Source: an uncultured virus (IMG/VR IMGVR_UViG_3300030103_005599) (lineage: Duplodnaviria > Heunggongvirae > Uroviricota > Caudoviricetes). From it: 64,000 bases of DNA. Shown piece after piece: positions 1 through 64,000 of this stretch (position 1 is its first letter; each line of letters begins with the position of its first letter). Position numbers and translations under genes: made by a program. The notes beneath the pieces are model-generated. The model searched no databases. It saw only the letters and a list, made by a program, of their open reading frames with translations, and was not told the origin of the DNA. The stretch lies in the IMG/VR virus record IMGVR_UViG_3300030103_005599; one strand, 5' to 3'.

Positions 1-817
1 CGATAGAAGCACATATTTGGAATTTTGGAAAGTGTTTCAATATATCATCAAACAAGTTGTATTTGTAAAAATGTATTCTACTCATGTTTGAGTTGTACCT
101 TGCTAGTACTTGGTCCTGATAGCCTAGTTCAATGATCCTCTTCATTGCTTCCCAATGTATTTTCCACATCAACGGTTCTCCTCCGCACCAATATAATTCT
201 GTGATACGTTTTTGCTCAACTGCCTGTGTAAATTCTTTTACTATTTGTTGATCGTGGAATTTAGATAATTGTTCTTTGATATCTTTCCTGCCCCAGATCC
301 TATAATTTTCGTAGTCGCCTTTTCCGTGTTTTTTGTTTTCAGTTTCCCAACTACTGCTTAACATATCGCCACACATCCTACAACTGAAGTTGCACAGGTT
401 AGAAAATCTATAATCAAAACTTTCTGTCTGCATAGTCGTGGCACCTGTTTCGTCTGTGCTGTCAAATGCTTCGTCAATTTTATTTCTATACAGCCAATTG
501 AAGTGTTGCCTATATACCTGTTCATTTAATAGTTTGTGATTGCACACAGCACACTGCGGTATTTCTTCGCCTGCTAATAACTTTAACCTCACGCTTTTCA
601 TATAGTCTGAATTCCAGTGTTGTTCTAGTGAGGTAAGATTTATCTTATCATTGTGTCCTTTTGGATCTATCGTGTCTATGTATTGCTTGAAGTTTTCCGA
701 TGACTCTCTAGAACTGCAACACAACCTTCTCTCCATCTGTGGGGATAGGTAAGTGTGTGTCCACGGGGCCATGCAAAATGTTTTATTGCCCTCATTAGGT
801 TTGATCCTATTTGTCAT
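1..817 (-). CDS. Radical SAM protein with N-terminal twitch/SPASM-like Cys motif (3' end runs off the window)
   Basis: Read by hand: ATG at 817 gives MTNRIKPNEGNKTFCMAPW...LCCSS, later NLCNFSCRMC (CxxxCxxC) and WCGGEPL. Not in the ORF track because it is truncated. Confidence 0.85.
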   Translation of the reverse strand, partial: MTNRIKPNEGNKTFCMAPWTHTYLSPQMERRLCCSSRESSENFKQYIDTIDPKGHNDKINLTSLEQHWNSDYMKSVRLKLLAGEEIPQCAVCNHKLLNEQVYRQHFNWLYRNKIDEAFDSTDETGATTMQTESFDYRFSNLCNFSCRMCGDMLSSSWETENKKHGKGDYENYRIWGRKDIKEQLSKFHDQQIVKEFTQAVEQKRITELYWCGGEPLMWKIHWEAMKRIIELGYQDQVLARYNSNMSRIHFYKYNLFDDILKHFPKFQICASI

Positions 818-2096
818 ATTTGTCAAAAAGTTCCTTCCATTCAGGGAACACCTCTATAAATTTTTCATTTCTTACTTCGTCATACTTCTTCGTTCTTTCA
901 AAAAACCATGGAAGATGCCTAGTATTATCTTTCTTGAACATCCAATCCAAAGCAGATTCATATCCCTTACTAGCACGAGTAAGATGATCCTGTTCCTTTA
1001 ACCATTTTAAATGTGTTGTATATTTTTCTTTGATCTGTTCTTTAAATTCTAATGGAAGAATGTCCATTCTTTGCCAAGTTGGCATTTGTAAAAGGTTATA
1101 GTTAAAATCCTGTGGTTTGATTAGGCCTTGCTCTACCCAACTCCTATGAAAGTCTGCAACGTGAAATGCATTTGGAAGACTCACAGTCGAAGAAATATAA
1201 AAGTCGACCTTTGGACATACTTCCATCATTCTTTTTCTATTGGCAATAGTCTGTTCCCATTTAGTGCCGGTACGCATCAACTCTGCACGTGGCCCTTCAG
1301 CGTCAAGACTGGCACCAACAGATACAGAATCAAATTTATTCCATAATTCTAATACATCCATGTCTTTGAATTTAAGGCGTGAAAAATTAGTATTGTATAT
1401 CAATCTAATATGATATGCCTTTCTTCTATCTAATTCTTTTAAAATCCTATAATGCTCTTCCATTATCAATGGTTCTCCACCTGCAAAATAAAATTGTTCA
1501 GCATGATCGATATTTTCCAAAACCTGTTCCCACATATCGTCTGCTTTCCTGCCAACTTTTATTATCTTGGCATGGTTAGGTGGGCCACCATTTATTTTAA
1601 TATGATCCTCATACCAATTAGAACTAAACCATGTTCCACAACTTCTACATGCAAAATTACATATATTGCTAAATCTTATATCCCAATATTTCATTACAAA
1701 GTCTGCGGTACCGTCTGCTTGGGTTGAATCTACTAAATTAATGTTGTGTCCAAAATGCTTGTTTGAACTTAAACGCAATGAAAAGAACCCCGAGTCTTCT
1801 TGGTCATAACACTTCACACACTGTTTGCATTTCTTACCTGACAACATGTTCCTACGCATTTCCTTCATTTTATCATTGTTGAAAACTTCCTTCATACTGT
1901 TTTTGTTGAAGTCTCCAACCGGATAGCGATCAAAACTAAAACAACAAGGGTATGCCCTGCCATCAGGGTATGCATGGAGATGCATCCAAGGAAGCATACA
2001 GAAAGTGTCACTTTCTATCAGGAGTTCCTTCTGACGGTCCGTCATGTCCTTAATTTTTAATTTTTCAGGCTCTTTTGCCCCGTAATCATATGCCAC
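807..2096 (-). CDS. Radical SAM protein (twitch-like N-terminus)
   Basis: FCMLPW...PCC, CVKC, CNFACRSC, FAGGEP motifs. Confidence 0.9.
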   Translation of the reverse strand: MAYDYGAKEPEKLKIKDMTDRQKELLIESDTFCMLPWMHLHAYPDGRAYPCCFSFDRYPVGDFNKNSMKEVFNNDKMKEMRRNMLSGKKCKQCVKCYDQEDSGFFSLRLSSNKHFGHNINLVDSTQADGTADFVMKYWDIRFSNICNFACRSCGTWFSSNWYEDHIKINGGPPNHAKIIKVGRKADDMWEQVLENIDHAEQFYFAGGEPLIMEEHYRILKELDRRKAYHIRLIYNTNFSRLKFKDMDVLELWNKFDSVSVGASLDAEGPRAELMRTGTKWEQTIANRKRMMEVCPKVDFYISSTVSLPNAFHVADFHRSWVEQGLIKPQDFNYNLLQMPTWQRMDILPLEFKEQIKEKYTTHLKWLKEQDHLTRASKGYESALDWMFKKDNTRHLPWFFERTKKYDEVRNEKFIEVFPEWKELFDKYDK

Positions 2097-3429
2097 GGTA
2101 CCATTCTCCTATAATTGGGAAAGTCTTTTCAAAGTCCTTTCCTTGTCGTTTGTCATATTGGCTGTAAAATGCCTTGAAATCCTTTTGCAGTTTGCTTTGT
2201 TCGGCCGCACCTGCGTGTGGTGTCTTCACTACATCTAAATAATCTATTAATCTTTGTGTATGATTCACTTCCATTTGTTCTAAATATTTTTCATTCTTAC
2301 TTAAAAACTTTACCAGGTCCATTTTAAATTTATTCCTCAAGTCATCCGGTAGTACTAGCGGCGATTGAAAACTAGGAAATCTCAAAATGTTAAGTGTGTA
2401 ATTGATGGTTGGTCCATATATTGCACTTGCTGTTTTAAACCAAACCATTTTCTCTAAAAATTCAGGCAATGATTCTAAACACAAGGCATTTATGGTACAC
2501 ATATTATGAATTTCAGATGGAACTTTATCAACCATCATATGTAACAGATTAGAGTGCCATTCTCCATAATTGAGTCCATCTCTGATATACTCTGCTTGTT
2601 TAAATGTTGCTTCACAACTTGTATACAAATGAAAGTTTTTAAATCCTTTCAGTTTGTTTTTGAATCTATCAATAATACTTTGTTTGGCGCCAAGATTTGA
2701 ATTTATTGCAATACGCATACCAGGTCTCATTTTGTCACCTTGCGTTTCTATCCAATCAAGCAGTCTCCATAGGTTAGGAGACATCATTGGTTCTCCTCCC
2801 GTGATACGCAATTCGTCTAGTGTTTTATGCAGATCGCTCTCCCACCATTTATAAAATGCCTCGACATAAGGATTGGTCTCATCTTTTTTGTATGGTTCCG
2901 CTGAATCATGTGCATGAGTGAAGTGGTTACGTCCATCAGACATTAGGCTCATATATGGTCCTTGATTTTTAATGTTGTTTGCCCATGTTGTACTAAAAGC
3001 AGGATTACAATATGTGCAGGCAAACTGACACACTCTATCAAAAGCAATTTCCAAGGTCCTTAAATTAAAATTTCTGTTATGATCTGATTTGTATGCGTCG
3101 TCCAATTCCTTATCAGTGTAAATTTTTGATTTATATACCCTGTCACTGATTGCGTCTCTGCCGATGTCCTCTATCTTCCAGCAATATTCACATCCTGCAG
3201 GCCTATCACCACACTGCATTTGCCTACGTTGCTCTTTCTTTTGCCGTGTGTTGTGTATGGCGCTCGGATTTGTCTTGATCTCCTCAAGATCAATTTTGTG
3301 AGGTAAAGGATGGTGGCAACTTGTGGTCATACCACTGCCCAACCAGATAGTTGCGTTGTACCACTTGGCCGCACAAAAACTTGCGGATTTAGTATCTAAC
3401 TTTTGCTTTTTAAATTGTAAGTCGTCCAT
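2086..3429 (-). CDS. Radical SAM protein
   Basis: FCAAKW...SCHHP, CEYC, CQFACTYC, ITGGEP. Confidence 0.9.
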   Translation of the reverse strand: MDDLQFKKQKLDTKSASFCAAKWYNATIWLGSGMTTSCHHPLPHKIDLEEIKTNPSAIHNTRQKKEQRRQMQCGDRPAGCEYCWKIEDIGRDAISDRVYKSKIYTDKELDDAYKSDHNRNFNLRTLEIAFDRVCQFACTYCNPAFSTTWANNIKNQGPYMSLMSDGRNHFTHAHDSAEPYKKDETNPYVEAFYKWWESDLHKTLDELRITGGEPMMSPNLWRLLDWIETQGDKMRPGMRIAINSNLGAKQSIIDRFKNKLKGFKNFHLYTSCEATFKQAEYIRDGLNYGEWHSNLLHMMVDKVPSEIHNMCTINALCLESLPEFLEKMVWFKTASAIYGPTINYTLNILRFPSFQSPLVLPDDLRNKFKMDLVKFLSKNEKYLEQMEVNHTQRLIDYLDVVKTPHAGAAEQSKLQKDFKAFYSQYDKRQGKDFEKTFPIIGEWYRGI

Positions 3430-4012
3430 AAATCTTTTCTGCCCATTGTTGATTCTGTTCCACTGTCATATGGTTGATAGTGCCTTTGCCCCAGTTGTCG
3501 TTACCCCCACTAAATTCGAATATGCTTTCGTCTATGAATGTGCCTGTGGATAATTTTATTCCTGCATCTTTGTCAGCGGTTTCAAAAGGGCGGAAACTCC
3601 ACATCTGTACTATCTCACTTTTAACTTTTGACAGCACATTTTGATCGTAATACTTTAGGGCATATTCGTATGCCATTTCGTCTTTATCGTAGTTGTGTAG
3701 ATATTTCCAATAGTTGTCTAAGGTCTCATATACTTTTGGATCTACTCCCTCCAATGGTTGTGTATTTGCACTCAAAATTAAATTGGGATGGTACAATCTG
3801 TAAGGCTCTGTCCAGCAAAATATAGATATATCCGGTACCCTATCTTGTTGTATTAATCTATTGAATCTAAACATTGCACTCCATATGCTTCTCCCAGGCT
3901 CACCGAACCACCTTATTCGATTGGCGCCTAGTTTTTCCTGAAGTATATTGCACCAACTCTCGGGTTGATTACTTGCACAAAAACTGTCTCCAAAAAATCC
4001 TATACTTTTCAT
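3410..4012 (-). CDS. SGNH/GDSL hydrolase-like protein
   Basis: N-terminal FFGDSF and C-terminal NHM motif; overlaps both neighbours. Confidence 0.55.
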   Translation of the reverse strand: MKSIGFFGDSFCASNQPESWCNILQEKLGANRIRWFGEPGRSIWSAMFRFNRLIQQDRVPDISIFCWTEPYRLYHPNLILSANTQPLEGVDPKVYETLDNYWKYLHNYDKDEMAYEYALKYYDQNVLSKVKSEIVQMWSFRPFETADKDAGIKLSTGTFIDESIFEFSGGNDNWGKGTINHMTVEQNQQWAEKIYGRLTI

Positions 4013-5379
4013 ATATTACTGCACTCCGCCCAAAAATCTTCCATTTCTGGAAATGTGTTTAAAAATCTTGTAGTACGTCTGCGATCGTGTTCAGTAAAAA
4101 AAGCGTAAAAGTTTTTTTTATTTTGCGTACTTGCGTCAGCGTTTTCGCGCCAATATGCGAGATTCCTCTGCATCTTCTGAATTTCAAAATCCTTGAATAT
4201 GTGCAACCCGTTGTCCTCGCCAGAATTATTTTTCATGTATTCTATGTTGGCCTCATGTATGCTCTGATAGGACTCGGGCAAAAGTGTGATCTGTTGCCAA
4301 GCAGGTTGCCGCAACAGTGGCACATCGAACCATACACGCTGATAGGTCTTGCTGTACTTTGTTCGCAGTTCAAGTATCTTCTCCAGCAGTTTATCCATAC
4401 TTGTGATGCTGAGATTGTTGTATGTGCAGATAAATGTTATCGAATTACGCACAGGTATTCTATCTAGGAATTCCTCGACGTTGTCCATCATGTAATTGAA
4501 ATCCAGGCCGTCACGTATGTATTCTGCACGTTTACCAAATGCATCAACGCTAACAAACTGCATCATGTGTTCCACTTTCTCCTGCATACAGATCGTCTGT
4601 GCCATGTTGAAATACTTCTCTTTCAACTTCTTGTCCGGTGGACACATGTTGCTTGTGACGTTAAGGTGTAGGTCCGCTTTTGGATGATCTATTATGTATT
4701 GGAACACCTTGTAGGTGTTTTTGTCCATCATGGGTTCGCCTCCGGTCATGCGGAAGTGTTTAAGATTCTTGTACAATGTGGGCCACCATTTCCAGAACGC
4801 TGTCACATAGGGGTTTTCCTCCCTGTTCGGTATCGGACGTCTCCTGCCCTGAAAGTGCTCTGGTGCATTGTGGGGAGGGGTGGTCGGATATTGGCCATAA
4901 CGTTCCACCTCCTTGCCCCACGTTGTTGAGAATTGCGGAGAACAGTAACTACACTTGAAGTTACAAGCGTTGTTAAAGTTTACCTCCACATACCTCGGTG
5001 TCCAACTTGTTGTCATTGGATTCTGTTTGATCTGCTCGAAGTCCTGCATGGCCCATGGCTCCCCGGACCTGTAGTGCCTGTCCGACATCTCACCGGTGTC
5101 CTCCAGTTTCCAGCAGTATGAACATCCTTTGGGACGTTCGCCTTGTAGCATTTGAAATCTTTGTTCCAGTTTTTCCACTGTGTTGTGCAGTGCGGCCGGA
5201 TTCCTCTCCAGTTGCCTTGCGTCAATGTTGTGCAGTGGTGGATGATAACAGGAGTTGGTCATGCCTGTTGGCAGATGCAGTGACGTCTGGTTCCATTTGG
5301 CCAGACACATCGTGGGAGAAATTTGCTTTAATTTATCCTTGGCCTTCAGTGCGTCTGCTTTGTAATCACTGGTACTCAC
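4009..5379 (-). CDS. Radical SAM protein
   Basis: CLAKW...SCYHP, CSYC, CNFKCSYC, MTGGEP. Start moved to GTG 5379, which has an upstream GGGAG RBS and overlaps the previous stop. Confidence 0.88.
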   Translation of the reverse strand: MSTSDYKADALKAKDKLKQISPTMCLAKWNQTSLHLPTGMTNSCYHPPLHNIDARQLERNPAALHNTVEKLEQRFQMLQGERPKGCSYCWKLEDTGEMSDRHYRSGEPWAMQDFEQIKQNPMTTSWTPRYVEVNFNNACNFKCSYCSPQFSTTWGKEVERYGQYPTTPPHNAPEHFQGRRRPIPNREENPYVTAFWKWWPTLYKNLKHFRMTGGEPMMDKNTYKVFQYIIDHPKADLHLNVTSNMCPPDKKLKEKYFNMAQTICMQEKVEHMMQFVSVDAFGKRAEYIRDGLDFNYMMDNVEEFLDRIPVRNSITFICTYNNLSITSMDKLLEKILELRTKYSKTYQRVWFDVPLLRQPAWQQITLLPESYQSIHEANIEYMKNNSGEDNGLHIFKDFEIQKMQRNLAYWRENADASTQNKKNFYAFFTEHDRRRTTRFLNTFPEMEDFWAECSNI

Positions 5380-6265
5380 GATCTTGCACTCCCTTGTTGA
5401 TATGCCTTGGCATGATGAATCTATAGAACCTGCTGTCCTCTTCGCTGTAATCTGCAATTGGTATGTCCAATTGCTGTCGCAGGCTATTGCCAAATGCATG
5501 TAGTTGTTCGTCAATGTTATCCTTGTCTATCTCGTTGAAATAGTTCTGCATTTCATCGAGGTCCCTTATCTTAAAAAATTCGTTGTTTGGTTCCAGCACC
5601 GTATAGAAGCACCCCATCCTCGCTCCCAACATTGCATACTTGCCATTCTCCACATCTGCACCGATCGTGCACCAGGTACTGAGTATGTTGAGATTGTTCC
5701 TCCATATTGTTCGAGAGTAGTTTTTGGCAGTGATAGGCTTGCCTTTGTCCGTGCTCATCTTTACGCCTTCCCTGTATCCGGCCACAAAAGCCTGCTGTGG
5801 CGTGGCGTTTATCACTGTCTCGGAGTAGCAGTTGTGCAGGTTTTCGTGTGGCACACCCCAACAGAAATCTATTTGGTTTTCATCTGCGTCAGCGTTCTCA
5901 TGGGTCTTCATTTCCATGCACGTCTTTTTGTTCCACCCCACCAAACCGCCATTGCCATACACAAGGCCATTGATGTTGTTCCTTGCCCGCCATCTGTGTA
6001 CTGCATCTTTGTTGGTTTTTGACCAGTCAAGTGTTTGCAATAAAAAACTTTCGTCGATTATGTTGTCACCGTCCACACTAATGAAAAAATCAGTTTCCGC
6101 TTTGTCCGCCGCGGCCTTGTGGGCGTTGTCGAACCCAACAACACCATCCACACGTTTTGCCCATGGCACTTTGTTCTTAAGGTCGATCCAGTTCTGTTCT
6201 TTGTTTGGCTCTTTGAAAGAGATATAAACAAAATCCAAATCGCTTATTCTGACTCTATCTGCCAT
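5366..6265 (-). CDS. Putative glycosyltransferase (GT-A-like)
   Basis: FFISVDGDN DxD motif after AHKAAA helix; start set at MADRV (6265). Confidence 0.55.
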   Translation of the reverse strand: MADRVRISDLDFVYISFKEPNKEQNWIDLKNKVPWAKRVDGVVGFDNAHKAAADKAETDFFISVDGDNIIDESFLLQTLDWSKTNKDAVHRWRARNNINGLVYGNGGLVGWNKKTCMEMKTHENADADENQIDFCWGVPHENLHNCYSETVINATPQQAFVAGYREGVKMSTDKGKPITAKNYSRTIWRNNLNILSTWCTIGADVENGKYAMLGARMGCFYTVLEPNNEFFKIRDLDEMQNYFNEIDKDNIDEQLHAFGNSLRQQLDIPIADYSEEDSRFYRFIMPRHINKGVQDREYQ

Positions 6266-6555
6266 TCGTATCCTTCCTCTGTGGTGCCTTCGACCCAACA
6301 CGGATCGTTGTCTAAAAAGTTCATTCCGTTTTTTTTGTTAGCAAGTGTAGTAAAGACACGTTTGGTTTTTTGCCTGGGACGTAACTTGATCTCGGGTCCA
6401 AACTTTGCAGGCTTGATCATGTACTTCTCCTCACCATGCCGCATTATTTCTAATTTCTTTTCAAGATTCACTTGTATCTTTTTGCCATCTATAGTGACGA
6501 AATGCTTTTTGACCGGTGGCTTGTAGTTTCTCCAACTTGCAAATATATCAGACAT
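6244..6555 (-). CDS. Hypothetical protein
   Basis: 103-aa ORF overlapping both neighbours in the operon. Confidence 0.7.
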   Translation of the reverse strand: MSDIFASWRNYKPPVKKHFVTIDGKKIQVNLEKKLEIMRHGEEKYMIKPAKFGPEIKLRPRQKTKRVFTTLANKKNGMNFLDNDPCWVEGTTEEGYEWQIESE

Positions 6556-7333
6556 CTAAAATTTTCCTTAATTTTTTGTTGTGGTAGTGGACAATACGGT
6601 TCTGCCTGTGTGCGCCTATGTATAATCTGTCGACTAGTGCAATAGGATTGAGATAGTTGTCATTTTCATATGCGACACCATTTATGTATTGTTTGTTGTG
6701 CATAAATTTGAACCATTCGTAATCTATTTTTTTCAATTGCAACGGATCTTGCAATTTGTTTGCGAGGGCATAAACCACATCGGTAGTTGGCTGATCGTCG
6801 TGGCAGTTTATGAGAACATCTTTTTTAATATCTTCCCAGTTCTGTGTTATCGTCCTGCAAATATCGTAAAATTCTTTTGCAACTACGCTTCTACGGAAAT
6901 AGTGCAATCCATTATACACATTTGGTAGATCATTCCTGACAAAAAGTTTTCTGTAATGCTTGTCTGTGACAATATCATCTTTGTATGATCTGCAGTTATA
7001 AGAAAACACTTGATCGTGTTGCCAGAGATAATACCACCACCAATCGGTGTTTTGCGTAAACACCATGTCCGCCTCAAGTTTTATAGTGTGAGTAAAAGGC
7101 GTAAGTTGAAATACCTTGTGCTCGTTGTGTAGTTTCCATTCATGCCCTGTGCTGTCATCGTGCTTAAGAACAACCACATGATCAAAAAGAGGATCCTGTA
7201 ATGGCTTGTCGGTGATCACGCACACTTTGTTATGCTTGTTGTATTTCTTAATACTCTTTGACAGTGTTCTGCTGATCTCAACGTAGTCCGTTGTGCTGTT
7301 ATTGATAGCAAACCAAACAAATCCTCTATCCAT
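6548..7333 (-). CDS. Putative nucleotide-sugar transferase (GT8-like)
   Basis: TPFTHTIKLEAD (DxD variant), YNGLHYF, TDVVYALA, HYH. Confidence 0.55.
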   Translation of the reverse strand: MDRGFVWFAINNSTTDYVEISRTLSKSIKKYNKHNKVCVITDKPLQDPLFDHVVVLKHDDSTGHEWKLHNEHKVFQLTPFTHTIKLEADMVFTQNTDWWWYYLWQHDQVFSYNCRSYKDDIVTDKHYRKLFVRNDLPNVYNGLHYFRRSVVAKEFYDICRTITQNWEDIKKDVLINCHDDQPTTDVVYALANKLQDPLQLKKIDYEWFKFMHNKQYINGVAYENDNYLNPIALVDRLYIGAHRQNRIVHYHNKKLRKILDV

Positions 7334-8078
7334 TACACCACTCCTTGTCCATTATGTGTATGTCTTGTTGGTTCACAATGTTCACAGTGTCGCCTTGTTT
7401 AAACATCACTCCTTGCTGGTCGCTTTCTATTATCAAAGCATTATCTGACAACATGCTCATCGGAGTAGGTATCCTTTGATTTATTCCCATTTGATGTAAG
7501 GCTATTGCAAACGCAAAATCGTTGCGATAGTTTGTGTATTTTATTCTGTACAAATTCATGTAATGCACGTAATTTTTTTGTATATGTTTAATAAGTTCAA
7601 AAACTTTTTTTGCCTGTTCCGTTTTAGCAAACAATGTTACGGTTGCCCAGACCAAAGGCAAAGTGCTTTCTTGATCCCCACTTATGCTATCGAGGCCTGT
7701 CATGTCGCTAACTTTATCGTGCAACAATACATCGAACTGTGTGTTCAACAGTTCTAAAAGTTTGTCACTAAAAACAAAATAGTCACAATCCATCAGGATT
7801 GTTTTATCATAAGGTGAGTGTTCGAAGGCCAAAACACGTTCTTTGTTGTACCACGCAATGTTGTTGCCGCGGTATGCTCTTGTATTTGTTGTGCTTGGCT
7901 CAACAATCTTGTAATTAATCATTCCCATGGGACTGAATTTTTTGAAAGTATCGATGTCAGTGATTATAGTAATAGGAAGTTTAAGTTTTGTTTTGATTTG
8001 TTGCACACACCTTTCGGCCAATTTATGATATTTGACCTGCGGAGTATCAAAACAATATATTAATACGCCAGCGTTCAT
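7326..8078 (-). CDS. Putative nucleotide-sugar transferase (GT8-like), paralog of 6548-7333
   Basis: SPYDKTILMDCD DxD motif, NDFAFAIA. Confidence 0.55.
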   Translation of the reverse strand: MNAGVLIYCFDTPQVKYHKLAERCVQQIKTKLKLPITIITDIDTFKKFSPMGMINYKIVEPSTTNTRAYRGNNIAWYNKERVLAFEHSPYDKTILMDCDYFVFSDKLLELLNTQFDVLLHDKVSDMTGLDSISGDQESTLPLVWATVTLFAKTEQAKKVFELIKHIQKNYVHYMNLYRIKYTNYRNDFAFAIALHQMGINQRIPTPMSMLSDNALIIESDQQGVMFKQGDTVNIVNQQDIHIMDKEWCNG

Positions 8079-8395
8079 TTAAACTTTCTGTTGGCGATAT
8101 CCTCATGTATTTCTTTGTAGGTGTTTAGCGACTCTTGATTTCTCTCAATCAACTTGAACAATAAATCGTCAGGATCTTTCACTTCACATGGATTGTCGTT
8201 CACGTCCATGATCATGAAACAATCGTGCTTGTCTTTTAGGTTGTTTACCAGATTTATTGTTTGTGCATCGGCCTTGAGCAATCTTTCATTGTAGGCCATT
8301 AGTTGCCGAGAGTGCATTCGTTCCAATGCATTCTTCTTGGCCTGTGATGCCTTGAAGTTTAGGTCTGCCTGTTTTTTGATATTGCCAATATCCAT
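8075..8395 (-). CDS. Hypothetical protein
   Basis: 106-aa ORF, first gene of the GT/radical SAM run. Confidence 0.7.
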   Translation of the reverse strand: MDIGNIKKQADLNFKASQAKKNALERMHSRQLMAYNERLLKADAQTINLVNNLKDKHDCFMIMDVNDNPCEVKDPDDLLFKLIERNQESLNTYKEIHEDIANRKFK

Positions 8396-8469
8396 AACTG
8401 TTAATACAGTTAATTATTTGTGCCGCCAGACAGCAGATAGAAATTTGGCAGTGCGAATAGTTATTATTA

Positions 8470-9444
8470 TTAGGCTGTGTTGTTGCTGACTTCGGCGCTA
8501 CTTGCGATTGCCGCCACACTTGCCAAACCCTGTGCTGTCGTTGGGTTCACTGTGTGTAAAGCAATGTCAGTTTGTCCGATGAAGTTTGCGTATTGGTCAA
8601 CACCAGATGTGTTACCATTGGTAAATTCACTGTCACCTGAGTCTGCATCAGTCAGTGTTGTCTTCATTGTTACAACTGTTGCGTCTGTGATGTCAGTGTT
8701 GTTGAGTTTAGCCTCAACCTTCACATTCATTGAAGTGTATGTGCCTGAAGCCTGTGTTAAACTTATTAAAACTGTATATGAACTGTCTAGGTCTTGCGTA
8801 CCGTTTGCTAGACCGTCAGTTGTAAGTGTTTCACCAGACCCTGATCTTGTTGAAACATTTGAACCTAGGTCAAAGTTTCCGATTGCTGTGATCAATTCAT
8901 CCATTGAACTGTCTTTGGATGTGGCAGAACCTCCACCATTTCCTGTCCTTGTAAACTTCATCCTCATCTTGCCACCTGCGTTGAAGAAGTGCCTTAGATC
9001 GTTGTTGTTGGAAAAAGTGATTGAGTGTTCAACTGTGTGCGAGCCTGTCCATCTTGTGCTAGACTGTGAACTTTGTAATTCTGATGACTCTGAAACTGCT
9101 GTTGCATTGACACATCCGCCAGCGACCGATGCCGCCAGTGTTGCCAGGTTGGCCTCTAGATTGGCTCTTGCTGATATATTCGTTCCTGCGGATACCTCTG
9201 CCGCTGAAGTGATTGAGTCGTTTGTATGATTGGCAATGTTTGTCATGCCTGTGAATAATGTGTTGAACTGTGCCGCTGTAATGTTACCAGCACTTGCTGA
9301 CACTTGTTCTATGTGTGTTTGGCCTAGGCCATACTGTGATGCTCCTGTGCCTGCGAAGTGGTTGTATCCAAAAGGACTAGTTGAATTGTTTACAAAGATA
9401 TTATACTGCGCCGCAGTAATTGTATCTCCTGATGCATATGCCAT
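8470..9444 (-). CDS. Putative virion structural protein (tail/fibre-associated)
   Basis: S/T/G/A/N-rich, MAY start, FFNAGG motif, directly after a fibre-like gene. Confidence 0.6.
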   Translation of the reverse strand: MAYASGDTITAAQYNIFVNNSTSPFGYNHFAGTGASQYGLGQTHIEQVSASAGNITAAQFNTLFTGMTNIANHTNDSITSAAEVSAGTNISARANLEANLATLAASVAGGCVNATAVSESSELQSSQSSTRWTGSHTVEHSITFSNNNDLRHFFNAGGKMRMKFTRTGNGGGSATSKDSSMDELITAIGNFDLGSNVSTRSGSGETLTTDGLANGTQDLDSSYTVLISLTQASGTYTSMNVKVEAKLNNTDITDATVVTMKTTLTDADSGDSEFTNGNTSGVDQYANFIGQTDIALHTVNPTTAQGLASVAAIASSAEVSNNTA

Positions 9445-9445
9445 T

Positions 9446-11068
9446 TTATTTGACTCCTATCACGCACTCTGTAAGTGCTGTTTCTTGTGAATATTTATGC
9501 TTGATAACTCGGCCCAGCACGTTAAAAGCGGTACAGTCACCCAGATCAGCCACTTTGGCCTCTCCATTACCTGCACTCACAATGCGATCACCTGGATTTG
9601 CCGTACCTTTGATTTTCACCAAAACACGCCCTTTGAGTGCTATCATTGGGTGTGTGACATCATCACCCGCTTCTGCATTCATTAAGAATGCCGGGGATTT
9701 GGATACAACACCAAACACCGCGGTGCTCATTTCGTCGTTGCATTTTGTTATTTCCTGCGATCCACCAAGCACAACAACATCACCAACTTCCAGGGCAACA
9801 TCCGTTGCATACCTTTCCGCCAAGTCAGCGTACTGTGCCGATGTCGATGTCGCATGTACAACATTTGCTCGAATGTCCACCAGTGTGGGTGCTTCTAGTT
9901 CTGTGTCTGTCTCTGAAGCCTTAAATGCTGTCCAGGCTCCTCCCGCATTTCCATGTATTGTAGTTCCGTCATCTGCAAACGTTTCGTCCCATACCCAGTA
10001 CAAATTTTGTTCAGTTGCTGTTGATACAGAGCCTCTGTTGACTTTCAGTCCTGTGTGGTTTGGCATTCCAGAATTGGATGATACATTTCTGTTTAATTCT
10101 ATGATGTTGTCCTCTACCGTAAGTGTAGATGTATTGGAAGTTACTGTATCTCCATCGATAGTCAAGTTTCCATGAATTCTTACATCTCCTGAATCACCAT
10201 GCATAGTGATTACAGACTTGGTACTGCCTCCATCATTTACTGTGAATGCAATATCACCGTTTTCTGTAACATTGGCAATGGTGAAGTTATCACCAGACAT
10301 TGTCATCTGTATGTCTGATCCAGCACCAATTCTAAGTCCGTTGTCATTAAGAATCTCTAAATGTCCTGTGGTACTGTCGTTTTGATCAGACCTTAAGAAA
10401 TTTGCTACTGCAATGCCTCCAAGTGCATCTGAGTCTGTTGCAGTGCCTCTAAATTTATTGTTTGAAACTGATGTTGAAAGTTGCAGTCCTTGTGCAACTG
10501 AAGAGAATCCAGCGGCAGTCAGTGCCACTGCATTTGTTTCAGATCCACTAGGCGTAAATGCTAGGTTTGAGATTATTCCTACTACTGTGTCATTTGTGAC
10601 TAATTTTAAAATACTTCTGTTTACACCTGTGTTGTCTTGAACAACTTCTGTGACAACCTGTGTAACTCCAGAACCTGTAACCGTTGTTGGACCTATAAGT
10701 GTGAATGCCGTTCCATCATACACATACATTTGGCTGTTTGCAGTATCGAACCATAGGTCACCTAATACAGCGTTTGTGGGAGATGTAGCAGAATTGGTTG
10801 TAGATCCTACCGGTTTGAATTTATCTCCTGTGTAAACATTCAGTTGTTTGTTGGTTTTATCAAACCATAACTGGCCTTGTTGCTTGTTTGCAGGTGCTGT
10901 TGTGTTGTTGAAATTCTCTAATAATTTTACGAAGTTTTCATTCAGTCTTTCTCCGAACCCTGCATAGCCTTTTCCGATTAGTGTAATATCGGTTTTGGCC
11001 GTGTCAATGGTGCCGTCAGCAAGTGTTACCAGAAGGGTGCCGAATGTGTTGTTTATTTTATACGCCAT
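9446..11068 (-). CDS. Tail fibre/baseplate-associated protein with C-terminal intramolecular chaperone (peptidase G2-like)
   Basis: N-terminal IGKGYAGFGE..ENF..LLENF...GQLWFD; C-terminal AQYADLAERY...GDVV...GVVS...IALKGRVLVK. Confidence 0.7.
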   Translation of the reverse strand: MAYKINNTFGTLLVTLADGTIDTAKTDITLIGKGYAGFGERLNENFVKLLENFNNTTAPANKQQGQLWFDKTNKQLNVYTGDKFKPVGSTTNSATSPTNAVLGDLWFDTANSQMYVYDGTAFTLIGPTTVTGSGVTQVVTEVVQDNTGVNRSILKLVTNDTVVGIISNLAFTPSGSETNAVALTAAGFSSVAQGLQLSTSVSNNKFRGTATDSDALGGIAVANFLRSDQNDSTTGHLEILNDNGLRIGAGSDIQMTMSGDNFTIANVTENGDIAFTVNDGGSTKSVITMHGDSGDVRIHGNLTIDGDTVTSNTSTLTVEDNIIELNRNVSSNSGMPNHTGLKVNRGSVSTATEQNLYWVWDETFADDGTTIHGNAGGAWTAFKASETDTELEAPTLVDIRANVVHATSTSAQYADLAERYATDVALEVGDVVVLGGSQEITKCNDEMSTAVFGVVSKSPAFLMNAEAGDDVTHPMIALKGRVLVKIKGTANPGDRIVSAGNGEAKVADLGDCTAFNVLGRVIKHKYSQETALTECVIGVK

Positions 11069-11078
11069 TATACCATAT

Positions 11079-11963
11079 TTATGCTTCGATTAAAGGCTTT
11101 GTGTACCGGCTAAACGGAGTGTAATATCCTTCTAATCTGTTATTGTATGTGGCATCTGCCTTCATAAGGTGCAGTGTAAGTCCTGTCTTGTATTTTGCGC
11201 CATGTTCCCTGAAATCAGTGGGTGCATGTAAGACACTTGCATCATGTACAATAGCATTTTTTGGCTTCCATTCAAATATATTTTCAATTGATAGTCCTTC
11301 GTATATTGACATGGGAATATGTTTGGGCATAATTTTTCCTAGTATTTCCATGTCCCTTGTATTAGACTCTACGTTTTCTACCCCATAGTCTTTGTAGTCC
11401 TGGTGCCTAATTACATTTGCATAATTGGCAAAACTTCCTATGTCTCTGCCTTTCATGAAGTGTGTGGCCCTGCCTCTGTATCTCTGGTTGAAAGTGACGT
11501 ATTGAGTGCTAACAATTTTATCTAACTCGATCGGGATGATGATGTCTTTGTATGGCCTGTATCCATTTATGTGTGTCACTGAGTCAGTGTGTAAACCATA
11601 CGGCCTTACACTCTTAAAAAATTGGTCCCCAACACTCATTGGATCATCAACTGCCACATCGCTATAAAATATCACATCGTCGCCAAAGTGCTCATAGATC
11701 TTTGGACGCACAATATCGTCAATGTCTTTTATAGCCATTGGATAAGTGATATGCAAAACGTGATCGTTAATGTTTAATCCTATCCTATCAAAATTATCAT
11801 TAAAGAACTTTGCAAGGAAATCACATTCGTCATCATTGATAAAGTTTGGCAAAATATAACTTTTATCATTTTGGTCTTGAAATAGGCTAGTAGCAGGATC
11901 ATGTATCACGTCCATTGCTTTTAATTCGTCCTGCGTGAACGGCCTATCTGTTTTGAATTTCAT
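11079..11963 (-). CDS. Putative Fe(II)/2OG-dependent oxygenase
   Basis: GLHTDS (HxD) with distal LHAP. Confidence 0.5.
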   Translation of the reverse strand: MKFKTDRPFTQDELKAMDVIHDPATSLFQDQNDKSYILPNFINDDECDFLAKFFNDNFDRIGLNINDHVLHITYPMAIKDIDDIVRPKIYEHFGDDVIFYSDVAVDDPMSVGDQFFKSVRPYGLHTDSVTHINGYRPYKDIIIPIELDKIVSTQYVTFNQRYRGRATHFMKGRDIGSFANYANVIRHQDYKDYGVENVESNTRDMEILGKIMPKHIPMSIYEGLSIENIFEWKPKNAIVHDASVLHAPTDFREHGAKYKTGLTLHLMKADATYNNRLEGYYTPFSRYTKPLIEA

Positions 11964-12426
11964 TTGGAATCCTCTCTACAATTTCATGCCATGGATGCCT
12001 TATGCAAAATTTAAGCATCAGTCTGTCGTAATTGACAGGCTCAACCCAATGCTTTAGTTTTCCATTCTCTAACAGCACACACTCGTATGGCACTTGTTGA
12101 TCCTCTACAACCATCACCGGTTGCTTGTCGAACAGGTTTATCTGTATGCTTGTCATGTCGTCCTCATCGACATGTGGTGGCACGTTGTTGTTGGCGAACA
12201 GGTATGCAAATCTTGGATACGTGTTCATTCCCCATATACCCAAATGCTCCTCTACTTCTTTGGTCAAGTGCCTTAGGTCAGATCCGTCTGGCAAATAAAC
12301 TTTCCACCAAGATAGTTTTGGTTCAAACTTTTTCCATTGATACCATTCCCCACGCTGATGTATATCAAAAAATATTTTCCTGTATTTCTCTTTATCAATT
12401 TTATAATTAAGATGGATCAAATTCAT
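11944..12426 (-). CDS. Putative Fe(II)/2OG oxygenase (cupin fold)
   Basis: PPHVD...KHWV...RLML. Confidence 0.6.
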   Translation of the reverse strand: MNLIHLNYKIDKEKYRKIFFDIHQRGEWYQWKKFEPKLSWWKVYLPDGSDLRHLTKEVEEHLGIWGMNTYPRFAYLFANNNVPPHVDEDDMTSIQINLFDKQPVMVVEDQQVPYECVLLENGKLKHWVEPVNYDRLMLKFCIRHPWHEIVERIPNEIQNR

Positions 12427-12889
12427 ATGCTGTGTTTCCCTTGAAAAATTTCAAGCATTTAAAAAATTCTATGCAATCGTCGATGTCTTCCTCAAATGAT
12501 ATGTTAAGGTTTATGCGTTTTTCATCATTATTGAATACTGCATGTTTCGATTGCGTGTTAAGAAACATCGGTCTGTCAGTCTGTCCTTGTTCGAAACTAC
12601 AAGGTGCGTAATTTTCGCTCAACGGATATATCAAGGCTGTGTTTCTTTTGCCGCCGTCTGTATGCCAGTCTTGGATAGCCTGCGGACGTATCATCAGTAG
12701 ATAACAGTTTCTGCCATGGAAAGTCATGTTAAGGTCGTAGAAATTCAACACACTAGGTTTGCCGGTCCTGGTAGATTTGTGAACTGTCCAATCATCGTCC
12801 TTGAGGCTTAGGCCTATCTGCAAAAGTCTACTTTTTGTGTCGCTGTCAAGAAATTCTGGCAGTTCGTAATGACTTAGATCACTAGGCAT
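12407..12889 (-). CDS. Putative Fe(II)/2OG oxygenase (cupin fold)
   Basis: WHTD...KHAVFN..RINL. Confidence 0.6.
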   Translation of the reverse strand: MPSDLSHYELPEFLDSDTKSRLLQIGLSLKDDDWTVHKSTRTGKPSVLNFYDLNMTFHGRNCYLLMIRPQAIQDWHTDGGKRNTALIYPLSENYAPCSFEQGQTDRPMFLNTQSKHAVFNNDEKRINLNISFEEDIDDCIEFFKCLKFFKGNTAYEFDPS

Positions 12890-13485
12890 CTTTGCATTCC
12901 TCTCACGTCATTCTGTGGAAAACTTGTAGCCATCCACTTTCCTTTTAATTTATCAGCCAACCATTCGTCGTCATAAAACGTCCATAACCACTTGTCTGTT
13001 TTAAGATAGAAAACATCATGATTTGATATTTGATCCCACATTGTAGGCTCGAGGTGTCTGAACCAACATATGCTTTCATATGAAAATTTGTCCTTGTTAG
13101 AAAAATATGACAGATAGACCTCTCCACACTTCTCCTTTAATTTTTCTAATATATCTTTGGTTTCCTCGAATGTATGGTGTGTGAATACAGAAAACGCAAC
13201 ACACACATCATAATGATTTTTCAATTCAAGTTCCGCATCACCTTTAGGATTGTACATGTAATTGTATCCATTATAGTATTCAAACTTATAGTGTGGGAAG
13301 TCAAATTTATTTTTGTTAATTTTGTGTTCCTTGATGTCGATTCCTGTATAATTTCCATGCGGCTTGTATCGCACAAAATTAGCGTGGTTGCACCCAAAGT
13401 CCAACACAGTCTTTCCTTCGAACTGTGTGAACTGTTCAAAGTATGCCCTTACGTCATACTCAAGATAGGTTTTCAAACCCGACAT
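12874..13485 (-). CDS. Class I SAM-dependent methyltransferase
   Basis: VLDFGCN, YTGIDI, YDVCVAFSVFTH; exact start uncertain. Confidence 0.8.
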   Translation of the reverse strand: MSGLKTYLEYDVRAYFEQFTQFEGKTVLDFGCNHANFVRYKPHGNYTGIDIKEHKINKNKFDFPHYKFEYYNGYNYMYNPKGDAELELKNHYDVCVAFSVFTHHTFEETKDILEKLKEKCGEVYLSYFSNKDKFSYESICWFRHLEPTMWDQISNHDVFYLKTDKWLWTFYDDEWLADKLKGKWMATSFPQNDVRGMQRCLVI

Positions 13486-13981
13486 CGTGGACCCCCATGT
13501 GAAAAACAATTCTTTCTTTTAACGGAGATCTTACCCCGTGTGGTTTCTTGGTGTTAAGCACAACCATCGAATCATATAAAATACTTGCACTGTCTGTTCC
13601 GTCGTCAAAATACAATTCGCCGGTGTTTTCCGTAATCGGAATAACGAAAGAACACTTGCTTTTGTTGTCAACGTGTATTGGCAGTTCGCCACCTTCCAGC
13701 ACTCGGAAAAAATTACATCTAAATTCTTTAGGTCTGAAACCAAATTCATTCCATATGCTTTTGATTAATCTAAGTAATTTCCGGTCAAAATTGTGTATCT
13801 CTTGCACATAAAATTTATTCATTTCTTTGCCGCCTGTGGCTTCATCAACATACTCAGAATATAATTTGTTGCTGTCTTCCCATTTGCCGTTGAAGTAATC
13901 ACTCCAAAAATCCACAGGAACCTTGTAATCGGTTTCGATAAAGAAATCCTTATGCCATTTCTTTTTAATATGCTTTGTCAT
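13460..13981 (-). CDS. Putative Fe(II)/2OG oxygenase
   Basis: LPIHVD...PHGV...RIVF. Confidence 0.6.
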   Translation of the reverse strand: MTKHIKKKWHKDFFIETDYKVPVDFWSDYFNGKWEDSNKLYSEYVDEATGGKEMNKFYVQEIHNFDRKLLRLIKSIWNEFGFRPKEFRCNFFRVLEGGELPIHVDNKSKCSFVIPITENTGELYFDDGTDSASILYDSMVVLNTKKPHGVRSPLKERIVFHMGVHDVGFENLS

Positions 13982-14792
13982 AATCTAATGCTATCCGGTG
14001 TAATAGCCTCTCCTTCATGCCATCAAACTGCCATCTTTTGTGAATGCTTAACCATTGCTCAGATATCACAAGATCCTTATCTCGCCAGTCATGATGATAG
14101 ATATACTTTTCTTTTGTGCAGTGTCCTTTCAAAAATGTGTGCAATTCATTCCATTGCTGTTTTGTTGCTCCTTCCACTATATCATACACTTGTTGGAATG
14201 GAAAGTAAAGTCCTTTTTTGCCTTCTATGTTAGTATGCACAAGATTAATTGGATTTTCATAATTTATTTTTTCTTTAGCAACTGCCATGTCGCTGAATGA
14301 GCCAACCTTGTAACCACTTGCATACTTGATGCCTTCCAGTTCCTTTTGCATGTTCACTGACAGGTCATTGAATGCCATTGCTTGATTTATCCAACTAGTG
14401 CGTGATCCAGCACTGCCTTTCACGGAATAAAGCCAAACAAACGGGAACCTTTTCTTTGCATTGGCATGATGGGTGTGCCAGTCAAGTTCTTCGTCATGTC
14501 CAAAAAGTCCTTTTTCGCCTTTGCTATTCAGTTCTCCTGTGACCCTTATCACGCCTGGCTCTAACAATATACGTTCACGCTCGGCGTCATCTCGGCCATG
14601 ATCCATTTTTACAGTGCCGATGCTTGATGCAATACGCATTTGATCTTTTACAGTAAGATCTTGATTCCTAAAAATAACAACAAAATGCCTGTTGCAAAGT
14701 TTGGCTACTTCGTGCAATTGGTCTGTTGATAACGTTTTGATATCTTCGTCAATTGTGAGTGTCCACCCATTACTGTCTACTGATGATCTCAT
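13965..14792 (-). CDS. TauD/TfdA-family dioxygenase
   Basis: VVIFRNQDL, WHTH, TSW.N...AFNDL, YHHDW..DLVI...HKR...RLLHR. Confidence 0.8.
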   Translation of the reverse strand: MRSSVDSNGWTLTIDEDIKTLSTDQLHEVAKLCNRHFVVIFRNQDLTVKDQMRIASSIGTVKMDHGRDDAERERILLEPGVIRVTGELNSKGEKGLFGHDEELDWHTHHANAKKRFPFVWLYSVKGSAGSRTSWINQAMAFNDLSVNMQKELEGIKYASGYKVGSFSDMAVAKEKINYENPINLVHTNIEGKKGLYFPFQQVYDIVEGATKQQWNELHTFLKGHCTKEKYIYHHDWRDKDLVISEQWLSIHKRWQFDGMKERLLHRIALDYDKAY

Positions 14793-15594
14793 CTAAATCC
14801 TGTTGTCCTTGTAATGATATTATTATGTGCGATCGTGTTGTCGGTCCTTTGTTCCAAGCACTGTGCCTCATGCCCTGGTTTAAAAACCAGCAACTGCCAG
14901 GTTCCATTGTCTGATAAACTTTTTCTCCCGACTTGTCAACACAATAAAATCCGCACTTGTCATTTGTTGTAATTGGTATGTGGAAACGCACAGAATAGTC
15001 TGTGTTGTAATCAATATGTTCTGCAACGTAGGCGCCAGGATCCATGATTGCTATTCTGGCCCTTGTTGTTTCTGCTTTGAAAGATGTTATTACTTCTTCA
15101 AGGTAAGTTCCTTTTACCCAGTCCTTGATTTTGTTATAATGACGCTCGTCTAGTCTACTCTTTGGTATTTTCTTCTCATATACCCTTTTCTCTTCCTCCG
15201 GATTGTATTGTGTAAGTGCTATCTGTTTGTATGGCGATCCGTTTACTTCATACTTGCCATTATCATCTTTCTGAATGTAGTTCTCAAATGGTTTGACATA
15301 GTTTCTGTAGTCCCACGCCATCCTTTTATTGCCCAACCCTTCACGTAATTCAGATTCAGCAACATCGTTGTCCTGCAAGAACTTGTATGCGTCCTCAATA
15401 GAATCAAATTTCAATCCAAATGCTTTCTGCAATTTTGGTGATTTGCCTCCTACTTTCACTCCATATCCGTATTTTGTTTTCAGGTCATCCTCGGCCACAG
15501 GCATGTCCTGTACAACCTTGATCATTTTATCTACGTCAAAAGTTTGATCAAGTTTTACAAACGGTGGCAATTCGTATCTAGTTTTTAATTTCAT
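14770..15594 (-). CDS. Aspartyl/asparaginyl beta-hydroxylase-like oxygenase
   Basis: RARIAIMDPG..VAEHID..RFHIPITTN...HSAWN..RSHII; start set at MKLKT (15594). Confidence 0.7.
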   Translation of the reverse strand: MKLKTRYELPPFVKLDQTFDVDKMIKVVQDMPVAEDDLKTKYGYGVKVGGKSPKLQKAFGLKFDSIEDAYKFLQDNDVAESELREGLGNKRMAWDYRNYVKPFENYIQKDDNGKYEVNGSPYKQIALTQYNPEEEKRVYEKKIPKSRLDERHYNKIKDWVKGTYLEEVITSFKAETTRARIAIMDPGAYVAEHIDYNTDYSVRFHIPITTNDKCGFYCVDKSGEKVYQTMEPGSCWFLNQGMRHSAWNKGPTTRSHIIISLQGQQDLDEIISRQ

Positions 15595-16126
15595 AAGTTC
15601 CTTTGTGTTGCCAACATGAATCGTGTTTTGGATCACACACTGCTACCTTACCATCGTGCAATTTCCACTGTGTGTTTGTTTTTTGTCCTAATTCAATAAA
15701 AAGTCTTTTCATAAATCCTGGGTTACGACATCTACTGATGAACACTTTTTTGTAGCCTGCATCCTTGGCAAACTTCAACTGATGCTCAACAGTCGCAATC
15801 AAGTGTGGTCGTGCAATGATTCTGCCGTTCATTCTCAATTTTGGATGTTCCCAATACCTATTTAATATCCTTGCTTCTCCAGGTTCATAATATTCCGGCC
15901 TATGCCACACAGAACTGAATCCTAAAATTTCATCATCTTTCATCAACACTGTCACGCAGTCAAAAGCAAACCAATCTATGCCTTCATAATTGTTGGCAAT
16001 TTCTTCATTGGCAAAATCTATACCTTTGAGACGTTTCAGCAAATCAGTCCTATCCTCAGGTGCAAAAGTCAGTACATCACATTCGCTGTTTTTGTTTGCA
16101 AAATTTTTATCTCCAACTGTGAACAT
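15578..16126 (-). CDS. Putative GNAT-fold acyltransferase
   Basis: ILGFSSV...ARILNRYW..P.LR...AKDAGYKKVFISR; start set at 16126. Confidence 0.45.
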   Translation of the reverse strand: MFTVGDKNFANKNSECDVLTFAPEDRTDLLKRLKGIDFANEEIANNYEGIDWFAFDCVTVLMKDDEILGFSSVWHRPEYYEPGEARILNRYWEHPKLRMNGRIIARPHLIATVEHQLKFAKDAGYKKVFISRCRNPGFMKRLFIELGQKTNTQWKLHDGKVAVCDPKHDSCWQHKGTYEIKN

Positions 16127-16691
16127 TGTTCCAAAACTCCTGTTTCTTTTTCCCATGCACTAATAAATGCACTCTTTCTTGATCCGAATTGTTTTCAACG
16201 TAATGCTCATAATGTATATTCAATACAAGCGGCATGCCAGGCACATAATCGACCTGCTTGTTATTCAGCACAAACTTATTCCCTTTAGGATAACTTAAAC
16301 AAATATTAAGCGGTTCCAACCAATTGCGTTCTGGAACGTCTATGTGCTTTGCAATATAACCATTTGGTTTGATCACAAGAAACCTTATGTCATCAATCCT
16401 TGCGTACGGCAGACCTTTTACCCATTCTATTGTGCGAGGACAACGTTCGCCGACATCTGTTATTCCAGGCCTTTGCTTTCTTCTATCGTATTCCCAATGA
16501 CTGTTTGTTTTGTCAGAATCGAAACCATACAAAGTTACAGCACACCAATCTTTATGCCCGTCTTCGGGCCTGTGAACTACTAATTGATCTTTGATTAGTT
16601 CGTATTCTGTAAGAATTTGCTTTACAGGGACTTCGAAATCCATCTGCACATACTCTACACTGCTGTTTCTATCAAATTTTTGAGTACTCAT
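16107..16691 (-). CDS. Aspartyl/asparaginyl beta-hydroxylase-like oxygenase
   Basis: W.AVTLYG, CPRT..W, IRFLVIKPNGYIAKHID, HYVEN...RVHLLVH. Confidence 0.7.
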   Translation of the reverse strand: MSTQKFDRNSSVEYVQMDFEVPVKQILTEYELIKDQLVVHRPEDGHKDWCAVTLYGFDSDKTNSHWEYDRRKQRPGITDVGERCPRTIEWVKGLPYARIDDIRFLVIKPNGYIAKHIDVPERNWLEPLNICLSYPKGNKFVLNNKQVDYVPGMPLVLNIHYEHYVENNSDQERVHLLVHGKKKQEFWNNVHSWR

Positions 16692-17235
16692 GATGATCCT
16701 TATGGTTTCCCTCAAACGGTGCAACTAAATTAATCAGTAAATTGTTTGCTGGGCCTTTGGCATCATGTCCGTAAAAGTTCAGTATACCAAAACCCACATA
16801 TGAAAGAATGAATAACATTAGGTTAATTATAACTGCATTTACGCCAAAAAGCAATGGTGTTATGATCCAGTGAGCGGCTAAAATAAATTTGCCATACTTG
16901 TGGAAAAACATCACTCTTGGATTTCGCATTAGATCTATAAGATACTTTCTTGGTATTTGTTTTACCTTCCATAAACTAAAAAGTATCACGTACCAAGGAT
17001 GGTTTTTTGGACTGTGTGGATCCTTATCAGTGTCGGCGTGTGCGTGATGAATCCTATGCACACCTGCCCATGTCAAAGCACTCCTTCCACCACATAACAA
17101 TCCGAAATATAATAGAATTATTTCAACTAATGAATTTGCCTTGTAATCGCTGTGTGAGAAATACCTATGATATCCATAGGTAATACCTATAGCGGCTATC
17201 ACCCAATATGTCATATATCCATACAATACTATCAT
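16672..17235 (-). CDS. Membrane fatty acid desaturase (delta-9-like), compact
   Basis: Three His boxes HRYFSH, HRIHH, H.DHH plus DTDKDPHSP and hydrophobic segments. Confidence 0.85.
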   Translation of the reverse strand: MIVLYGYMTYWVIAAIGITYGYHRYFSHSDYKANSLVEIILLYFGLLCGGRSALTWAGVHRIHHAHADTDKDPHSPKNHPWYVILFSLWKVKQIPRKYLIDLMRNPRVMFFHKYGKFILAAHWIITPLLFGVNAVIINLMLFILSYVGFGILNFYGHDAKGPANNLLINLVAPFEGNHKDHHEYSKI

Positions 17236-17942
17236 ACAAAGTTCCTATAATCCTCCCAGTCATGCGGTTTGTTTGTTGCATGAGTAAAGTGCACCATTTT
17301 GATGTCTGGATGAAATTCTCCACCCAAATATACGTAATCATTTCCGGTCACTTTGTGGTACAACTGACTAACCTTGACTTTCCACTTATTTAAATCAAAA
17401 TTCTTCACTCCTATGTCTTCTTTTGCACACCATCTTGCAACCCAACTTTCTGGGACAGTGATCAGTTCAAGTTCCTCGTTCACATTGTCCTCCACAAAGT
17501 ATTGTTCGCCGTTGACCGGCCCCCTCGCTATGCCTCTTTTGATGTAATAATTCTGCCAGAAGTCCGGATCCTGCATGAACTTGTCGTAAATGTATCGACA
17601 GTCTTTTGGATAGTATTTGAAGAAGCCTCCGTTGATTTTGTATCTCTTGTTTTCGGTGTCTCTCCACCAACCTGGTATCGAAACAAACTGTCCTTTTTTG
17701 ATTGGATATTCAAAAAGTTCTTTGTAGTTGTTGATCAACAATACATCTATGTCCATTACACATATTGGCTCATCTATGTCGAGTCCCATTCCATACATTT
17801 TATTCCATTGTAACAGCACACCCTCCTTGATCGGCTTACGCACCCATACAAATTCATACTCCGGCAGTTTTTCTTCCAAATATTTCTCGTACTCGGGACC
17901 GTACCTGTCACCTATTCTCACTGCTATAATCTTCATTGCCAT
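17232..17942 (-). CDS. Putative glycosyltransferase-like protein
   Basis: G.RYGPEY, WNKM, MDIDV (DxD), INGGFF, GEQ, VHFT. Confidence 0.55.
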   Translation of the reverse strand: MAMKIIAVRIGDRYGPEYEKYLEEKLPEYEFVWVRKPIKEGVLLQWNKMYGMGLDIDEPICVMDIDVLLINNYKELFEYPIKKGQFVSIPGWWRDTENKRYKINGGFFKYYPKDCRYIYDKFMQDPDFWQNYYIKRGIARGPVNGEQYFVEDNVNEELELITVPESWVARWCAKEDIGVKNFDLNKWKVKVSQLYHKVTGNDYVYLGGEFHPDIKMVHFTHATNKPHDWEDYRNFV

Positions 17943-18652
17943 TTTATAACCTCGTCTATTGTAGGTTTTTTAAGTTTAGTTTTGTAATGCCTCTTGGTTT
18001 TGTCTTCGTACCCGATTCCCAACAGGAACGCAGGTTTTCCCCTTGCCATTATATCTGTGTGTATTGCCTGGTTGTAAAAATAACATTTGGTGTAAGATAC
18101 GTCCAGGCCTTTTTCTATTGCCAACATTGTGATTACCATTGCATTCATACCCGATTGCTGGTTAAATTCATCGGTGCTTACACTTGTGACACTACGGAAT
18201 ACTTTTTTTGCTCTGCCACTTGTGAAATACTTGTCCTGTGTTTGTGACTCCCTAATCTTTATTGGTGAAGGATAGTAGGCCAGAAGATAAGGTGCAGTAA
18301 CCTGCTCATTGAAGTGCCATTTATCTTTCATGACATAATCTTTTGATTGGTCACCATTGTGGTAATCTATCCAATCATTGTAAGCCTGCTTTAATTTTCT
18401 CCAATCCTCGTCCTTAAGATTATCTTGCCTGTAGTATTTCAGATGTTCATTGCAGACAGTCGAAAGTGCCAACATCTTTTTTTGCTCCGCATGTTCTGGA
18501 CCGTACACTGCTAATTCATAATGCCAAAAATTATTCTTGTGTGGCGTTAGTTGCTGTGCTTTTTCCAATATATCTTTTATTACTTGCTTCTCTGGGACCT
18601 TCTTGCTGAAGAATGTAATGTTGGTTCTTTTCTTTAATGTGTCTTCGATCAT
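17933..18652 (-). CDS. Nitroreductase-like flavoprotein
   Basis: KRTNITFFS.K.P...ILE.A...P, TAPYLL, GLDVSY, LLGIGY. Confidence 0.7.
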   Translation of the reverse strand: MIEDTLKKRTNITFFSKKVPEKQVIKDILEKAQQLTPHKNNFWHYELAVYGPEHAEQKKMLALSTVCNEHLKYYRQDNLKDEDWRKLKQAYNDWIDYHNGDQSKDYVMKDKWHFNEQVTAPYLLAYYPSPIKIRESQTQDKYFTSGRAKKVFRSVTSVSTDEFNQQSGMNAMVITMLAIEKGLDVSYTKCYFYNQAIHTDIMARGKPAFLLGIGYEDKTKRHYKTKLKKPTIDEVIKWQ

Positions 18653-19305
18653 ATCTTGGTTCCTATTATCATAAATCTTTTGTATTTGCCAAAATCTTTT
18701 TCATAAAACTTCATGTTTCGCAGTTTGGATACATATTGATTAGCAAAATCCTCGACACTGTCTACACAATTTACGTGTTGGCTAATTTCCTTGTAATTGT
18801 TACTCTGTAGAACAACCAAAGTGTGTTCTTCCATTTTATCCATGGTGTTATAAATTGTGTCTTGCTTTAGATGTTCACAGGATGTGCAGATTACAACAGG
18901 ATAATTCAAAGATTCAATCTTTTCTATATCTTGTTCAATAAATTTCACATACGACAATCGACCTTGTTTCAAATTTTCAGCGTGTAGTTGATGCCATATT
19001 GTTTTTGCAACTGTTTTTGCTTCTGGATCATAATCCATACAGTCTATGTTGTTAATTTTTTTTAGTTTGAAGTTCTCTATCAACCTATATGCAAGTAGGC
19101 CATACCAACTTGCAAGTATACAAATATCAATTTTTTTGTCTAAAGTTTTATATCTATAATGATGTGGGTATTCATTCAGTTTTTCTACAAGCCAATCCTT
19201 ACTGGCAAATTGGTTCTCACTAAGACTGTCCATAGCATCAACAATTCTGTCAGGGCACTTGGACAAAAGTCTTTTGAAAGTCTGTAATGTATCTCTATCA
19301 AACAT
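18649..19305 (-). CDS. SAM-dependent methyltransferase-like protein
   Basis: SKDWL, ILASWYG, MDYDP, VVICTSCEH, LQSNNY, RFMIIG. Confidence 0.65.
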   Translation of the reverse strand: MFDRDTLQTFKRLLSKCPDRIVDAMDSLSENQFASKDWLVEKLNEYPHHYRYKTLDKKIDICILASWYGLLAYRLIENFKLKKINNIDCMDYDPEAKTVAKTIWHQLHAENLKQGRLSYVKFIEQDIEKIESLNYPVVICTSCEHLKQDTIYNTMDKMEEHTLVVLQSNNYKEISQHVNCVDSVEDFANQYVSKLRNMKFYEKDFGKYKRFMIIGTKI

Positions 19306-19873
19306 ATTTTTGATTGTGTAACACTATTGTATTGTGTTTCACACCCTCCTGCCAACTAGAAATTTGATCACCCATAAAATAATTGTACTTGACGCTTTCA
19401 TTGTAGATATATCTATCTATGCCAGAATACAATCTCACGTAAAGATCACGATGTTTAATAAATTTTTCAAACACATGCCTTTGGTCACTCCATCTCATTA
19501 TCGATGAATTAACCAATGTGTTCTGCGTAATCCTAAATTTAACAGGTGTCTTCAGCGATTCCTGTTTCCAAGCACTGCTGTTGACTAGAGTAAGTCCGTC
19601 AAAATCATTTGCTAGAAAATCTATGTTATCGTTGATGACAATATCTAGATCAAAAAATAGACACTTGCCTGTGTTCTGGAACAAAGACAATTTATGGAAC
19701 ACACCTCGTAGTTCTGGGTGTGTAACAGGTGTGTCGTAATCCTTTTCTGGTCTATCCGTTAAGCAATGGAATTTGTGTTCGAGTGTAAGATGTTTTGCGA
19801 CAGAATCCTTTAACTTGCTGTCAAAGTCTCTGGTGTATTTTGTTCCAACATTAACACAATAAACATCAATCAT
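19298..19873 (-). CDS. Putative glycosyltransferase-like protein, paralog of 17232-17942
   Basis: VGTKY, FHCLTD, KLSLF, LFFDLDIVI, NSSIMRW; start set at MIDVY (19873). Confidence 0.55.
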   Translation of the reverse strand: MIDVYCVNVGTKYTRDFDSKLKDSVAKHLTLEHKFHCLTDRPEKDYDTPVTHPELRGVFHKLSLFQNTGKCLFFDLDIVINDNIDFLANDFDGLTLVNSSAWKQESLKTPVKFRITQNTLVNSSIMRWSDQRHVFEKFIKHRDLYVRLYSGIDRYIYNESVKYNYFMGDQISSWQEGVKHNTIVLHNQKYV

Positions 19874-20336
19874 CAAACTCGTTGTAGGTAACCAACAATT
19901 CAAGAGGAGTCTGTGCAGATCTCAACTTGGATTTCTTTGCTTTGTCTGTTGATCCTTTTACTTTCTCTGTTTCAAAAATTTCAACCTTTGTTGTAAACAA
20001 CATTTCTTTGCACTGCGGATCATTAGGGTCAAAATTAAGAATACTTTTCACGAAATCTTCTACTGATACACGTTGTTTCAAATCAGTTTTGGCCTTGATG
20101 CCTGCATCAACCACATCACTTAACTGCTGTGCGTATCTCCTGTTCCTGGCTATCGTGGCTTCGGCAATTTTGTCAGTGCTGTACTCTGCTATAAGATCTT
20201 TGAAATCTGGATTGTTGTAGTCAACAGGTAGATAATGATTGATTGCTCTCTTGCCATCCTCGTAAATTATCTCAACAGTGTTGTTTTCTGAATTGGCAAA
20301 GTATGCCTCTATAATTTTTCCGCTGAATATAGCCAT
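19866..20336 (-). CDS. Hypothetical protein
   Basis: 156 aa, AAAGGA RBS, first gene after a sigma70-type promoter. Confidence 0.75.
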   Translation of the reverse strand: MAIFSGKIIEAYFANSENNTVEIIYEDGKRAINHYLPVDYNNPDFKDLIAEYSTDKIAEATIARNRRYAQQLSDVVDAGIKAKTDLKQRVSVEDFVKSILNFDPNDPQCKEMLFTTKVEIFETEKVKGSTDKAKKSKLRSAQTPLELLVTYNEFDD

Positions 20337-20359
20337 TGTAAATCCTTTTTTGTTGTCTT

Positions 20360-20388
20360 ATTGTAACAAAACACTGGAAAAAAGTCAA
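20360..20388 (-). promoter_or_regulatory. Sigma70-type promoter TTGACT-N17-TACAAT
   Basis: Plus-strand agtcaa 20383-20388 and attgta 20360-20365, 17-nt spacer, in the only gap ahead of the enzyme cassette. Confidence 0.7.
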
Positions 20389-21324
20389 TTAAGATTTCTG
20401 TATTTTAAAAGTGTAGGTATTCACAGTGTTTGGCGTTCCGTCTGGGAATTCCTGTGCCCTGTAATCACTAGATCCAACAAATCGTGTCTGGTAATTACCA
20501 CTGCCGCCTGTCAATCTTGTGTTTACTATTGCACTTCCCCTTGCGTTACCGATACTACCGTCTATGTTGTAGGACAATTGGTAACCATCAGAAGAGTTCA
20601 CTACCTTGTTCTTAATGTATTCTTGAAGTAGTGCTCCTATCTCTGCTGTCGAATACTGTTTTAGGTTGTTTGATGAGTCAATGAATATAGGTGGATTGTA
20701 TGTTGGTTCCACTCCGTCAATAATGTGCAAGTAGTAATTTGTAATAGTGGTTGGTTGATCAAGTGTTTCCTCAATCTCACTGGCAGAATATGCCGAAGTG
20801 TCTGCCCTTGTGTCTGTGAATATCGGAGTGGATGACACTAAAGTCGAACCAGTAACTGATGTTGATGTCGCTATATGGTATGTGCCTGCCTGATCCGAAG
20901 TTGTTGTACCTAATACTAATTGATCGATAGTTGGATGCACAAAAGTGTCTATGAAATCTTGTTCGGTCATTGCCTGAACCTGCGTTCCGTTCCAATAAAC
21001 TGGAAAAGTTTTACCCGAATCTGATGTGGTAATATTTGCTGTGCCTGTTACTTGAGTAATTCTTTGATAACTCACAGTCACTTCCGATGGCTCTGCTGTT
21101 GTGGATTCACTTGGAAAACTGCCTGATGCCGTTGAAGCCGCACCTGCCTGCAATCTTGTATCGTCTATGCTGGTTAGGTTTCCTCCAGAACCAGCCACTG
21201 TCAAAGTTCTTGAAGGTGATAAAGAATAGTAATATGCACCCAAAGTGTAAAGGTTCTCAAGGTCTGATGTCTTTGCTTGTTGAAGTTGTGCGCCGTTGTA
21301 TAATAAAGGTTTTCTAACTGCCAT
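20389..21324 (-). CDS. Putative virion structural protein
   Basis: S/T/G-rich, follows fibre gene, YRAQEFP.G C-terminal motif. Confidence 0.6.
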   Translation of the reverse strand: MAVRKPLLYNGAQLQQAKTSDLENLYTLGAYYYSLSPSRTLTVAGSGGNLTSIDDTRLQAGAASTASGSFPSESTTAEPSEVTVSYQRITQVTGTANITTSDSGKTFPVYWNGTQVQAMTEQDFIDTFVHPTIDQLVLGTTTSDQAGTYHIATSTSVTGSTLVSSTPIFTDTRADTSAYSASEIEETLDQPTTITNYYLHIIDGVEPTYNPPIFIDSSNNLKQYSTAEIGALLQEYIKNKVVNSSDGYQLSYNIDGSIGNARGSAIVNTRLTGGSGNYQTRFVGSSDYRAQEFPDGTPNTVNTYTFKIQKS

Positions 21325-21370
21325 ATGTCTCCCTAGTATACGCTATATTAAGGATATATTCAACCATTTA

Positions 21371-22588
21371 CTACGCTCCTGCGCCGTTGATGGTCTTTAA
21401 TACCGCTCCTGCACTGCTTAAAATTTGTAATTGTGTTGGTGTGGCCATCATCGCCGCCGTCACAGTGCCTGAATCACCTGTTGTTACAACTGTACCAGAC
21501 ACGTTTGGTATGGTAATTGTTCTGTCGGCTGTTGGGTCTGCAACAGTAAGTGTTGTTTCGAAGTCGTCATCTGAGGAACCTTCGAATATGATAGTACCAC
21601 TTTGTGTTAGTGTGATGCCGGAACTTGTTACAGCACCTGTAATTGGTCCTGTAAACGCTGTTGCATTCACTGTACCTGATACATCCAGTTTAGTTGTAGG
21701 CGAAGTTGTTCCTATACCAACTCTGCTTTCAGCGCCGTCGATTGTCATTACAGTGGTTGTCACTGAGCCATCGTTTACTTTGAAAGTTATGTCTGTGTTG
21801 TTTACTGTGTTTTGTATGTTGATACCTGTTCCGTCGACTGTAATAGATAGGTCATTGTCAGCACCAACTGTCATACCAGAGTCTGTAACAATACCTAGCG
21901 TTCCTGTTGTTGTGTCGTTCTGGTCTGACCTTAAGAAAGACGCCGCCGCAACTCCACCTAAAGCATCAGCATCTGTGGCAGTGCCGTGTAGTTTAACTCC
22001 TGTAGGATTTGTTGTAAAAGTAATTCCTTTTTTGACTGTGGCAAAGCCTGTGATACTGCTTTGCGGAGTAAATTCTATGTCAGAAATGATTGCAATCAGT
22101 GTACCGTCACTGTACCATTTTGTAATATTTCTACTTGTCGCAGTGGAATCCGTAATTGCTTCGAAAACAAAACCATTTAGTGTTCCTGTGGTAGATGGTG
22201 GACCGACCAACACGTTCTGTGATCCGTCCCAGTAAAAAAGTTGTCCCAGGTCAGAGTCAATCCAAAGGTCACCTTGTTGTATTCCCGAAGGTGTGTTTGC
22301 TTGATAAGGTACGTTACCACCTGCAGGAACAAAAAGCGTTCCTGTGTACACTTTTAATCTATTGTTTGTTGAATCGTAGTAAAGTTGTCCTTGTATGGGT
22401 TTAGATGGTTCAGTGTCAGAACTGAAATTTTCTAAAAGGTGTAAAAAGTTTTCTGCTATAAGTTCACCATATCCTGCATATCCCTTACCTATGAATGATA
22501 AGTCAGTCTGTGTATTAACAACACCATCCTGTACTGTGTACTGGTTAGGTGACGCAGAGTTGTTACTTTTGTTTACTGTGTATGCCAT
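21371..22588 (-). CDS. Tail fibre/baseplate-associated protein, paralog of 9446-11068
   Basis: IGKGYAGYGE..ENF.HLLENF; GTATDADALGG...FLRSDQND; VGIGTTSP; FEG...DDFETTLTVADPTADRTITIP. Confidence 0.7.
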   Translation of the reverse strand: MAYTVNKSNNSASPNQYTVQDGVVNTQTDLSFIGKGYAGYGELIAENFLHLLENFSSDTEPSKPIQGQLYYDSTNNRLKVYTGTLFVPAGGNVPYQANTPSGIQQGDLWIDSDLGQLFYWDGSQNVLVGPPSTTGTLNGFVFEAITDSTATSRNITKWYSDGTLIAIISDIEFTPQSSITGFATVKKGITFTTNPTGVKLHGTATDADALGGVAAASFLRSDQNDTTTGTLGIVTDSGMTVGADNDLSITVDGTGINIQNTVNNTDITFKVNDGSVTTTVMTIDGAESRVGIGTTSPTTKLDVSGTVNATAFTGPITGAVTSSGITLTQSGTIIFEGSSDDDFETTLTVADPTADRTITIPNVSGTVVTTGDSGTVTAAMMATPTQLQILSSAGAVLKTINGAGA

Positions 22589-22591
22589 TTA

Positions 22592-23317
22592 CTAGTATCC
22601 TGTGTTGCCGCCTGACGTCGTTCCACTGACTGTGTTCGATGTTGTCAAGTTAGTCGAACTTGTTTCAGTGAATGTTGTCAAACTTTGAATTCTTAAAGTG
22701 TAATCTATTTGAATTAATCTGTTTAGAGATTTTTGCACAGGGTGAAATATAACGTGTGTCAATAATTTATTAGAAGCACTGTTTTCAGAACCTTCAAATG
22801 ATTTCAATCCTAGTTCATCAAACACAAAATCACCGTTGAAATTTGTTGTGTTGTCAAAAGACTCCTGCCCTGTTGGCTCACCGTAGTCCAATGTACAAGT
22901 ACAAACTATGTCAGTAAACTTGTTTCCTGTCACATGTCTTACTTCCATTTTGTTACGTGTTGTGTCCTTGTTAGTGCTTGAATTGTCATCAATCACTTTG
23001 TAGTAAGTCTGGTTATAAAGAGATGCATTAGTACCTGTTGAGTTTGGCGTCAAGTACGTAATAATACCTGTTGGGTCAACTGATGTTCCACCATTTCCAA
23101 AAGCCATCTCATGAATAAATCCGTTTGACTTATTTGCAAGGCTGTTTGCCATTGCCTGTGACATGTTTTCGTAGTGTATTGCGTTTCTTTTGTCTACTAA
23201 AACTTCACCTGTTTCAGGATCGAAAATTTTGATATGCCCTGTCATCATAACACCTGTGTGCTCGTTAGGCTTTTTAGTATCTTCTTTTGATTCTGTCTGT
23301 TTGTTGTCCTGTGTCAT
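22592..23317 (-). CDS. Putative baseplate/tail structural protein
   Basis: GHIKIFDP..KRNAIH, FDELGL, THVIFHPVQKS; position after wedge gene. Confidence 0.55.
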   Translation of the reverse strand: MTQDNKQTESKEDTKKPNEHTGVMMTGHIKIFDPETGEVLVDKRNAIHYENMSQAMANSLANKSNGFIHEMAFGNGGTSVDPTGIITYLTPNSTGTNASLYNQTYYKVIDDNSSTNKDTTRNKMEVRHVTGNKFTDIVCTCTLDYGEPTGQESFDNTTNFNGDFVFDELGLKSFEGSENSASNKLLTHVIFHPVQKSLNRLIQIDYTLRIQSLTTFTETSSTNLTTSNTVSGTTSGGNTGY

Positions 23318-23326
23318 CTAGTGTAT

Positions 23327-26300
23327 TTATTCAGGTGCATTTGTAGGCTCATCCGCTATGAATTTAGCCTGTGCAGTAGTTGATCCTTGTAATCCCTTGC
23401 CGTCGCCAGGATTACCATCAGCCGCTGTTGTCCATACCTGTCCTCTCTTGTGTAGTATTTTGATCTGTTCAGCGTCAGCAGGTGCTGTTGTGAATGTCAC
23501 AGCAGTTGTGCTTCCGTCCACAGAATAGTTGATTGTTGAACCGTCCTCGCTAGTGAGCAACACTCGTTGGCCACCAATGAATATGTCTAACTCACTAGCA
23601 GAAGCCGGTGTTTGTGATAAAGTGAACACTGCCGTGCTACCATCACCCGTAAAGGTATTGGTATGTACTGTGTCCACATAAGGTATGGTTTGAGTTCCAG
23701 ATGCGTCTACCACTTCTGCACCTGATCCATGCTCCTTAATTCCTGTTCCAAGAGTACCACGCTGTAATTGTCCCAACGTGTTACCTGATTTGGTAAAATA
23801 TTCTATTCTTTCTTTGCCTATAAACACCACACCTGGCGTCCTGTCACTGATCGTGCTTCCGTCAGTTGATATAGTGAATCCAGGTTCTGCAAGTTTTGTG
23901 CCATCTGCCACAGTAATTGTTGTGTCTGTGGTTTGCAGTGTCTCGGTCAATATTGTAGTGTGTGTTTTAGATATTCTTCTATAAAAAGTTCTGTTCAACA
24001 TATCCTTGAATATTCTGTATCCAATTGAATCTGTTGCCGATTGCAATGCAAAGAACATCACATCTAGTCTGTCACTTGTTGTAATAGTCTTGCCATGGAC
24101 TGTAATTTTTGGTCCATCCAACGCAAAGTTGAACGCAAAGTCAACATTCTGCGTAAGTTGAATTCCGTTCAACCAAACATACATGTAAGTTGAATTCAAC
24201 GGCTCGTCATGCAAGAAGAATTCTCCATTTGGTCTGCCTTCTAATACTTCCCTACGATATTTCATGCCAAGTGCATTATTAAAAGTTGTAACTCTCATAG
24301 TGCCTGACTTGTTGAAGCCGTCTGTATGCATTTGTGCCGTGTCTAATACCAACACAGGTGAACTAGGCTGATTGTCTATCTGGTAGTGTTTGTCAACTAA
24401 AGTTGTTATTGCAACAATGTCGCCTGGATTTGCAGGTGCGTTTGTACTTACAGTTTGTGCGGCCAGGTCAACAGTGTAGTTGCCGTTTGGTAAGGCACCT
24501 TCAGATAATTTTCTACCGTTGTAGTGAACTTCTATTTGGTTTGTGTTTGTAATAATTTTCGCAGGGTCAACTGTTGAACCATCGCTCAATGAAGATGCAA
24601 CACCGTAGGTGTATGTGCTTCCGTCGCCTTTGTAATAAGTTGTGTCAGGTCCTCTCAAAACTTTGCCATCAAGTTCGATTATGCACAAACCGTGCATTGG
24701 TGTAATAGACCCTGGCGGGAACGTCAATGCATAATTGGTAGTTGACTCATCATAAGTGAAGTCTTCTGATCTGATCTGTGCCACACTCCTTGTGGTACTT
24801 GAACTTTGGAATCCTGCAATCTGTATAAACTGTCCCGACGTCGGTGCTGTTGTAAAAGTAACAATAGCAGTATTGCCAATTATTGTTGTAGATCCATCTG
24901 CGTGTTCAGGATCTGTATATGTTATTGTGAGGTCCGTAGTAGGCACACCATCTACTGTCACATAGATCTCAGAGTTAGTGGAATCTATATTGAAGTCTTG
25001 TCTTGCCGATGTTGTGTACACAGTTGTAGAACCGTCACCTGTGAATGTGTCCAGCACTCTGTAATTTACACCAGATATTGCAAAAACTTTTGTTGATACT
25101 AAAGCACCGCTTCCTGGTGCAGTTGTAAATGTAATTGTTTTTGCACCTACATCAATTGTGTAATCCTCTACTGTTGACCCATCTATCTGTGCTTTTTTAG
25201 TCACTCCATCTACTGAGACTTTGACCGACGCCAACGTTCCAGGATGATCACCCAATGCAAATGTTGTTGTGCTACCATCGCCATGATAATTTCTGTCAGT
25301 GATCAAAGGCACACCACTTTCAGGTGCAGTATAAACCTTTATGTCCACTGTGTCAAATATTTGTCCCGGCACAACTTCTTCAGGTGCGTAACTTGTTGTG
25401 GATGAAACAAAAGCATCTCCGTCAACGTTAATGTCACTTGGTGCTGTACCCAATGCACTGCCATACAATCCGTTCTTGGTGAACAAACCACCTTTGATAA
25501 TGCTGTCTAAAGTTCTATCATCAGTAGGCGTCAACACACCATCGTCGTCTGCAGGTATGAATTCTATCAAAGCATTCTCGTTTGGTGTTGCGCCAGTCAA
25601 GGTGTAAGTTGCCTCACTGCCTGTTCCAATAAATGTATCTGAAAGTTTTGTACGTTCATCACTTTCTGTCTTATAAACATGATATACCACTGACGTTTCG
25701 CCTGCGAAAGTAAATGCTTTTGTAGTACCGTCGGCGTAAAATGCTCTTACCCTAGATACTCCATAGTTGTCCCATGGATAGTCGTACCATGCAGATTCAT
25801 CCCAGCCTTGACTCTGTTTGAAAAGTAGTCCCGTTACCATCGTGCCACCATAGTCAACTCCTGACATGACCTGTGACAACTCATTGCCTGGCATGCCATC
25901 TGTTGGTGTGTAGAATCCTTTTATCCTATCAGCCGCTGTTAATCCTGTCTCGTCGCCGTAATATTTTGTCACTGCACCTTCGTTGTCATCAAAGTCTGTA
26001 GTAGATGTAAACTCGTTCACTGCTTTGTATAATTCATTCTGGTATCTAATTTTAGCGCCATACTTGTAAGTTGTGTTGGCCGCCCAGTCAACCACAGTCG
26101 ATGTGCTTGTTATCCTGTCAAATTTTATAGTTGTATCAAAATCCCTGACAAGGTCATTGTCCAGGTTTGCGTAGGCTTTTGCGGCATCACTTGGTGCCGT
26201 GCCATCGTTCATACCGCCAGTAAGCGTCACAGTTGGTGTGGATGTATAACCAAAACCTATACCTGTCAATGTGATAGAAGTGACCACTCCTCCAGTGATA

Positions 26301-29300
26301 GTAGCAGTGGCAGTGGCCTGTGTGGTTGCACCTCCGCCGCTGATTGTGACTGTTGGTGCTGTCTCGTAACCAGAGCCACCTGCAAACACTGTGATTGATT
26401 TCACGTGTTTAGTGTAATAATCGTACCACAATTGCCATGGATACGTTGTGCGTTTTGCTGTGTCGTATGTTGGGTTAAACTTACGTATCTTGCCAGTCGT
26501 CTCGTCATAGAATGGTGGATTGTCAAAATCAGTGATAACACCATCGTGTTGTTCTGGTGCATAGTAACCCAATTTGTAATTCCTTAATTTTGTATGGAAA
26601 GGTTTTACTTCATTTATGTAACTTTCTATCCAAGTGTCAGTGCCTTTTGTATATGTTTTTCTGGTATCCAATGATCGGACACTGTTAACAGCAGTTATGA
26701 AACTAGTCTTGAACATCCAATCCACATAAGTCTGTTCCTCAAGAACTTTTCTTAAACCCACAAAGAACAGATTGTTGTATTCGATAGACAGATCGCCTTT
26801 GAAGAAATCTTCTTTCAATGCTTTCAATACTTGTCTAGTTTCTTGGTTGGGCTCTTGGTCAAAAGTGTTGTCATCAAAATTATCCTCGCCTGCGAATCCT
26901 GTTGCGTCCTGGCTGTAATCATATAATTTTGTGCTTAATTTGAAAGTTCCATTTTCTGTTCCAACGTTTGTCCAACCTGTACTTGTTTTCATGAACAGTT
27001 TCCATCCGCCTGTGTCGGCGTTTGTCACTTTGACATGCTTACCTACAGCAAGGTCAAGTGCGTCTAGTTCGTATTCAAAAGTTACCTGTTTATCGATAGG
27101 AGTATTTTCACTATGGATCATCTCATGGATAGCAGGATCAGTGCCGTACCAGTCTGTGTAACTCCAATATTTCGAAGTATTGTAAGTTTGAATTTTTGTT
27201 CTATTAAACTGTGTGCCATCCCATTGGTATATCGCCCATAAGTCATTGGCAGTCTCGTCTGCTTTGACCAGATAGTTTACCGAGCCCGATATATCAGCAG
27301 TATTGATGTAAGTTAGGTCTGCGTATGTGTCGACAGATGCGTCCCACTCTCCACTCTCTACTGTAGGCTCAGGGTCTTCACTGTTCAAATTATCGAGGCT
27401 GACTTGTCCTGCCAATTGCGTTTTCTTTATTACGCTGTTAGCGTAGTCAATAATTTCTTTCAGTGCTTCAAGCCTGTCAACGTACCAACTTTGTCTTGGT
27501 CTAATGCTGTTTCCATACCTGTTGTATATAGGTAAATTGACATCAGGCACAACATCACCTGCACTGTTTTGTCCGCACAATGAATCCCACCACTTGGTTT
27601 CGATTTCGGCATTAGGCCTCCAATCCTTATCGCCCTCTCTTGCAAGTTTCCATACGCTGTGTGCATCTCCCTCGAAGTCATTCTTCCTTATGTCAATATT
27701 CAAAACGACATCAGAATTAATTAATGGAGATAATTTATTAATCATTATTTTATTAGTATCTGTTGCCGCATACCATTGCACTGCACCAGATCTAGGATTA
27801 GAAATTAGATTGGCAACATAACCTGTAGTATTTTTCCTATGAACCACGCTGTTTCTCGGTAGCGTGTTTTTGTTTTTTACCCAATAATAATAAACATCAA
27901 CCAAAGCGTCCAACCTGGAGTCATACCTTTGTGCCACACTGTATTGTAGGTTTGCTATTCCTGATATACTATTATTGTTGCCGGTTTCCGAACCAACTAG
28001 GCCATTCCAATCTTCAGGCAAAAGGCTAGATTCTGTCCATTCATACACATCAACGCTTGAGCCAGGAAATAATTTACCCCAGTTGTTGACTTTGTATTGC
28101 TGATCGTCTTGCTCGTACCAGATATATTTTATTTTTGTTAGATCCCACCATACTTCCCCTATATGATCTTCAAGCCAAGGTGTTTTAATATTGCTTTGAT
28201 CTCCTGTGTTGTAAGTGGCAGGATCCCAAGGTGATCTGTAATTTATTTCTCTATCTGCCTGTCCAAGTATTCTGCCTTTTATTGGATCATAAAGATCGTA
28301 GTAATTTCCTATTTGTTTTGTACCGTTATTGAAGTCAAATACCTGTCCTAATTTTTCAATGTCGATAAAGTTTGTTTCTGTTGTTAAATTTTTCCAAGCA
28401 TACTCTCCGTCTGTGTTACAATCGTACTGATGTACTGTTCCGTCATTAGTTAGATCAGGATTGCCTTCATCGTTCGGAGAACCAATAAAGAGATTGTTGG
28501 CAGACATGCTGACGCCTCTTCCAAAATCGTCAAACGAGGACACTTTTGTTGATACTAACCTATCGTCTAACACATACTGTGAATTGTATATTGTAGCAGT
28601 ATAAACAGCACCCGAACCTTCGTTTGTGTCCACAATCCTTGTGTCTTGTAAATCAAAAGTTGTTTCTCCTGAATCGAATTTCATTTCTCTAGGGTTTGCA
28701 GATTTTTCGGCGCCAATTGCTAACCTTGTTCCGTCTTGTGTCAACGACACACTTGATCCAAATCTTACGTTGTCTAGTTTATCAGGAGCATTAATTGTTT
28801 GTTGTAGCGTATATGTGTTAGTAGAACCATCCGCGTTCCATTTGTATGTGTAAACTGCTCCTGCGTCCACTTGTACGTCGTCAACTCCTGTTGCACCAAT
28901 TATAAGTGTTGTTCCGTCTTTGCTCATAGCAATTGACTCACCAAATGCAGTGTTCAGCGTTGAACCATCTGATGTAACTCCTGTCAATGTTTGCACATGC
29001 GTAAATGTGTTTTGTGTGCTGTCACCGTCTGAAGCACCTTGCCTAACAAATATTTCTACTTTTCCAGCGTTGCCAGGTGCTATTGAACTCACTGCCAATA
29101 TATCACCATTATCATTTGTTTCAAGCCTGTGTCCAAATCTCTGAGCCGACCCGCCCGCTGGCGACATTATCGATGCGTCCTGCGTCCAAGTATCATAAGT
29201 TGATCCATCAGCACCTATTCCCCATGTGTACATATAAACCACACCTGTGTCATTTGAATGTCCAGGGGCAGAAACAAACAAGTATTTCCTTGCTGTGCTT

Positions 29301-32300
29301 CTTGTTGATGCATCGGTCGGTTCGGCAATCTTGTGCGACCAACCAAAATTTAAATTTTCATTTTCAGTCGAACCATCAGTTGGTGGTGTCAACGTGTTTA
29401 GTATTCCATATTGATATCTGTCAGGATTCCATACGTACACCTTGATCAGTCCTGCATCTATCTGCCGTGTACTGCCGTCATTGTCCAGTGTGTTTGTATA
29501 TGGTGCACCAGCAACAACAAAGTTTTCATCTGTGCTTATTGATAATGACTCTCCCAATCTGCTTGTATTGTCATCGTTCTCTGTCATTGTTGCAGTTGCC
29601 TGCGTCGAAAAAGATGTCCCTGCGTTGTGTGACGTCCTGAATAGGAAGTGTACTTCTCCTTGCCCTTTGCCAGGTGCCGATACAACAACTGTCCTACCAT
29701 CGTTCCTAGCCACAACACGATATCCAAACTCTTGGTTACTTGTGGTAGTGTTTGGCGAATTGATAATTTTTTCAGTATATGGATCCTGTTTTTCGTAAAC
29801 ACGCCACAAACCAGATGTGTCAGCATCTGCAAATACCTTATCGCCGGGAATTTCAAGTGTGTCGTTTTTATCCTTATATTCTGAATATGCCAGCCTGTCA
29901 TTTACATTGTCCATCGAATTGATTCTTACTGAAATAAATTTGTAAATGTTGCCGTAACTGTCTGCCGTCGAACCATCTGCTAATGTAGGAATAAAAGTTG
30001 TATCGTCGTCGTATTCCACCAACACACTATCGTGGGTAGGAACACTAGCAACACGGTAGACTCTGTTTAATGTTGTGCTTTCACTATTTGTTATTGCAAA
30101 ATAGTCCGCGGTTGTTGTGGCACTGCCAGCGGTCAGTCCATGTGAATCTGTAAATTTAATTAACATCTGTGTGTTATTGATGTTTGGTTGTAACGAGTCA
30201 ATCTTAAATCCTGAAAACGTCATTCTAAGCACGTCCCAGTCTGCATTTTCTTTGCTGGCTACCCAAATAAGATCATTTCTTGATACTGACTCAACATCAA
30301 GTGACAACAGATCCTGAATGTAAAATGCTGTATGTTGCACTTGTTGGACCTGAGGATAACCTGCTGTCTTGTAAATCTGCACATTGTCCCTGTCTTTGCC
30401 TGGTTGTGTGAAGTCATAACGCTTGAAAGTGTCTGACGCTGTATATTCTAACGGTTTGTAGTAAAAATTATCCTTGAACACTCCTACCGATCTCACATAA
30501 TCTTTTGAAAAACTTTCTGTGTCAAAAAATTCTAAACTTAAAGGGTCTGTGTTGATAGTTTTGTCGTCTAAGGTAACTTGTATATTTTCTATACTGTCAA
30601 GGTTACCAAATTGTCCTGTTCTTATCATCCAGTCTGGATAAAAATTTAAAGTAATATCTGAGTTTTCATACTTGGCTTTAAGAATTTTGTCTATTGCACT
30701 CTGTGTGCCTTTCTCTCTAATGTAGCCTTGATAGAATTTGTATTGCGAAACATCATTTACAAATAAGTTTTCTAGGTAGTCCCTGCTCTGATAACCTATT
30801 AATCTTTGTGCAAGTTGCTGTTGAGATTCATCAAAATTATTTGTCTCAAGATTATAGAAGTCATTAAACTGTGCAATCTTGTATTCGAAGTTAGGAATAA
30901 GTTGCGGCGCCGGTTTGTCATTTTTAAGCACCCAATTATCGCTAATAAACTTATCGCCTGCATTATGATTGACGGACGCAACATAAAACTTACCTTGATA
31001 TTCAACTGCGTCGCCTATTCTGTAATCTGTATTTGCGATCCAGTATGTAACTTGCGCCGCATCAAATACAAACCCAGGTGCATAATAATCGCCATCCCAG
31101 TTACCTGTCTTCCAACCAACCACTTTTAATCTTTGTTGCCTGAACCCTGTAAATGGATCATATATCACATCGGAGAACACTGTGTTGTTATCAAATATTA
31201 GAATATGTTCTTTCTGAACAGTGTTTAATTCGATGTTATATAAACCAATATCTGCCGACTTCATTGTAAGATCAAAAGTTTTTCCTAAACGTTTTGTGCT
31301 TATCTCTCTGATGTCAATTTTTCTTCCGCCTGCATCAACAATGCTATAATCTCCTGCCAGGTTCCTCAACTTGCCAACAATGCTGTTGTTGGTGTCTAAT
31401 TCAAATCCGTCCGCGGCAGGTGAAACTGTTATTGCCGATCCAGGTGCCCATTCCTGTGTGGTCCAGAATAAAAACTCTCTAACAGCATTTGTCCAGTTTA
31501 ATGTTTCTTTTATCTCTTTTGAAAATTTATTAAATTTAAAGCCTTCTGATTCTAGATAATTTCCGTATCCCAACAAGAAATCTGCAACGTCTTGTACAGT
31601 AGTGAAAACATATCCATATGGAATAGTCTGTACTGTTTCTTGATAATTTGTGAATTGATCTACCCCAACCGAACCTTCAACTTTCAAAGAAGATTTGGTC
31701 GATGTTTTTACTGGATAATTGAAGTTGAAAAATGGTTTTGTTGTTGAATATCCTAAAACTTTAAACCCACCAAGTAGTGACGACCCGTCAAGTGATGTAT
31801 CAGTATTTTTTTCTATCAACACACCAGAATACTGAAAACTTTCAACTGGGTTTGATGTCCTAAAGTTTATTTTATAGTTTTCGTCCGGTATAAATTTTGA
31901 TCCTGCTGTTGAACCCGGCGAAACAGAATCAGTCAAAACTTTAATATTATCCTTGTCTGTAAAACCTCCCAGTTTGTAAACCAATTGAATATCAAGATTC
32001 TTCATCTTGTCGTAATAGAATGCCTTAGGATCCAACCCTTTGCCTGTCAAATAATTTACTACAAAAACTTGATATCCTGCTGTCATAAATCTCGTAGTGA
32101 CTCCTGTCGTTACGTCTGTTTCTGTTTCTAAATGATATTTGGCTTTATTAAGATTAAATCTTATTCCAGTATCGGATGATATTTTGTTACCTGCCGAGTT
32201 TATAGATAATCGAGATACGTCAAATAGGTTCTCAAAGAATTTTGCAGGTTTTGTAATAGCCAAAGTTTTTAAAACACTGAACGGATATGCACTAGAACGC

Positions 32301-35300
32301 CTCCAGGCAGTCTCCGCTGGTGCATGATCACCAAACTTCCATGGTAGTCCCCTGCCAGGAATGTCAAAGAAATTAACAATACCGATAGCCAGTGGATCTA
32401 ATAGGTTACCAGATGCGTCTACAGGAAGGTATGTCCTTACGTCAGGCTTGCCGTATCTACCCTGATGAGATGCAATGTCATTCCATAAGACATCGTTCCC
32501 AGCAGTGTACGGTGCCGCACCATACGTTGCCTCCCAAGTGCTTGGCTTCTCTGAATGACCCAACATCTCCCACGGTGTCAAATGTGGTGTATCTGTGTCA
32601 TAGAAAAATTTGTAAATGGCACGCCAGTAACCAGGTAGGTTTTGTCCTGTCACCCTGTCCGTTGATAGCGAATAGTTGTATGTGAAAGGAGATCCTTCCG
32701 AAAACGCTGTATTGTTTATGTATTGAACTTTGTTCCTGCCTGCCCATACATAAAAATCAGCGGCCATTGTGTCGTCAACTTGTTTACGTGTATACTCTGT
32801 TGATGTAAACACACTTGGCATCACATCTCCCCATGCAAGGTTTGTACTGTCGTATGCTGTCTTACAGTTGTTGTATATTCTTTTTTCCAATTCTAAAATA
32901 AGATCATCGCGTTCGTCGCCATAGGCCTTGATAATAGAACCGTCGTGTCTTCTTATGACATTTGTAGATGTGGTATAACTGTCATCGGTGTATGACTCAG
33001 GCTTAAACTTAGGATAGATTCCTAATTTTGTCGGAGTTGGAGGAACATAACTTCCTGTTGTGTCAGCGTAATCCTTAATTACTATTTTGTCACCCACGGT
33101 CAGTGCTTTTGAAATATTAATGCTATCATCTGTTGTGCTGAATGTATATTCTGAACCCAACACCAACTGCACATCATTAAGATATACGTAGACTGCTCTA
33201 TTGCTTAATTTTGTGATATCGTGCAAAGAATCAATCGCGTAATCCTTTTGCGATGTTCCCTGGACAGTGTAACTTCTTGTAGACACGTTCTGCCCATATC
33301 CAATCATGTCCTCATAAAAGAAAGGAAACTTACTGTTTTTGCCTACCGATATTGTTTCAATAATTTCGTCAACCCTGTCTCTGGCAACTCCTTCATAAGC
33401 AGTGCCAACTGCATTTGTAAGGAAACTATTGTACCATTGTTCGTATTGTAGGTTTACATAATCTATTGCTGTTAGTACATTGGTTTCTTGATCTGTTAGA
33501 CCAAATATTGCCGGTACAATAGATGCTTCGTGTTGCTGAATAGATCCGCCTAACAACCTTGCATCTGGTTTGTCTCGCAAATTTGACTGCCCTGGTATTG
33601 ATCCTGTAACCGCACTGTTTTTGTCTAGTATATCTTTTACATGATTAACAATTTGTCCAAAAGTAAATTCATTAGTTGCTGTGTTCAAACCGTTTACTGA
33701 AAGATTTTCAGGTACTTCGTATATTCCTTTGTTGGCGACTTTGTCAGCACTGCTATGGCCCGCGATCCTTATTTGATCATCAACCTTAAGTTCTGCGTTA
33801 AACTTTACGTACTTGTTGGTACTGCCATCTACTAGTGTGTAGTCAGTTGTTACAGTCTTCCTTGCGCCGTTAACCTGTACGGAAATATCTAGATCTGTTA
33901 GGCTGGCAGAATTTTTGAAAAAATCTATAGGAAAAAGTTGTTTTTCAGTTGCGTCTACTATAAAAGTCCTTATCACCCTTTGTTTACTAGATGCAGATCT
34001 TTTGATCCATGCACTACGAGAATTGTGTGTTGTCCTACTTGTAGTGTAATGTAAATGACCTTCTGCTAAATTTTTTGTAATTGTTTTTTTACCTGTCTTG
34101 TATGTAAAAGTACCCGACGTGTGATCTGACTCAAAAACAATATCTCCAACATTGTTAATTGTTCTATATTTGACTTTGATGCCCAGCACGGTATCCTCCG
34201 TGGCACTGTCAGAAGTTGCAAATGATAAAACTTTTGCCCCCGCGAAAGTCGAATTGGGATAAGTCGTTGCGTCATCAAAAGATACATGGTCATTGTCCCA
34301 CATACCAAAAAGAGGTTGCTGATTTAATTTTGTTTTAGATTGAGCAGTCTTCCATACTTTGTTTGTATCGTCGTAATAATAATTCTTGCCTTTACCTAGT
34401 GTGCCTTGTTTGACATAAATGTTTTCATTATCGCCGACAATGTTGGTCTCTACCAATGCAATCACTTGCGTTGAATCTCCTGCTGTAACAAAATTTACAG
34501 TGTAAATCCTATTTTTTACTGCGATATCTGTGTCCGCGGAAAAAACTACCCTCATTCCTTGTGTAAGTTCAACACCGTCTATAAAATAACCTGTTGCTCT
34601 AGGAACTACACTCAAAGCATCAGTAATAGTTGTGTCAAATAGATCGACAGGATCCTTTGCAACTGTTCCATGATTGTATAAAGCCAATCCAGAATCAAAT
34701 TCTATAATGGGTCTTTTTGCTCGATCATTCTCATCAAGCACTTTTGGAGTGCCATTAACGGTAGCCGCTTTGTCAATATTATCTCTATGGAACCACCTGT
34801 TGTAACGTGACCAAGGGTTTTGATCTCTGCTGTCCCTTTTGATTGTAATGTAATCTTTATCTTTCGGCGTTCCGTCATCGGAATACGATTCTGGTGTTAC
34901 TAAAGATGTGACATCTGTCAATGATATAGCATCACCTACACCTTCTACATAATATTCTTTGTTTTTATATGCACTTGCAACCAGATCGGTTTTAAATTTT
35001 ATCTTCATACCGTTTGATAGGGCAAGTGTTCTAAGGCTGTAATTTTTTACACCTACGATGTCATCTTCTACCTCAATCTGTGAATTAGAAGCAACAGTCT
35101 TGATATTCAGCACCCCGTACATGTTTTCATGACTGCTACATTGATAGTATAACGTATTAGGGGCATCTGTTGGAACAACAAATGTTAGTGTACCTTTTTG
35201 CACACCGTTGTTTGTGACACCTTCGTTGTAATGTACCGATGTTGATCCGTCCGCGGCTATCCCGCCTGATATTGGCTCGGACATTATGTAGAAAGGATGT

Positions 35301-35974
35301 CCTGTTTCACTTTTTGTAAATTTGTATGTGTTTCCTCTATAAAGCGTAATTTCTGGATTACGTAAATTTTCCTTATGTGGGAAACTGTATGCTCTGCCTG
35401 TGGTTCCGTCGTCCGCCAGTGCTTCTACTTTGAATTCAACTTCTGCTCCTGTCCCAACTGAATCTATTTCTATAGCACTTGGTCCATCCGACACCCAATA
35501 GTATTCCCTGTAATTAACAAGTTTGTCATAATCAACTGCTGGGTTCCACGAGTATGCAGTTTCTTTGTTTAATCTGTCATGGTTGTCAACATTGGCTCCA
35601 AAATATTTAAGTTGATTGATATAGTCATCATATGTGCCAGTGAACTTAACTTGGTCTTCTGGATTGATAGATGTTGTATCGTTATCAATATAGGTTACTG
35701 CAGGTTCCAGTTGATATGCAAATCTATCTCTACTGGTTGCACCAAGATACCTATCTGTGACCTCCCTTGTGTAGGCGTCCTGCCGTCCGATAAATCCGTC
35801 TAATCTCTCTAGAGATCCTTTTTGTATTAGAGAATCTAAAGTGCTAGACAAGAAACGTTGGTTGGTATCTGTCCTGTAGAATGCCGGAAGGTGTTGTACT
35901 GATCTTCTGTACTCGTTGTCACCTTGTTTTACAACTTCCTGATTTGCTTGTGAATTGATTGGTGTGTCAGCCAT
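23327..35974 (-). CDS. Giant baseplate wedge/structural protein (gp7-like position), 4215 aa
   Basis: Follows gp6; YIREKGT and [11 protein letters not shown] wedge-like motifs; FG-GAP-like repeats; GGSGY..APTVTI repeats; GDGST..F repeats. Confidence 0.7.
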
Positions 35975-38900
35975 TAGTAACCTGCCCCACTACTGCCGGA
36001 ACTTGAACTTGATCCCGATCCTGATGTAGTAGAGCCTGATACTGCTGAACCCGTAGTTGTGTTCGTTGACGTGGTTGATGTTGATGTAACCACAGTGCCA
36101 GAAGCCGCAAGTTGATTGGCTCCTAGTGCTGATATAATCGATACATCATCAACGGTGGCCCCACTGATGAAAATTTCGTCTGCCGCTGAATTAATTTGAA
36201 ACAGAGACCCAAAACTCTGTTCTGATTCGTTAGGCACAATCACAGCAGTCAACAAGTCTGGTGCAAGTTCTTTGTGAATGTATGCGGCAAGTTCTGTAAA
36301 ATAAAAAGTATCTCCAAAGTCCCAATTATCCAGTGCAAAAAACTCGTTAATTGCGGCAATCACTCTTGTTTTGATTACAGCGTCAGTAACATTTGTTTTA
36401 GGATTTTTAACAACCTTAAAAGTTGCCTGTAGTGGCTCAGGGGCGTTGGATCCAAATAAAATTTTGTATTTGACAGGATGGTAAATTATCTGATCTGATA
36501 ATGATTTCAGTGGGTTAAGCACACCAGAGTAATTGATTCTCATCTGGTCTGATGTTGAAACTGACGGCTTCACTCCGCCGTCCTGTAACCATATTCTAAA
36601 CAAATTATCATAAGTTCTTTCAAGCATATACACATCAACAATATTACTAACGCTTGGGTCAATTCTTGTCTCTTGTCCTGCATGATGCTTGTATTGAAAG
36701 TCTATATTACTTCTTCCCCTACGTGCATAGTAATCTGTGCTTGTAGTCAATGAATTAGTGCTTGAGTCATATTTCTTAATAACGTTTTCTGTGTCAGCGT
36801 AGAAATAAAATAGTTGTCCATCTGTGTAAGTTGTTGTTGCAAGATTTATATCTGTTTCATTTTCGGTTACAACAAAATTAGATGCCGCGTAAGGTCTGAA
36901 TCTTTCGATGTCATCATAACTTACATACTTTTCAAAGAAAACAAATTTAGTAGTGACCGAAAGAGTTGGCTCTACTACAATATCAAATATTTCGGGATTG
37001 TCTACTACCCCGTCGTCATCGTCGTCAAAAAACCCAACCTGCACTTTCCTGTTATCTCTGAATCCGTCTGCTTCTGTGACCGTGTCGACTACTTGCCACA
37101 TAATTGGATAACCAATTGCATTTCCAGTTGATACAATGCTATTTGTTTTTAAAATTTTTACAGAATCTTTAACGCTCTTGCCGGTTTTGTAATCATAAAT
37201 TTTTTCTTCTACATCAAAATGAAATTTGTTTTGTCCTTCTGATTCAAATATGTAATCTAATTTCCTGTACGTAACTGTATATGTGTTTCCGTCTGTGGTG
37301 AATTTGAACCACCAACTTGCATCTAAATTTGTTCCTGCCGTGCTTCCTGTGGCTGTCAAACTAAAAGTAGAACTTGCACTTAAATTATTTGTTGTGATTA
37401 CCTTCCAAGATTCACTGTCGATGTCGTATCGTAAACCAAAGTCTTCGTAATTTTCAATTCTATCAATCATGTCATTTTCCAGTGTAGTACTAAATGAAGT
37501 TGTGTAGTTTGGAATCACAGCATTTACTACTGCACCGTCTGGCACTATGTCATTCAACGTAACAGGACCTGCACCAGAATCAAGATTGCCTTGTCCACTG
37601 TTTGAACCATCTCCAACCACAGCACCAATCTTTGCCCATGCTCTGTCTTCTGCGTTTTCTGTACCTGCGGTAACTAATTTTCCATTTAAGAATTCTCTAG
37701 TGTCTGGAGAAGTAAATTTGATTAATGAGCCAACTTTTGCGAATTTAAAATTACTAGTTGCCGAATCTCCTATAGCAAGTGCACCGCCCGATGTGAAAAA
37801 GCCGGTATTTGTATTAGTGCCTGTAGTAGACGAACTCCATGTCGCTGTAAGTGTTGACAAATCTTTTTGTGCATATTTGTCATAGAAAAATTGTCTAGCG
37901 TATGCAGTTTTTGTTTTCGTTTCGACAGAATTATCAATAGTAGACTTAATGTCATTTTTATTTTTGAATGTGAAAGTAAAAGTTGGAGCACTTTCTTCTT
38001 TGTAAAGTATGCCGTCTTCTGCAAAAACACTTACATTAGAATAAGCACCAGTTGGATCAAGTATTTCTTTTGCCCTTGATATACCTGAAGCACTTCTGTT
38101 TACAGATCTAACTTTAACAATTTCCTGTGAAGCAGATAATGGCACTACTTGATAATCCTCTGCTGTAATCATCCTGTTCTGTGAATAATATACCTGTCCT
38201 GCTTTTTCCTTAATAGAATCGTTGGATTCGGAAGCGGCAGAGTTGTAAACTGATTGCTTTAAACTTATCCCCATTGTCAATGTCTGTTGTGATCCATTTG
38301 CATCAATGTATGGCACTGACAAAGATATACCTTGCATGTCACTTGGTTGTATTGCATACTTGGCATTGTCTGATACTCTGTAGTATGTCCTGAAAGTGCC
38401 AAGAGGCAGGTTAGAAAAGTTTCCATCTCCAAAGACAAGATCTATTGTGTCATCAGCCTTACTGACAACGTTAAAAATATTTCTTTCGTCTTTGCTTAAA
38501 GAATTGTATATGGCATTGTTACCGGATAAAGAAGGAACCTTTGTCCATTGTTCAAAAATTTGTCCGAACTGATCCAACTTGTACAACCAAACATCCGTGT
38601 CATTGACATTAGAAGTAGTGAAACTTCTAACAAAATTTGTAATGGCAGTGTCGACAGTAAATTCTGTGTTTTCCATTGTACCTTGTTTGAAAAGGAAAAA
38701 ATAACCTGTGTTGTTTGAACTATCGCCTGCTCCGTCATTTCTAAAAGTGTATGTAAGGCCTGTTCCAGGAACAGGTGCTGACTCGTAAATGCTGTCAGAA
38801 TCATTAATCGAACTTGGCACAACTTCAAATACTCTTGACGTGCCTCCGATGTCTTTGGAGAATTGGTATATAGGAAGATCTGACTGATTGGACGATAGTG

Positions 38901-39462
38901 TGTAAACTTCCGTATCCACTGACCCAATAGTTTTCTTCTCTCTCGGACTTCCAAAAAGTTGTCCTGTTTGATTAGCGGCATTTAAAATTGCTGTGAATTG
39001 CTGTCTGTAATTAGAATTAGCACTGTCATTCCATATGATAGTTTGATCAGCAAGGTTGGCTCCTGAACTATCATTGACAGTTTGTGTTGTAGATATAGAA
39101 TCTACTTTTAAAAGTCCAGTTGCAGGCCTATTTCTTTTGGCATTGTAATTGATTAATCTCGCTAGTCTCAATACTGAATTTCTTCTTTCGGCAGTTTCTA
39201 AGAAATTTTCTCTTGCGTTAAGATCTACCCTGAAAGATAGTGCCTGTGCTATGTAGGCAATTAAATCAATAAGTGCAACATATTCTGAACTCTCTACAAA
39301 GTCATTGAAATCATCTGGATAATTCTCACGTAGATAAGATACCATTGTTCTACGTAAAGTTTCAAAATCGTAAGATTTGAAATCTGCCTGTTGAAACGCT
39401 TGATAAATCTTACGCCAATCTTCGGCTACTAATAATCTGTTCTGTCTATCTGTTGTGGCCAT
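35974..39462 (-). CDS. Baseplate wedge subunit (T4 gp6-like)
   Basis: [45 protein letters not shown]. Confidence 0.85.
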
Positions 39463-39476
39463 ACTGTTTGTATGGA

Positions 39477-39484
39477 TATTTATA
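39477..39484 (-). promoter_or_regulatory. T4-type late promoter TATAAATA
   Basis: Exact match 14 nt upstream of the gp6-like start. Confidence 0.7.
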
Positions 39485-39504
39485 ACTTAAATTAAGTGCG
39501 TAGT

Positions 39505-39942
39505 TTAAGAAAGACGCAATAGTGAATTTTCATCGAAATTGAACCGTAATTTCTCTGTAATATTCAGCGGCACATATGTAATTGTGGCTTGGATTGCTAT
39601 TCCTTTGTCCGCTTCTGTCACAAGTATTTCTTGTGTTGAGATCCTTGGATCTGCGTTAAGATTATCCGTCACATCATCTATTATTGCATTTTTCAAATCT
39701 TCGGTAAATGGCTCGAATATCGCATCGTATATTATTGTGCCAAACTCCGGATTTTCAACACGTTCACCCTTACGCACACTTAACCTATTGATAAGATCCT
39801 GCTTGGCCACTTCAAAATCATAAAGTTTAAAATTCTGTTGGTTGGCACGAGAACTAAAGCCTTTAAATGTAACTGATCCGCTACCAGGTGCACCTGATCC
39901 CGATCCCGATCCTCCTGATCCTCCTCCACTTCCGTATGCCAT
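39505..39942 (-). CDS. Baseplate wedge subunit / sheath initiator (T4 gp25-like)
   Basis: RKGERVENPEFG..IYDAIFEP...DPRI. Confidence 0.88.
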   Translation of the reverse strand: MAYGSGGGSGGSGSGSGAPGSGSVTFKGFSSRANQQNFKLYDFEVAKQDLINRLSVRKGERVENPEFGTIIYDAIFEPFTEDLKNAIIDDVTDNLNADPRISTQEILVTEADKGIAIQATITYVPLNITEKLRFNFDENSLLRLS

Positions 39943-42383
39943 TAGTTTAATCTCCTAAATTCAACATCTACTTTACTGTAATCAACAGCATAATATCCAT
40001 AGTCGGTCATGTGCCTTGCCCATGGAACTTCCTGTGCCATTACACCAATGTATCTGCCTGGTATTTGATAGTATTTAAACGAATATATGTTAACTCCACT
40101 CGGTGACTTGCCAATTAATCTTATATCTTCTTTGAGTCTTCTGTCACTAAATTTGAAACCACTGAAGAAAGTTTTTACAGCACCACCGATTGCTCCTATT
40201 TTGGTTCCTAAGTTGGCTCCAACATTCTGTAGGAAACTTTGTCCTGCTATGCCTGCCTCCCTTGCGTTAAACAAACCTGTTTTTGATGCCAGGCTCTTGA
40301 CTTGGTTCATCCCAACTATTTTGCCTCCAACCACACTAGAATATGTTTTCGTGATGCTATTGATCGCTCCAATTGTTGGTGTGACATCGGTAGAAAGATT
40401 TCCTTTCAGTCCTTTGACAACATTTAAACTATCGTTTACTATGCTTATATTTTCCGTTATTCCGGAAATAGTGTTTCCTCCTAATGAAAATAATTCGCCT
40501 GTAGAGTTCACAAACACGTTGTCTTTGAAAAGTTTTGTGCTGGTACCTTTAAAGTTCTCCAATACCTGCGTTGTCAATTTGCCAGTGACCGTTGTGGCGT
40601 CGGTGACAAATTGAGATCCCTTTATTTTTTCTGAAATACTATCTTTTAGATCAAAAGGTAAATTTGCTTTTTTGGAGATTCCATAAATGTCATTGTAAGT
40701 AGTTCCAAAATCGGTCAATAATTTTTTGGCTTTTTTAGCATCTGTGCTATTTCCCATTTTCTGTTTTACGTATTCCAATGCGTCCGCCTGGTACTGTGCA
40801 TCTCTGATCGAACTATTCTCACTTATTCTGTTCTGTTGGTTCAGGAATTCCGGAGTGCCTGGTTGGTTTGCCAATTTGCTCCATTGCTTTTTGTCGTCCG
40901 ATGCAATAGGTATAATGCCATCATTTGTAATTACGCTGGCCCTAAACATTGGTTCATGTGTTACAAATCTATGAACGGTAGTTTTTGTTTTCCTCGAAAA
41001 CTGCTCTAAAGGTTTGATACCTTTCTGTGTCAGTTCTACATCGCCTTCTTCTCGTAGTTGCATACCGACCTTTTCCTGCGTAAGCCAACCTGGTCCCCAC
41101 TGTGAACTTGCGCCAACCGAGTTGAAATGCACCTGTGCACCTGCAAGGTGAATCTGTCCTCCTGCTCCATGAAGTTGAGTGCCGTTGGTGAACGAACTTA
41201 ATCCGTCCCTTGCAAAGTCTCTTATAGTACCTGACTGAGAACTATTGAATATTCCTTTTTCTCCTAAATTTAATAATGCGTCCGCAGAATGAATCATTTC
41301 GTTGGCGGCACTAAATCTCACTTGTCCATTGGCGTGCATGTTTATGTTTGCGTCAGAGTGTAAATTGAAATCTCCTTCCGTCCTTAAATTGATTCCCCCT
41401 ATCCCAGAGTAGACGTCTATCCTTCCGTTGGATTGCATTTCTATGTATGCATCTCCCGAACCATTTGCTATATAGACCACACCTTCTGTGTCATGCATCA
41501 ATAATTGGTGTCCTGACGCAGTTCTTAGTCTGGTCAACTGATTTGTTCCGTCGATCGCACCATCATCCATAACAAAAGTTTGTCCTGTACCTCTGGAAAC
41601 AAAATCTTGTGCCGTAGCATTTTTCGGGCCTACTTTTTTCTTCTGTGATCCTTTATCTTTCCTGCCTGGTGTGCTGATACCAAACACTTGGCTTGGAGTT
41701 TCACGTCTAGCCGATGAAGAAGTTGTGCCTCTTACGGGATCTGCTATCAACCCTTGCTTCAATAAGACATCCGCAAATGGGTGTATTGGCTTTGGTGTTG
41801 ACTCATAATTGTTGTTAGTAAGTGCGCCGGGTGTGTTCCTGTTCAACTCTCCCGCAGGAACGTTGTCCGTGCCGTAAGTTTTTTGCTTATCTAAACTTGG
41901 TTCGGCGGTACTGGGTGGACCTGATTTTTGTCCTGTTACAGTGTCCCATGTATTTGAACTTGAGGCAATACCAGGTACCATGTGATTTGTGAAAGGATCT
42001 TGTACGCAACCTATCCAATAGGCCTGTTCCATTTTACCTTCAGCAAATATCACAAGGACTTTTGTTTCGAGATCCGGTGGCACTGCCCAAAAACCATAAG
42101 CGTGTTGACTGTCTTCGTATTCCCTGCTGGCACCATTTGTGAATTGTCCACCTTTAGCACCATAAAAAGGTGCGAGATAATCACAAGTGATTAACTGATC
42201 TTCGCTAGGATCTGAAGTCTTTGCAAGAGTAGGTATGAATACTTTTAGCCTACCCATCCTTGCAGGATCTTTGTTGCCTTTGACTATGCCGAGATACGGC
42301 CCTGGATTCTGTCCTGTCCATGACTTATCACCTCCCGGTGCTTTGGGTGTCGAGGCATCACCTTTTAAATAATTTTCAAGCAT
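39942..42383 (-). CDS. Baseplate hub/spike (T4 gp5/VgrG-like) with C-terminal peptidase S74-like chaperone
   Basis: DPARMGRLKVFIP OB-fold start, VPPD..VLV.F.EG, RTASGHQLLMHD, beta-helix repeats; C-terminal SDRRLKEDI...GVMAQEV...VDYSK. Confidence 0.8.
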   Translation of the reverse strand: MLENYLKGDASTPKAPGGDKSWTGQNPGPYLGIVKGNKDPARMGRLKVFIPTLAKTSDPSEDQLITCDYLAPFYGAKGGQFTNGASREYEDSQHAYGFWAVPPDLETKVLVIFAEGKMEQAYWIGCVQDPFTNHMVPGIASSSNTWDTVTGQKSGPPSTAEPSLDKQKTYGTDNVPAGELNRNTPGALTNNNYESTPKPIHPFADVLLKQGLIADPVRGTTSSSARRETPSQVFGISTPGRKDKGSQKKKVGPKNATAQDFVSRGTGQTFVMDDGAIDGTNQLTRLRTASGHQLLMHDTEGVVYIANGSGDAYIEMQSNGRIDVYSGIGGINLRTEGDFNLHSDANINMHANGQVRFSAANEMIHSADALLNLGEKGIFNSSQSGTIRDFARDGLSSFTNGTQLHGAGGQIHLAGAQVHFNSVGASSQWGPGWLTQEKVGMQLREEGDVELTQKGIKPLEQFSRKTKTTVHRFVTHEPMFRASVITNDGIIPIASDDKKQWSKLANQPGTPEFLNQQNRISENSSIRDAQYQADALEYVKQKMGNSTDAKKAKKLLTDFGTTYNDIYGISKKANLPFDLKDSISEKIKGSQFVTDATTVTGKLTTQVLENFKGTSTKLFKDNVFVNSTGELFSLGGNTISGITENISIVNDSLNVVKGLKGNLSTDVTPTIGAINSITKTYSSVVGGKIVGMNQVKSLASKTGLFNAREAGIAGQSFLQNVGANLGTKIGAIGGAVKTFFSGFKFSDRRLKEDIRLIGKSPSGVNIYSFKYYQIPGRYIGVMAQEVPWARHMTDYGYYAVDYSKVDVEFRRLN

Positions 42384-44590
42384 TAACTAAAAATTCCTTT
42401 CAAGAGATCTTTAAATTTCCTTCCAATGTTAATTACGTCTGTGTACACACCGTTGGCCTGATTTACGATTTCATTTATTTCACTGAATGTTTTTATCTCG
42501 CTAGGTTCACCTCTCCTGTTAAGCACAAACGCTTTAGGCACAGGATTGGATATTGTTACCCCTTGGTTATTAAATCTTGTCAAATGTAACACATTTGTGT
42601 ATTTGCCATCAACAAAGTTGTGCTCGACTTGAACAACTCTGAACAAACCAGAGAAAGTGGCTGACTGATCACTCTGTAGTTCGTATACGCCGGTGTTATT
42701 GTTAAGATCTGTTGGCATCCTGAAGTTCAATAGAATAATAGGTTCTGCTAGATCTGAATTATAGCATCTCAACTTTTCGTTCCATATTTTGTCAAAACCG
42801 CCACGGAAATAATCTACTGTTGTGTCTCTGTGTACACCGTCTCCAAACAGTTCCGGGTTTGCTGGTATGAATTGTGATTGTCCCAACCATGCAGGATCTC
42901 CCAGTATTTCCATCCTGATGTTGACCATGTCTGCCAAAGGATGGGTGAGTGTATCTAGGAATGCATCTAGTTCTGTGGGTGTGCCTCCAGTAAGTCCGGT
43001 TCCTTCTGATTTTGAAGTAGTAACTTCTTGTCTATGAATAAAAGGCGGATCGAGGAAATGATCCTGTGAAGTTGTACTCTGTGCAGATGTTGTGCCTAGG
43101 TTTTCAATTTTGTTTTTCCTCACATTGTCTGCTTGAAAATCCTTCAATCTGCCTTGGAAGTATGCCGCACGGTATTGTATATTCAAATCCAGGACATCAA
43201 GGTTCTCACCTGTGAAGATATAGTTGTATGTTTTGTAAACAAACGCCTTATAATTTTGCCCCGTACTGACACCGGGAATGGCTAAAGAGTAAGCATGTAC
43301 CTTGTAAGGTTCTACTGTGAATGTAATTTCCTTGGCATTTGTTGCCCGTATCTTATCAAATTTATCTGGTAGTAGTTTAACATTAGATCTAATTCTGAAA
43401 TAGTTGAAATAAAAACTTTCCGGATCAGCACCGCCTGTATTTTTATCTCCCAACACGTTTGCCGCTTTTTGTTTGAATTCCTTAAATTTTTGTTCTCTGT
43501 AATCGGGATGGCCTTTCATAAGTTCCTCGAGCACTTTTATAATACTGGCACTACTATTAAGTTTCATCACATCCGGTGGCACTGCTATTTCATTGGCAAC
43601 GTAAAAACCTGCATCTGCTCCTGTGGCACCTTCCTGTGTTGCCATACCTATTGTTTCCACTGTGCTCAAAGTCAAAGGCTTTTCTGGTTTGAGATCTTCG
43701 TGTACGCTAATAATATATTTGTCAGCAATCTCACAAAGTCCTTGTGCTTTTTCATCTTCGGTCTGTTTGTTACAAAGGTCTTCCAAGGTTGTTATTGCGG
43801 ATTTTAGAGATCTTTGGGGTGGATTTAAAGTTCCGCCAGTCCTCAAGTAATTGTATCTGTTTAAGTAGGCATATTCTGTCTGTGGAATGGCTCTAATGTT
43901 ATACACAGTTCCTGCCGCAGTAACGTCCATGTCCATCTGCGTAAATTTTATTGGAATTTTTCTTGTTAAGTAAGTTTTGGTGTTTGCATCTGCCTTCTGG
44001 CCCAGTTCGTCATATCCTTGAAATTCAACAGTAAGCAAATAAGTGGCATCCAAATGATCTAGGAAGTTGTTGTTTATAGCCGCGGCTCTGATACGTTCCA
44101 GTAAAGTAATTCCTGCTGGTTCAATTACCTCCATTGCTATTTCAGTCACAGATGTCAATCTCCGCTTTGCATTCAAGCCGGGTAACGTGTTCATTGTAAC
44201 GCTTCTAAAATAGAGGTCTCTATTACGTCTCAAAACTTCTTGGCTTTTTTCTATTGCGCCTTGCAGTCTTTCGTTGCTTTCAACTATTTTCCTATCTTTA
44301 GGCCCTAATCTTGATTCGCTGGCATTTTCCGTTGGCCCAATACCTGCACTTTTGATTATGATGTCGTGGGGTTTTGAATTTAAAAGTTCTTTAGTCGACG
44401 ACAAATCATTCTCACTGAGGCCACTCAAAGTAAACAATGCATTGTATGATGCAAAGTCATGTAAGGCGTTTTGATCTGATAGGTTGAAAACCTTTTCTCT
44501 TTCTTTTTTTACAGTCTTTTTGAATTTTCCATTAGGACCATCTTGGCTGTACGAACTGGCATTTCTATTCTGATAGGATGTAAACGCCAT
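42383..44590 (-). CDS. Putative baseplate hub protein (gp27-like)
   Basis: Between gp53-like and gp5-like; ILGDP.W, FSGLFRVVQVEHNF.DG.YT..L. Confidence 0.6.
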   Translation of the reverse strand: MAFTSYQNRNASSYSQDGPNGKFKKTVKKEREKVFNLSDQNALHDFASYNALFTLSGLSENDLSSTKELLNSKPHDIIIKSAGIGPTENASESRLGPKDRKIVESNERLQGAIEKSQEVLRRNRDLYFRSVTMNTLPGLNAKRRLTSVTEIAMEVIEPAGITLLERIRAAAINNNFLDHLDATYLLTVEFQGYDELGQKADANTKTYLTRKIPIKFTQMDMDVTAAGTVYNIRAIPQTEYAYLNRYNYLRTGGTLNPPQRSLKSAITTLEDLCNKQTEDEKAQGLCEIADKYIISVHEDLKPEKPLTLSTVETIGMATQEGATGADAGFYVANEIAVPPDVMKLNSSASIIKVLEELMKGHPDYREQKFKEFKQKAANVLGDKNTGGADPESFYFNYFRIRSNVKLLPDKFDKIRATNAKEITFTVEPYKVHAYSLAIPGVSTGQNYKAFVYKTYNYIFTGENLDVLDLNIQYRAAYFQGRLKDFQADNVRKNKIENLGTTSAQSTTSQDHFLDPPFIHRQEVTTSKSEGTGLTGGTPTELDAFLDTLTHPLADMVNIRMEILGDPAWLGQSQFIPANPELFGDGVHRDTTVDYFRGGFDKIWNEKLRCYNSDLAEPIILLNFRMPTDLNNNTGVYELQSDQSATFSGLFRVVQVEHNFVDGKYTNVLHLTRFNNQGVTISNPVPKAFVLNRRGEPSEIKTFSEINEIVNQANGVYTDVINIGRKFKDLLKGIFS

Positions 44591-44591
44591 T

Positions 44592-44891
44592 TTATATTCC
44601 TAGATCACGTAGTAGGTTTTCTTTCTTGGGCAACTGAATCGTTGTTCCTGGTTTGAAATCGTATATTGGATCCTCTAATTGATCTGGATTACGTTGAGCA
44701 AACACCCAAAAAAGTCTCGGTGATCCATATAGGTCGTATGCAAGTAAGTCAGGCCTAAAAGCATATGTTCTTTCTATAGTGTAACTTTGATCGTCTTGCT
44801 CCGCAGTTATTGTTCTGGGATTTAAAATATCTAAATAGTCTCCAACTTCCGCTGTTTCAAAATAAGGTGATGTGTTAGAATACTTTGCCAT
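44592..44891 (-). CDS. Baseplate wedge protein (T4 gp53-like, LysM-like)
   Basis: RPDLLAYDLYG...WVFAQRN...DPIYDF.PG..I.LP. Confidence 0.85.
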   Translation of the reverse strand: MAKYSNTSPYFETAEVGDYLDILNPRTITAEQDDQSYTIERTYAFRPDLLAYDLYGSPRLFWVFAQRNPDQLEDPIYDFKPGTTIQLPKKENLLRDLGI

Positions 44892-45724
44892 TAGATGAAT
44901 CCTATTTCGTTAGTCCCTTTTCCGTTAAGTTCTCCATTCACAAATTTTTTCATTGAAAAATTCTTGACACTATCTCTAGAGTAGATAGGAGTGACTAGAA
45001 CAGAAATGTTCGAAAGCGTTGGTGCCCATGATTGAGACTCACCTGTACCGTTTAGGTAAAAACCAGCGTCTGGTCCTGTAAGTTGTCTATATGGACTTGC
45101 TTCTTGTTTTGTTGATATGTAGTCAATGCCTGGTCTAAGTTCAACGTTGAAAGTATTGATTACAACCGGAACCTTGTTAAACATATTATCACCATAACCA
45201 TATAAATGCATGATAGGTGGCGGATTTCCTTTTAGTCCTGAACTGCCTTCCTCTGTTCCAAAAAACATTTTTGTAGCAGTCCTTAAAAAGTTTACCGTTG
45301 CAACCCAATGTTTGGCATCCTCATAATTTTGAACAGGAAATTCACCAATGATGTTTATTTGATCTACTTGTGAGTTTTGATATGCCTGGTGTGGAAAATT
45401 ACTGTGAACCATGTCCATTGCATTATAGTTTGCCGAATGCTGTATTACCATTGCCGGAGTCAATGGCCAAAAAATACCGTTTGAATCTGACAAAGGTTTC
45501 ATTAATGGATTATTTTCAAAATCAAAAAACTGCCTTAATGGGCCATTAGGCACTTGTAGTCGTACCCGCCAGTCAGTCTTGTCACTACGTGAACTCCATT
45601 TTGCTCGTGATTGCACAATCCTGGAATCTGTGCTGATTCCTGCGCCTGTCAATCTTGCCAGTGTCTTGTTAATGGCTCCTCCCGCCACTTTTTTTACCGC
45701 TTGTCCTATTGCTCTGAATACCAT
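44891..45724 (-). CDS. Tail tube initiator / baseplate protein (gp48/gp54-like)
   Basis: WP.TP, PPP...LYGYG...F..VPVVI..F; upstream of gp53-like. Confidence 0.6.
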   Translation of the reverse strand: MVFRAIGQAVKKVAGGAINKTLARLTGAGISTDSRIVQSRAKWSSRSDKTDWRVRLQVPNGPLRQFFDFENNPLMKPLSDSNGIFWPLTPAMVIQHSANYNAMDMVHSNFPHQAYQNSQVDQINIIGEFPVQNYEDAKHWVATVNFLRTATKMFFGTEEGSSGLKGNPPPIMHLYGYGDNMFNKVPVVINTFNVELRPGIDYISTKQEASPYRQLTGPDAGFYLNGTGESQSWAPTLSNISVLVTPIYSRDSVKNFSMKKFVNGELNGKGTNEIGFI

Positions 45725-45731
45725 GTTTAGG

Positions 45732-45760
45732 TTGCTTTTCCTTCTAAAATTTCGTATACT
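45732..45760 (+). promoter_or_regulatory. Sigma70-type promoter TTGCTT-N17-TATACT for the gp55-47-46 operon
   Basis: Hexamers at 45732-45737 and 45755-45760. Confidence 0.55.
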
Positions 45761-45767
45761 TTAACTA

Positions 45768-45775
45768 TATTTATA
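45768..45775 (-). promoter_or_regulatory. T4-type late promoter TATAAATA for the tail/baseplate operon
   Basis: Exact match 43 nt upstream of the 45724 start. Confidence 0.7.
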
Positions 45776-45865
45776 GGCACAATTCTAGGCGCACTTAATA
45801 ACCCATACGGCACGATTACAACAGACCTGTTTGTGGTCACTTTTACAACACATTATTGGAGAAAT

Positions 45866-46846
45866 ATGAAAAGAGTAAAATACCTGAATAACAGAGATCT
45901 GTTGGCACAGATACACGCCAGCAAAAACACCTACTGCTCCTACGTGAGCCAGGAGGACTCGCAGTACGATATAATTGTGCCAAACCTTAAAAAAATAAAT
46001 GTGAGAACAATCGCAGAGGCCAAAAAAAACAAAGCCAAACGATTGACACAAGAAGCATGGGAGGCCGCCAAAGCCGCTGGCATGAAAAAGATCAAACTTG
46101 CAGATTACACAATATCGCCAAGGAAGATAGACAAGACTGATCTAGTTTTCCGTGTGATGATGTTCGACCACATACCCATGGACGACACACGTAAGAAGAA
46201 TCCAAAGCAAACAGCAGACCATCATTCAAAAGTAAACTTTCCACCGTTTCAGCATTTCAGGTTAGACAAAAAAGCAAAGCCAAAATGTGTGGGCAAAAGC
46301 CATTGGGTTGGAGGAATGGACAACGGTTATTTTTCTGCCGACCATGGCAAAATGACAAATCAACTTGCACTGATGTACATGAAGTTGTGTGAGAGATATG
46401 GCACGAGAGCAAACTGGAGAGGATACACATACAATGACGAGATGCAGTCACAAGCGTTGATGCAGTTGAGTCAGATAGGTTTGCAATTCGACGAGTCAAA
46501 ATCGGATAATCCATTTGCATACTACACTGCCGCAATAACAAATAGTTTCACAAGGATATTGAATATTGAGAAGAAGAATCAGGCGATAAGGGATGACCTT
46601 TTAGAGTTCAACGGCATGATGCCAAGTTTCACAAGGCAAAACGAAAATGAAACTGCAGGACCGTCCTATCAAAAAAGAATGAAGACTGCACACGGTGAGG
46701 CTAAAATTGTTAACAAGACAGGCATAGCCAAGTTAAATAGAAAGTTGAAAAAAACAGGAAAATTACAGTCTGACGATTTCCAAGAGGTCAACTACAAAAA
46801 AGTAGATATGACCAATCACAAACCAATAGTAAAAAAGAAATGGTAG
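45866..46846 (+). CDS. Late-transcription sigma factor (T4 gp55-like)
   Basis: YLNNRDL, NWRGYTY.DEM, FDESKSDNPFAYYT; GGAGA RBS before ATG 45866; next to gp47/46. Confidence 0.85.
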   Translation: MKRVKYLNNRDLLAQIHASKNTYCSYVSQEDSQYDIIVPNLKKINVRTIAEAKKNKAKRLTQEAWEAAKAAGMKKIKLADYTISPRKIDKTDLVFRVMMFDHIPMDDTRKKNPKQTADHHSKVNFPPFQHFRLDKKAKPKCVGKSHWVGGMDNGYFSADHGKMTNQLALMYMKLCERYGTRANWRGYTYNDEMQSQALMQLSQIGLQFDESKSDNPFAYYTAAITNSFTRILNIEKKNQAIRDDLLEFNGMMPSFTRQNENETAGPSYQKRMKTAHGEAKIVNKTGIAKLNRKLKKTGKLQSDDFQEVNYKKVDMTNHKPIVKKKW

Positions 46847-46849
46847 CCA

Positions 46850-47872
46850 ATGGCATTTTTTAAAAAGGTAGCGTGTTTTACAGATATACATTTCGGAATG
46901 AAAGGCAACAGTCGTGTACATAATGACGACTGTGAGGCATTCATCTATTGGTTTATAGAACAGGCCAAAGCACATGGTTGCGAAACATGTATATTCTTAG
47001 GTGATTGGCATCACCACAGGGCCAGCACAAATGTTTCAACAATGAACTATACAGTGTCAAACATGGAACGTTTAGGAAAGGCATTTGAAAAAGTTTATGT
47101 GTTGATGGGTAATCATGACCTATTTTACAGAGAGAAAAGAGAAATCAATTCAATGGAGTTTATCAGAAACATTCCAAACATACATCTTGTTAACGAATGG
47201 ATAGTCGAAGATGATGTGGCACTGATCCCGTGGATTGTAGGTGACGAGTATAAAAAGATTCAAAAAATGAAACAACAATATGTGTTTGGTCATTTCGAAC
47301 TGCCATATTTCAAAATGAATGCTATGGTAGAAATGCCTGACGTGGGTGGAATACAGACCGAACATTTTGCTAATTGCGAACAGGTGTTCTCAGGACACTT
47401 TCACAAAAGACAAGTAATGAAGAATGTCACATACATGGGCAATGCATTTCCACACAATTACGCAGACGCCGGAGACGACGAACGTGGAATGATGATCATT
47501 GAGATGGGTGGCAAACCCAAGTACATAAACTGGCCAGACATGCCAAGATACAGGACACTGAAGATAAGTCAATTGCTACAAGATCCAGACAAATTCCTTA
47601 AACCAAAAATGTATGTGCGTGTAAGCCTAGATATAAAAATAAGTTATGAAGAGGCAAATTTCATACGTGAAACTTTTATGGACAAATACCAATTGAGAGA
47701 ACTACAACTAATACCAGAACAGATTGATCAGGCGCAACAGCCGTTGGTCGAGGTGCAAAAATTTGACAGTGTTGATCAAATTGTTGTCAAGCAGTTACAA
47801 GGGGTTGATTCTGAAGTTTACGACAAAAACATATTAACAGCAATTTACAATGATTTAGATGTCGAGAATTAG
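46850..47872 (+). CDS. Recombination nuclease (T4 gp47 / Mre11-SbcD-like)
   Basis: DIHFG, GDWHH, GNHD, GHFE, SGHFH metallophosphoesterase motifs. Confidence 0.92.
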   Translation: MAFFKKVACFTDIHFGMKGNSRVHNDDCEAFIYWFIEQAKAHGCETCIFLGDWHHHRASTNVSTMNYTVSNMERLGKAFEKVYVLMGNHDLFYREKREINSMEFIRNIPNIHLVNEWIVEDDVALIPWIVGDEYKKIQKMKQQYVFGHFELPYFKMNAMVEMPDVGGIQTEHFANCEQVFSGHFHKRQVMKNVTYMGNAFPHNYADAGDDERGMMIIEMGGKPKYINWPDMPRYRTLKISQLLQDPDKFLKPKMYVRVSLDIKISYEEANFIRETFMDKYQLRELQLIPEQIDQAQQPLVEVQKFDSVDQIVVKQLQGVDSEVYDKNILTAIYNDLDVEN

Positions 47873-48026
47873 TAAAAAGAAATTGATAAAAGTATTAAAG
47901 GGCGAATATGAGGAGCCAACTTGGAATAAAAAATCCTTGTTAGAATATCTAGCGAAACCTGTGACACAGGAAGAGTGGCTGAAAGGATATAACGAATGGA
48001 AGAAGAAACAACTTGCTAACGATTAA
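47859..48026 (+). CDS. Small hypothetical protein (55 aa)
   Basis: Read by hand: MSRISKKKLIKVLKGEYEEPTW...KQLAND*; fills the gp47-gp46 gap and overlaps both. Confidence 0.6.
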   Translation: MSRISKKKLIKVLKGEYEEPTWNKKSLLEYLAKPVTQEEWLKGYNEWKKKQLAND

Positions 48027-49788
48027 AGAACTTACAGTAAAAAACTTCATGAGCGTGGGCAATCAGGCCCAGGCAATTGACTTCTCAAATAAAAGTCTTG
48101 TCCTCGTAATTGGTGAAAACATGGACCTTGGCGGTGACGACGCCGGTGCCAGAAACGGAACAGGTAAAACTACAATTATAAACGCATTAAGTTATGTGTT
48201 CTTTGGCGAAGCACTCACAAACATCAGAAGAGACAATCTTGTAAACAAGACTAACGAAAAAGGTATGTTAGTTGCTGTTAAGTTTATAAAAAACGGAATA
48301 ACCTACACAATAGAAAGAGGTAGGAAACCACAGATATTTAGATTCTACGCCAACGACATAGAACAAAAAACAGATAGTAATGAAGCACAAGGTGAGAACA
48401 GAGAAACACAGGTGGAAATTAACAAATTAATGGGTATGACTCATGCCATGTTCAAAAACATCATAGCACTGAACACATATACGCAACCGTTCCTATCAAC
48501 AAAACAAGCAGAGCAAAGAGAAATAATAGAACAATTACTAGGAATAACACTTCTTTCACAAAAAGCAGACCTTCTAAAAGAAAAACAGAAAACAACCAAA
48601 CAAATGCTTACAGAAGAAAAATTGAAACTTGATGCAATGATGTCTTCCAATGAAAAAATACAGGAGTCAATTGAGAGTTTGAAAATAAGATCAAATGCAT
48701 GGATAAAGCAGAAAGATGACGATGTAGCCAATTTCAAAGATGCAATAGCAGAACTTGAAAAAGTTGATATCAAAAAAGAATTAGAAGCACACAAAAAATT
48801 ACAGACACACAACGAAATGCAGACAGCACTGCGTGGTCTAGAAAAAGAAAAAGCATATCACGAAAACAGTTTGACTAAAGCAGAAAGCAACGTTGAAAAA
48901 ACAAGAGCAGATCTACAATTTTCAGAACAACAAAAATGTCCAACATGCGAACAGGAACTGCACGACGACAAACACACACATCTGCAGGACAAACTTAAAA
49001 AACAACTTACAGAATCTACCGACTACGCTACACAACTACAAAACGATCTTGCAAAAATACAACAGGGCATAGACGAGATAGGCGATATAGGACAAATACC
49101 CGATACGTACTACGACACAATAGACGAGGCATACAACCACAAAGGATCACTGCAAGATCTAAAAAGACAGTTGGACAGAACGGAAAAACAACAGAACACC
49201 TATGCAGAACAGATAGAAGAACTAGAGAAAAAAGCCATACAAAAAATTGATTATGAAAAGGCAAACGAATTGGAAGATCTACATAGACACCAAGACTTCC
49301 TTTACAAATTATTAACTGCAAAAGACAGTTTTATAAGAACAAGGATTATAGAACAAAACTTAACCTACCTAAACCAAAGACTAGCATTCTTCTTGGGCAA
49401 AGTAAAATTGCCACACACAGTTACATTCCAAGCAGACCTAAGTGTGCGTATTGAGGAACTAGGCAGAGAACTAGATTTTGACAATCTGAGCAGAGGTGAA
49501 AGAAACAGGCTAATACTCAGCATGAGTTGGGCATTCAGAGATGTATGGGAAAGTTTATATCAACAGATCAACTTGCTCTTTATTGACGAACTTATAGATG
49601 CAGGTATGGATGTATCCGGAGTTGAAAGTTCTATGGCAGTCCTTAAAGACATGTCGAGAACACAGAAGAAAAATATATTCCTTATATCACACAAAGACGA
49701 ATTAGTAAGCAGAGTTAATTCTGTATTAAAAGTGGTAAAAGAAAATGGCTTCACAAACTACGCAAATGACGTAGAAATTATAGTTTAA
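48013..49788 (+). CDS. Recombination ATPase (T4 gp46 / Rad50-SbcC-like)
   Basis: NGTGKTT Walker A, CPTC zinc hook, LSRGE signature, LFIDE Walker B, ISH. Confidence 0.93.
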   Translation: MLTIKELTVKNFMSVGNQAQAIDFSNKSLVLVIGENMDLGGDDAGARNGTGKTTIINALSYVFFGEALTNIRRDNLVNKTNEKGMLVAVKFIKNGITYTIERGRKPQIFRFYANDIEQKTDSNEAQGENRETQVEINKLMGMTHAMFKNIIALNTYTQPFLSTKQAEQREIIEQLLGITLLSQKADLLKEKQKTTKQMLTEEKLKLDAMMSSNEKIQESIESLKIRSNAWIKQKDDDVANFKDAIAELEKVDIKKELEAHKKLQTHNEMQTALRGLEKEKAYHENSLTKAESNVEKTRADLQFSEQQKCPTCEQELHDDKHTHLQDKLKKQLTESTDYATQLQNDLAKIQQGIDEIGDIGQIPDTYYDTIDEAYNHKGSLQDLKRQLDRTEKQQNTYAEQIEELEKKAIQKIDYEKANELEDLHRHQDFLYKLLTAKDSFIRTRIIEQNLTYLNQRLAFFLGKVKLPHTVTFQADLSVRIEELGRELDFDNLSRGERNRLILSMSWAFRDVWESLYQQINLLFIDELIDAGMDVSGVESSMAVLKDMSRTQKKNIFLISHKDELVSRVNSVLKVVKENGFTNYANDVEIIV

Positions 49789-50605
49789 TTTTTCCTAAAA
49801 TTTCTCCAACAGAATACAACTTACCAGATTTATCTTTTACTACGTAAAAAAACATAGTGGGAGTAAGATCTAATTTTTTACAAATTTGTTCGACAACATC
49901 GCCATACTTTTCCCAACCATAATCTCTGGGCAAATTGTCCATTAAAAAAGCACCAAAAGATGTTGTTAATTCTGGATATTTCTTTTGAGCACTAATAAGT
50001 GTGCAGGAGTCCATAGATCTTTGCCTGGACCAACGCAAACCTATTCTGTTCCATGAAAAATTATATTTGGATATGCTCATTGCAAAAGATTTTATGTTTG
50101 GATGATCAAAGTTTAGATTGAATCCCTTTGCGGCTGTTACCCACGCACAATCAACATGAATATCAATGCTCTTTTGTTCACACTCCTTCAAAACTGCTTC
50201 CCAGTCAGGTCTATCACCATAAAAATAATTTGGCAATGACACAATCAAAGGAACGTTGGGTTTTAGTTCGCCCGGCTTTGTAGGTTGTTTGCCCATTAGA
50301 GAATAGTAGGCATATTCCTTATCCAGGATTTGAATTTCCCATTTACGTTTGCTTACAAGACTTTCTATGAAGTGTGTGCAACCCATTATGATATCAACAC
50401 AGGGAAATTTTTCAATACCTTGTAAATTGTTCACCTTTGTACCCAAGAACCAAGCAGAGGCTTTTTCCACAAACTCTTCATGTCCGATTGGTTTTTGTTC
50501 TTCGGTATACCATTTTGTTTTGAGATCATAGAGAAAATTATCTTCGAGAGCCTTCAGTTGTACCGAATTAAGATCGGTAATTTTAATTTTTTCTATATCT
50601 AACAT
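49778..50605 (-). CDS. PLP-dependent transferase-like protein
   Basis: IHVDCAW and SISKY...RIG motifs; start set at MLDIE (50605). Confidence 0.6.
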   Translation of the reverse strand: MLDIEKIKITDLNSVQLKALEDNFLYDLKTKWYTEEQKPIGHEEFVEKASAWFLGTKVNNLQGIEKFPCVDIIMGCTHFIESLVSKRKWEIQILDKEYAYYSLMGKQPTKPGELKPNVPLIVSLPNYFYGDRPDWEAVLKECEQKSIDIHVDCAWVTAAKGFNLNFDHPNIKSFAMSISKYNFSWNRIGLRWSRQRSMDSCTLISAQKKYPELTTSFGAFLMDNLPRDYGWEKYGDVVEQICKKLDLTPTMFFYVVKDKSGKLYSVGEILGKIKL

Positions 50606-50625
50606 ATCTTTACCAAAAAAAACAT

Positions 50626-50655
50626 TTGACAAACCACTTCTTTAGTGCTTAAATT
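50626..50655 (+). promoter_or_regulatory. Sigma70-type promoter TTGACA-N17/18-(T)TAAAT(T)
   Basis: TTGACA at 50626-50631 upstream of the Hc1-like gene (RBS GGAAGGA). Confidence 0.55.
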
Positions 50656-50705
50656 ACACATATGTTAATTAATTATATCGTACGACAATAGGAAGGAAAA
50701 AACAT

Positions 50706-50894
50706 ATGTCACAAACACATGAACAGATCATGACAGAAATACAAACTTATTCAGAAGAAAATGGAAAGTTCGTAGACAAGGGCGTAAAGGCTTCTGCAAC
50801 AAGAGCCAGAAAAGCACTTGCTAATCTTTCAAAATTGATCAAAGCAAGAAGAAAAGAAATTCAAGAAGTTAAAAACGCGGCAAAAACTGCGTAA
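50706..50894 (+). CDS. Small basic histone H1-like (Hc1-type) protein
   Basis: KGVKASATRARKAL..L.KLIK.RRKEIQ. Confidence 0.7.
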   Translation: MSQTHEQIMTEIQTYSEENGKFVDKGVKASATRARKALANLSKLIKARRKEIQEVKNAAKTA

Positions 50895-50921
50895 CGATTT
50901 TTGGATTTGCAAAACCAAAAT

Positions 50922-50952
50922 GCCCTCGGCTAGGATTAGTCGGGGGTTTTTT
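50922..50952 (+). terminator. Rho-independent terminator
   Basis: GCCCTCGGCTA-GGAT-TAGTCGGGGGT followed by a T-run, after the Hc1-like gene. Confidence 0.8.
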
Positions 50953-51535
50953 ATTCGAACCTAGCAAATATACTTTTACGTTCTCCGGAAACAACAGGTC
51001 CAGACATTCCATGATACGAAGGACCGGCATTGAATAAGCAATAACCAAAATTGCTTTTGTATTTTGCACTGTCATACATCACATAGTCCTCACCATCTTT
51101 TTCCCATAAAACCGTAGGAGGTTGATCCTCATCATTTAGATATATCTGTAATTGCATCTGATAATCACCATCTATGTGTGGGACTATCTGATAGCCTTGT
51201 GTGTCAAACCACATGTCTGTGGTTTTTGGCCGTAATGATTCGCAATGAAATTGTTCCTTTAATGCATTAATAATCTTGGACGAATGGAAAAATATCTGCA
51301 ACATTTTTGATGAAGGTTCATTGTAGTCTACCCTTCTTCTGTTTTGATCTTCCTGCCATTGTAACAACGATAGTTTTACTTCATTGCTTTTGACTTCTTG
51401 CAAATCTTTTAGAAATAAAGGGTCAAAAAAATTTTCGTAAATCTGATATCTTACCCCTTTATGTTCTCTGACAGGTGTGTTCCTTATAGTTTGCTCTACG
51501 AAGTCTACGCTTTGTTTGAAGTTTTCTGTGATCAC
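50951..51535 (-). CDS. 2OG-Fe(II) oxygenase
   Basis: PHID, QIYLN, YHGM, RKSI. Confidence 0.75.
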   Translation of the reverse strand: MITENFKQSVDFVEQTIRNTPVREHKGVRYQIYENFFDPLFLKDLQEVKSNEVKLSLLQWQEDQNRRRVDYNEPSSKMLQIFFHSSKIINALKEQFHCESLRPKTTDMWFDTQGYQIVPHIDGDYQMQLQIYLNDEDQPPTVLWEKDGEDYVMYDSAKYKSNFGYCLFNAGPSYHGMSGPVVSGERKSIFARFE

Positions 51536-52596
51536 TTGTATTCCTTTTCTAATCCGACCGGGCGTGTTGGAAAGTAATCTTGTTTTCCACCAAGTCTACG
51601 CACATCTGTGCTCATGCAATGGAATCCGGCGTCCCAAAATCCTCTGGTTGGGTGATCAATTAGGTGAGGTGTGATTCCTTCCTTGTGCAGTATTTCTAAT
51701 ATTGTATCATCCTCACAAAAACATATAACGTTTTTTTCGTCTATAACCAAACAGTTTACGTCAAATATAGTTTCGGTAGAATCTCCTGTCCAATGTCTCA
51801 CCTTGTCCATTATGTGTTTGTTAAACACAGGAGAGTGATAAAAATTATCAGGAATCCACCATTTATGGAACTCCGGCATCACTTTGGATTTCTTTGCATT
51901 TTCTAATCTTTGTATTGTAACATCGGGTAACCAATGCACACGCCACCCAGGGAACGTTTGGTCGTATATTTCCTTCTCTCCGTAGTGTGTTGATATTATC
52001 ACTCCCTCCTTTACCGGACAGAATACACCGTCTGCGTGTCCCCCAAAGTGTAGTAAATGCCTCCTATACCCTTCTCCTAAATTTTTAAATCCTTCTGTGC
52101 AATTTCTTAATTGCCTTGGAGAATTTTGCTCGAGGGCGACATCGTAGTACAGATCATGCCCCATCCTGACGACCTCTCCATACCCTACCCAAGCATACGG
52201 TTTGCTACGGTCTACCATGTGTACGTTCTCACCTTTGCTTTGATATTCTTCTATGACCTTTTTGTATGGATTGATCTTCCACCCATGGTCCAAGAAATAA
52301 AGTGTGTCAGAAAGGCACATAGCAAAGTCTCGAGGAGACATGGGAGGTTTTATCAGCATGTCATTCTTGTCTCTGTAATTGCTGGAATCTGTGTCGAACT
52401 CGGGTTTCCGCACAATGACATTATGGTCAACAAGCACCTTTTCCATCTTGGATAGTGTTGCCATTGTGTCCTCTGTTAGCCTATGAAAACATTCTTGCAG
52501 TTGTGTGTCGAGGTTGTCATAGAATCCAACGGGATATGGTGATCCCAACCACACCTCTTGTAGAGGTTGAAAATCTGTATGGCAATCAATTATCAT
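51532..52596 (-). CDS. Amidinotransferase-family protein
   Basis: FQPLQEVWLG, PRD, GHADG, FDVN.LVID, WDAGFHCMS.D..R. Confidence 0.8.
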   Translation of the reverse strand: MIIDCHTDFQPLQEVWLGSPYPVGFYDNLDTQLQECFHRLTEDTMATLSKMEKVLVDHNVIVRKPEFDTDSSNYRDKNDMLIKPPMSPRDFAMCLSDTLYFLDHGWKINPYKKVIEEYQSKGENVHMVDRSKPYAWVGYGEVVRMGHDLYYDVALEQNSPRQLRNCTEGFKNLGEGYRRHLLHFGGHADGVFCPVKEGVIISTHYGEKEIYDQTFPGWRVHWLPDVTIQRLENAKKSKVMPEFHKWWIPDNFYHSPVFNKHIMDKVRHWTGDSTETIFDVNCLVIDEKNVICFCEDDTILEILHKEGITPHLIDHPTRGFWDAGFHCMSTDVRRLGGKQDYFPTRPVGLEKEYK

Positions 52597-52994
52597 TTTA
52601 AGATTCCTTTGCCATGTACACGCACCCTGATATGACCATTGTAATAATCGTTCGACTCAAGGACTTTTCTAGCAAACTGTTCCCTAGCCTCAATGTAGGA
52701 CAGTTGAGCCTTTGACCTACAGTAGAATAATATTTCACGAGTAAATTTTTCTTTTCCTAATTTTAAAATATCCAATGTCAGTTCGTCACTTGATCCATAA
52801 TATTCACGCCAGTCAGAATCTACACTGAACCGTCTCTTGTTTTTCCTGCCCTTTAAAGGAGGCCTGCTACGCTTGAAACGTGCCAACTTCTTTCCTATGT
52901 ACATCCTACCATTAGTTGTATTTGTGATTTGGTAAACAAAACCTACAACTCCTTCTGGTAATTCATCAACTTCTTTTTGCTCGTAAATCCACAT
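52593..52994 (-). CDS. Small GIY-YIG nuclease
   Basis: GFVYQITN..NGRMYIGKK, YYGSS, F.REIL, E...Q, YYN; ATG at 52994. Confidence 0.75.
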   Translation of the reverse strand: MWIYEQKEVDELPEGVVGFVYQITNTTNGRMYIGKKLARFKRSRPPLKGRKNKRRFSVDSDWREYYGSSDELTLDILKLGKEKFTREILFYCRSKAQLSYIEAREQFARKVLESNDYYNGHIRVRVHGKGILK

Positions 52995-53049
52995 TGCCAA
53001 TATTTAAAGCCAAAAAGATTGACCTTAAAATAAAACTCATATAAACAAG

Positions 53050-53455
53050 TGCGATAGGCACACAAACAACTCTTAAAAAATCTCAAAGGCAAACATAGCA
53101 TCCATGAAGTGAGCACGGAAATGCGGCAGAAATGCGACAGGTGAATCCGTTGATGCAAATGGCAAAAATGATCGGGGCTCTGAGAAAAAGCAACCCCAGG
53201 TCTATCATAGATTATTATACAAAGATATGATAGGCTCGCGTTGGATGAATAAGCGAATGGGTACAGCACAACCGCCCAGTTAAGACAGCATTGTATGATG
53301 ACTGCGAACTCACCACAGGGTTCAAGTCGGTTCGGCTAGAAATAGCCGAATTGTGACTGCTCATCTACCACAGGGGACGCAAAATTACGCGAAGCGTAAT
53401 TAAAAAAATAAACGAGCGTAAGCGAAGTTTCAGATGGCGTAAGCCGGCTGTTGAA
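53050..53455 (+). ncRNA. Putative structured non-coding RNA and/or replication-origin element
   Basis: No credible ORF in an otherwise gap-free genome; several stems with G-U pairs on the + strand, GAAA/GTAA loops, 22-nt direct repeat. Confidence 0.5.
53299..53375 (+). repeat. Imperfect 22-nt direct repeat pair TGACTGC-N6-ACCACAGGG
   Basis: TGACTGCGAACTCACCACAGGG 53299-53320 and TGACTGCTCATCTACCACAGGG 53354-53375. Confidence 0.75.
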
Positions 53456-53475
53456 TCTCATTAAGTATTAACACC

Positions 53476-54243
53476 ATGCAGATGCTATTCGACCACACGT
53501 TCGGCAAACAGGAACAACAGGACCTTGTTGTGGCCAAACCCATGTGCATATTCGAACCGGACGAGGAACAGGGTGCCATAGATCACGGATGGCTGGCGCT
53601 GGACGAGCCGGTGCACGGCAAGGAGGTGTTCTACCAATCACGTGTGACCCGGATAAACATGCGGAAATACCGTCCCAGGTTCCGTGAACACAAACTCAAC
53701 GGCAAACAGATACAGTACAAGATAATCGAGGCCTCCGACATGGTGAGGCTGTTGGGACTGCCGCACATATACGAACGATACATGAAACGCAAAAAATTTG
53801 GCGCGGACTACACACCGTTCCGTCACCATCATGCACGTGACAGGTTCATGGTGTTCTACACCGGCACCGCTGACAACATAGTGGGTTTCACCAAACAGAA
53901 GTTGTACAGCGCCGAGGACCAGGACTACCAACAGATCGGCGATCCGCACGTGGAGTACTCGGGAGTGGAGAGTTGCATACACGCCAACATAGCACCCATA
54001 GGCGCAATGACGCTGGACCTCGAACTGCAATGGGCCAGGGAAAACTACGTGCCGTTCTACTACCTGGGTTCCGGCTACGAGCGGTCGTCGGAGTACAAGG
54101 CGTCGTGGCGTGGATTCGAATGGTGGACGGGAGTGGAGTGGACCAACAATCGCAGGATGTACAAGCGACTGTGCAGGCGAGATTCCAAACTGACTACGTT
54201 TTCCGAGCTCGGAAACCTTTCACTGATTCCAGATAAGAACTAG
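53476..54243 (+). CDS. Arginyl-tRNA-protein transferase (ATE/Bpt)-like protein
   Basis: A...GW near the N-terminus; C-terminal G...L..EL.WA......YYLG.GY...S.YK..W.GFE. Confidence 0.55.
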   Translation: MQMLFDHTFGKQEQQDLVVAKPMCIFEPDEEQGAIDHGWLALDEPVHGKEVFYQSRVTRINMRKYRPRFREHKLNGKQIQYKIIEASDMVRLLGLPHIYERYMKRKKFGADYTPFRHHHARDRFMVFYTGTADNIVGFTKQKLYSAEDQDYQQIGDPHVEYSGVESCIHANIAPIGAMTLDLELQWARENYVPFYYLGSGYERSSEYKASWRGFEWWTGVEWTNNRRMYKRLCRRDSKLTTFSELGNLSLIPDKN

Positions 54244-54709
54244 ACCAATTCTTGTAGTAGGGTCCTGACTCCAACATTTTTGAAAACTTGTTCAACTTGC
54301 TGAGGCTCTGCACCAGGAAGAGTGTGTAATGCCCGTTGTTGAGTTTGACCTGCTTGACGTGTTCGTCTATGTCGGGATGATCCTCCAGTATCACGACATC
54401 ACGTGACATCTGCTTCTCGTTGAACCATTCCGCCATGCTGATGGTCTGCTGGGCAGTGAACGTGTCCTGTTCACATATGATGCACAGCACATCTTTCTCT
54501 GTGCTGTCGAACGTGCATATGTGCCTGTACACCTGTCGCCAGTCTGCGTCGCGAGGCACTTCCACGAACTCCACCTTGTCATCTATTATGGCCTTCTGTG
54601 CGAACGGACAAGGAGGTAGGTTGCCGAACACCGGATTGGGTTTGGTTACGAAATCCTTAATCCAGTTCTTTATCGTCTGTGTGGGGTTCTGTTTTTTCTG
54701 TTGAGTCAT
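54194..54709 (-). CDS. Hypothetical protein (DUF1415-like N-terminus)
   Basis: WIKDFV....PPCPFA...DHP. Confidence 0.5.
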   Translation of the reverse strand: MTQQKKQNPTQTIKNWIKDFVTKPNPVFGNLPPCPFAQKAIIDDKVEFVEVPRDADWRQVYRHICTFDSTEKDVLCIICEQDTFTAQQTISMAEWFNEKQMSRDVVILEDHPDIDEHVKQVKLNNGHYTLFLVQSLSKLNKFSKMLESGPYYKNWSSSYLESVKGFRARKT

Positions 54710-54974
54710 CAGTCAGTGATTTGATCCTTTCCAGTGCCTGTTCAAGCAGTCGTTCTTTGGTCTCCAGTTTGGCCTCGAGATCTGCCATTTTCTTGTTCTG
54801 CTCACCTATCTTGTGTCCCATGCTCTGCACGTCGTCGGTGGCGTGTTCCAATTTGATCATGACCTGACGCATACGACTCTCCTTGGACTTGCATTTCGCC
54901 AAGGCATCATCACGGTCCTGCGTAAGTTCCTTGATGTTTTCTTTAAGTTCTCGAACTAGATCTCGTTCTGACAT
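54657..54974 (-). CDS. Coiled-coil hypothetical protein
   Basis: 105 aa with heptad-like L/E/K pattern. Confidence 0.65.
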   Translation of the reverse strand: MSERDLVRELKENIKELTQDRDDALAKCKSKESRMRQVMIKLEHATDDVQSMGHKIGEQNKKMADLEAKLETKERLLEQALERIKSLTDDSTEKTEPHTDDKELD

Positions 54975-55025
54975 AATGTTCTGTAATTATCTGCTTTTTC
55001 AAACACCATTATAGTATACTATATT

Positions 55026-55256
55026 CTAAAAGAAAGGTTGACCTGTTTTCTTGGTAGTATCCATGTTTTCTTTTACCAGTTGCGACACGATCTGACGTTC
55101 CTCAGGCGAAAGATTCAAGGCTTCTTGCCAATTCATTCCGCCCCTCATGAACCAGCATATCTTCATTATTTCAAGTTTGAGATTTTTTGAGGCATTTTCG
55201 AAATCTTTAAGGTATTTTATAATGTCAGAATCCGACTTTGAAAGTAACGCTATCCG
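55026..55256 (-). CDS. gp51-like segment, probably translated as a -1 frameshift extension of the upstream gp26-like gene
   Basis: Open -1 frame from the slippery site to TAG at 55026: RIALLSKSDSDIIKYLKDFEN...CWFMRGGMNWQEALNLSPEERQ...TGQPFF. Confidence 0.65.
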   Translation of the reverse strand, partial: RIALLSKSDSDIIKYLKDFENASKNLKLEIMKICWFMRGGMNWQEALNLSPEERQIVSQLVKENMDTTKKTGQPFF

Positions 55257-56107
55257 AAAAAATTTGCAGTATCAAATGTAACAGGAACCTCATACGAGGC
55301 AGGTACACCCTTCTTAATCTGTTCTTCCGTTGCCTTAACTTGTAATGGCTTCATTGAACATTGTGATCTTAATTCTCCTAAAACAATTTCTATCTCTTTT
55401 GTGATCTTCGTGTCACAGTTTGATATGAAATCAAATATCTGTTTACCATCTTTGACTGTTTGTCCTTCAGGTGTGGTTATCTCTGCTATACTGTCGATCA
55501 GTAATTCGACATTTATGTTTTGCATTTTTCTATAACTTTCTGCAAACCTTTCTGACTTCTGTGCTTCTGTCAATCCACTTTCTGCCACGTTCGAATATAT
55601 CTTCTGTTGTTCGAACTGTGCCACTTGTATCTTACTCAGTTTGTCATAGGTAAGTGGATCAATCTTAATTTTAAATCCTGATTTTGTAGTGGCGTAATCC
55701 TGTGGATCTATGTTTGATACACCTTCGAGCATAGCCGGTAAGTTGACAGTGGTCGATGCTGATTGGTTTATTTCAGGCACTACATAAGTGATGTCCATTG
55801 TTTCGCCATATGTGGCAATCCTTATGGCCAAAAGCACTGTGTCTGTGTCGTAGTTGACCATTTTCCACGGATTCTTAATATTTGGCACACACGATTTAAT
55901 CACGTCGACTGTCGCCTGTCCGTTCATCATTGCATCAGGTGTTTTAAATGCTAATTCGTCCTTGGCAGTCATGGGCAGTATAGGTATCTCACCTGTCTCA
56001 GAAGGTGTGAATACATCCGGAGAGTAGTATTTGCCCTTGCTGGGTAGTTTGATGTACACCTGCGGTTGACGGTAGTACTTGCCTAGTGGGTTTGTGTTTT
56101 CTGTCAT
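55250..56107 (-). CDS. Baseplate hub assembly chaperone (T4 gp26-like)
   Basis: LPSKGKYY, PMTAKDE, LLAIRIATYGE, FD.ANFF C-terminus. Confidence 0.8.
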   Translation of the reverse strand: MTENTNPLGKYYRQPQVYIKLPSKGKYYSPDVFTPSETGEIPILPMTAKDELAFKTPDAMMNGQATVDVIKSCVPNIKNPWKMVNYDTDTVLLAIRIATYGETMDITYVVPEINQSASTTVNLPAMLEGVSNIDPQDYATTKSGFKIKIDPLTYDKLSKIQVAQFEQQKIYSNVAESGLTEAQKSERFAESYRKMQNINVELLIDSIAEITTPEGQTVKDGKQIFDFISNCDTKITKEIEIVLGELRSQCSMKPLQVKATEEQIKKGVPASYEVPVTFDTANFFG

Positions 56108-56117
56108 TTCTTTATCC

Positions 56118-56158
56118 TATAAATATACACTAATTGCATGTGAGTGTCAATATTTATA
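56118..56158. promoter_or_regulatory. Crossed late promoters TATAAATA (+ 56118-56125; - 56151-56158) plus a minus-strand TTGACA-N17-TATATT
   Basis: Exact octamers in the 81-bp gap between gp26-like and tape-measure genes. Confidence 0.65.
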
Positions 56159-56188
56159 TGCGTAGAAAAAGGTAGGATTTAAAACCGT

Positions 56189-58141
56189 ATGGCCGACATT
56201 GATGACGATCTAAGAAAGATACTGGAAGGTGCTGGTAAAGACATCACCAAGATAAGGGAGGCCCTTCAGGGTAGTAGTAAGGCTTTGATCAAAAATACAG
56301 ACACAGCCAAGAAGCAAGAGGCAGTTGTAAAAGAATTAATCAAGCGTAATGAAAAGTTAAGGGACCATCTCAAAGCCAATAACGTGTTGACGGAAGAGCA
56401 AAACGAAGTTATAGACGACAACATTAAAGTAATCAAAAAACACAGCGACGAGACCAAGAGAGCATCAAAGGGTGTTTTCAGTTTCAAAAAAATTCTCGTA
56501 GAGATTGGTAAATTTTTCTTAAAGACTGCTATGGCAGTTGCAAAGACAGGTGTTGAATTTGCCAAGACGTCCTCAAACATCAAAACTTTCGGTGATGCCT
56601 TAGATGCCGGACTGGACGAAATTCCAGGTATAGGCAGAATAATGAGTGTGTTCGGCAAGGAGTTGGATGACCAAACAATGATGTTCAAGGGTCTTGCACA
56701 GTCAGGTGCCACTTTTGGAAGTTCGCTGACCACCATGGGCAACTTCGCATATGAGTCAGGACTGTCGTTGGTGAATTTTCAGAAACTGATACAGGACAAC
56801 TCAACAACTTTAGCAAAACTGTTTGGTTCGGTGAATGCAGGAATACCTCAGATCACAGGACTTGCCAGAGAACTGAAAAGATTCACAATGGAAGAACTGT
56901 CCGGATTTGGTATCACAATGGAAGAGACCACAGAGTTCTTGACCACTTTTGCTGAAATAGAGAGGGCAAGGGGTCGAGCGGGACAACTTACACAGGCAAC
57001 ACTTCTAGCAGGCACTAAGGAGTATGCTAAAAATTTAACGACATTGAGCAGACTGACCGGTGAAAGTGTACGAGAACTTGACAAGAGAAACAGACAACTG
57101 GCGGCGGACGGTGTGTTTGCGGCCAAAATGGCACAGATGGACGCGGACCAACAACAGAGAGTACTTGCGGCCCTTAAACTATTGCCAGATTCGGCAAAGC
57201 AGGCGGCAAAAGAATTCATAGGTTTAGGTGTACCGATAGGAGATCTAGGTAAAGGTCTATCTGTGTTCTCAGGCGGTAAGTTCGAAGAAGCACTATTGGG
57301 ATTCACTAGAAGGTCAGGCAAGTTCACTGAGGAGGAGTTGTTACGTCTAGACGGTGTATTCAAATCGATAGGTACCACAGGCATACAGGGTGGTGATGCA
57401 ATAGCAAGTGCGGCCTTGGCTGGAAACGATTTAGCGGCACAAACATTGAACGTGTTCAGCGAGATGGCGGGTCAACAGGCAGACATGGCATCATTCCAAC
57501 AGAAAAGTCTAGAAGCACAAGAAGGCAACACCAAGAAATTGGTTGCTGTGGGTGATCAACTAGAACTGGTACAGGCAGAACTACAGAGTGTTAACATAAA
57601 CTTGATCAAGGGATTGGTCATTGACGAGGGAAGTATAGGTGGCAAGGCCATAAGTGCCTTCGTCGACGGTGAAACCGACATATCAAAAGCACTGGCAGAC
57701 CAACTAAAAAGTATTACAAATACAGTATTAGGAAAAGGCAGAAAAGAAGATGGCATCATCGACATGAACGAGAACGACGGTTTTGGGCCACAAGCATTTA
57801 ACGGCACTCCGGGGTTCCAAGACTTTGGGTCTGGAACACGGGCAACACTGCACGGATCAGAGATGGTACTGCCCGAGAGAAATGTTGGCGAATTGGCCAA
57901 ACAGTTGGCCATGGCAATTAATTCAATGCCGACTACAGATACCACAGCAACAACGAGTCCGTCGGCGTCTAGCACCGTGTCGGCGCCAAATAACCAGAAT
58001 CAGGTGTTCACACAACTGGCAGATTCCAACGAAAGGATAGCAAACCACTTAAATACGCTAATAACAATAGGATCAATGACGGAAAAAAATACAAAAGAAA
58101 CCAAAATTGCTGTTGCAAATTCAACTGGTTCTCTAGTATAA
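56189..58141 (+). CDS. Putative tape measure protein
   Basis: 650 aa, A/G/L/Q-rich and helical; C-terminal GTPG..DFGSGT.ATLHG.E.VLP; beside the chaperone gene. Confidence 0.65.
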   Translation: MADIDDDLRKILEGAGKDITKIREALQGSSKALIKNTDTAKKQEAVVKELIKRNEKLRDHLKANNVLTEEQNEVIDDNIKVIKKHSDETKRASKGVFSFKKILVEIGKFFLKTAMAVAKTGVEFAKTSSNIKTFGDALDAGLDEIPGIGRIMSVFGKELDDQTMMFKGLAQSGATFGSSLTTMGNFAYESGLSLVNFQKLIQDNSTTLAKLFGSVNAGIPQITGLARELKRFTMEELSGFGITMEETTEFLTTFAEIERARGRAGQLTQATLLAGTKEYAKNLTTLSRLTGESVRELDKRNRQLAADGVFAAKMAQMDADQQQRVLAALKLLPDSAKQAAKEFIGLGVPIGDLGKGLSVFSGGKFEEALLGFTRRSGKFTEEELLRLDGVFKSIGTTGIQGGDAIASAALAGNDLAAQTLNVFSEMAGQQADMASFQQKSLEAQEGNTKKLVAVGDQLELVQAELQSVNINLIKGLVIDEGSIGGKAISAFVDGETDISKALADQLKSITNTVLGKGRKEDGIIDMNENDGFGPQAFNGTPGFQDFGSGTRATLHGSEMVLPERNVGELAKQLAMAINSMPTTDTTATTSPSASSTVSAPNNQNQVFTQLADSNERIANHLNTLITIGSMTEKNTKETKIAVANSTGSLV

Positions 58142-58147
58142 TAAAGT

Positions 58148-59893
58148 ATGGCTTGGAAAAAATATTTTAAAGACGCAAACATGTCGCCCATAAGTGGTGA
58201 GAAAGTTCCCAACTTCGCGAAAAGGAACTACTCATCTTATCTACCCGATGTTTACACAGGACATCCTAACAGGATACAGAGATACTTCCAGTATGACCAA
58301 ATGGATTCAGACTCTGAAATAAATGCGGCGCTGGACATACTTGCAGAATTTTCAACACAGAAGAACACCGAGAACGAAACACCATTTGATCTTGTGTTCA
58401 AAGATGAAACAACAGAACACGAAGTAAAACTTCTTAAGAAGGCTTTGCAACAATGGACAAGATCAAACATGTTCAACAAAAGAATTTTCAGGATATTCAG
58501 GAACGCACTGAAATATGGAGACTGTTTCTTTGTCAGAGATCCAGAAACAATGAAATGGCTGTATGTTGACAACGCAAAAGTTGACAGGATTGTTGTAAAT
58601 GAATCCGAAGGCAAGAAACCTGAACAATATGTAATCAGAGATATAAATCCAAACCTACAGAGATTAAGTGCGACACAGATCACACCTAACCAAACATATG
58701 GTGGTGGCGGAACCACTGGCGGTGGAACAGCGGCATATGGTTCAAGTTATGCGAACGCCGGTGCTACAAACAACATGTCAGGCTTTGCAGGCGGAAACGC
58801 AGGTGGAAGATTCTACAAAACAATGAATGCGTACAACATAAATGCAGAACACGTCATTCATATGTCAATGTCAGATGGCTTGGACAACCTATTCCCATTT
58901 GGACAGTCAGTATTGGAACAAGTTTTCAAAGTTTACAAACAAAAAGAATTATTAGAAGACGCAATTATAATTTACAGGGTACAGAGAGCACCTGAAAGAA
59001 GAGTGTTCTACATAGACGTGGGTAACATGCCTACACACTTGGCCATGCAATTCGTTGAGAGAGTCAAGAACGAGATCAACCAGAGAAGAATTCCTAGTGC
59101 ATCAGGTGGTGCAAACTTTATAGACGCAACCTACAACCCGATGTCCATTAACGAAGATTACTTCTTCCCACAGACAGCAGAAGGTAGAGGATCTAAAGTT
59201 GACACATTACCTGGTGGTACTAACCTTGGCGAGATAGATGATTTGAGATATTTCACAAACAAACTGTTCAGAGGACTGAGAATTCCAAGTTCTTACTTGC
59301 CTACTGGTGCAGAAGATGGTCAGCAACAGTACAACGACGGCAGAGTTGGTACTGCTTACATACAAGAATTAAGATTCAACAAATATTGTGCAAGATTACA
59401 AAGCATGTTGGCACAAACTTTCGACGAAGAATTCAAACTATGGATAAAAACAAAAGGCTATAACATTGATAATGGCATGTTCGAACTAAAATTGAATCCT
59501 CCACAGAACTTTGCACAGTACAGACAAACTGAAATGGACCAAGCAAGGGTAAACACATTCACAGCAGTGGCAGAACTGCCATATATGTCAAAAAGATTTG
59601 CATTGAAAAGATATCTTGGACTTACTGAAGAGGAAATGGCAAGGAATGCTGACCTTTGGGCAGAAGAAAACAACGTGCCACAGAGAAAACAAACAAAATC
59701 GAATCAATTACGTAGTGCAGGTGTAACACAATCTGGCATATCAAGTGACTTAGACCAGTTTGAGGAGCCAACAGCAGACGCAGAGGCACCAACTCCGGAC
59801 TCTCCACAACCAGGACAACCAGGACAAACACCAGGTGGACAGGGCGGTGGCGGCACAACTCCAGGCGGAACAGGTGGCGGAGGCCAGGTATAA
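58148..59893 (+). CDS. Portal protein (T4 gp20-like)
   Basis: LLEDAIIIYRVQRAPERRVFYIDVGNMP, EDYFFP, GRGSKVDTLPGG.NLGEIDD. Confidence 0.95.
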   Translation: MAWKKYFKDANMSPISGEKVPNFAKRNYSSYLPDVYTGHPNRIQRYFQYDQMDSDSEINAALDILAEFSTQKNTENETPFDLVFKDETTEHEVKLLKKALQQWTRSNMFNKRIFRIFRNALKYGDCFFVRDPETMKWLYVDNAKVDRIVVNESEGKKPEQYVIRDINPNLQRLSATQITPNQTYGGGGTTGGGTAAYGSSYANAGATNNMSGFAGGNAGGRFYKTMNAYNINAEHVIHMSMSDGLDNLFPFGQSVLEQVFKVYKQKELLEDAIIIYRVQRAPERRVFYIDVGNMPTHLAMQFVERVKNEINQRRIPSASGGANFIDATYNPMSINEDYFFPQTAEGRGSKVDTLPGGTNLGEIDDLRYFTNKLFRGLRIPSSYLPTGAEDGQQQYNDGRVGTAYIQELRFNKYCARLQSMLAQTFDEEFKLWIKTKGYNIDNGMFELKLNPPQNFAQYRQTEMDQARVNTFTAVAELPYMSKRFALKRYLGLTEEEMARNADLWAEENNVPQRKQTKSNQLRSAGVTQSGISSDLDQFEEPTADAEAPTPDSPQPGQPGQTPGGQGGGGTTPGGTGGGGQV

Positions 59894-59909
59894 GGATTAA
59901 ATACGTAAA

Positions 59910-60152
59910 ATGAAACTTTTTGAATTCTTTACATATGGCGCAGATGGGTTTGAGCAGGACAAAACTTACGAACCTGAAAACGACATTTCTATTTTAGACG
60001 ACGAAGACACAAGAAAAACCAGACTTACCCTAAAAGATATCAACTCAATGAGATTGGCGTCAGAGGCACACGACGCTCAACAGAAAGAAGAAGCCGTATT
60101 TGTTCAAAAGATGTACGGCGCACCAGCACAAGACGATAACTTACAGTTATAA
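59910..60152 (+). CDS. Hypothetical head-region protein
   Basis: 80 aa, DTRKTRLTL..IN..R...MYG; preceded by TTAAATA. Confidence 0.7.
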   Translation: MKLFEFFTYGADGFEQDKTYEPENDISILDDEDTRKTRLTLKDINSMRLASEAHDAQQKEEAVFVQKMYGAPAQDDNLQL

Positions 60153-60766
60153 TGTCAAACATAGCATTCGTACTAGGCAACGGTGAATCCCGTAGGGGCA
60201 TAGATATCAATGATCTGAAGGAAAAAGGCACTGTGTTTGCCTGCAATGCCGTTTACAGAACACACCAACCACACTTCCTTATTGCAGTAGACCCTAAAAT
60301 GGTACTAGAAATCAGCGAAACAGATTACATGATTAATAATAAAGTGTGGAGTAACTTCAATTCGCAATATTCAAAAAACAAGAAAATAATGGATCATTGT
60401 AATTGGTTCAAGCCAAGTTTGGGATGGTCCAGCGGTCCAACTGCATTGAGGATGGCTTGTGATCGTGGATTTAAAGAAATATACATACTTGGATTCGACT
60501 ACCAGGGACACAAAGAAGGCAACAGGTTCAAACTTAACAACATGTTTGGTGATTCAAGGAACTACAAAAGGCGTAAGGACGAGGCAACCTTCTACGGAAA
60601 CTGGATGAACCAGACAAAACGCATATTACAAGATTTCAAAGATGTAAAATTCCACAGAGTGATACCCCAAGGATGGTTCCTACCCAAAGATCTCGAGTGG
60701 ACCAAGAACATAGAACATCCAACCACCGAAGAATTCCTCACAAAATTCAACCTACAACGAAAATAA
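60152..60766 (+). CDS. DUF115/MptE-like (sialyltransferase-like Rossmann) protein
   Basis: FVLGNGES, ACNA.YR..P..LIAVD, SSGPTAL, IYILGFD. Confidence 0.5.
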   Translation: MSNIAFVLGNGESRRGIDINDLKEKGTVFACNAVYRTHQPHFLIAVDPKMVLEISETDYMINNKVWSNFNSQYSKNKKIMDHCNWFKPSLGWSSGPTALRMACDRGFKEIYILGFDYQGHKEGNRFKLNNMFGDSRNYKRRKDEATFYGNWMNQTKRILQDFKDVKFHRVIPQGWFLPKDLEWTKNIEHPTTEEFLTKFNLQRK

Positions 60767-60870
60767 TTACAAAATACCACTTTTTGCACCAATTATACCA
60801 CCGTTTTTACGCCCTTTTTGTAAATACAATACACTTATAAGTACAAATCGACAATAAAGGAGCACGTGTA

Positions 60871-61821
60871 ATGTCAAATAATAAATTTGAGAGTTTATTA
60901 GAATTACTAATAAACGAAGAAAACGACAAAGCAGAAGCACTTTTCCATGAAATCGTAGTTGAAAAATCAAGAGATATCTACGAAAATTTAGCGGACGAAG
61001 AAGTGACTGCTGAGGCGAAAGAAGAAACAAAAGAAGAGTCTAAAGAAGAAGTTAAAGAAACTGAAGCATCTGAAGAGGAAAAAGTAGAAGAAACTACAGA
61101 AGAATCTAAAGATGAGCAAGTTGAAGAAACTTCTGAGGAATCTAAAGACGAGCAAGTAGACGAAGTTGTAGAGTTAGAAGACGAAGCAACAGAATCAGAA
61201 ACAACTGAAGAAGAATCAATCGAAGAAGTAGGCGGAGACGCAACTGACGAATTGGTTAAAGACATATCAGCAGACGAAGAAGGCGCTAAAGAAATGGATA
61301 TGGACATGGACAAAGATATGGACATGGACAAAGACATGGACGGCGACAAAGGCGAAGAAGATATGGAAGACAGAGTTGTTGACTTAGAAGACGCTTTAGA
61401 CGAATTAAAAGCAGAATTCGAAGCAATGATGGGCAAAAAAGACGGTGACGAAGAAGAAAAAGACGAAACTGTTGAAATGCCAGCATCAGAAACTCCAGAA
61501 ATGCCAGTGGAAGGTAAAAAAGCAGACATGAAAAAAGAAAAAATGGATGAATACAAAATCCAAAAGTCTGCAGATACAGCCGACCATGCTGATCATAAAT
61601 CATCTCCAGTAACAGATGCAGGTAACAAACTACCAAAAGGTGGTAAAATTACACAAGGCGGAGCAGACGAAAAAGGAAGACCGGCTCCAACTGCACAAAA
61701 AATGAGTGATTTTGAGAATACTCCAGGTAAAGACAAGTCTACTTCTTACAAGAAGCAAGGCAAGGCGGATACCGCGGATCATTCAGACAAATCAGCAAAA
61801 TCTCCAGTTGCTAACAAGTAA
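60871..61821 (+). CDS. Highly acidic prohead core/internal protein
   Basis: E/D-rich; LFHEIVVEKSR.IYE; EDRVVDLEDALDELKAEFE; upstream of protease; AAGGAG RBS. Confidence 0.65.
   Translation: MSNNKFESLLELLINEENDKAEALFHEIVVEKSRDIYENLADEEVTAEAKEETKEESKEEVKETEASEEEKVEETTEESKDEQVEETSEESKDEQVDEVVELEDEATESETTEEESIEEVGGDATDELVKDISADEEGAKEMDMDMDKDMDMDKDMDGDKGEEDMEDRVVDLEDALDELKAEFEAMMGKKDGDEEEKDETVEMPASETPEMPVEGKKADMKKEKMDEYKIQKSADTADHADHKSSPVTDAGNKLPKGGKITQGGADEKGRPAPTAQKMSDFENTPGKDKSTSYKKQGKADTADHSDKSAKSPVANK
61090..61345 (+). repeat. Intragenic tandem repeats (12-aa ETTEESKDEQVE unit; 6-aa DMDMDK unit)
   Basis: gaatctaaagaYgagcaagt twice at 36-nt spacing; atggacatggacaaaga twice at 18-nt spacing. 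Confidence 0.7.
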
Positions 61822-61845
61822 TTGTTGATTTAGAAGGAGTTTGGA

Positions 61846-62475
61846 ATGTCAGCACTATACCTAAGGGAGAATCTAACTTTTAACGAAGCCAGAGTCCAGA
61901 TCTTACACGAGAACGACGGAAAAGATTTGTACATGAAAGGCATCTGTATTCAAGGTGGGATTAAGAATGCTAATCAAAGGGTTTATCCAGTGTCAGAAAT
62001 TGCGAAAGCAACGAAAACACTGAATGATCAGATTAGTTCAGGGTACTCTGTGTTAGGTGAAGTCGACCATCCAGATGATTTAAAAATTAATTTGGACCGA
62101 GTGTCTCACATGATTACTGAAATGTGGATGGACGGTCCAAATGGATATGGCAAAATGAAAATTTTGCCGACACCAATGGGTCAACTTGTCAAAACTATGT
62201 TGGAATCGGGTGTGAAACTAGGCGTATCGTCAAGAGGAAGTGGTAACATTTCCGAATACGGTAGCGGTGAAGTTTCAGATTTCGAGATCATCACAGTTGA
62301 TGTTGTGGCCCAGCCTTCGGCACCGGGTGCTTATCCTACGCCAATTTACGAACACCTAATGAATACCAAGGGTGGTAACATGGCAAAAGGACTGGCCGCT
62401 GAAGTTAGAAATGACCCTAAAGCACAAAGGTATCTAAAAGATGCCCTAACAAACATAATAAAGGACCTAAAATAA
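61846..62475 (+). CDS. Prohead protease (T4 gp21-like)
   Basis: NANQRVYP, LGEVDHP, VSH, GVSSRGSG, DVVAQPSAP.A. Confidence 0.93.
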   Translation: MSALYLRENLTFNEARVQILHENDGKDLYMKGICIQGGIKNANQRVYPVSEIAKATKTLNDQISSGYSVLGEVDHPDDLKINLDRVSHMITEMWMDGPNGYGKMKILPTPMGQLVKTMLESGVKLGVSSRGSGNISEYGSGEVSDFEIITVDVVAQPSAPGAYPTPIYEHLMNTKGGNMAKGLAAEVRNDPKAQRYLKDALTNIIKDLK

Positions 62476-63539
62476 TGATTGATGCAATATCAAAACTTGT
62501 TGAATCAGGAGCAATTTCAGAAGATGTGCAAAAAAGCATCCAAGAGGCTTGGGATTCAAAAATCAAGGAAAACAGAGAAACTGTTGGTGCTGAATTAAGA
62601 GAAGAGTTCGCAAAAAGATACGAACACGACAAGTCTAACATGATCGAAGCGATCGACAAGATGATGACTGAGAAGTTATCTGAAGAGATCACGAAGTTCG
62701 TTGAAGACAGAAAAGCACTAGCACAGGAAAAAATATCCTACAAAGAAAACGTAGGCAAACATTCTGCTAAATTAGAATCATTTATTCTTTCTAAATTATC
62801 AGAAGAACTAAAAGAGTTACACAGTGACCGAAAAGGTGTTCATGAAAACTTTAAGAAAATGGAAGAGTTCGTAGTAAACGCTCTTGCAAAAGAAATTAAA
62901 GAGTTCCATGAAGACAAAAAAGGCGTTGTGGAAACGAAAGTCAAACTAGTAGCCGAAGCCAAAAAACAAATGGCTAAGATGAAAGAGGCTTTCATAACAA
63001 GATCTGCTAAAGTTGTAGAATCTGCTGTAAACAAAAAACTTGCTGAAGAGTTAAAATCTCTGAAGGAAGACATCACAGCGGCAAGAGAAGTCAACTTTGG
63101 TAAGAAAATATTCGAGGCGTTCGCTTCTGAGTACCAGAATTCTTACTTAAATGAGAAATCTGAGACTGCGAAGTTAATGAAAGTTGTGGATGAAACCACT
63201 CTTAAATTAAAAGACGCCGAGAAAGCCGTCGAAGATAAACAAGCGGTGATTGAGTCCAAAGAGGCGGAAGCCAAAAGACAAGCGGACTTGATGGAACGCA
63301 AGGAAAAGATGGCTGAGATGCTCAAACCATTGGGCAAAGAAAAGAGTGAAGTAATGGGTCAACTGTTAGAATCAGTTCAAACAGCGAAACTTCAGGCTTC
63401 ATTCGACAAGTATCTACCACACGTGATGGCTGACAAACCAGTTGCAGAACAGAAACAAGTTATTTCTGAAGCGGCAGGTGACAGAGCACAAAGGGAAGAT
63501 GCTGACTTAACAAATATCCGTAAATTAGCGGGTATATAA
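62475..63539 (+). CDS. Prohead scaffolding protein (T4 gp22-like)
   Basis: Coiled coil between protease and MCP; FGKKIFEAFASEY; ends LAGI. Confidence 0.8.
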   Translation: MIDAISKLVESGAISEDVQKSIQEAWDSKIKENRETVGAELREEFAKRYEHDKSNMIEAIDKMMTEKLSEEITKFVEDRKALAQEKISYKENVGKHSAKLESFILSKLSEELKELHSDRKGVHENFKKMEEFVVNALAKEIKEFHEDKKGVVETKVKLVAEAKKQMAKMKEAFITRSAKVVESAVNKKLAEELKSLKEDITAAREVNFGKKIFEAFASEYQNSYLNEKSETAKLMKVVDETTLKLKDAEKAVEDKQAVIESKEAEAKRQADLMERKEKMAEMLKPLGKEKSEVMGQLLESVQTAKLQASFDKYLPHVMADKPVAEQKQVISEAAGDRAQREDADLTNIRKLAGI

Positions 63540-63563
63540 CAATAACTAAGGGGAAAGATACAA

Positions 63564-64000
63564 ATGTCAGATATATTTGAATCAAAATGGGGCGAAACTA
63601 AACAGGCCCTAACCGAAGGTTTAACAGGCAACAAAAAGAAGACTATGGACGTTGTGTTAGAAAACACAAAAAGATACTTGTCTGAGGCTTCAACTGCTGG
63701 TGCAACTAGTGCCGGTAACGTTGCAACGTTAAACAGGGTTATCCTACCAGTAATCAGAAGGGTTATGCCAACTGTGATCGCTAACGAGATCGTAGGTGTA
63801 CAACCAATGACTGGTCCTGTAGGACAAATCCACACACTAAGAATAAGATATGCGGACACTGTAACATCAAACACAGTTGCAGGTGAAGAAGCATTATCTC
63901 CATTCAAAATTGCGAAAGCATATTCTGGTAACCAGAACAACAGTACACCTAAAGGTGCTTCAACAGCCTCTTTAGAAGGTACACCTGGTAAGAGATTATC
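63564..64000 (+). CDS. Major capsid protein (T4 gp23-like), 5' part
   Basis: MSDIFESKW...VLENT...LPVIRRVMPTVIANEIVGVQPMTGPVGQIHTLR.RY. Confidence 0.93.
   Translation, partial: MSDIFESKWGETKQALTEGLTGNKKKTMDVVLENTKRYLSEASTAGATSAGNVATLNRVILPVIRRVMPTVIANEIVGVQPMTGPVGQIHTLRIRYADTVTSNTVAGEEALSPFKIAKAYSGNQNNSTPKGASTASLEGTPGKRL

Follow-up and report, generated by a model that had tools for sequence, protein, structure and literature searches.

A conserved structured RNA with matched direct repeats in T4-related jumbo phages, a candidate primer at a replication origin

Analysis of a 64,000-nt stretch of DNA from an uncultured tailed virus (the window) confirmed that positions 53050-53375 on the plus strand form a structured RNA. 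It lies in a 475-nt gap between a 133-aa SegE-type GIY-YIG nuclease gene (minus strand) and a 255-aa ORF. An earlier note on this gap had offered two readings, a partner RNA of the nuclease or a replication-primer RNA, and the second is the one that fits best. Going by its anatomy and its relatives, we lean somewhat towards a ColE1-RNA-II-like primer that would be anchored on its own template strand and followed by a single-strand initiation signal. The RNA family and its fold are uncatalogued, and we found no published description of the family in the literature, where supplementary lists of candidate motifs could hold fragments of it. The features discussed below are as follows.

52593..52994 (-): stand-alone SegE-type GIY-YIG nuclease gene, 133 aa (PF19835, E 8e-36)
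53001..53006 (-): TAAATA, conserved in close relatives, immediately before the nuclease gene
53019..53047 (+): probable promoter of the RNA, TTGACC...TATAAACA, with TTGAC kept in most close relatives
53050..53097 (+): A/C-rich 5' leader with AGGCA motifs at 53056 and 53087
53098..53156 (+): subtype-variable 5' domain (P1, nested stems), with covariation at 53116-53149 and 53117-53148
53174..53299 (+): conserved double-pseudoknot core, comprising P2 (53174-97), P3 (53199-236), P4 (53258-61/53275-78), P5 (53279-86), PK1 (53214-21/53292-99), and PK2 (53239-43/53269-74, with a bulged C)
53308..53320 (+): direct repeat X1, ACTC followed by ACCACAGGG at 53312-20, the proposed self-targeting segment
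53325..53358 (+): P6 hairpin with a GNRA loop, between the repeats (98.8% paired, 5/11 pairs compensatory)
53363..53375 (+): direct repeat X2, ATCT followed by ACCACAGGG at 53367-75, the probable 3' end of the RNA
53376..53450 (+): ssDNA-type hairpins, proposed to signal primosome or primase loading when the strand is displaced, with a c(GAA)g triloop stem at about 53391, a tandem-GA mini-hairpin at 53414-25, and a hairpin at 53431-50

The window is a portion of a T4-related phage, with gp47/gp46-type nucleases, a baseplate hub, and a portal around the gap. Its portal is nearest to those of Atu_ph07, PA5oct, XaC1, and GAP32. A jumbo genome is implied, as the nearest relative record, at 65.7 kb, is rated 18% complete. 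Several neighbors deserve mention in their own right. The 255-aa ORF (53476-54243, +) has no Pfam, PHROG, or NCBIfam match and is absent beside the RNA in several close relatives. Immediately after the gp46 region, a 62-aa histone H1-like Hc1 protein is encoded at 50706-50894 (+; PF07432, E 3e-12), and a 4215-aa ORF occupies 23327-35974 (-) within the tail/baseplate block. The TAAATA hexamer also precedes the EndoVII genes of GAP32 and XaC1; we take it to be a possible T4-type late promoter.

Every stem quoted in the earlier note is present where it was placed, including GCATC 53098/GATGC 53152, ACGGA 53115/TCCGT 53146, GGGGCT at 53174, the helix 53199/53226, and the hairpin at 53325-53358, as are TTGACC at 53019 and TATAAACA at 53040. 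The note overlooked two pseudoknots, the direct repeats, and the ssDNA-type character of the last ~75 nt. The promoter that it suggested is plausible from its conservation and was absent from the output of a consensus scan; copies of the element in cultured phages have clear sigma-70-type promoter boxes. Folding of the single sequence beats shuffled controls modestly (z -2.7 for the plus strand and -2.1 for the minus strand), so the case for an RNA rests on relatives. These were gathered with a 17-nt motif search that returned at least 120 viral stretches; 8 chance-like matches in unrelated sequence were removed before alignment. Regions upstream of GIY-YIG relatives align across the whole gap, even where the downstream gene differs. 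A structure of nine helices fits the 32 distinct homologues that share the window's subtype, with 99.1% of 1626 cells paired; since the structure was derived from the same 32 sequences, it is the compensatory counts that carry the weight, and both sides change in 31 of the 51 pairs. None of 500 shuffles matched the structure-alignment result, and slid controls were 32-43% paired. The preference for the plus strand, argued before from G-U pairs, is borne out by 149 G-U/U-G cells vs 4 A-C/C-A cells. PK1, in which the P3 loop takes part, is compensatory in 6/8 pairs; PK2 is invariant in the window's subtype and compensatory across subtypes. The AGGC[AT] motif of the leader recurs upstream of X1 at a density of 4.1 per 520 nt, vs 0.84 in the flanks (59 elements). 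RNAalifold gave no consensus on the mixed 3'-module alignment A3, a failure that we attribute to hairpin arms being out of register.

The RNA is about 320 nt long here, and the versions in cultured relatives measure 450-620 nt. Searching the window and the homologues against Rfam gave no relevant match, either at gathering score or at E-value level. The earlier note did not recognise the element as a tRNA, tmRNA, or intron. ARAGORN and Rfam called 0 tRNA or tmRNA genes in the window, no Rfam group I or II intron model matched, and the element is intergenic and interrupts no gene. An Rfam match to RNase P was likewise absent, and no covariance model of GOLLD, ROOL, OLE, or another Rfam family matched at gathering score. 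Resemblances to an HDV-like ribozyme and to group II domain V were set aside, since the motifs concerned do not persist from subtype to subtype.

The feature that most shapes our reading is the pair of direct repeats. With anchors chosen blind to the repeat (ACTC, the hairpin, TGAC, and ATCT), X1 equals X2 at positions 1-6 in 74/74 distinct elements and at position 7 in 91%, a count that leaves outside it the subtypes lacking the anchors, some of which match less well. Between elements, identity of X is 44-61% at positions 1-5, and position 6 is invariant. There are 19 different X pairs, with repeats of 6-10 nt spaced 47-62 nt apart. Paralogues within one genome (G002, GAP32, XaC1, and RaK2) can differ in X, yet the pair agrees within each copy. 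Exceptions occur among the cultured phages. In PBECO4, the base preceding the shared repeat core is mismatched in 4/4 copies; in PA5oct, a clear repeat is missing from 2/3 copies, and one copy failed a scripted pseudoknot test. A complement of X at a fixed place inside the RNA was found in 12/54 elements, no better than the 19% of the control. Because the only perfect complement of X that is always available is the locus's own template strand, we infer RNA-DNA pairing in cis.

A cis-acting ribozyme or RNA-guided processing element could use the same repeats. Its pseudoknot core would cleave or transesterify at X1/X2 with the template strand as a splint, and the outcome might be formation of the RNA's own 3' end, a hairpin circle of ~55 nt, or a nick in the displaced strand; such activity may overlap with an origin. 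Near-invariant unpaired nucleotides in the core and a bulged C adjoining PK2, both kept across subtypes, would suit catalysis, and two successive docking steps would need identical repeats. We nevertheless hold this reading unlikely, as an internal guide complementary to X was not found and neither an Rfam ribozyme nor an Rfam intron model matched.

Past X2 the character of the sequence changes. Across 63 elements, the RNA body holds 44 GNRA tetraloops and 0 cGNAg triloops, and the 160 nt after X2 hold 23 cGNAg triloops. A tandem-GA mini-hairpin follows X2 in 58/63 elements, compared with 5 in shuffles and 11 matches on the minus strand, and compensatory pairs occur in the tail at 53412-28 and 53437-44. 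GNA triloops and tandem-GA hairpins are stable in DNA. The tail looks like ssDNA hairpins rather than RNA, and X2 is probably both the 3' end of the RNA and an RNA-to-DNA transition. The strict tandem-GA motif lies near only some of the copies in cultured phages. The 6.6-kb ColE1 record has a single occurrence, at 1332, a position that we place downstream of the origin, within the primosome-assembly region and on the strand with the sense of RNA II.

These parts can be put together as an origin of replication that is primed by transcription, in jumbo phages of the RaK2/GAP32/PA5oct type. The folded core would present X1, which, while RNA polymerase passes, would base-pair in cis with the template strand beneath X2, leaving a persistent R-loop. 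Leading-strand synthesis could then be primed by the end of the RNA at X2 or by an end made through cutting at X1, and the displaced plus strand would bare the GNA-loop and tandem-GA hairpins for helicase/primase loading. The neighboring GIY-YIG gene would be one of three interchangeable branched-DNA nucleases rather than the dedicated partner of the RNA.

The family extends from uncultured aquatic phages to the cultured jumbo phages GAP32, XaC1, PBECO4, RaK2, and PA5oct. Searching cultured phages with the window element by blastn gave chance matches only, and the cultured members were reached through synteny, by way of a 0.7-1 kb gap that holds the same core at the same syntenic place. More distant phages have diverged versions immediately downstream of their GIY-YIG gene. 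A search with the GAP32 copy matched 72 phage records and no plasmid. Copy numbers per genome are 5 in GAP32, 5 in XaC1, 4 in PBECO4, 3 (plus 1 weak) in RaK2, 3 in PA5oct, and 2 in G002, and no second copy was found in the window or in the record G001. Within each genome the copies are co-oriented, including all five cultured genomes. GAP32's five copies are evenly spaced (P 0.005); outside GAP32, in phages that are related to one another, even spacing is weak (minimum-gap P 0.05-0.19), and spacing is significant on both measures in GAP32 and PBECO4 only. Models R1 and R2 did not detect the RNA in Atu_ph07 or Melnitz, a soft absence given that the same models miss known members (R1 misses PA5oct; R2 misses PA5oct and RaK2).

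Outside phage genomes, a copy was found in 2/5426 E. coli genomes. The one examined is part of a small integrative island located at ffs, the gene for SRP RNA, and possibly a satellite of jumbo phages. This island (L309:7753-18300) has an integrase interrupted by IS3 and a DUF4326/DUF488/dual-OB cassette, and upstream of the RNA it has a zinc-finger-like ORF of 303 aa. In a pattern scan of GTDB, the architecture of the repeats was present in 8/24 matches, of which 6 lay on contigs with phage portal, gp46, or hub genes and 2 on contigs of ~2 kb; the remaining 16 were chance-like. Element-bearing phage contigs L290, L294, L296, L297, L301, and L303 were binned into MAGs of unrelated taxa, so they give no host assignment. 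A second subtype (L047:3420-3900, L063, L074, and L247) has ACATGAA as its X and a P4 loop that is expanded by a large insertion, and G002 carries both subtypes.

A transcript is documented for a homologue in PA5oct. The copy at 246.1 kb of PA5oct, a paralogue of the syntenic copy, is ncRNA004, and it carries the P2 motif, the PK2/P4 core, the hairpin, and the repeat. Table 1 of PMC7318152 gives ncRNA004 as a plus-strand RNA of 619 nt that makes up 0.08/0.03/0.02% of phage reads, highest early. Having been annotated from RNA-seq, this homologue supports the earlier proposal of a plus-strand phage ncRNA. Its 3' end is annotated at 246734, where its X2 has its final base, in what is one hand-annotated case. 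Metatranscriptome contigs from 4/4 marine runs lie on the window's element; such contigs reveal neither the strand nor the ends nor the level of a transcript, they may reflect carried-over DNA, and one run spans the flanking genes. One contig stops at 53373, and two, from two runs, extend past X2.

Spread and abundance also bear on two other readings. A trans-acting scaffold or decoy of the GOLLD/ROOL type, in which X1 and X2 would be paired sites bound by a protein of the phage or the host, would account for a large, ornate fold in several copies per genome and for the presence of one copy alongside defence-like genes in a bacterial island. We judge it distinctly unlikely, as the single copy measured, PA5oct ncRNA004, is rare in the cell, X varies among the copies of one genome, and the DNA-type hairpins right after X2 would be left unexplained. 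Still further from probable is a mobile RNA element of the selfish kind, or an RNA that serves as template for DRT2- or telomerase-like reverse transcription with repeat jumping, where X1/X2 would be the repeats used for realignment. The multiple copies, the place in an integrative island, and the fixed ~55-nt unit flanked by repeats invite that idea. Against it, the main copy holds one syntenic place from the window to the cultured phages, and X falls into few classes rather than resembling arbitrary flank. No RVT_1 match was found in 5/5 genomes (the control rang in 4/14), in a search that could miss very divergent reverse transcriptases and that met G001 at 18% completeness; the reverse transcriptase gene that accompanies an RT-ncRNA (retron, DRT2, or UG27) in its locus or genome was thus not seen.

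The nuclease next door calls for separate treatment. It is a protein of 133 aa, the length given in the earlier note, read from the ATG at 52994. Its structural model (pLDDT 89) has a basic beta-hairpin insert, and its best fold match is the I-TevI catalytic domain (Z 8.8, rmsd 2.6, 82 aligned), with Slx1 at Z 3.1. There was no sequence relative in the PDB, and Foldseek gave no match with E under 0.001. PHROG 447 and many GenBank records call the cyanophage-type GIY-YIG family "NAD synthetase", whereas its fold is that of a nuclease domain. By profile search, the RNA lies within 1.8 kb of a GIY-YIG gene in 47/50 well-covered loci (at least 1.4 kb on both flanks) and in 60/80 overall, and the 60 matches are 29 divergent and 31 tandem. 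This proximity in both orientations, together with the basic insert, is what speaks for the RNA being a guide or cofactor of the nuclease beside it, in an RNP that would nick at X2. The idea of a dedicated partner is weakened by what happens elsewhere: linkage is tight within this clade, but nucleases swap outside it, and three unrelated folds alternate in the slot. A RusA-like resolvase fills it in PA5oct and in 7/13 of the environmental loci examined that have no GIY-YIG gene, and EndoVII does so in GAP32, XaC1, UE-S1, and PBECO4. PF19835 was absent from 5/5 RNA-bearing genomes tested (the positive control rang in 3/5), 4/5 RNA copies of GAP32 have no annotated nuclease gene directly beside them, and Melnitz, L032, and L079 have the nuclease without detectable RNA. 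OMEGA-type systems tie their RNA obligately to a single nuclease family, an arrangement not seen here, and we regard a nuclease guide as improbable. From the sharing of the slot, the GIY-YIG protein is probably a branched-DNA or Holliday-junction nuclease of the gp47-gp46 recombination module. The same swaps suggest that the cyanophage-type small GIY-YIG protein acts as a resolvase.

Comparison with known systems helps to place the candidate origin. ColE1 RNA II shares with it the order of a promoter, a long folded RNA, and a short repeat between the body and the 3' region, followed by a tandem-GA mini-hairpin on the RNA-sense strand, where ColE1 has the n'-pas/ssiA primosome assembly site. 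In ColE1 the repeat is made of G-runs, visible in its sequence, whose role was reportedly described by Masukata and Tomizawa in 1990. Passages of PMC3640518 describe the same order of parts and events. The phage RNA differs in being pseudoknotted, in having a mixed, co-varying 6-10-mer as its repeat, and in occurring in several copies on a chromosome. Core model R1 gave no match to ColE1, and the phage RNA is ColE1-like in anatomy only, not a member of the RNA II family. R-loop origins of phage T4 consist of a promoter and an unwinding element, and their transcripts are not known to depend on conserved folding, on a pair of matched repeats, or on hairpins further downstream. They resemble the present case in that these are T4-related phages, in the presence of several origins per genome, and in a transcript believed to stay on the template. 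GOLLD and ROOL are likewise large, pseudoknotted, phage-associated non-coding RNAs, whereas the RNA described here has no Rfam match, is scarce where measured, and has matched repeats and a DNA-type tail. The ssDNA nuclease Ssn, with its NTS/SRM repeats, offers another likeness in a small single-domain GIY-YIG gene beside hairpins. In the window, the protein is of the PF19835 SegE type and replaceable, no repeat copies were found bracketing its gene, and its neighbor is an RNA-type fold with G-U pairs.

Weighing the origin as a whole, we counted in its favor the X1/X2 rule, the switch of loop type at X2, the ColE1 motif, co-orientation, the spacing in GAP32, the low-level, early-peaking, X2-ending ncRNA004, and the copy in the E. 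coli island. GAP32 also encodes an annotated RNase H. On the other side stand the PBECO4 mismatches, the repeat losses in PA5oct, the contigs that read through X2, the weak spacing outside GAP32, and the lack of a detectable copy in Atu_ph07. Moreover, an X match of 6-10 bp is short for a stable hybrid, and co-orientation may just reflect the main direction of transcription. Fourfold-degenerate skew did not differ between plus- and minus-strand genes in the window, GAP32, or XaC1 and did so in PA5oct for T-A only, leaving 4/5 regions, including the element-free control Atu_ph07, without a signal. No compositional trace of one-way replication is therefore seen; GC/AT skew in the window follows the gene strand.

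The portions of reviews that we drew on do not state how RaK2/GAP32/PA5oct-type jumbo phages initiate replication of their DNA, and the RNA family provides precise, mutable origin candidates in cultured phages of laboratory strains of E. coli and P. aeruginosa. It also unites an RNA-seq feature that had stood alone, gaps left unannotated in the genomes of dozens of cultured phages, and an element that is widespread among aquatic phages. A bolder extension, which we put forward tentatively and consider doubtful, is a class of self-targeting origin RNAs, pseudoknotted and possibly catalytic. In such a class, a reprogrammable 6-10 nt segment would find its own locus by pairing, make a primer end, and start replication at several sites of the jumbo-phage chromosome, and small bacterial islands would carry a copy for the infecting phage to replicate.

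In the relevant passages of PMC7318152, ncRNA004 appears as a transcribed ORF-free region, without structure, family, or function, and the present analysis differs in those respects. Two further RNAs of PA5oct, ncRNA001 (L232:464-699) and ncRNA002 (L233:652-1102), matched neither Rfam nor the probes of this RNA family. Both are given there as highly expressed, at up to 5% of phage reads (PMC7318152).
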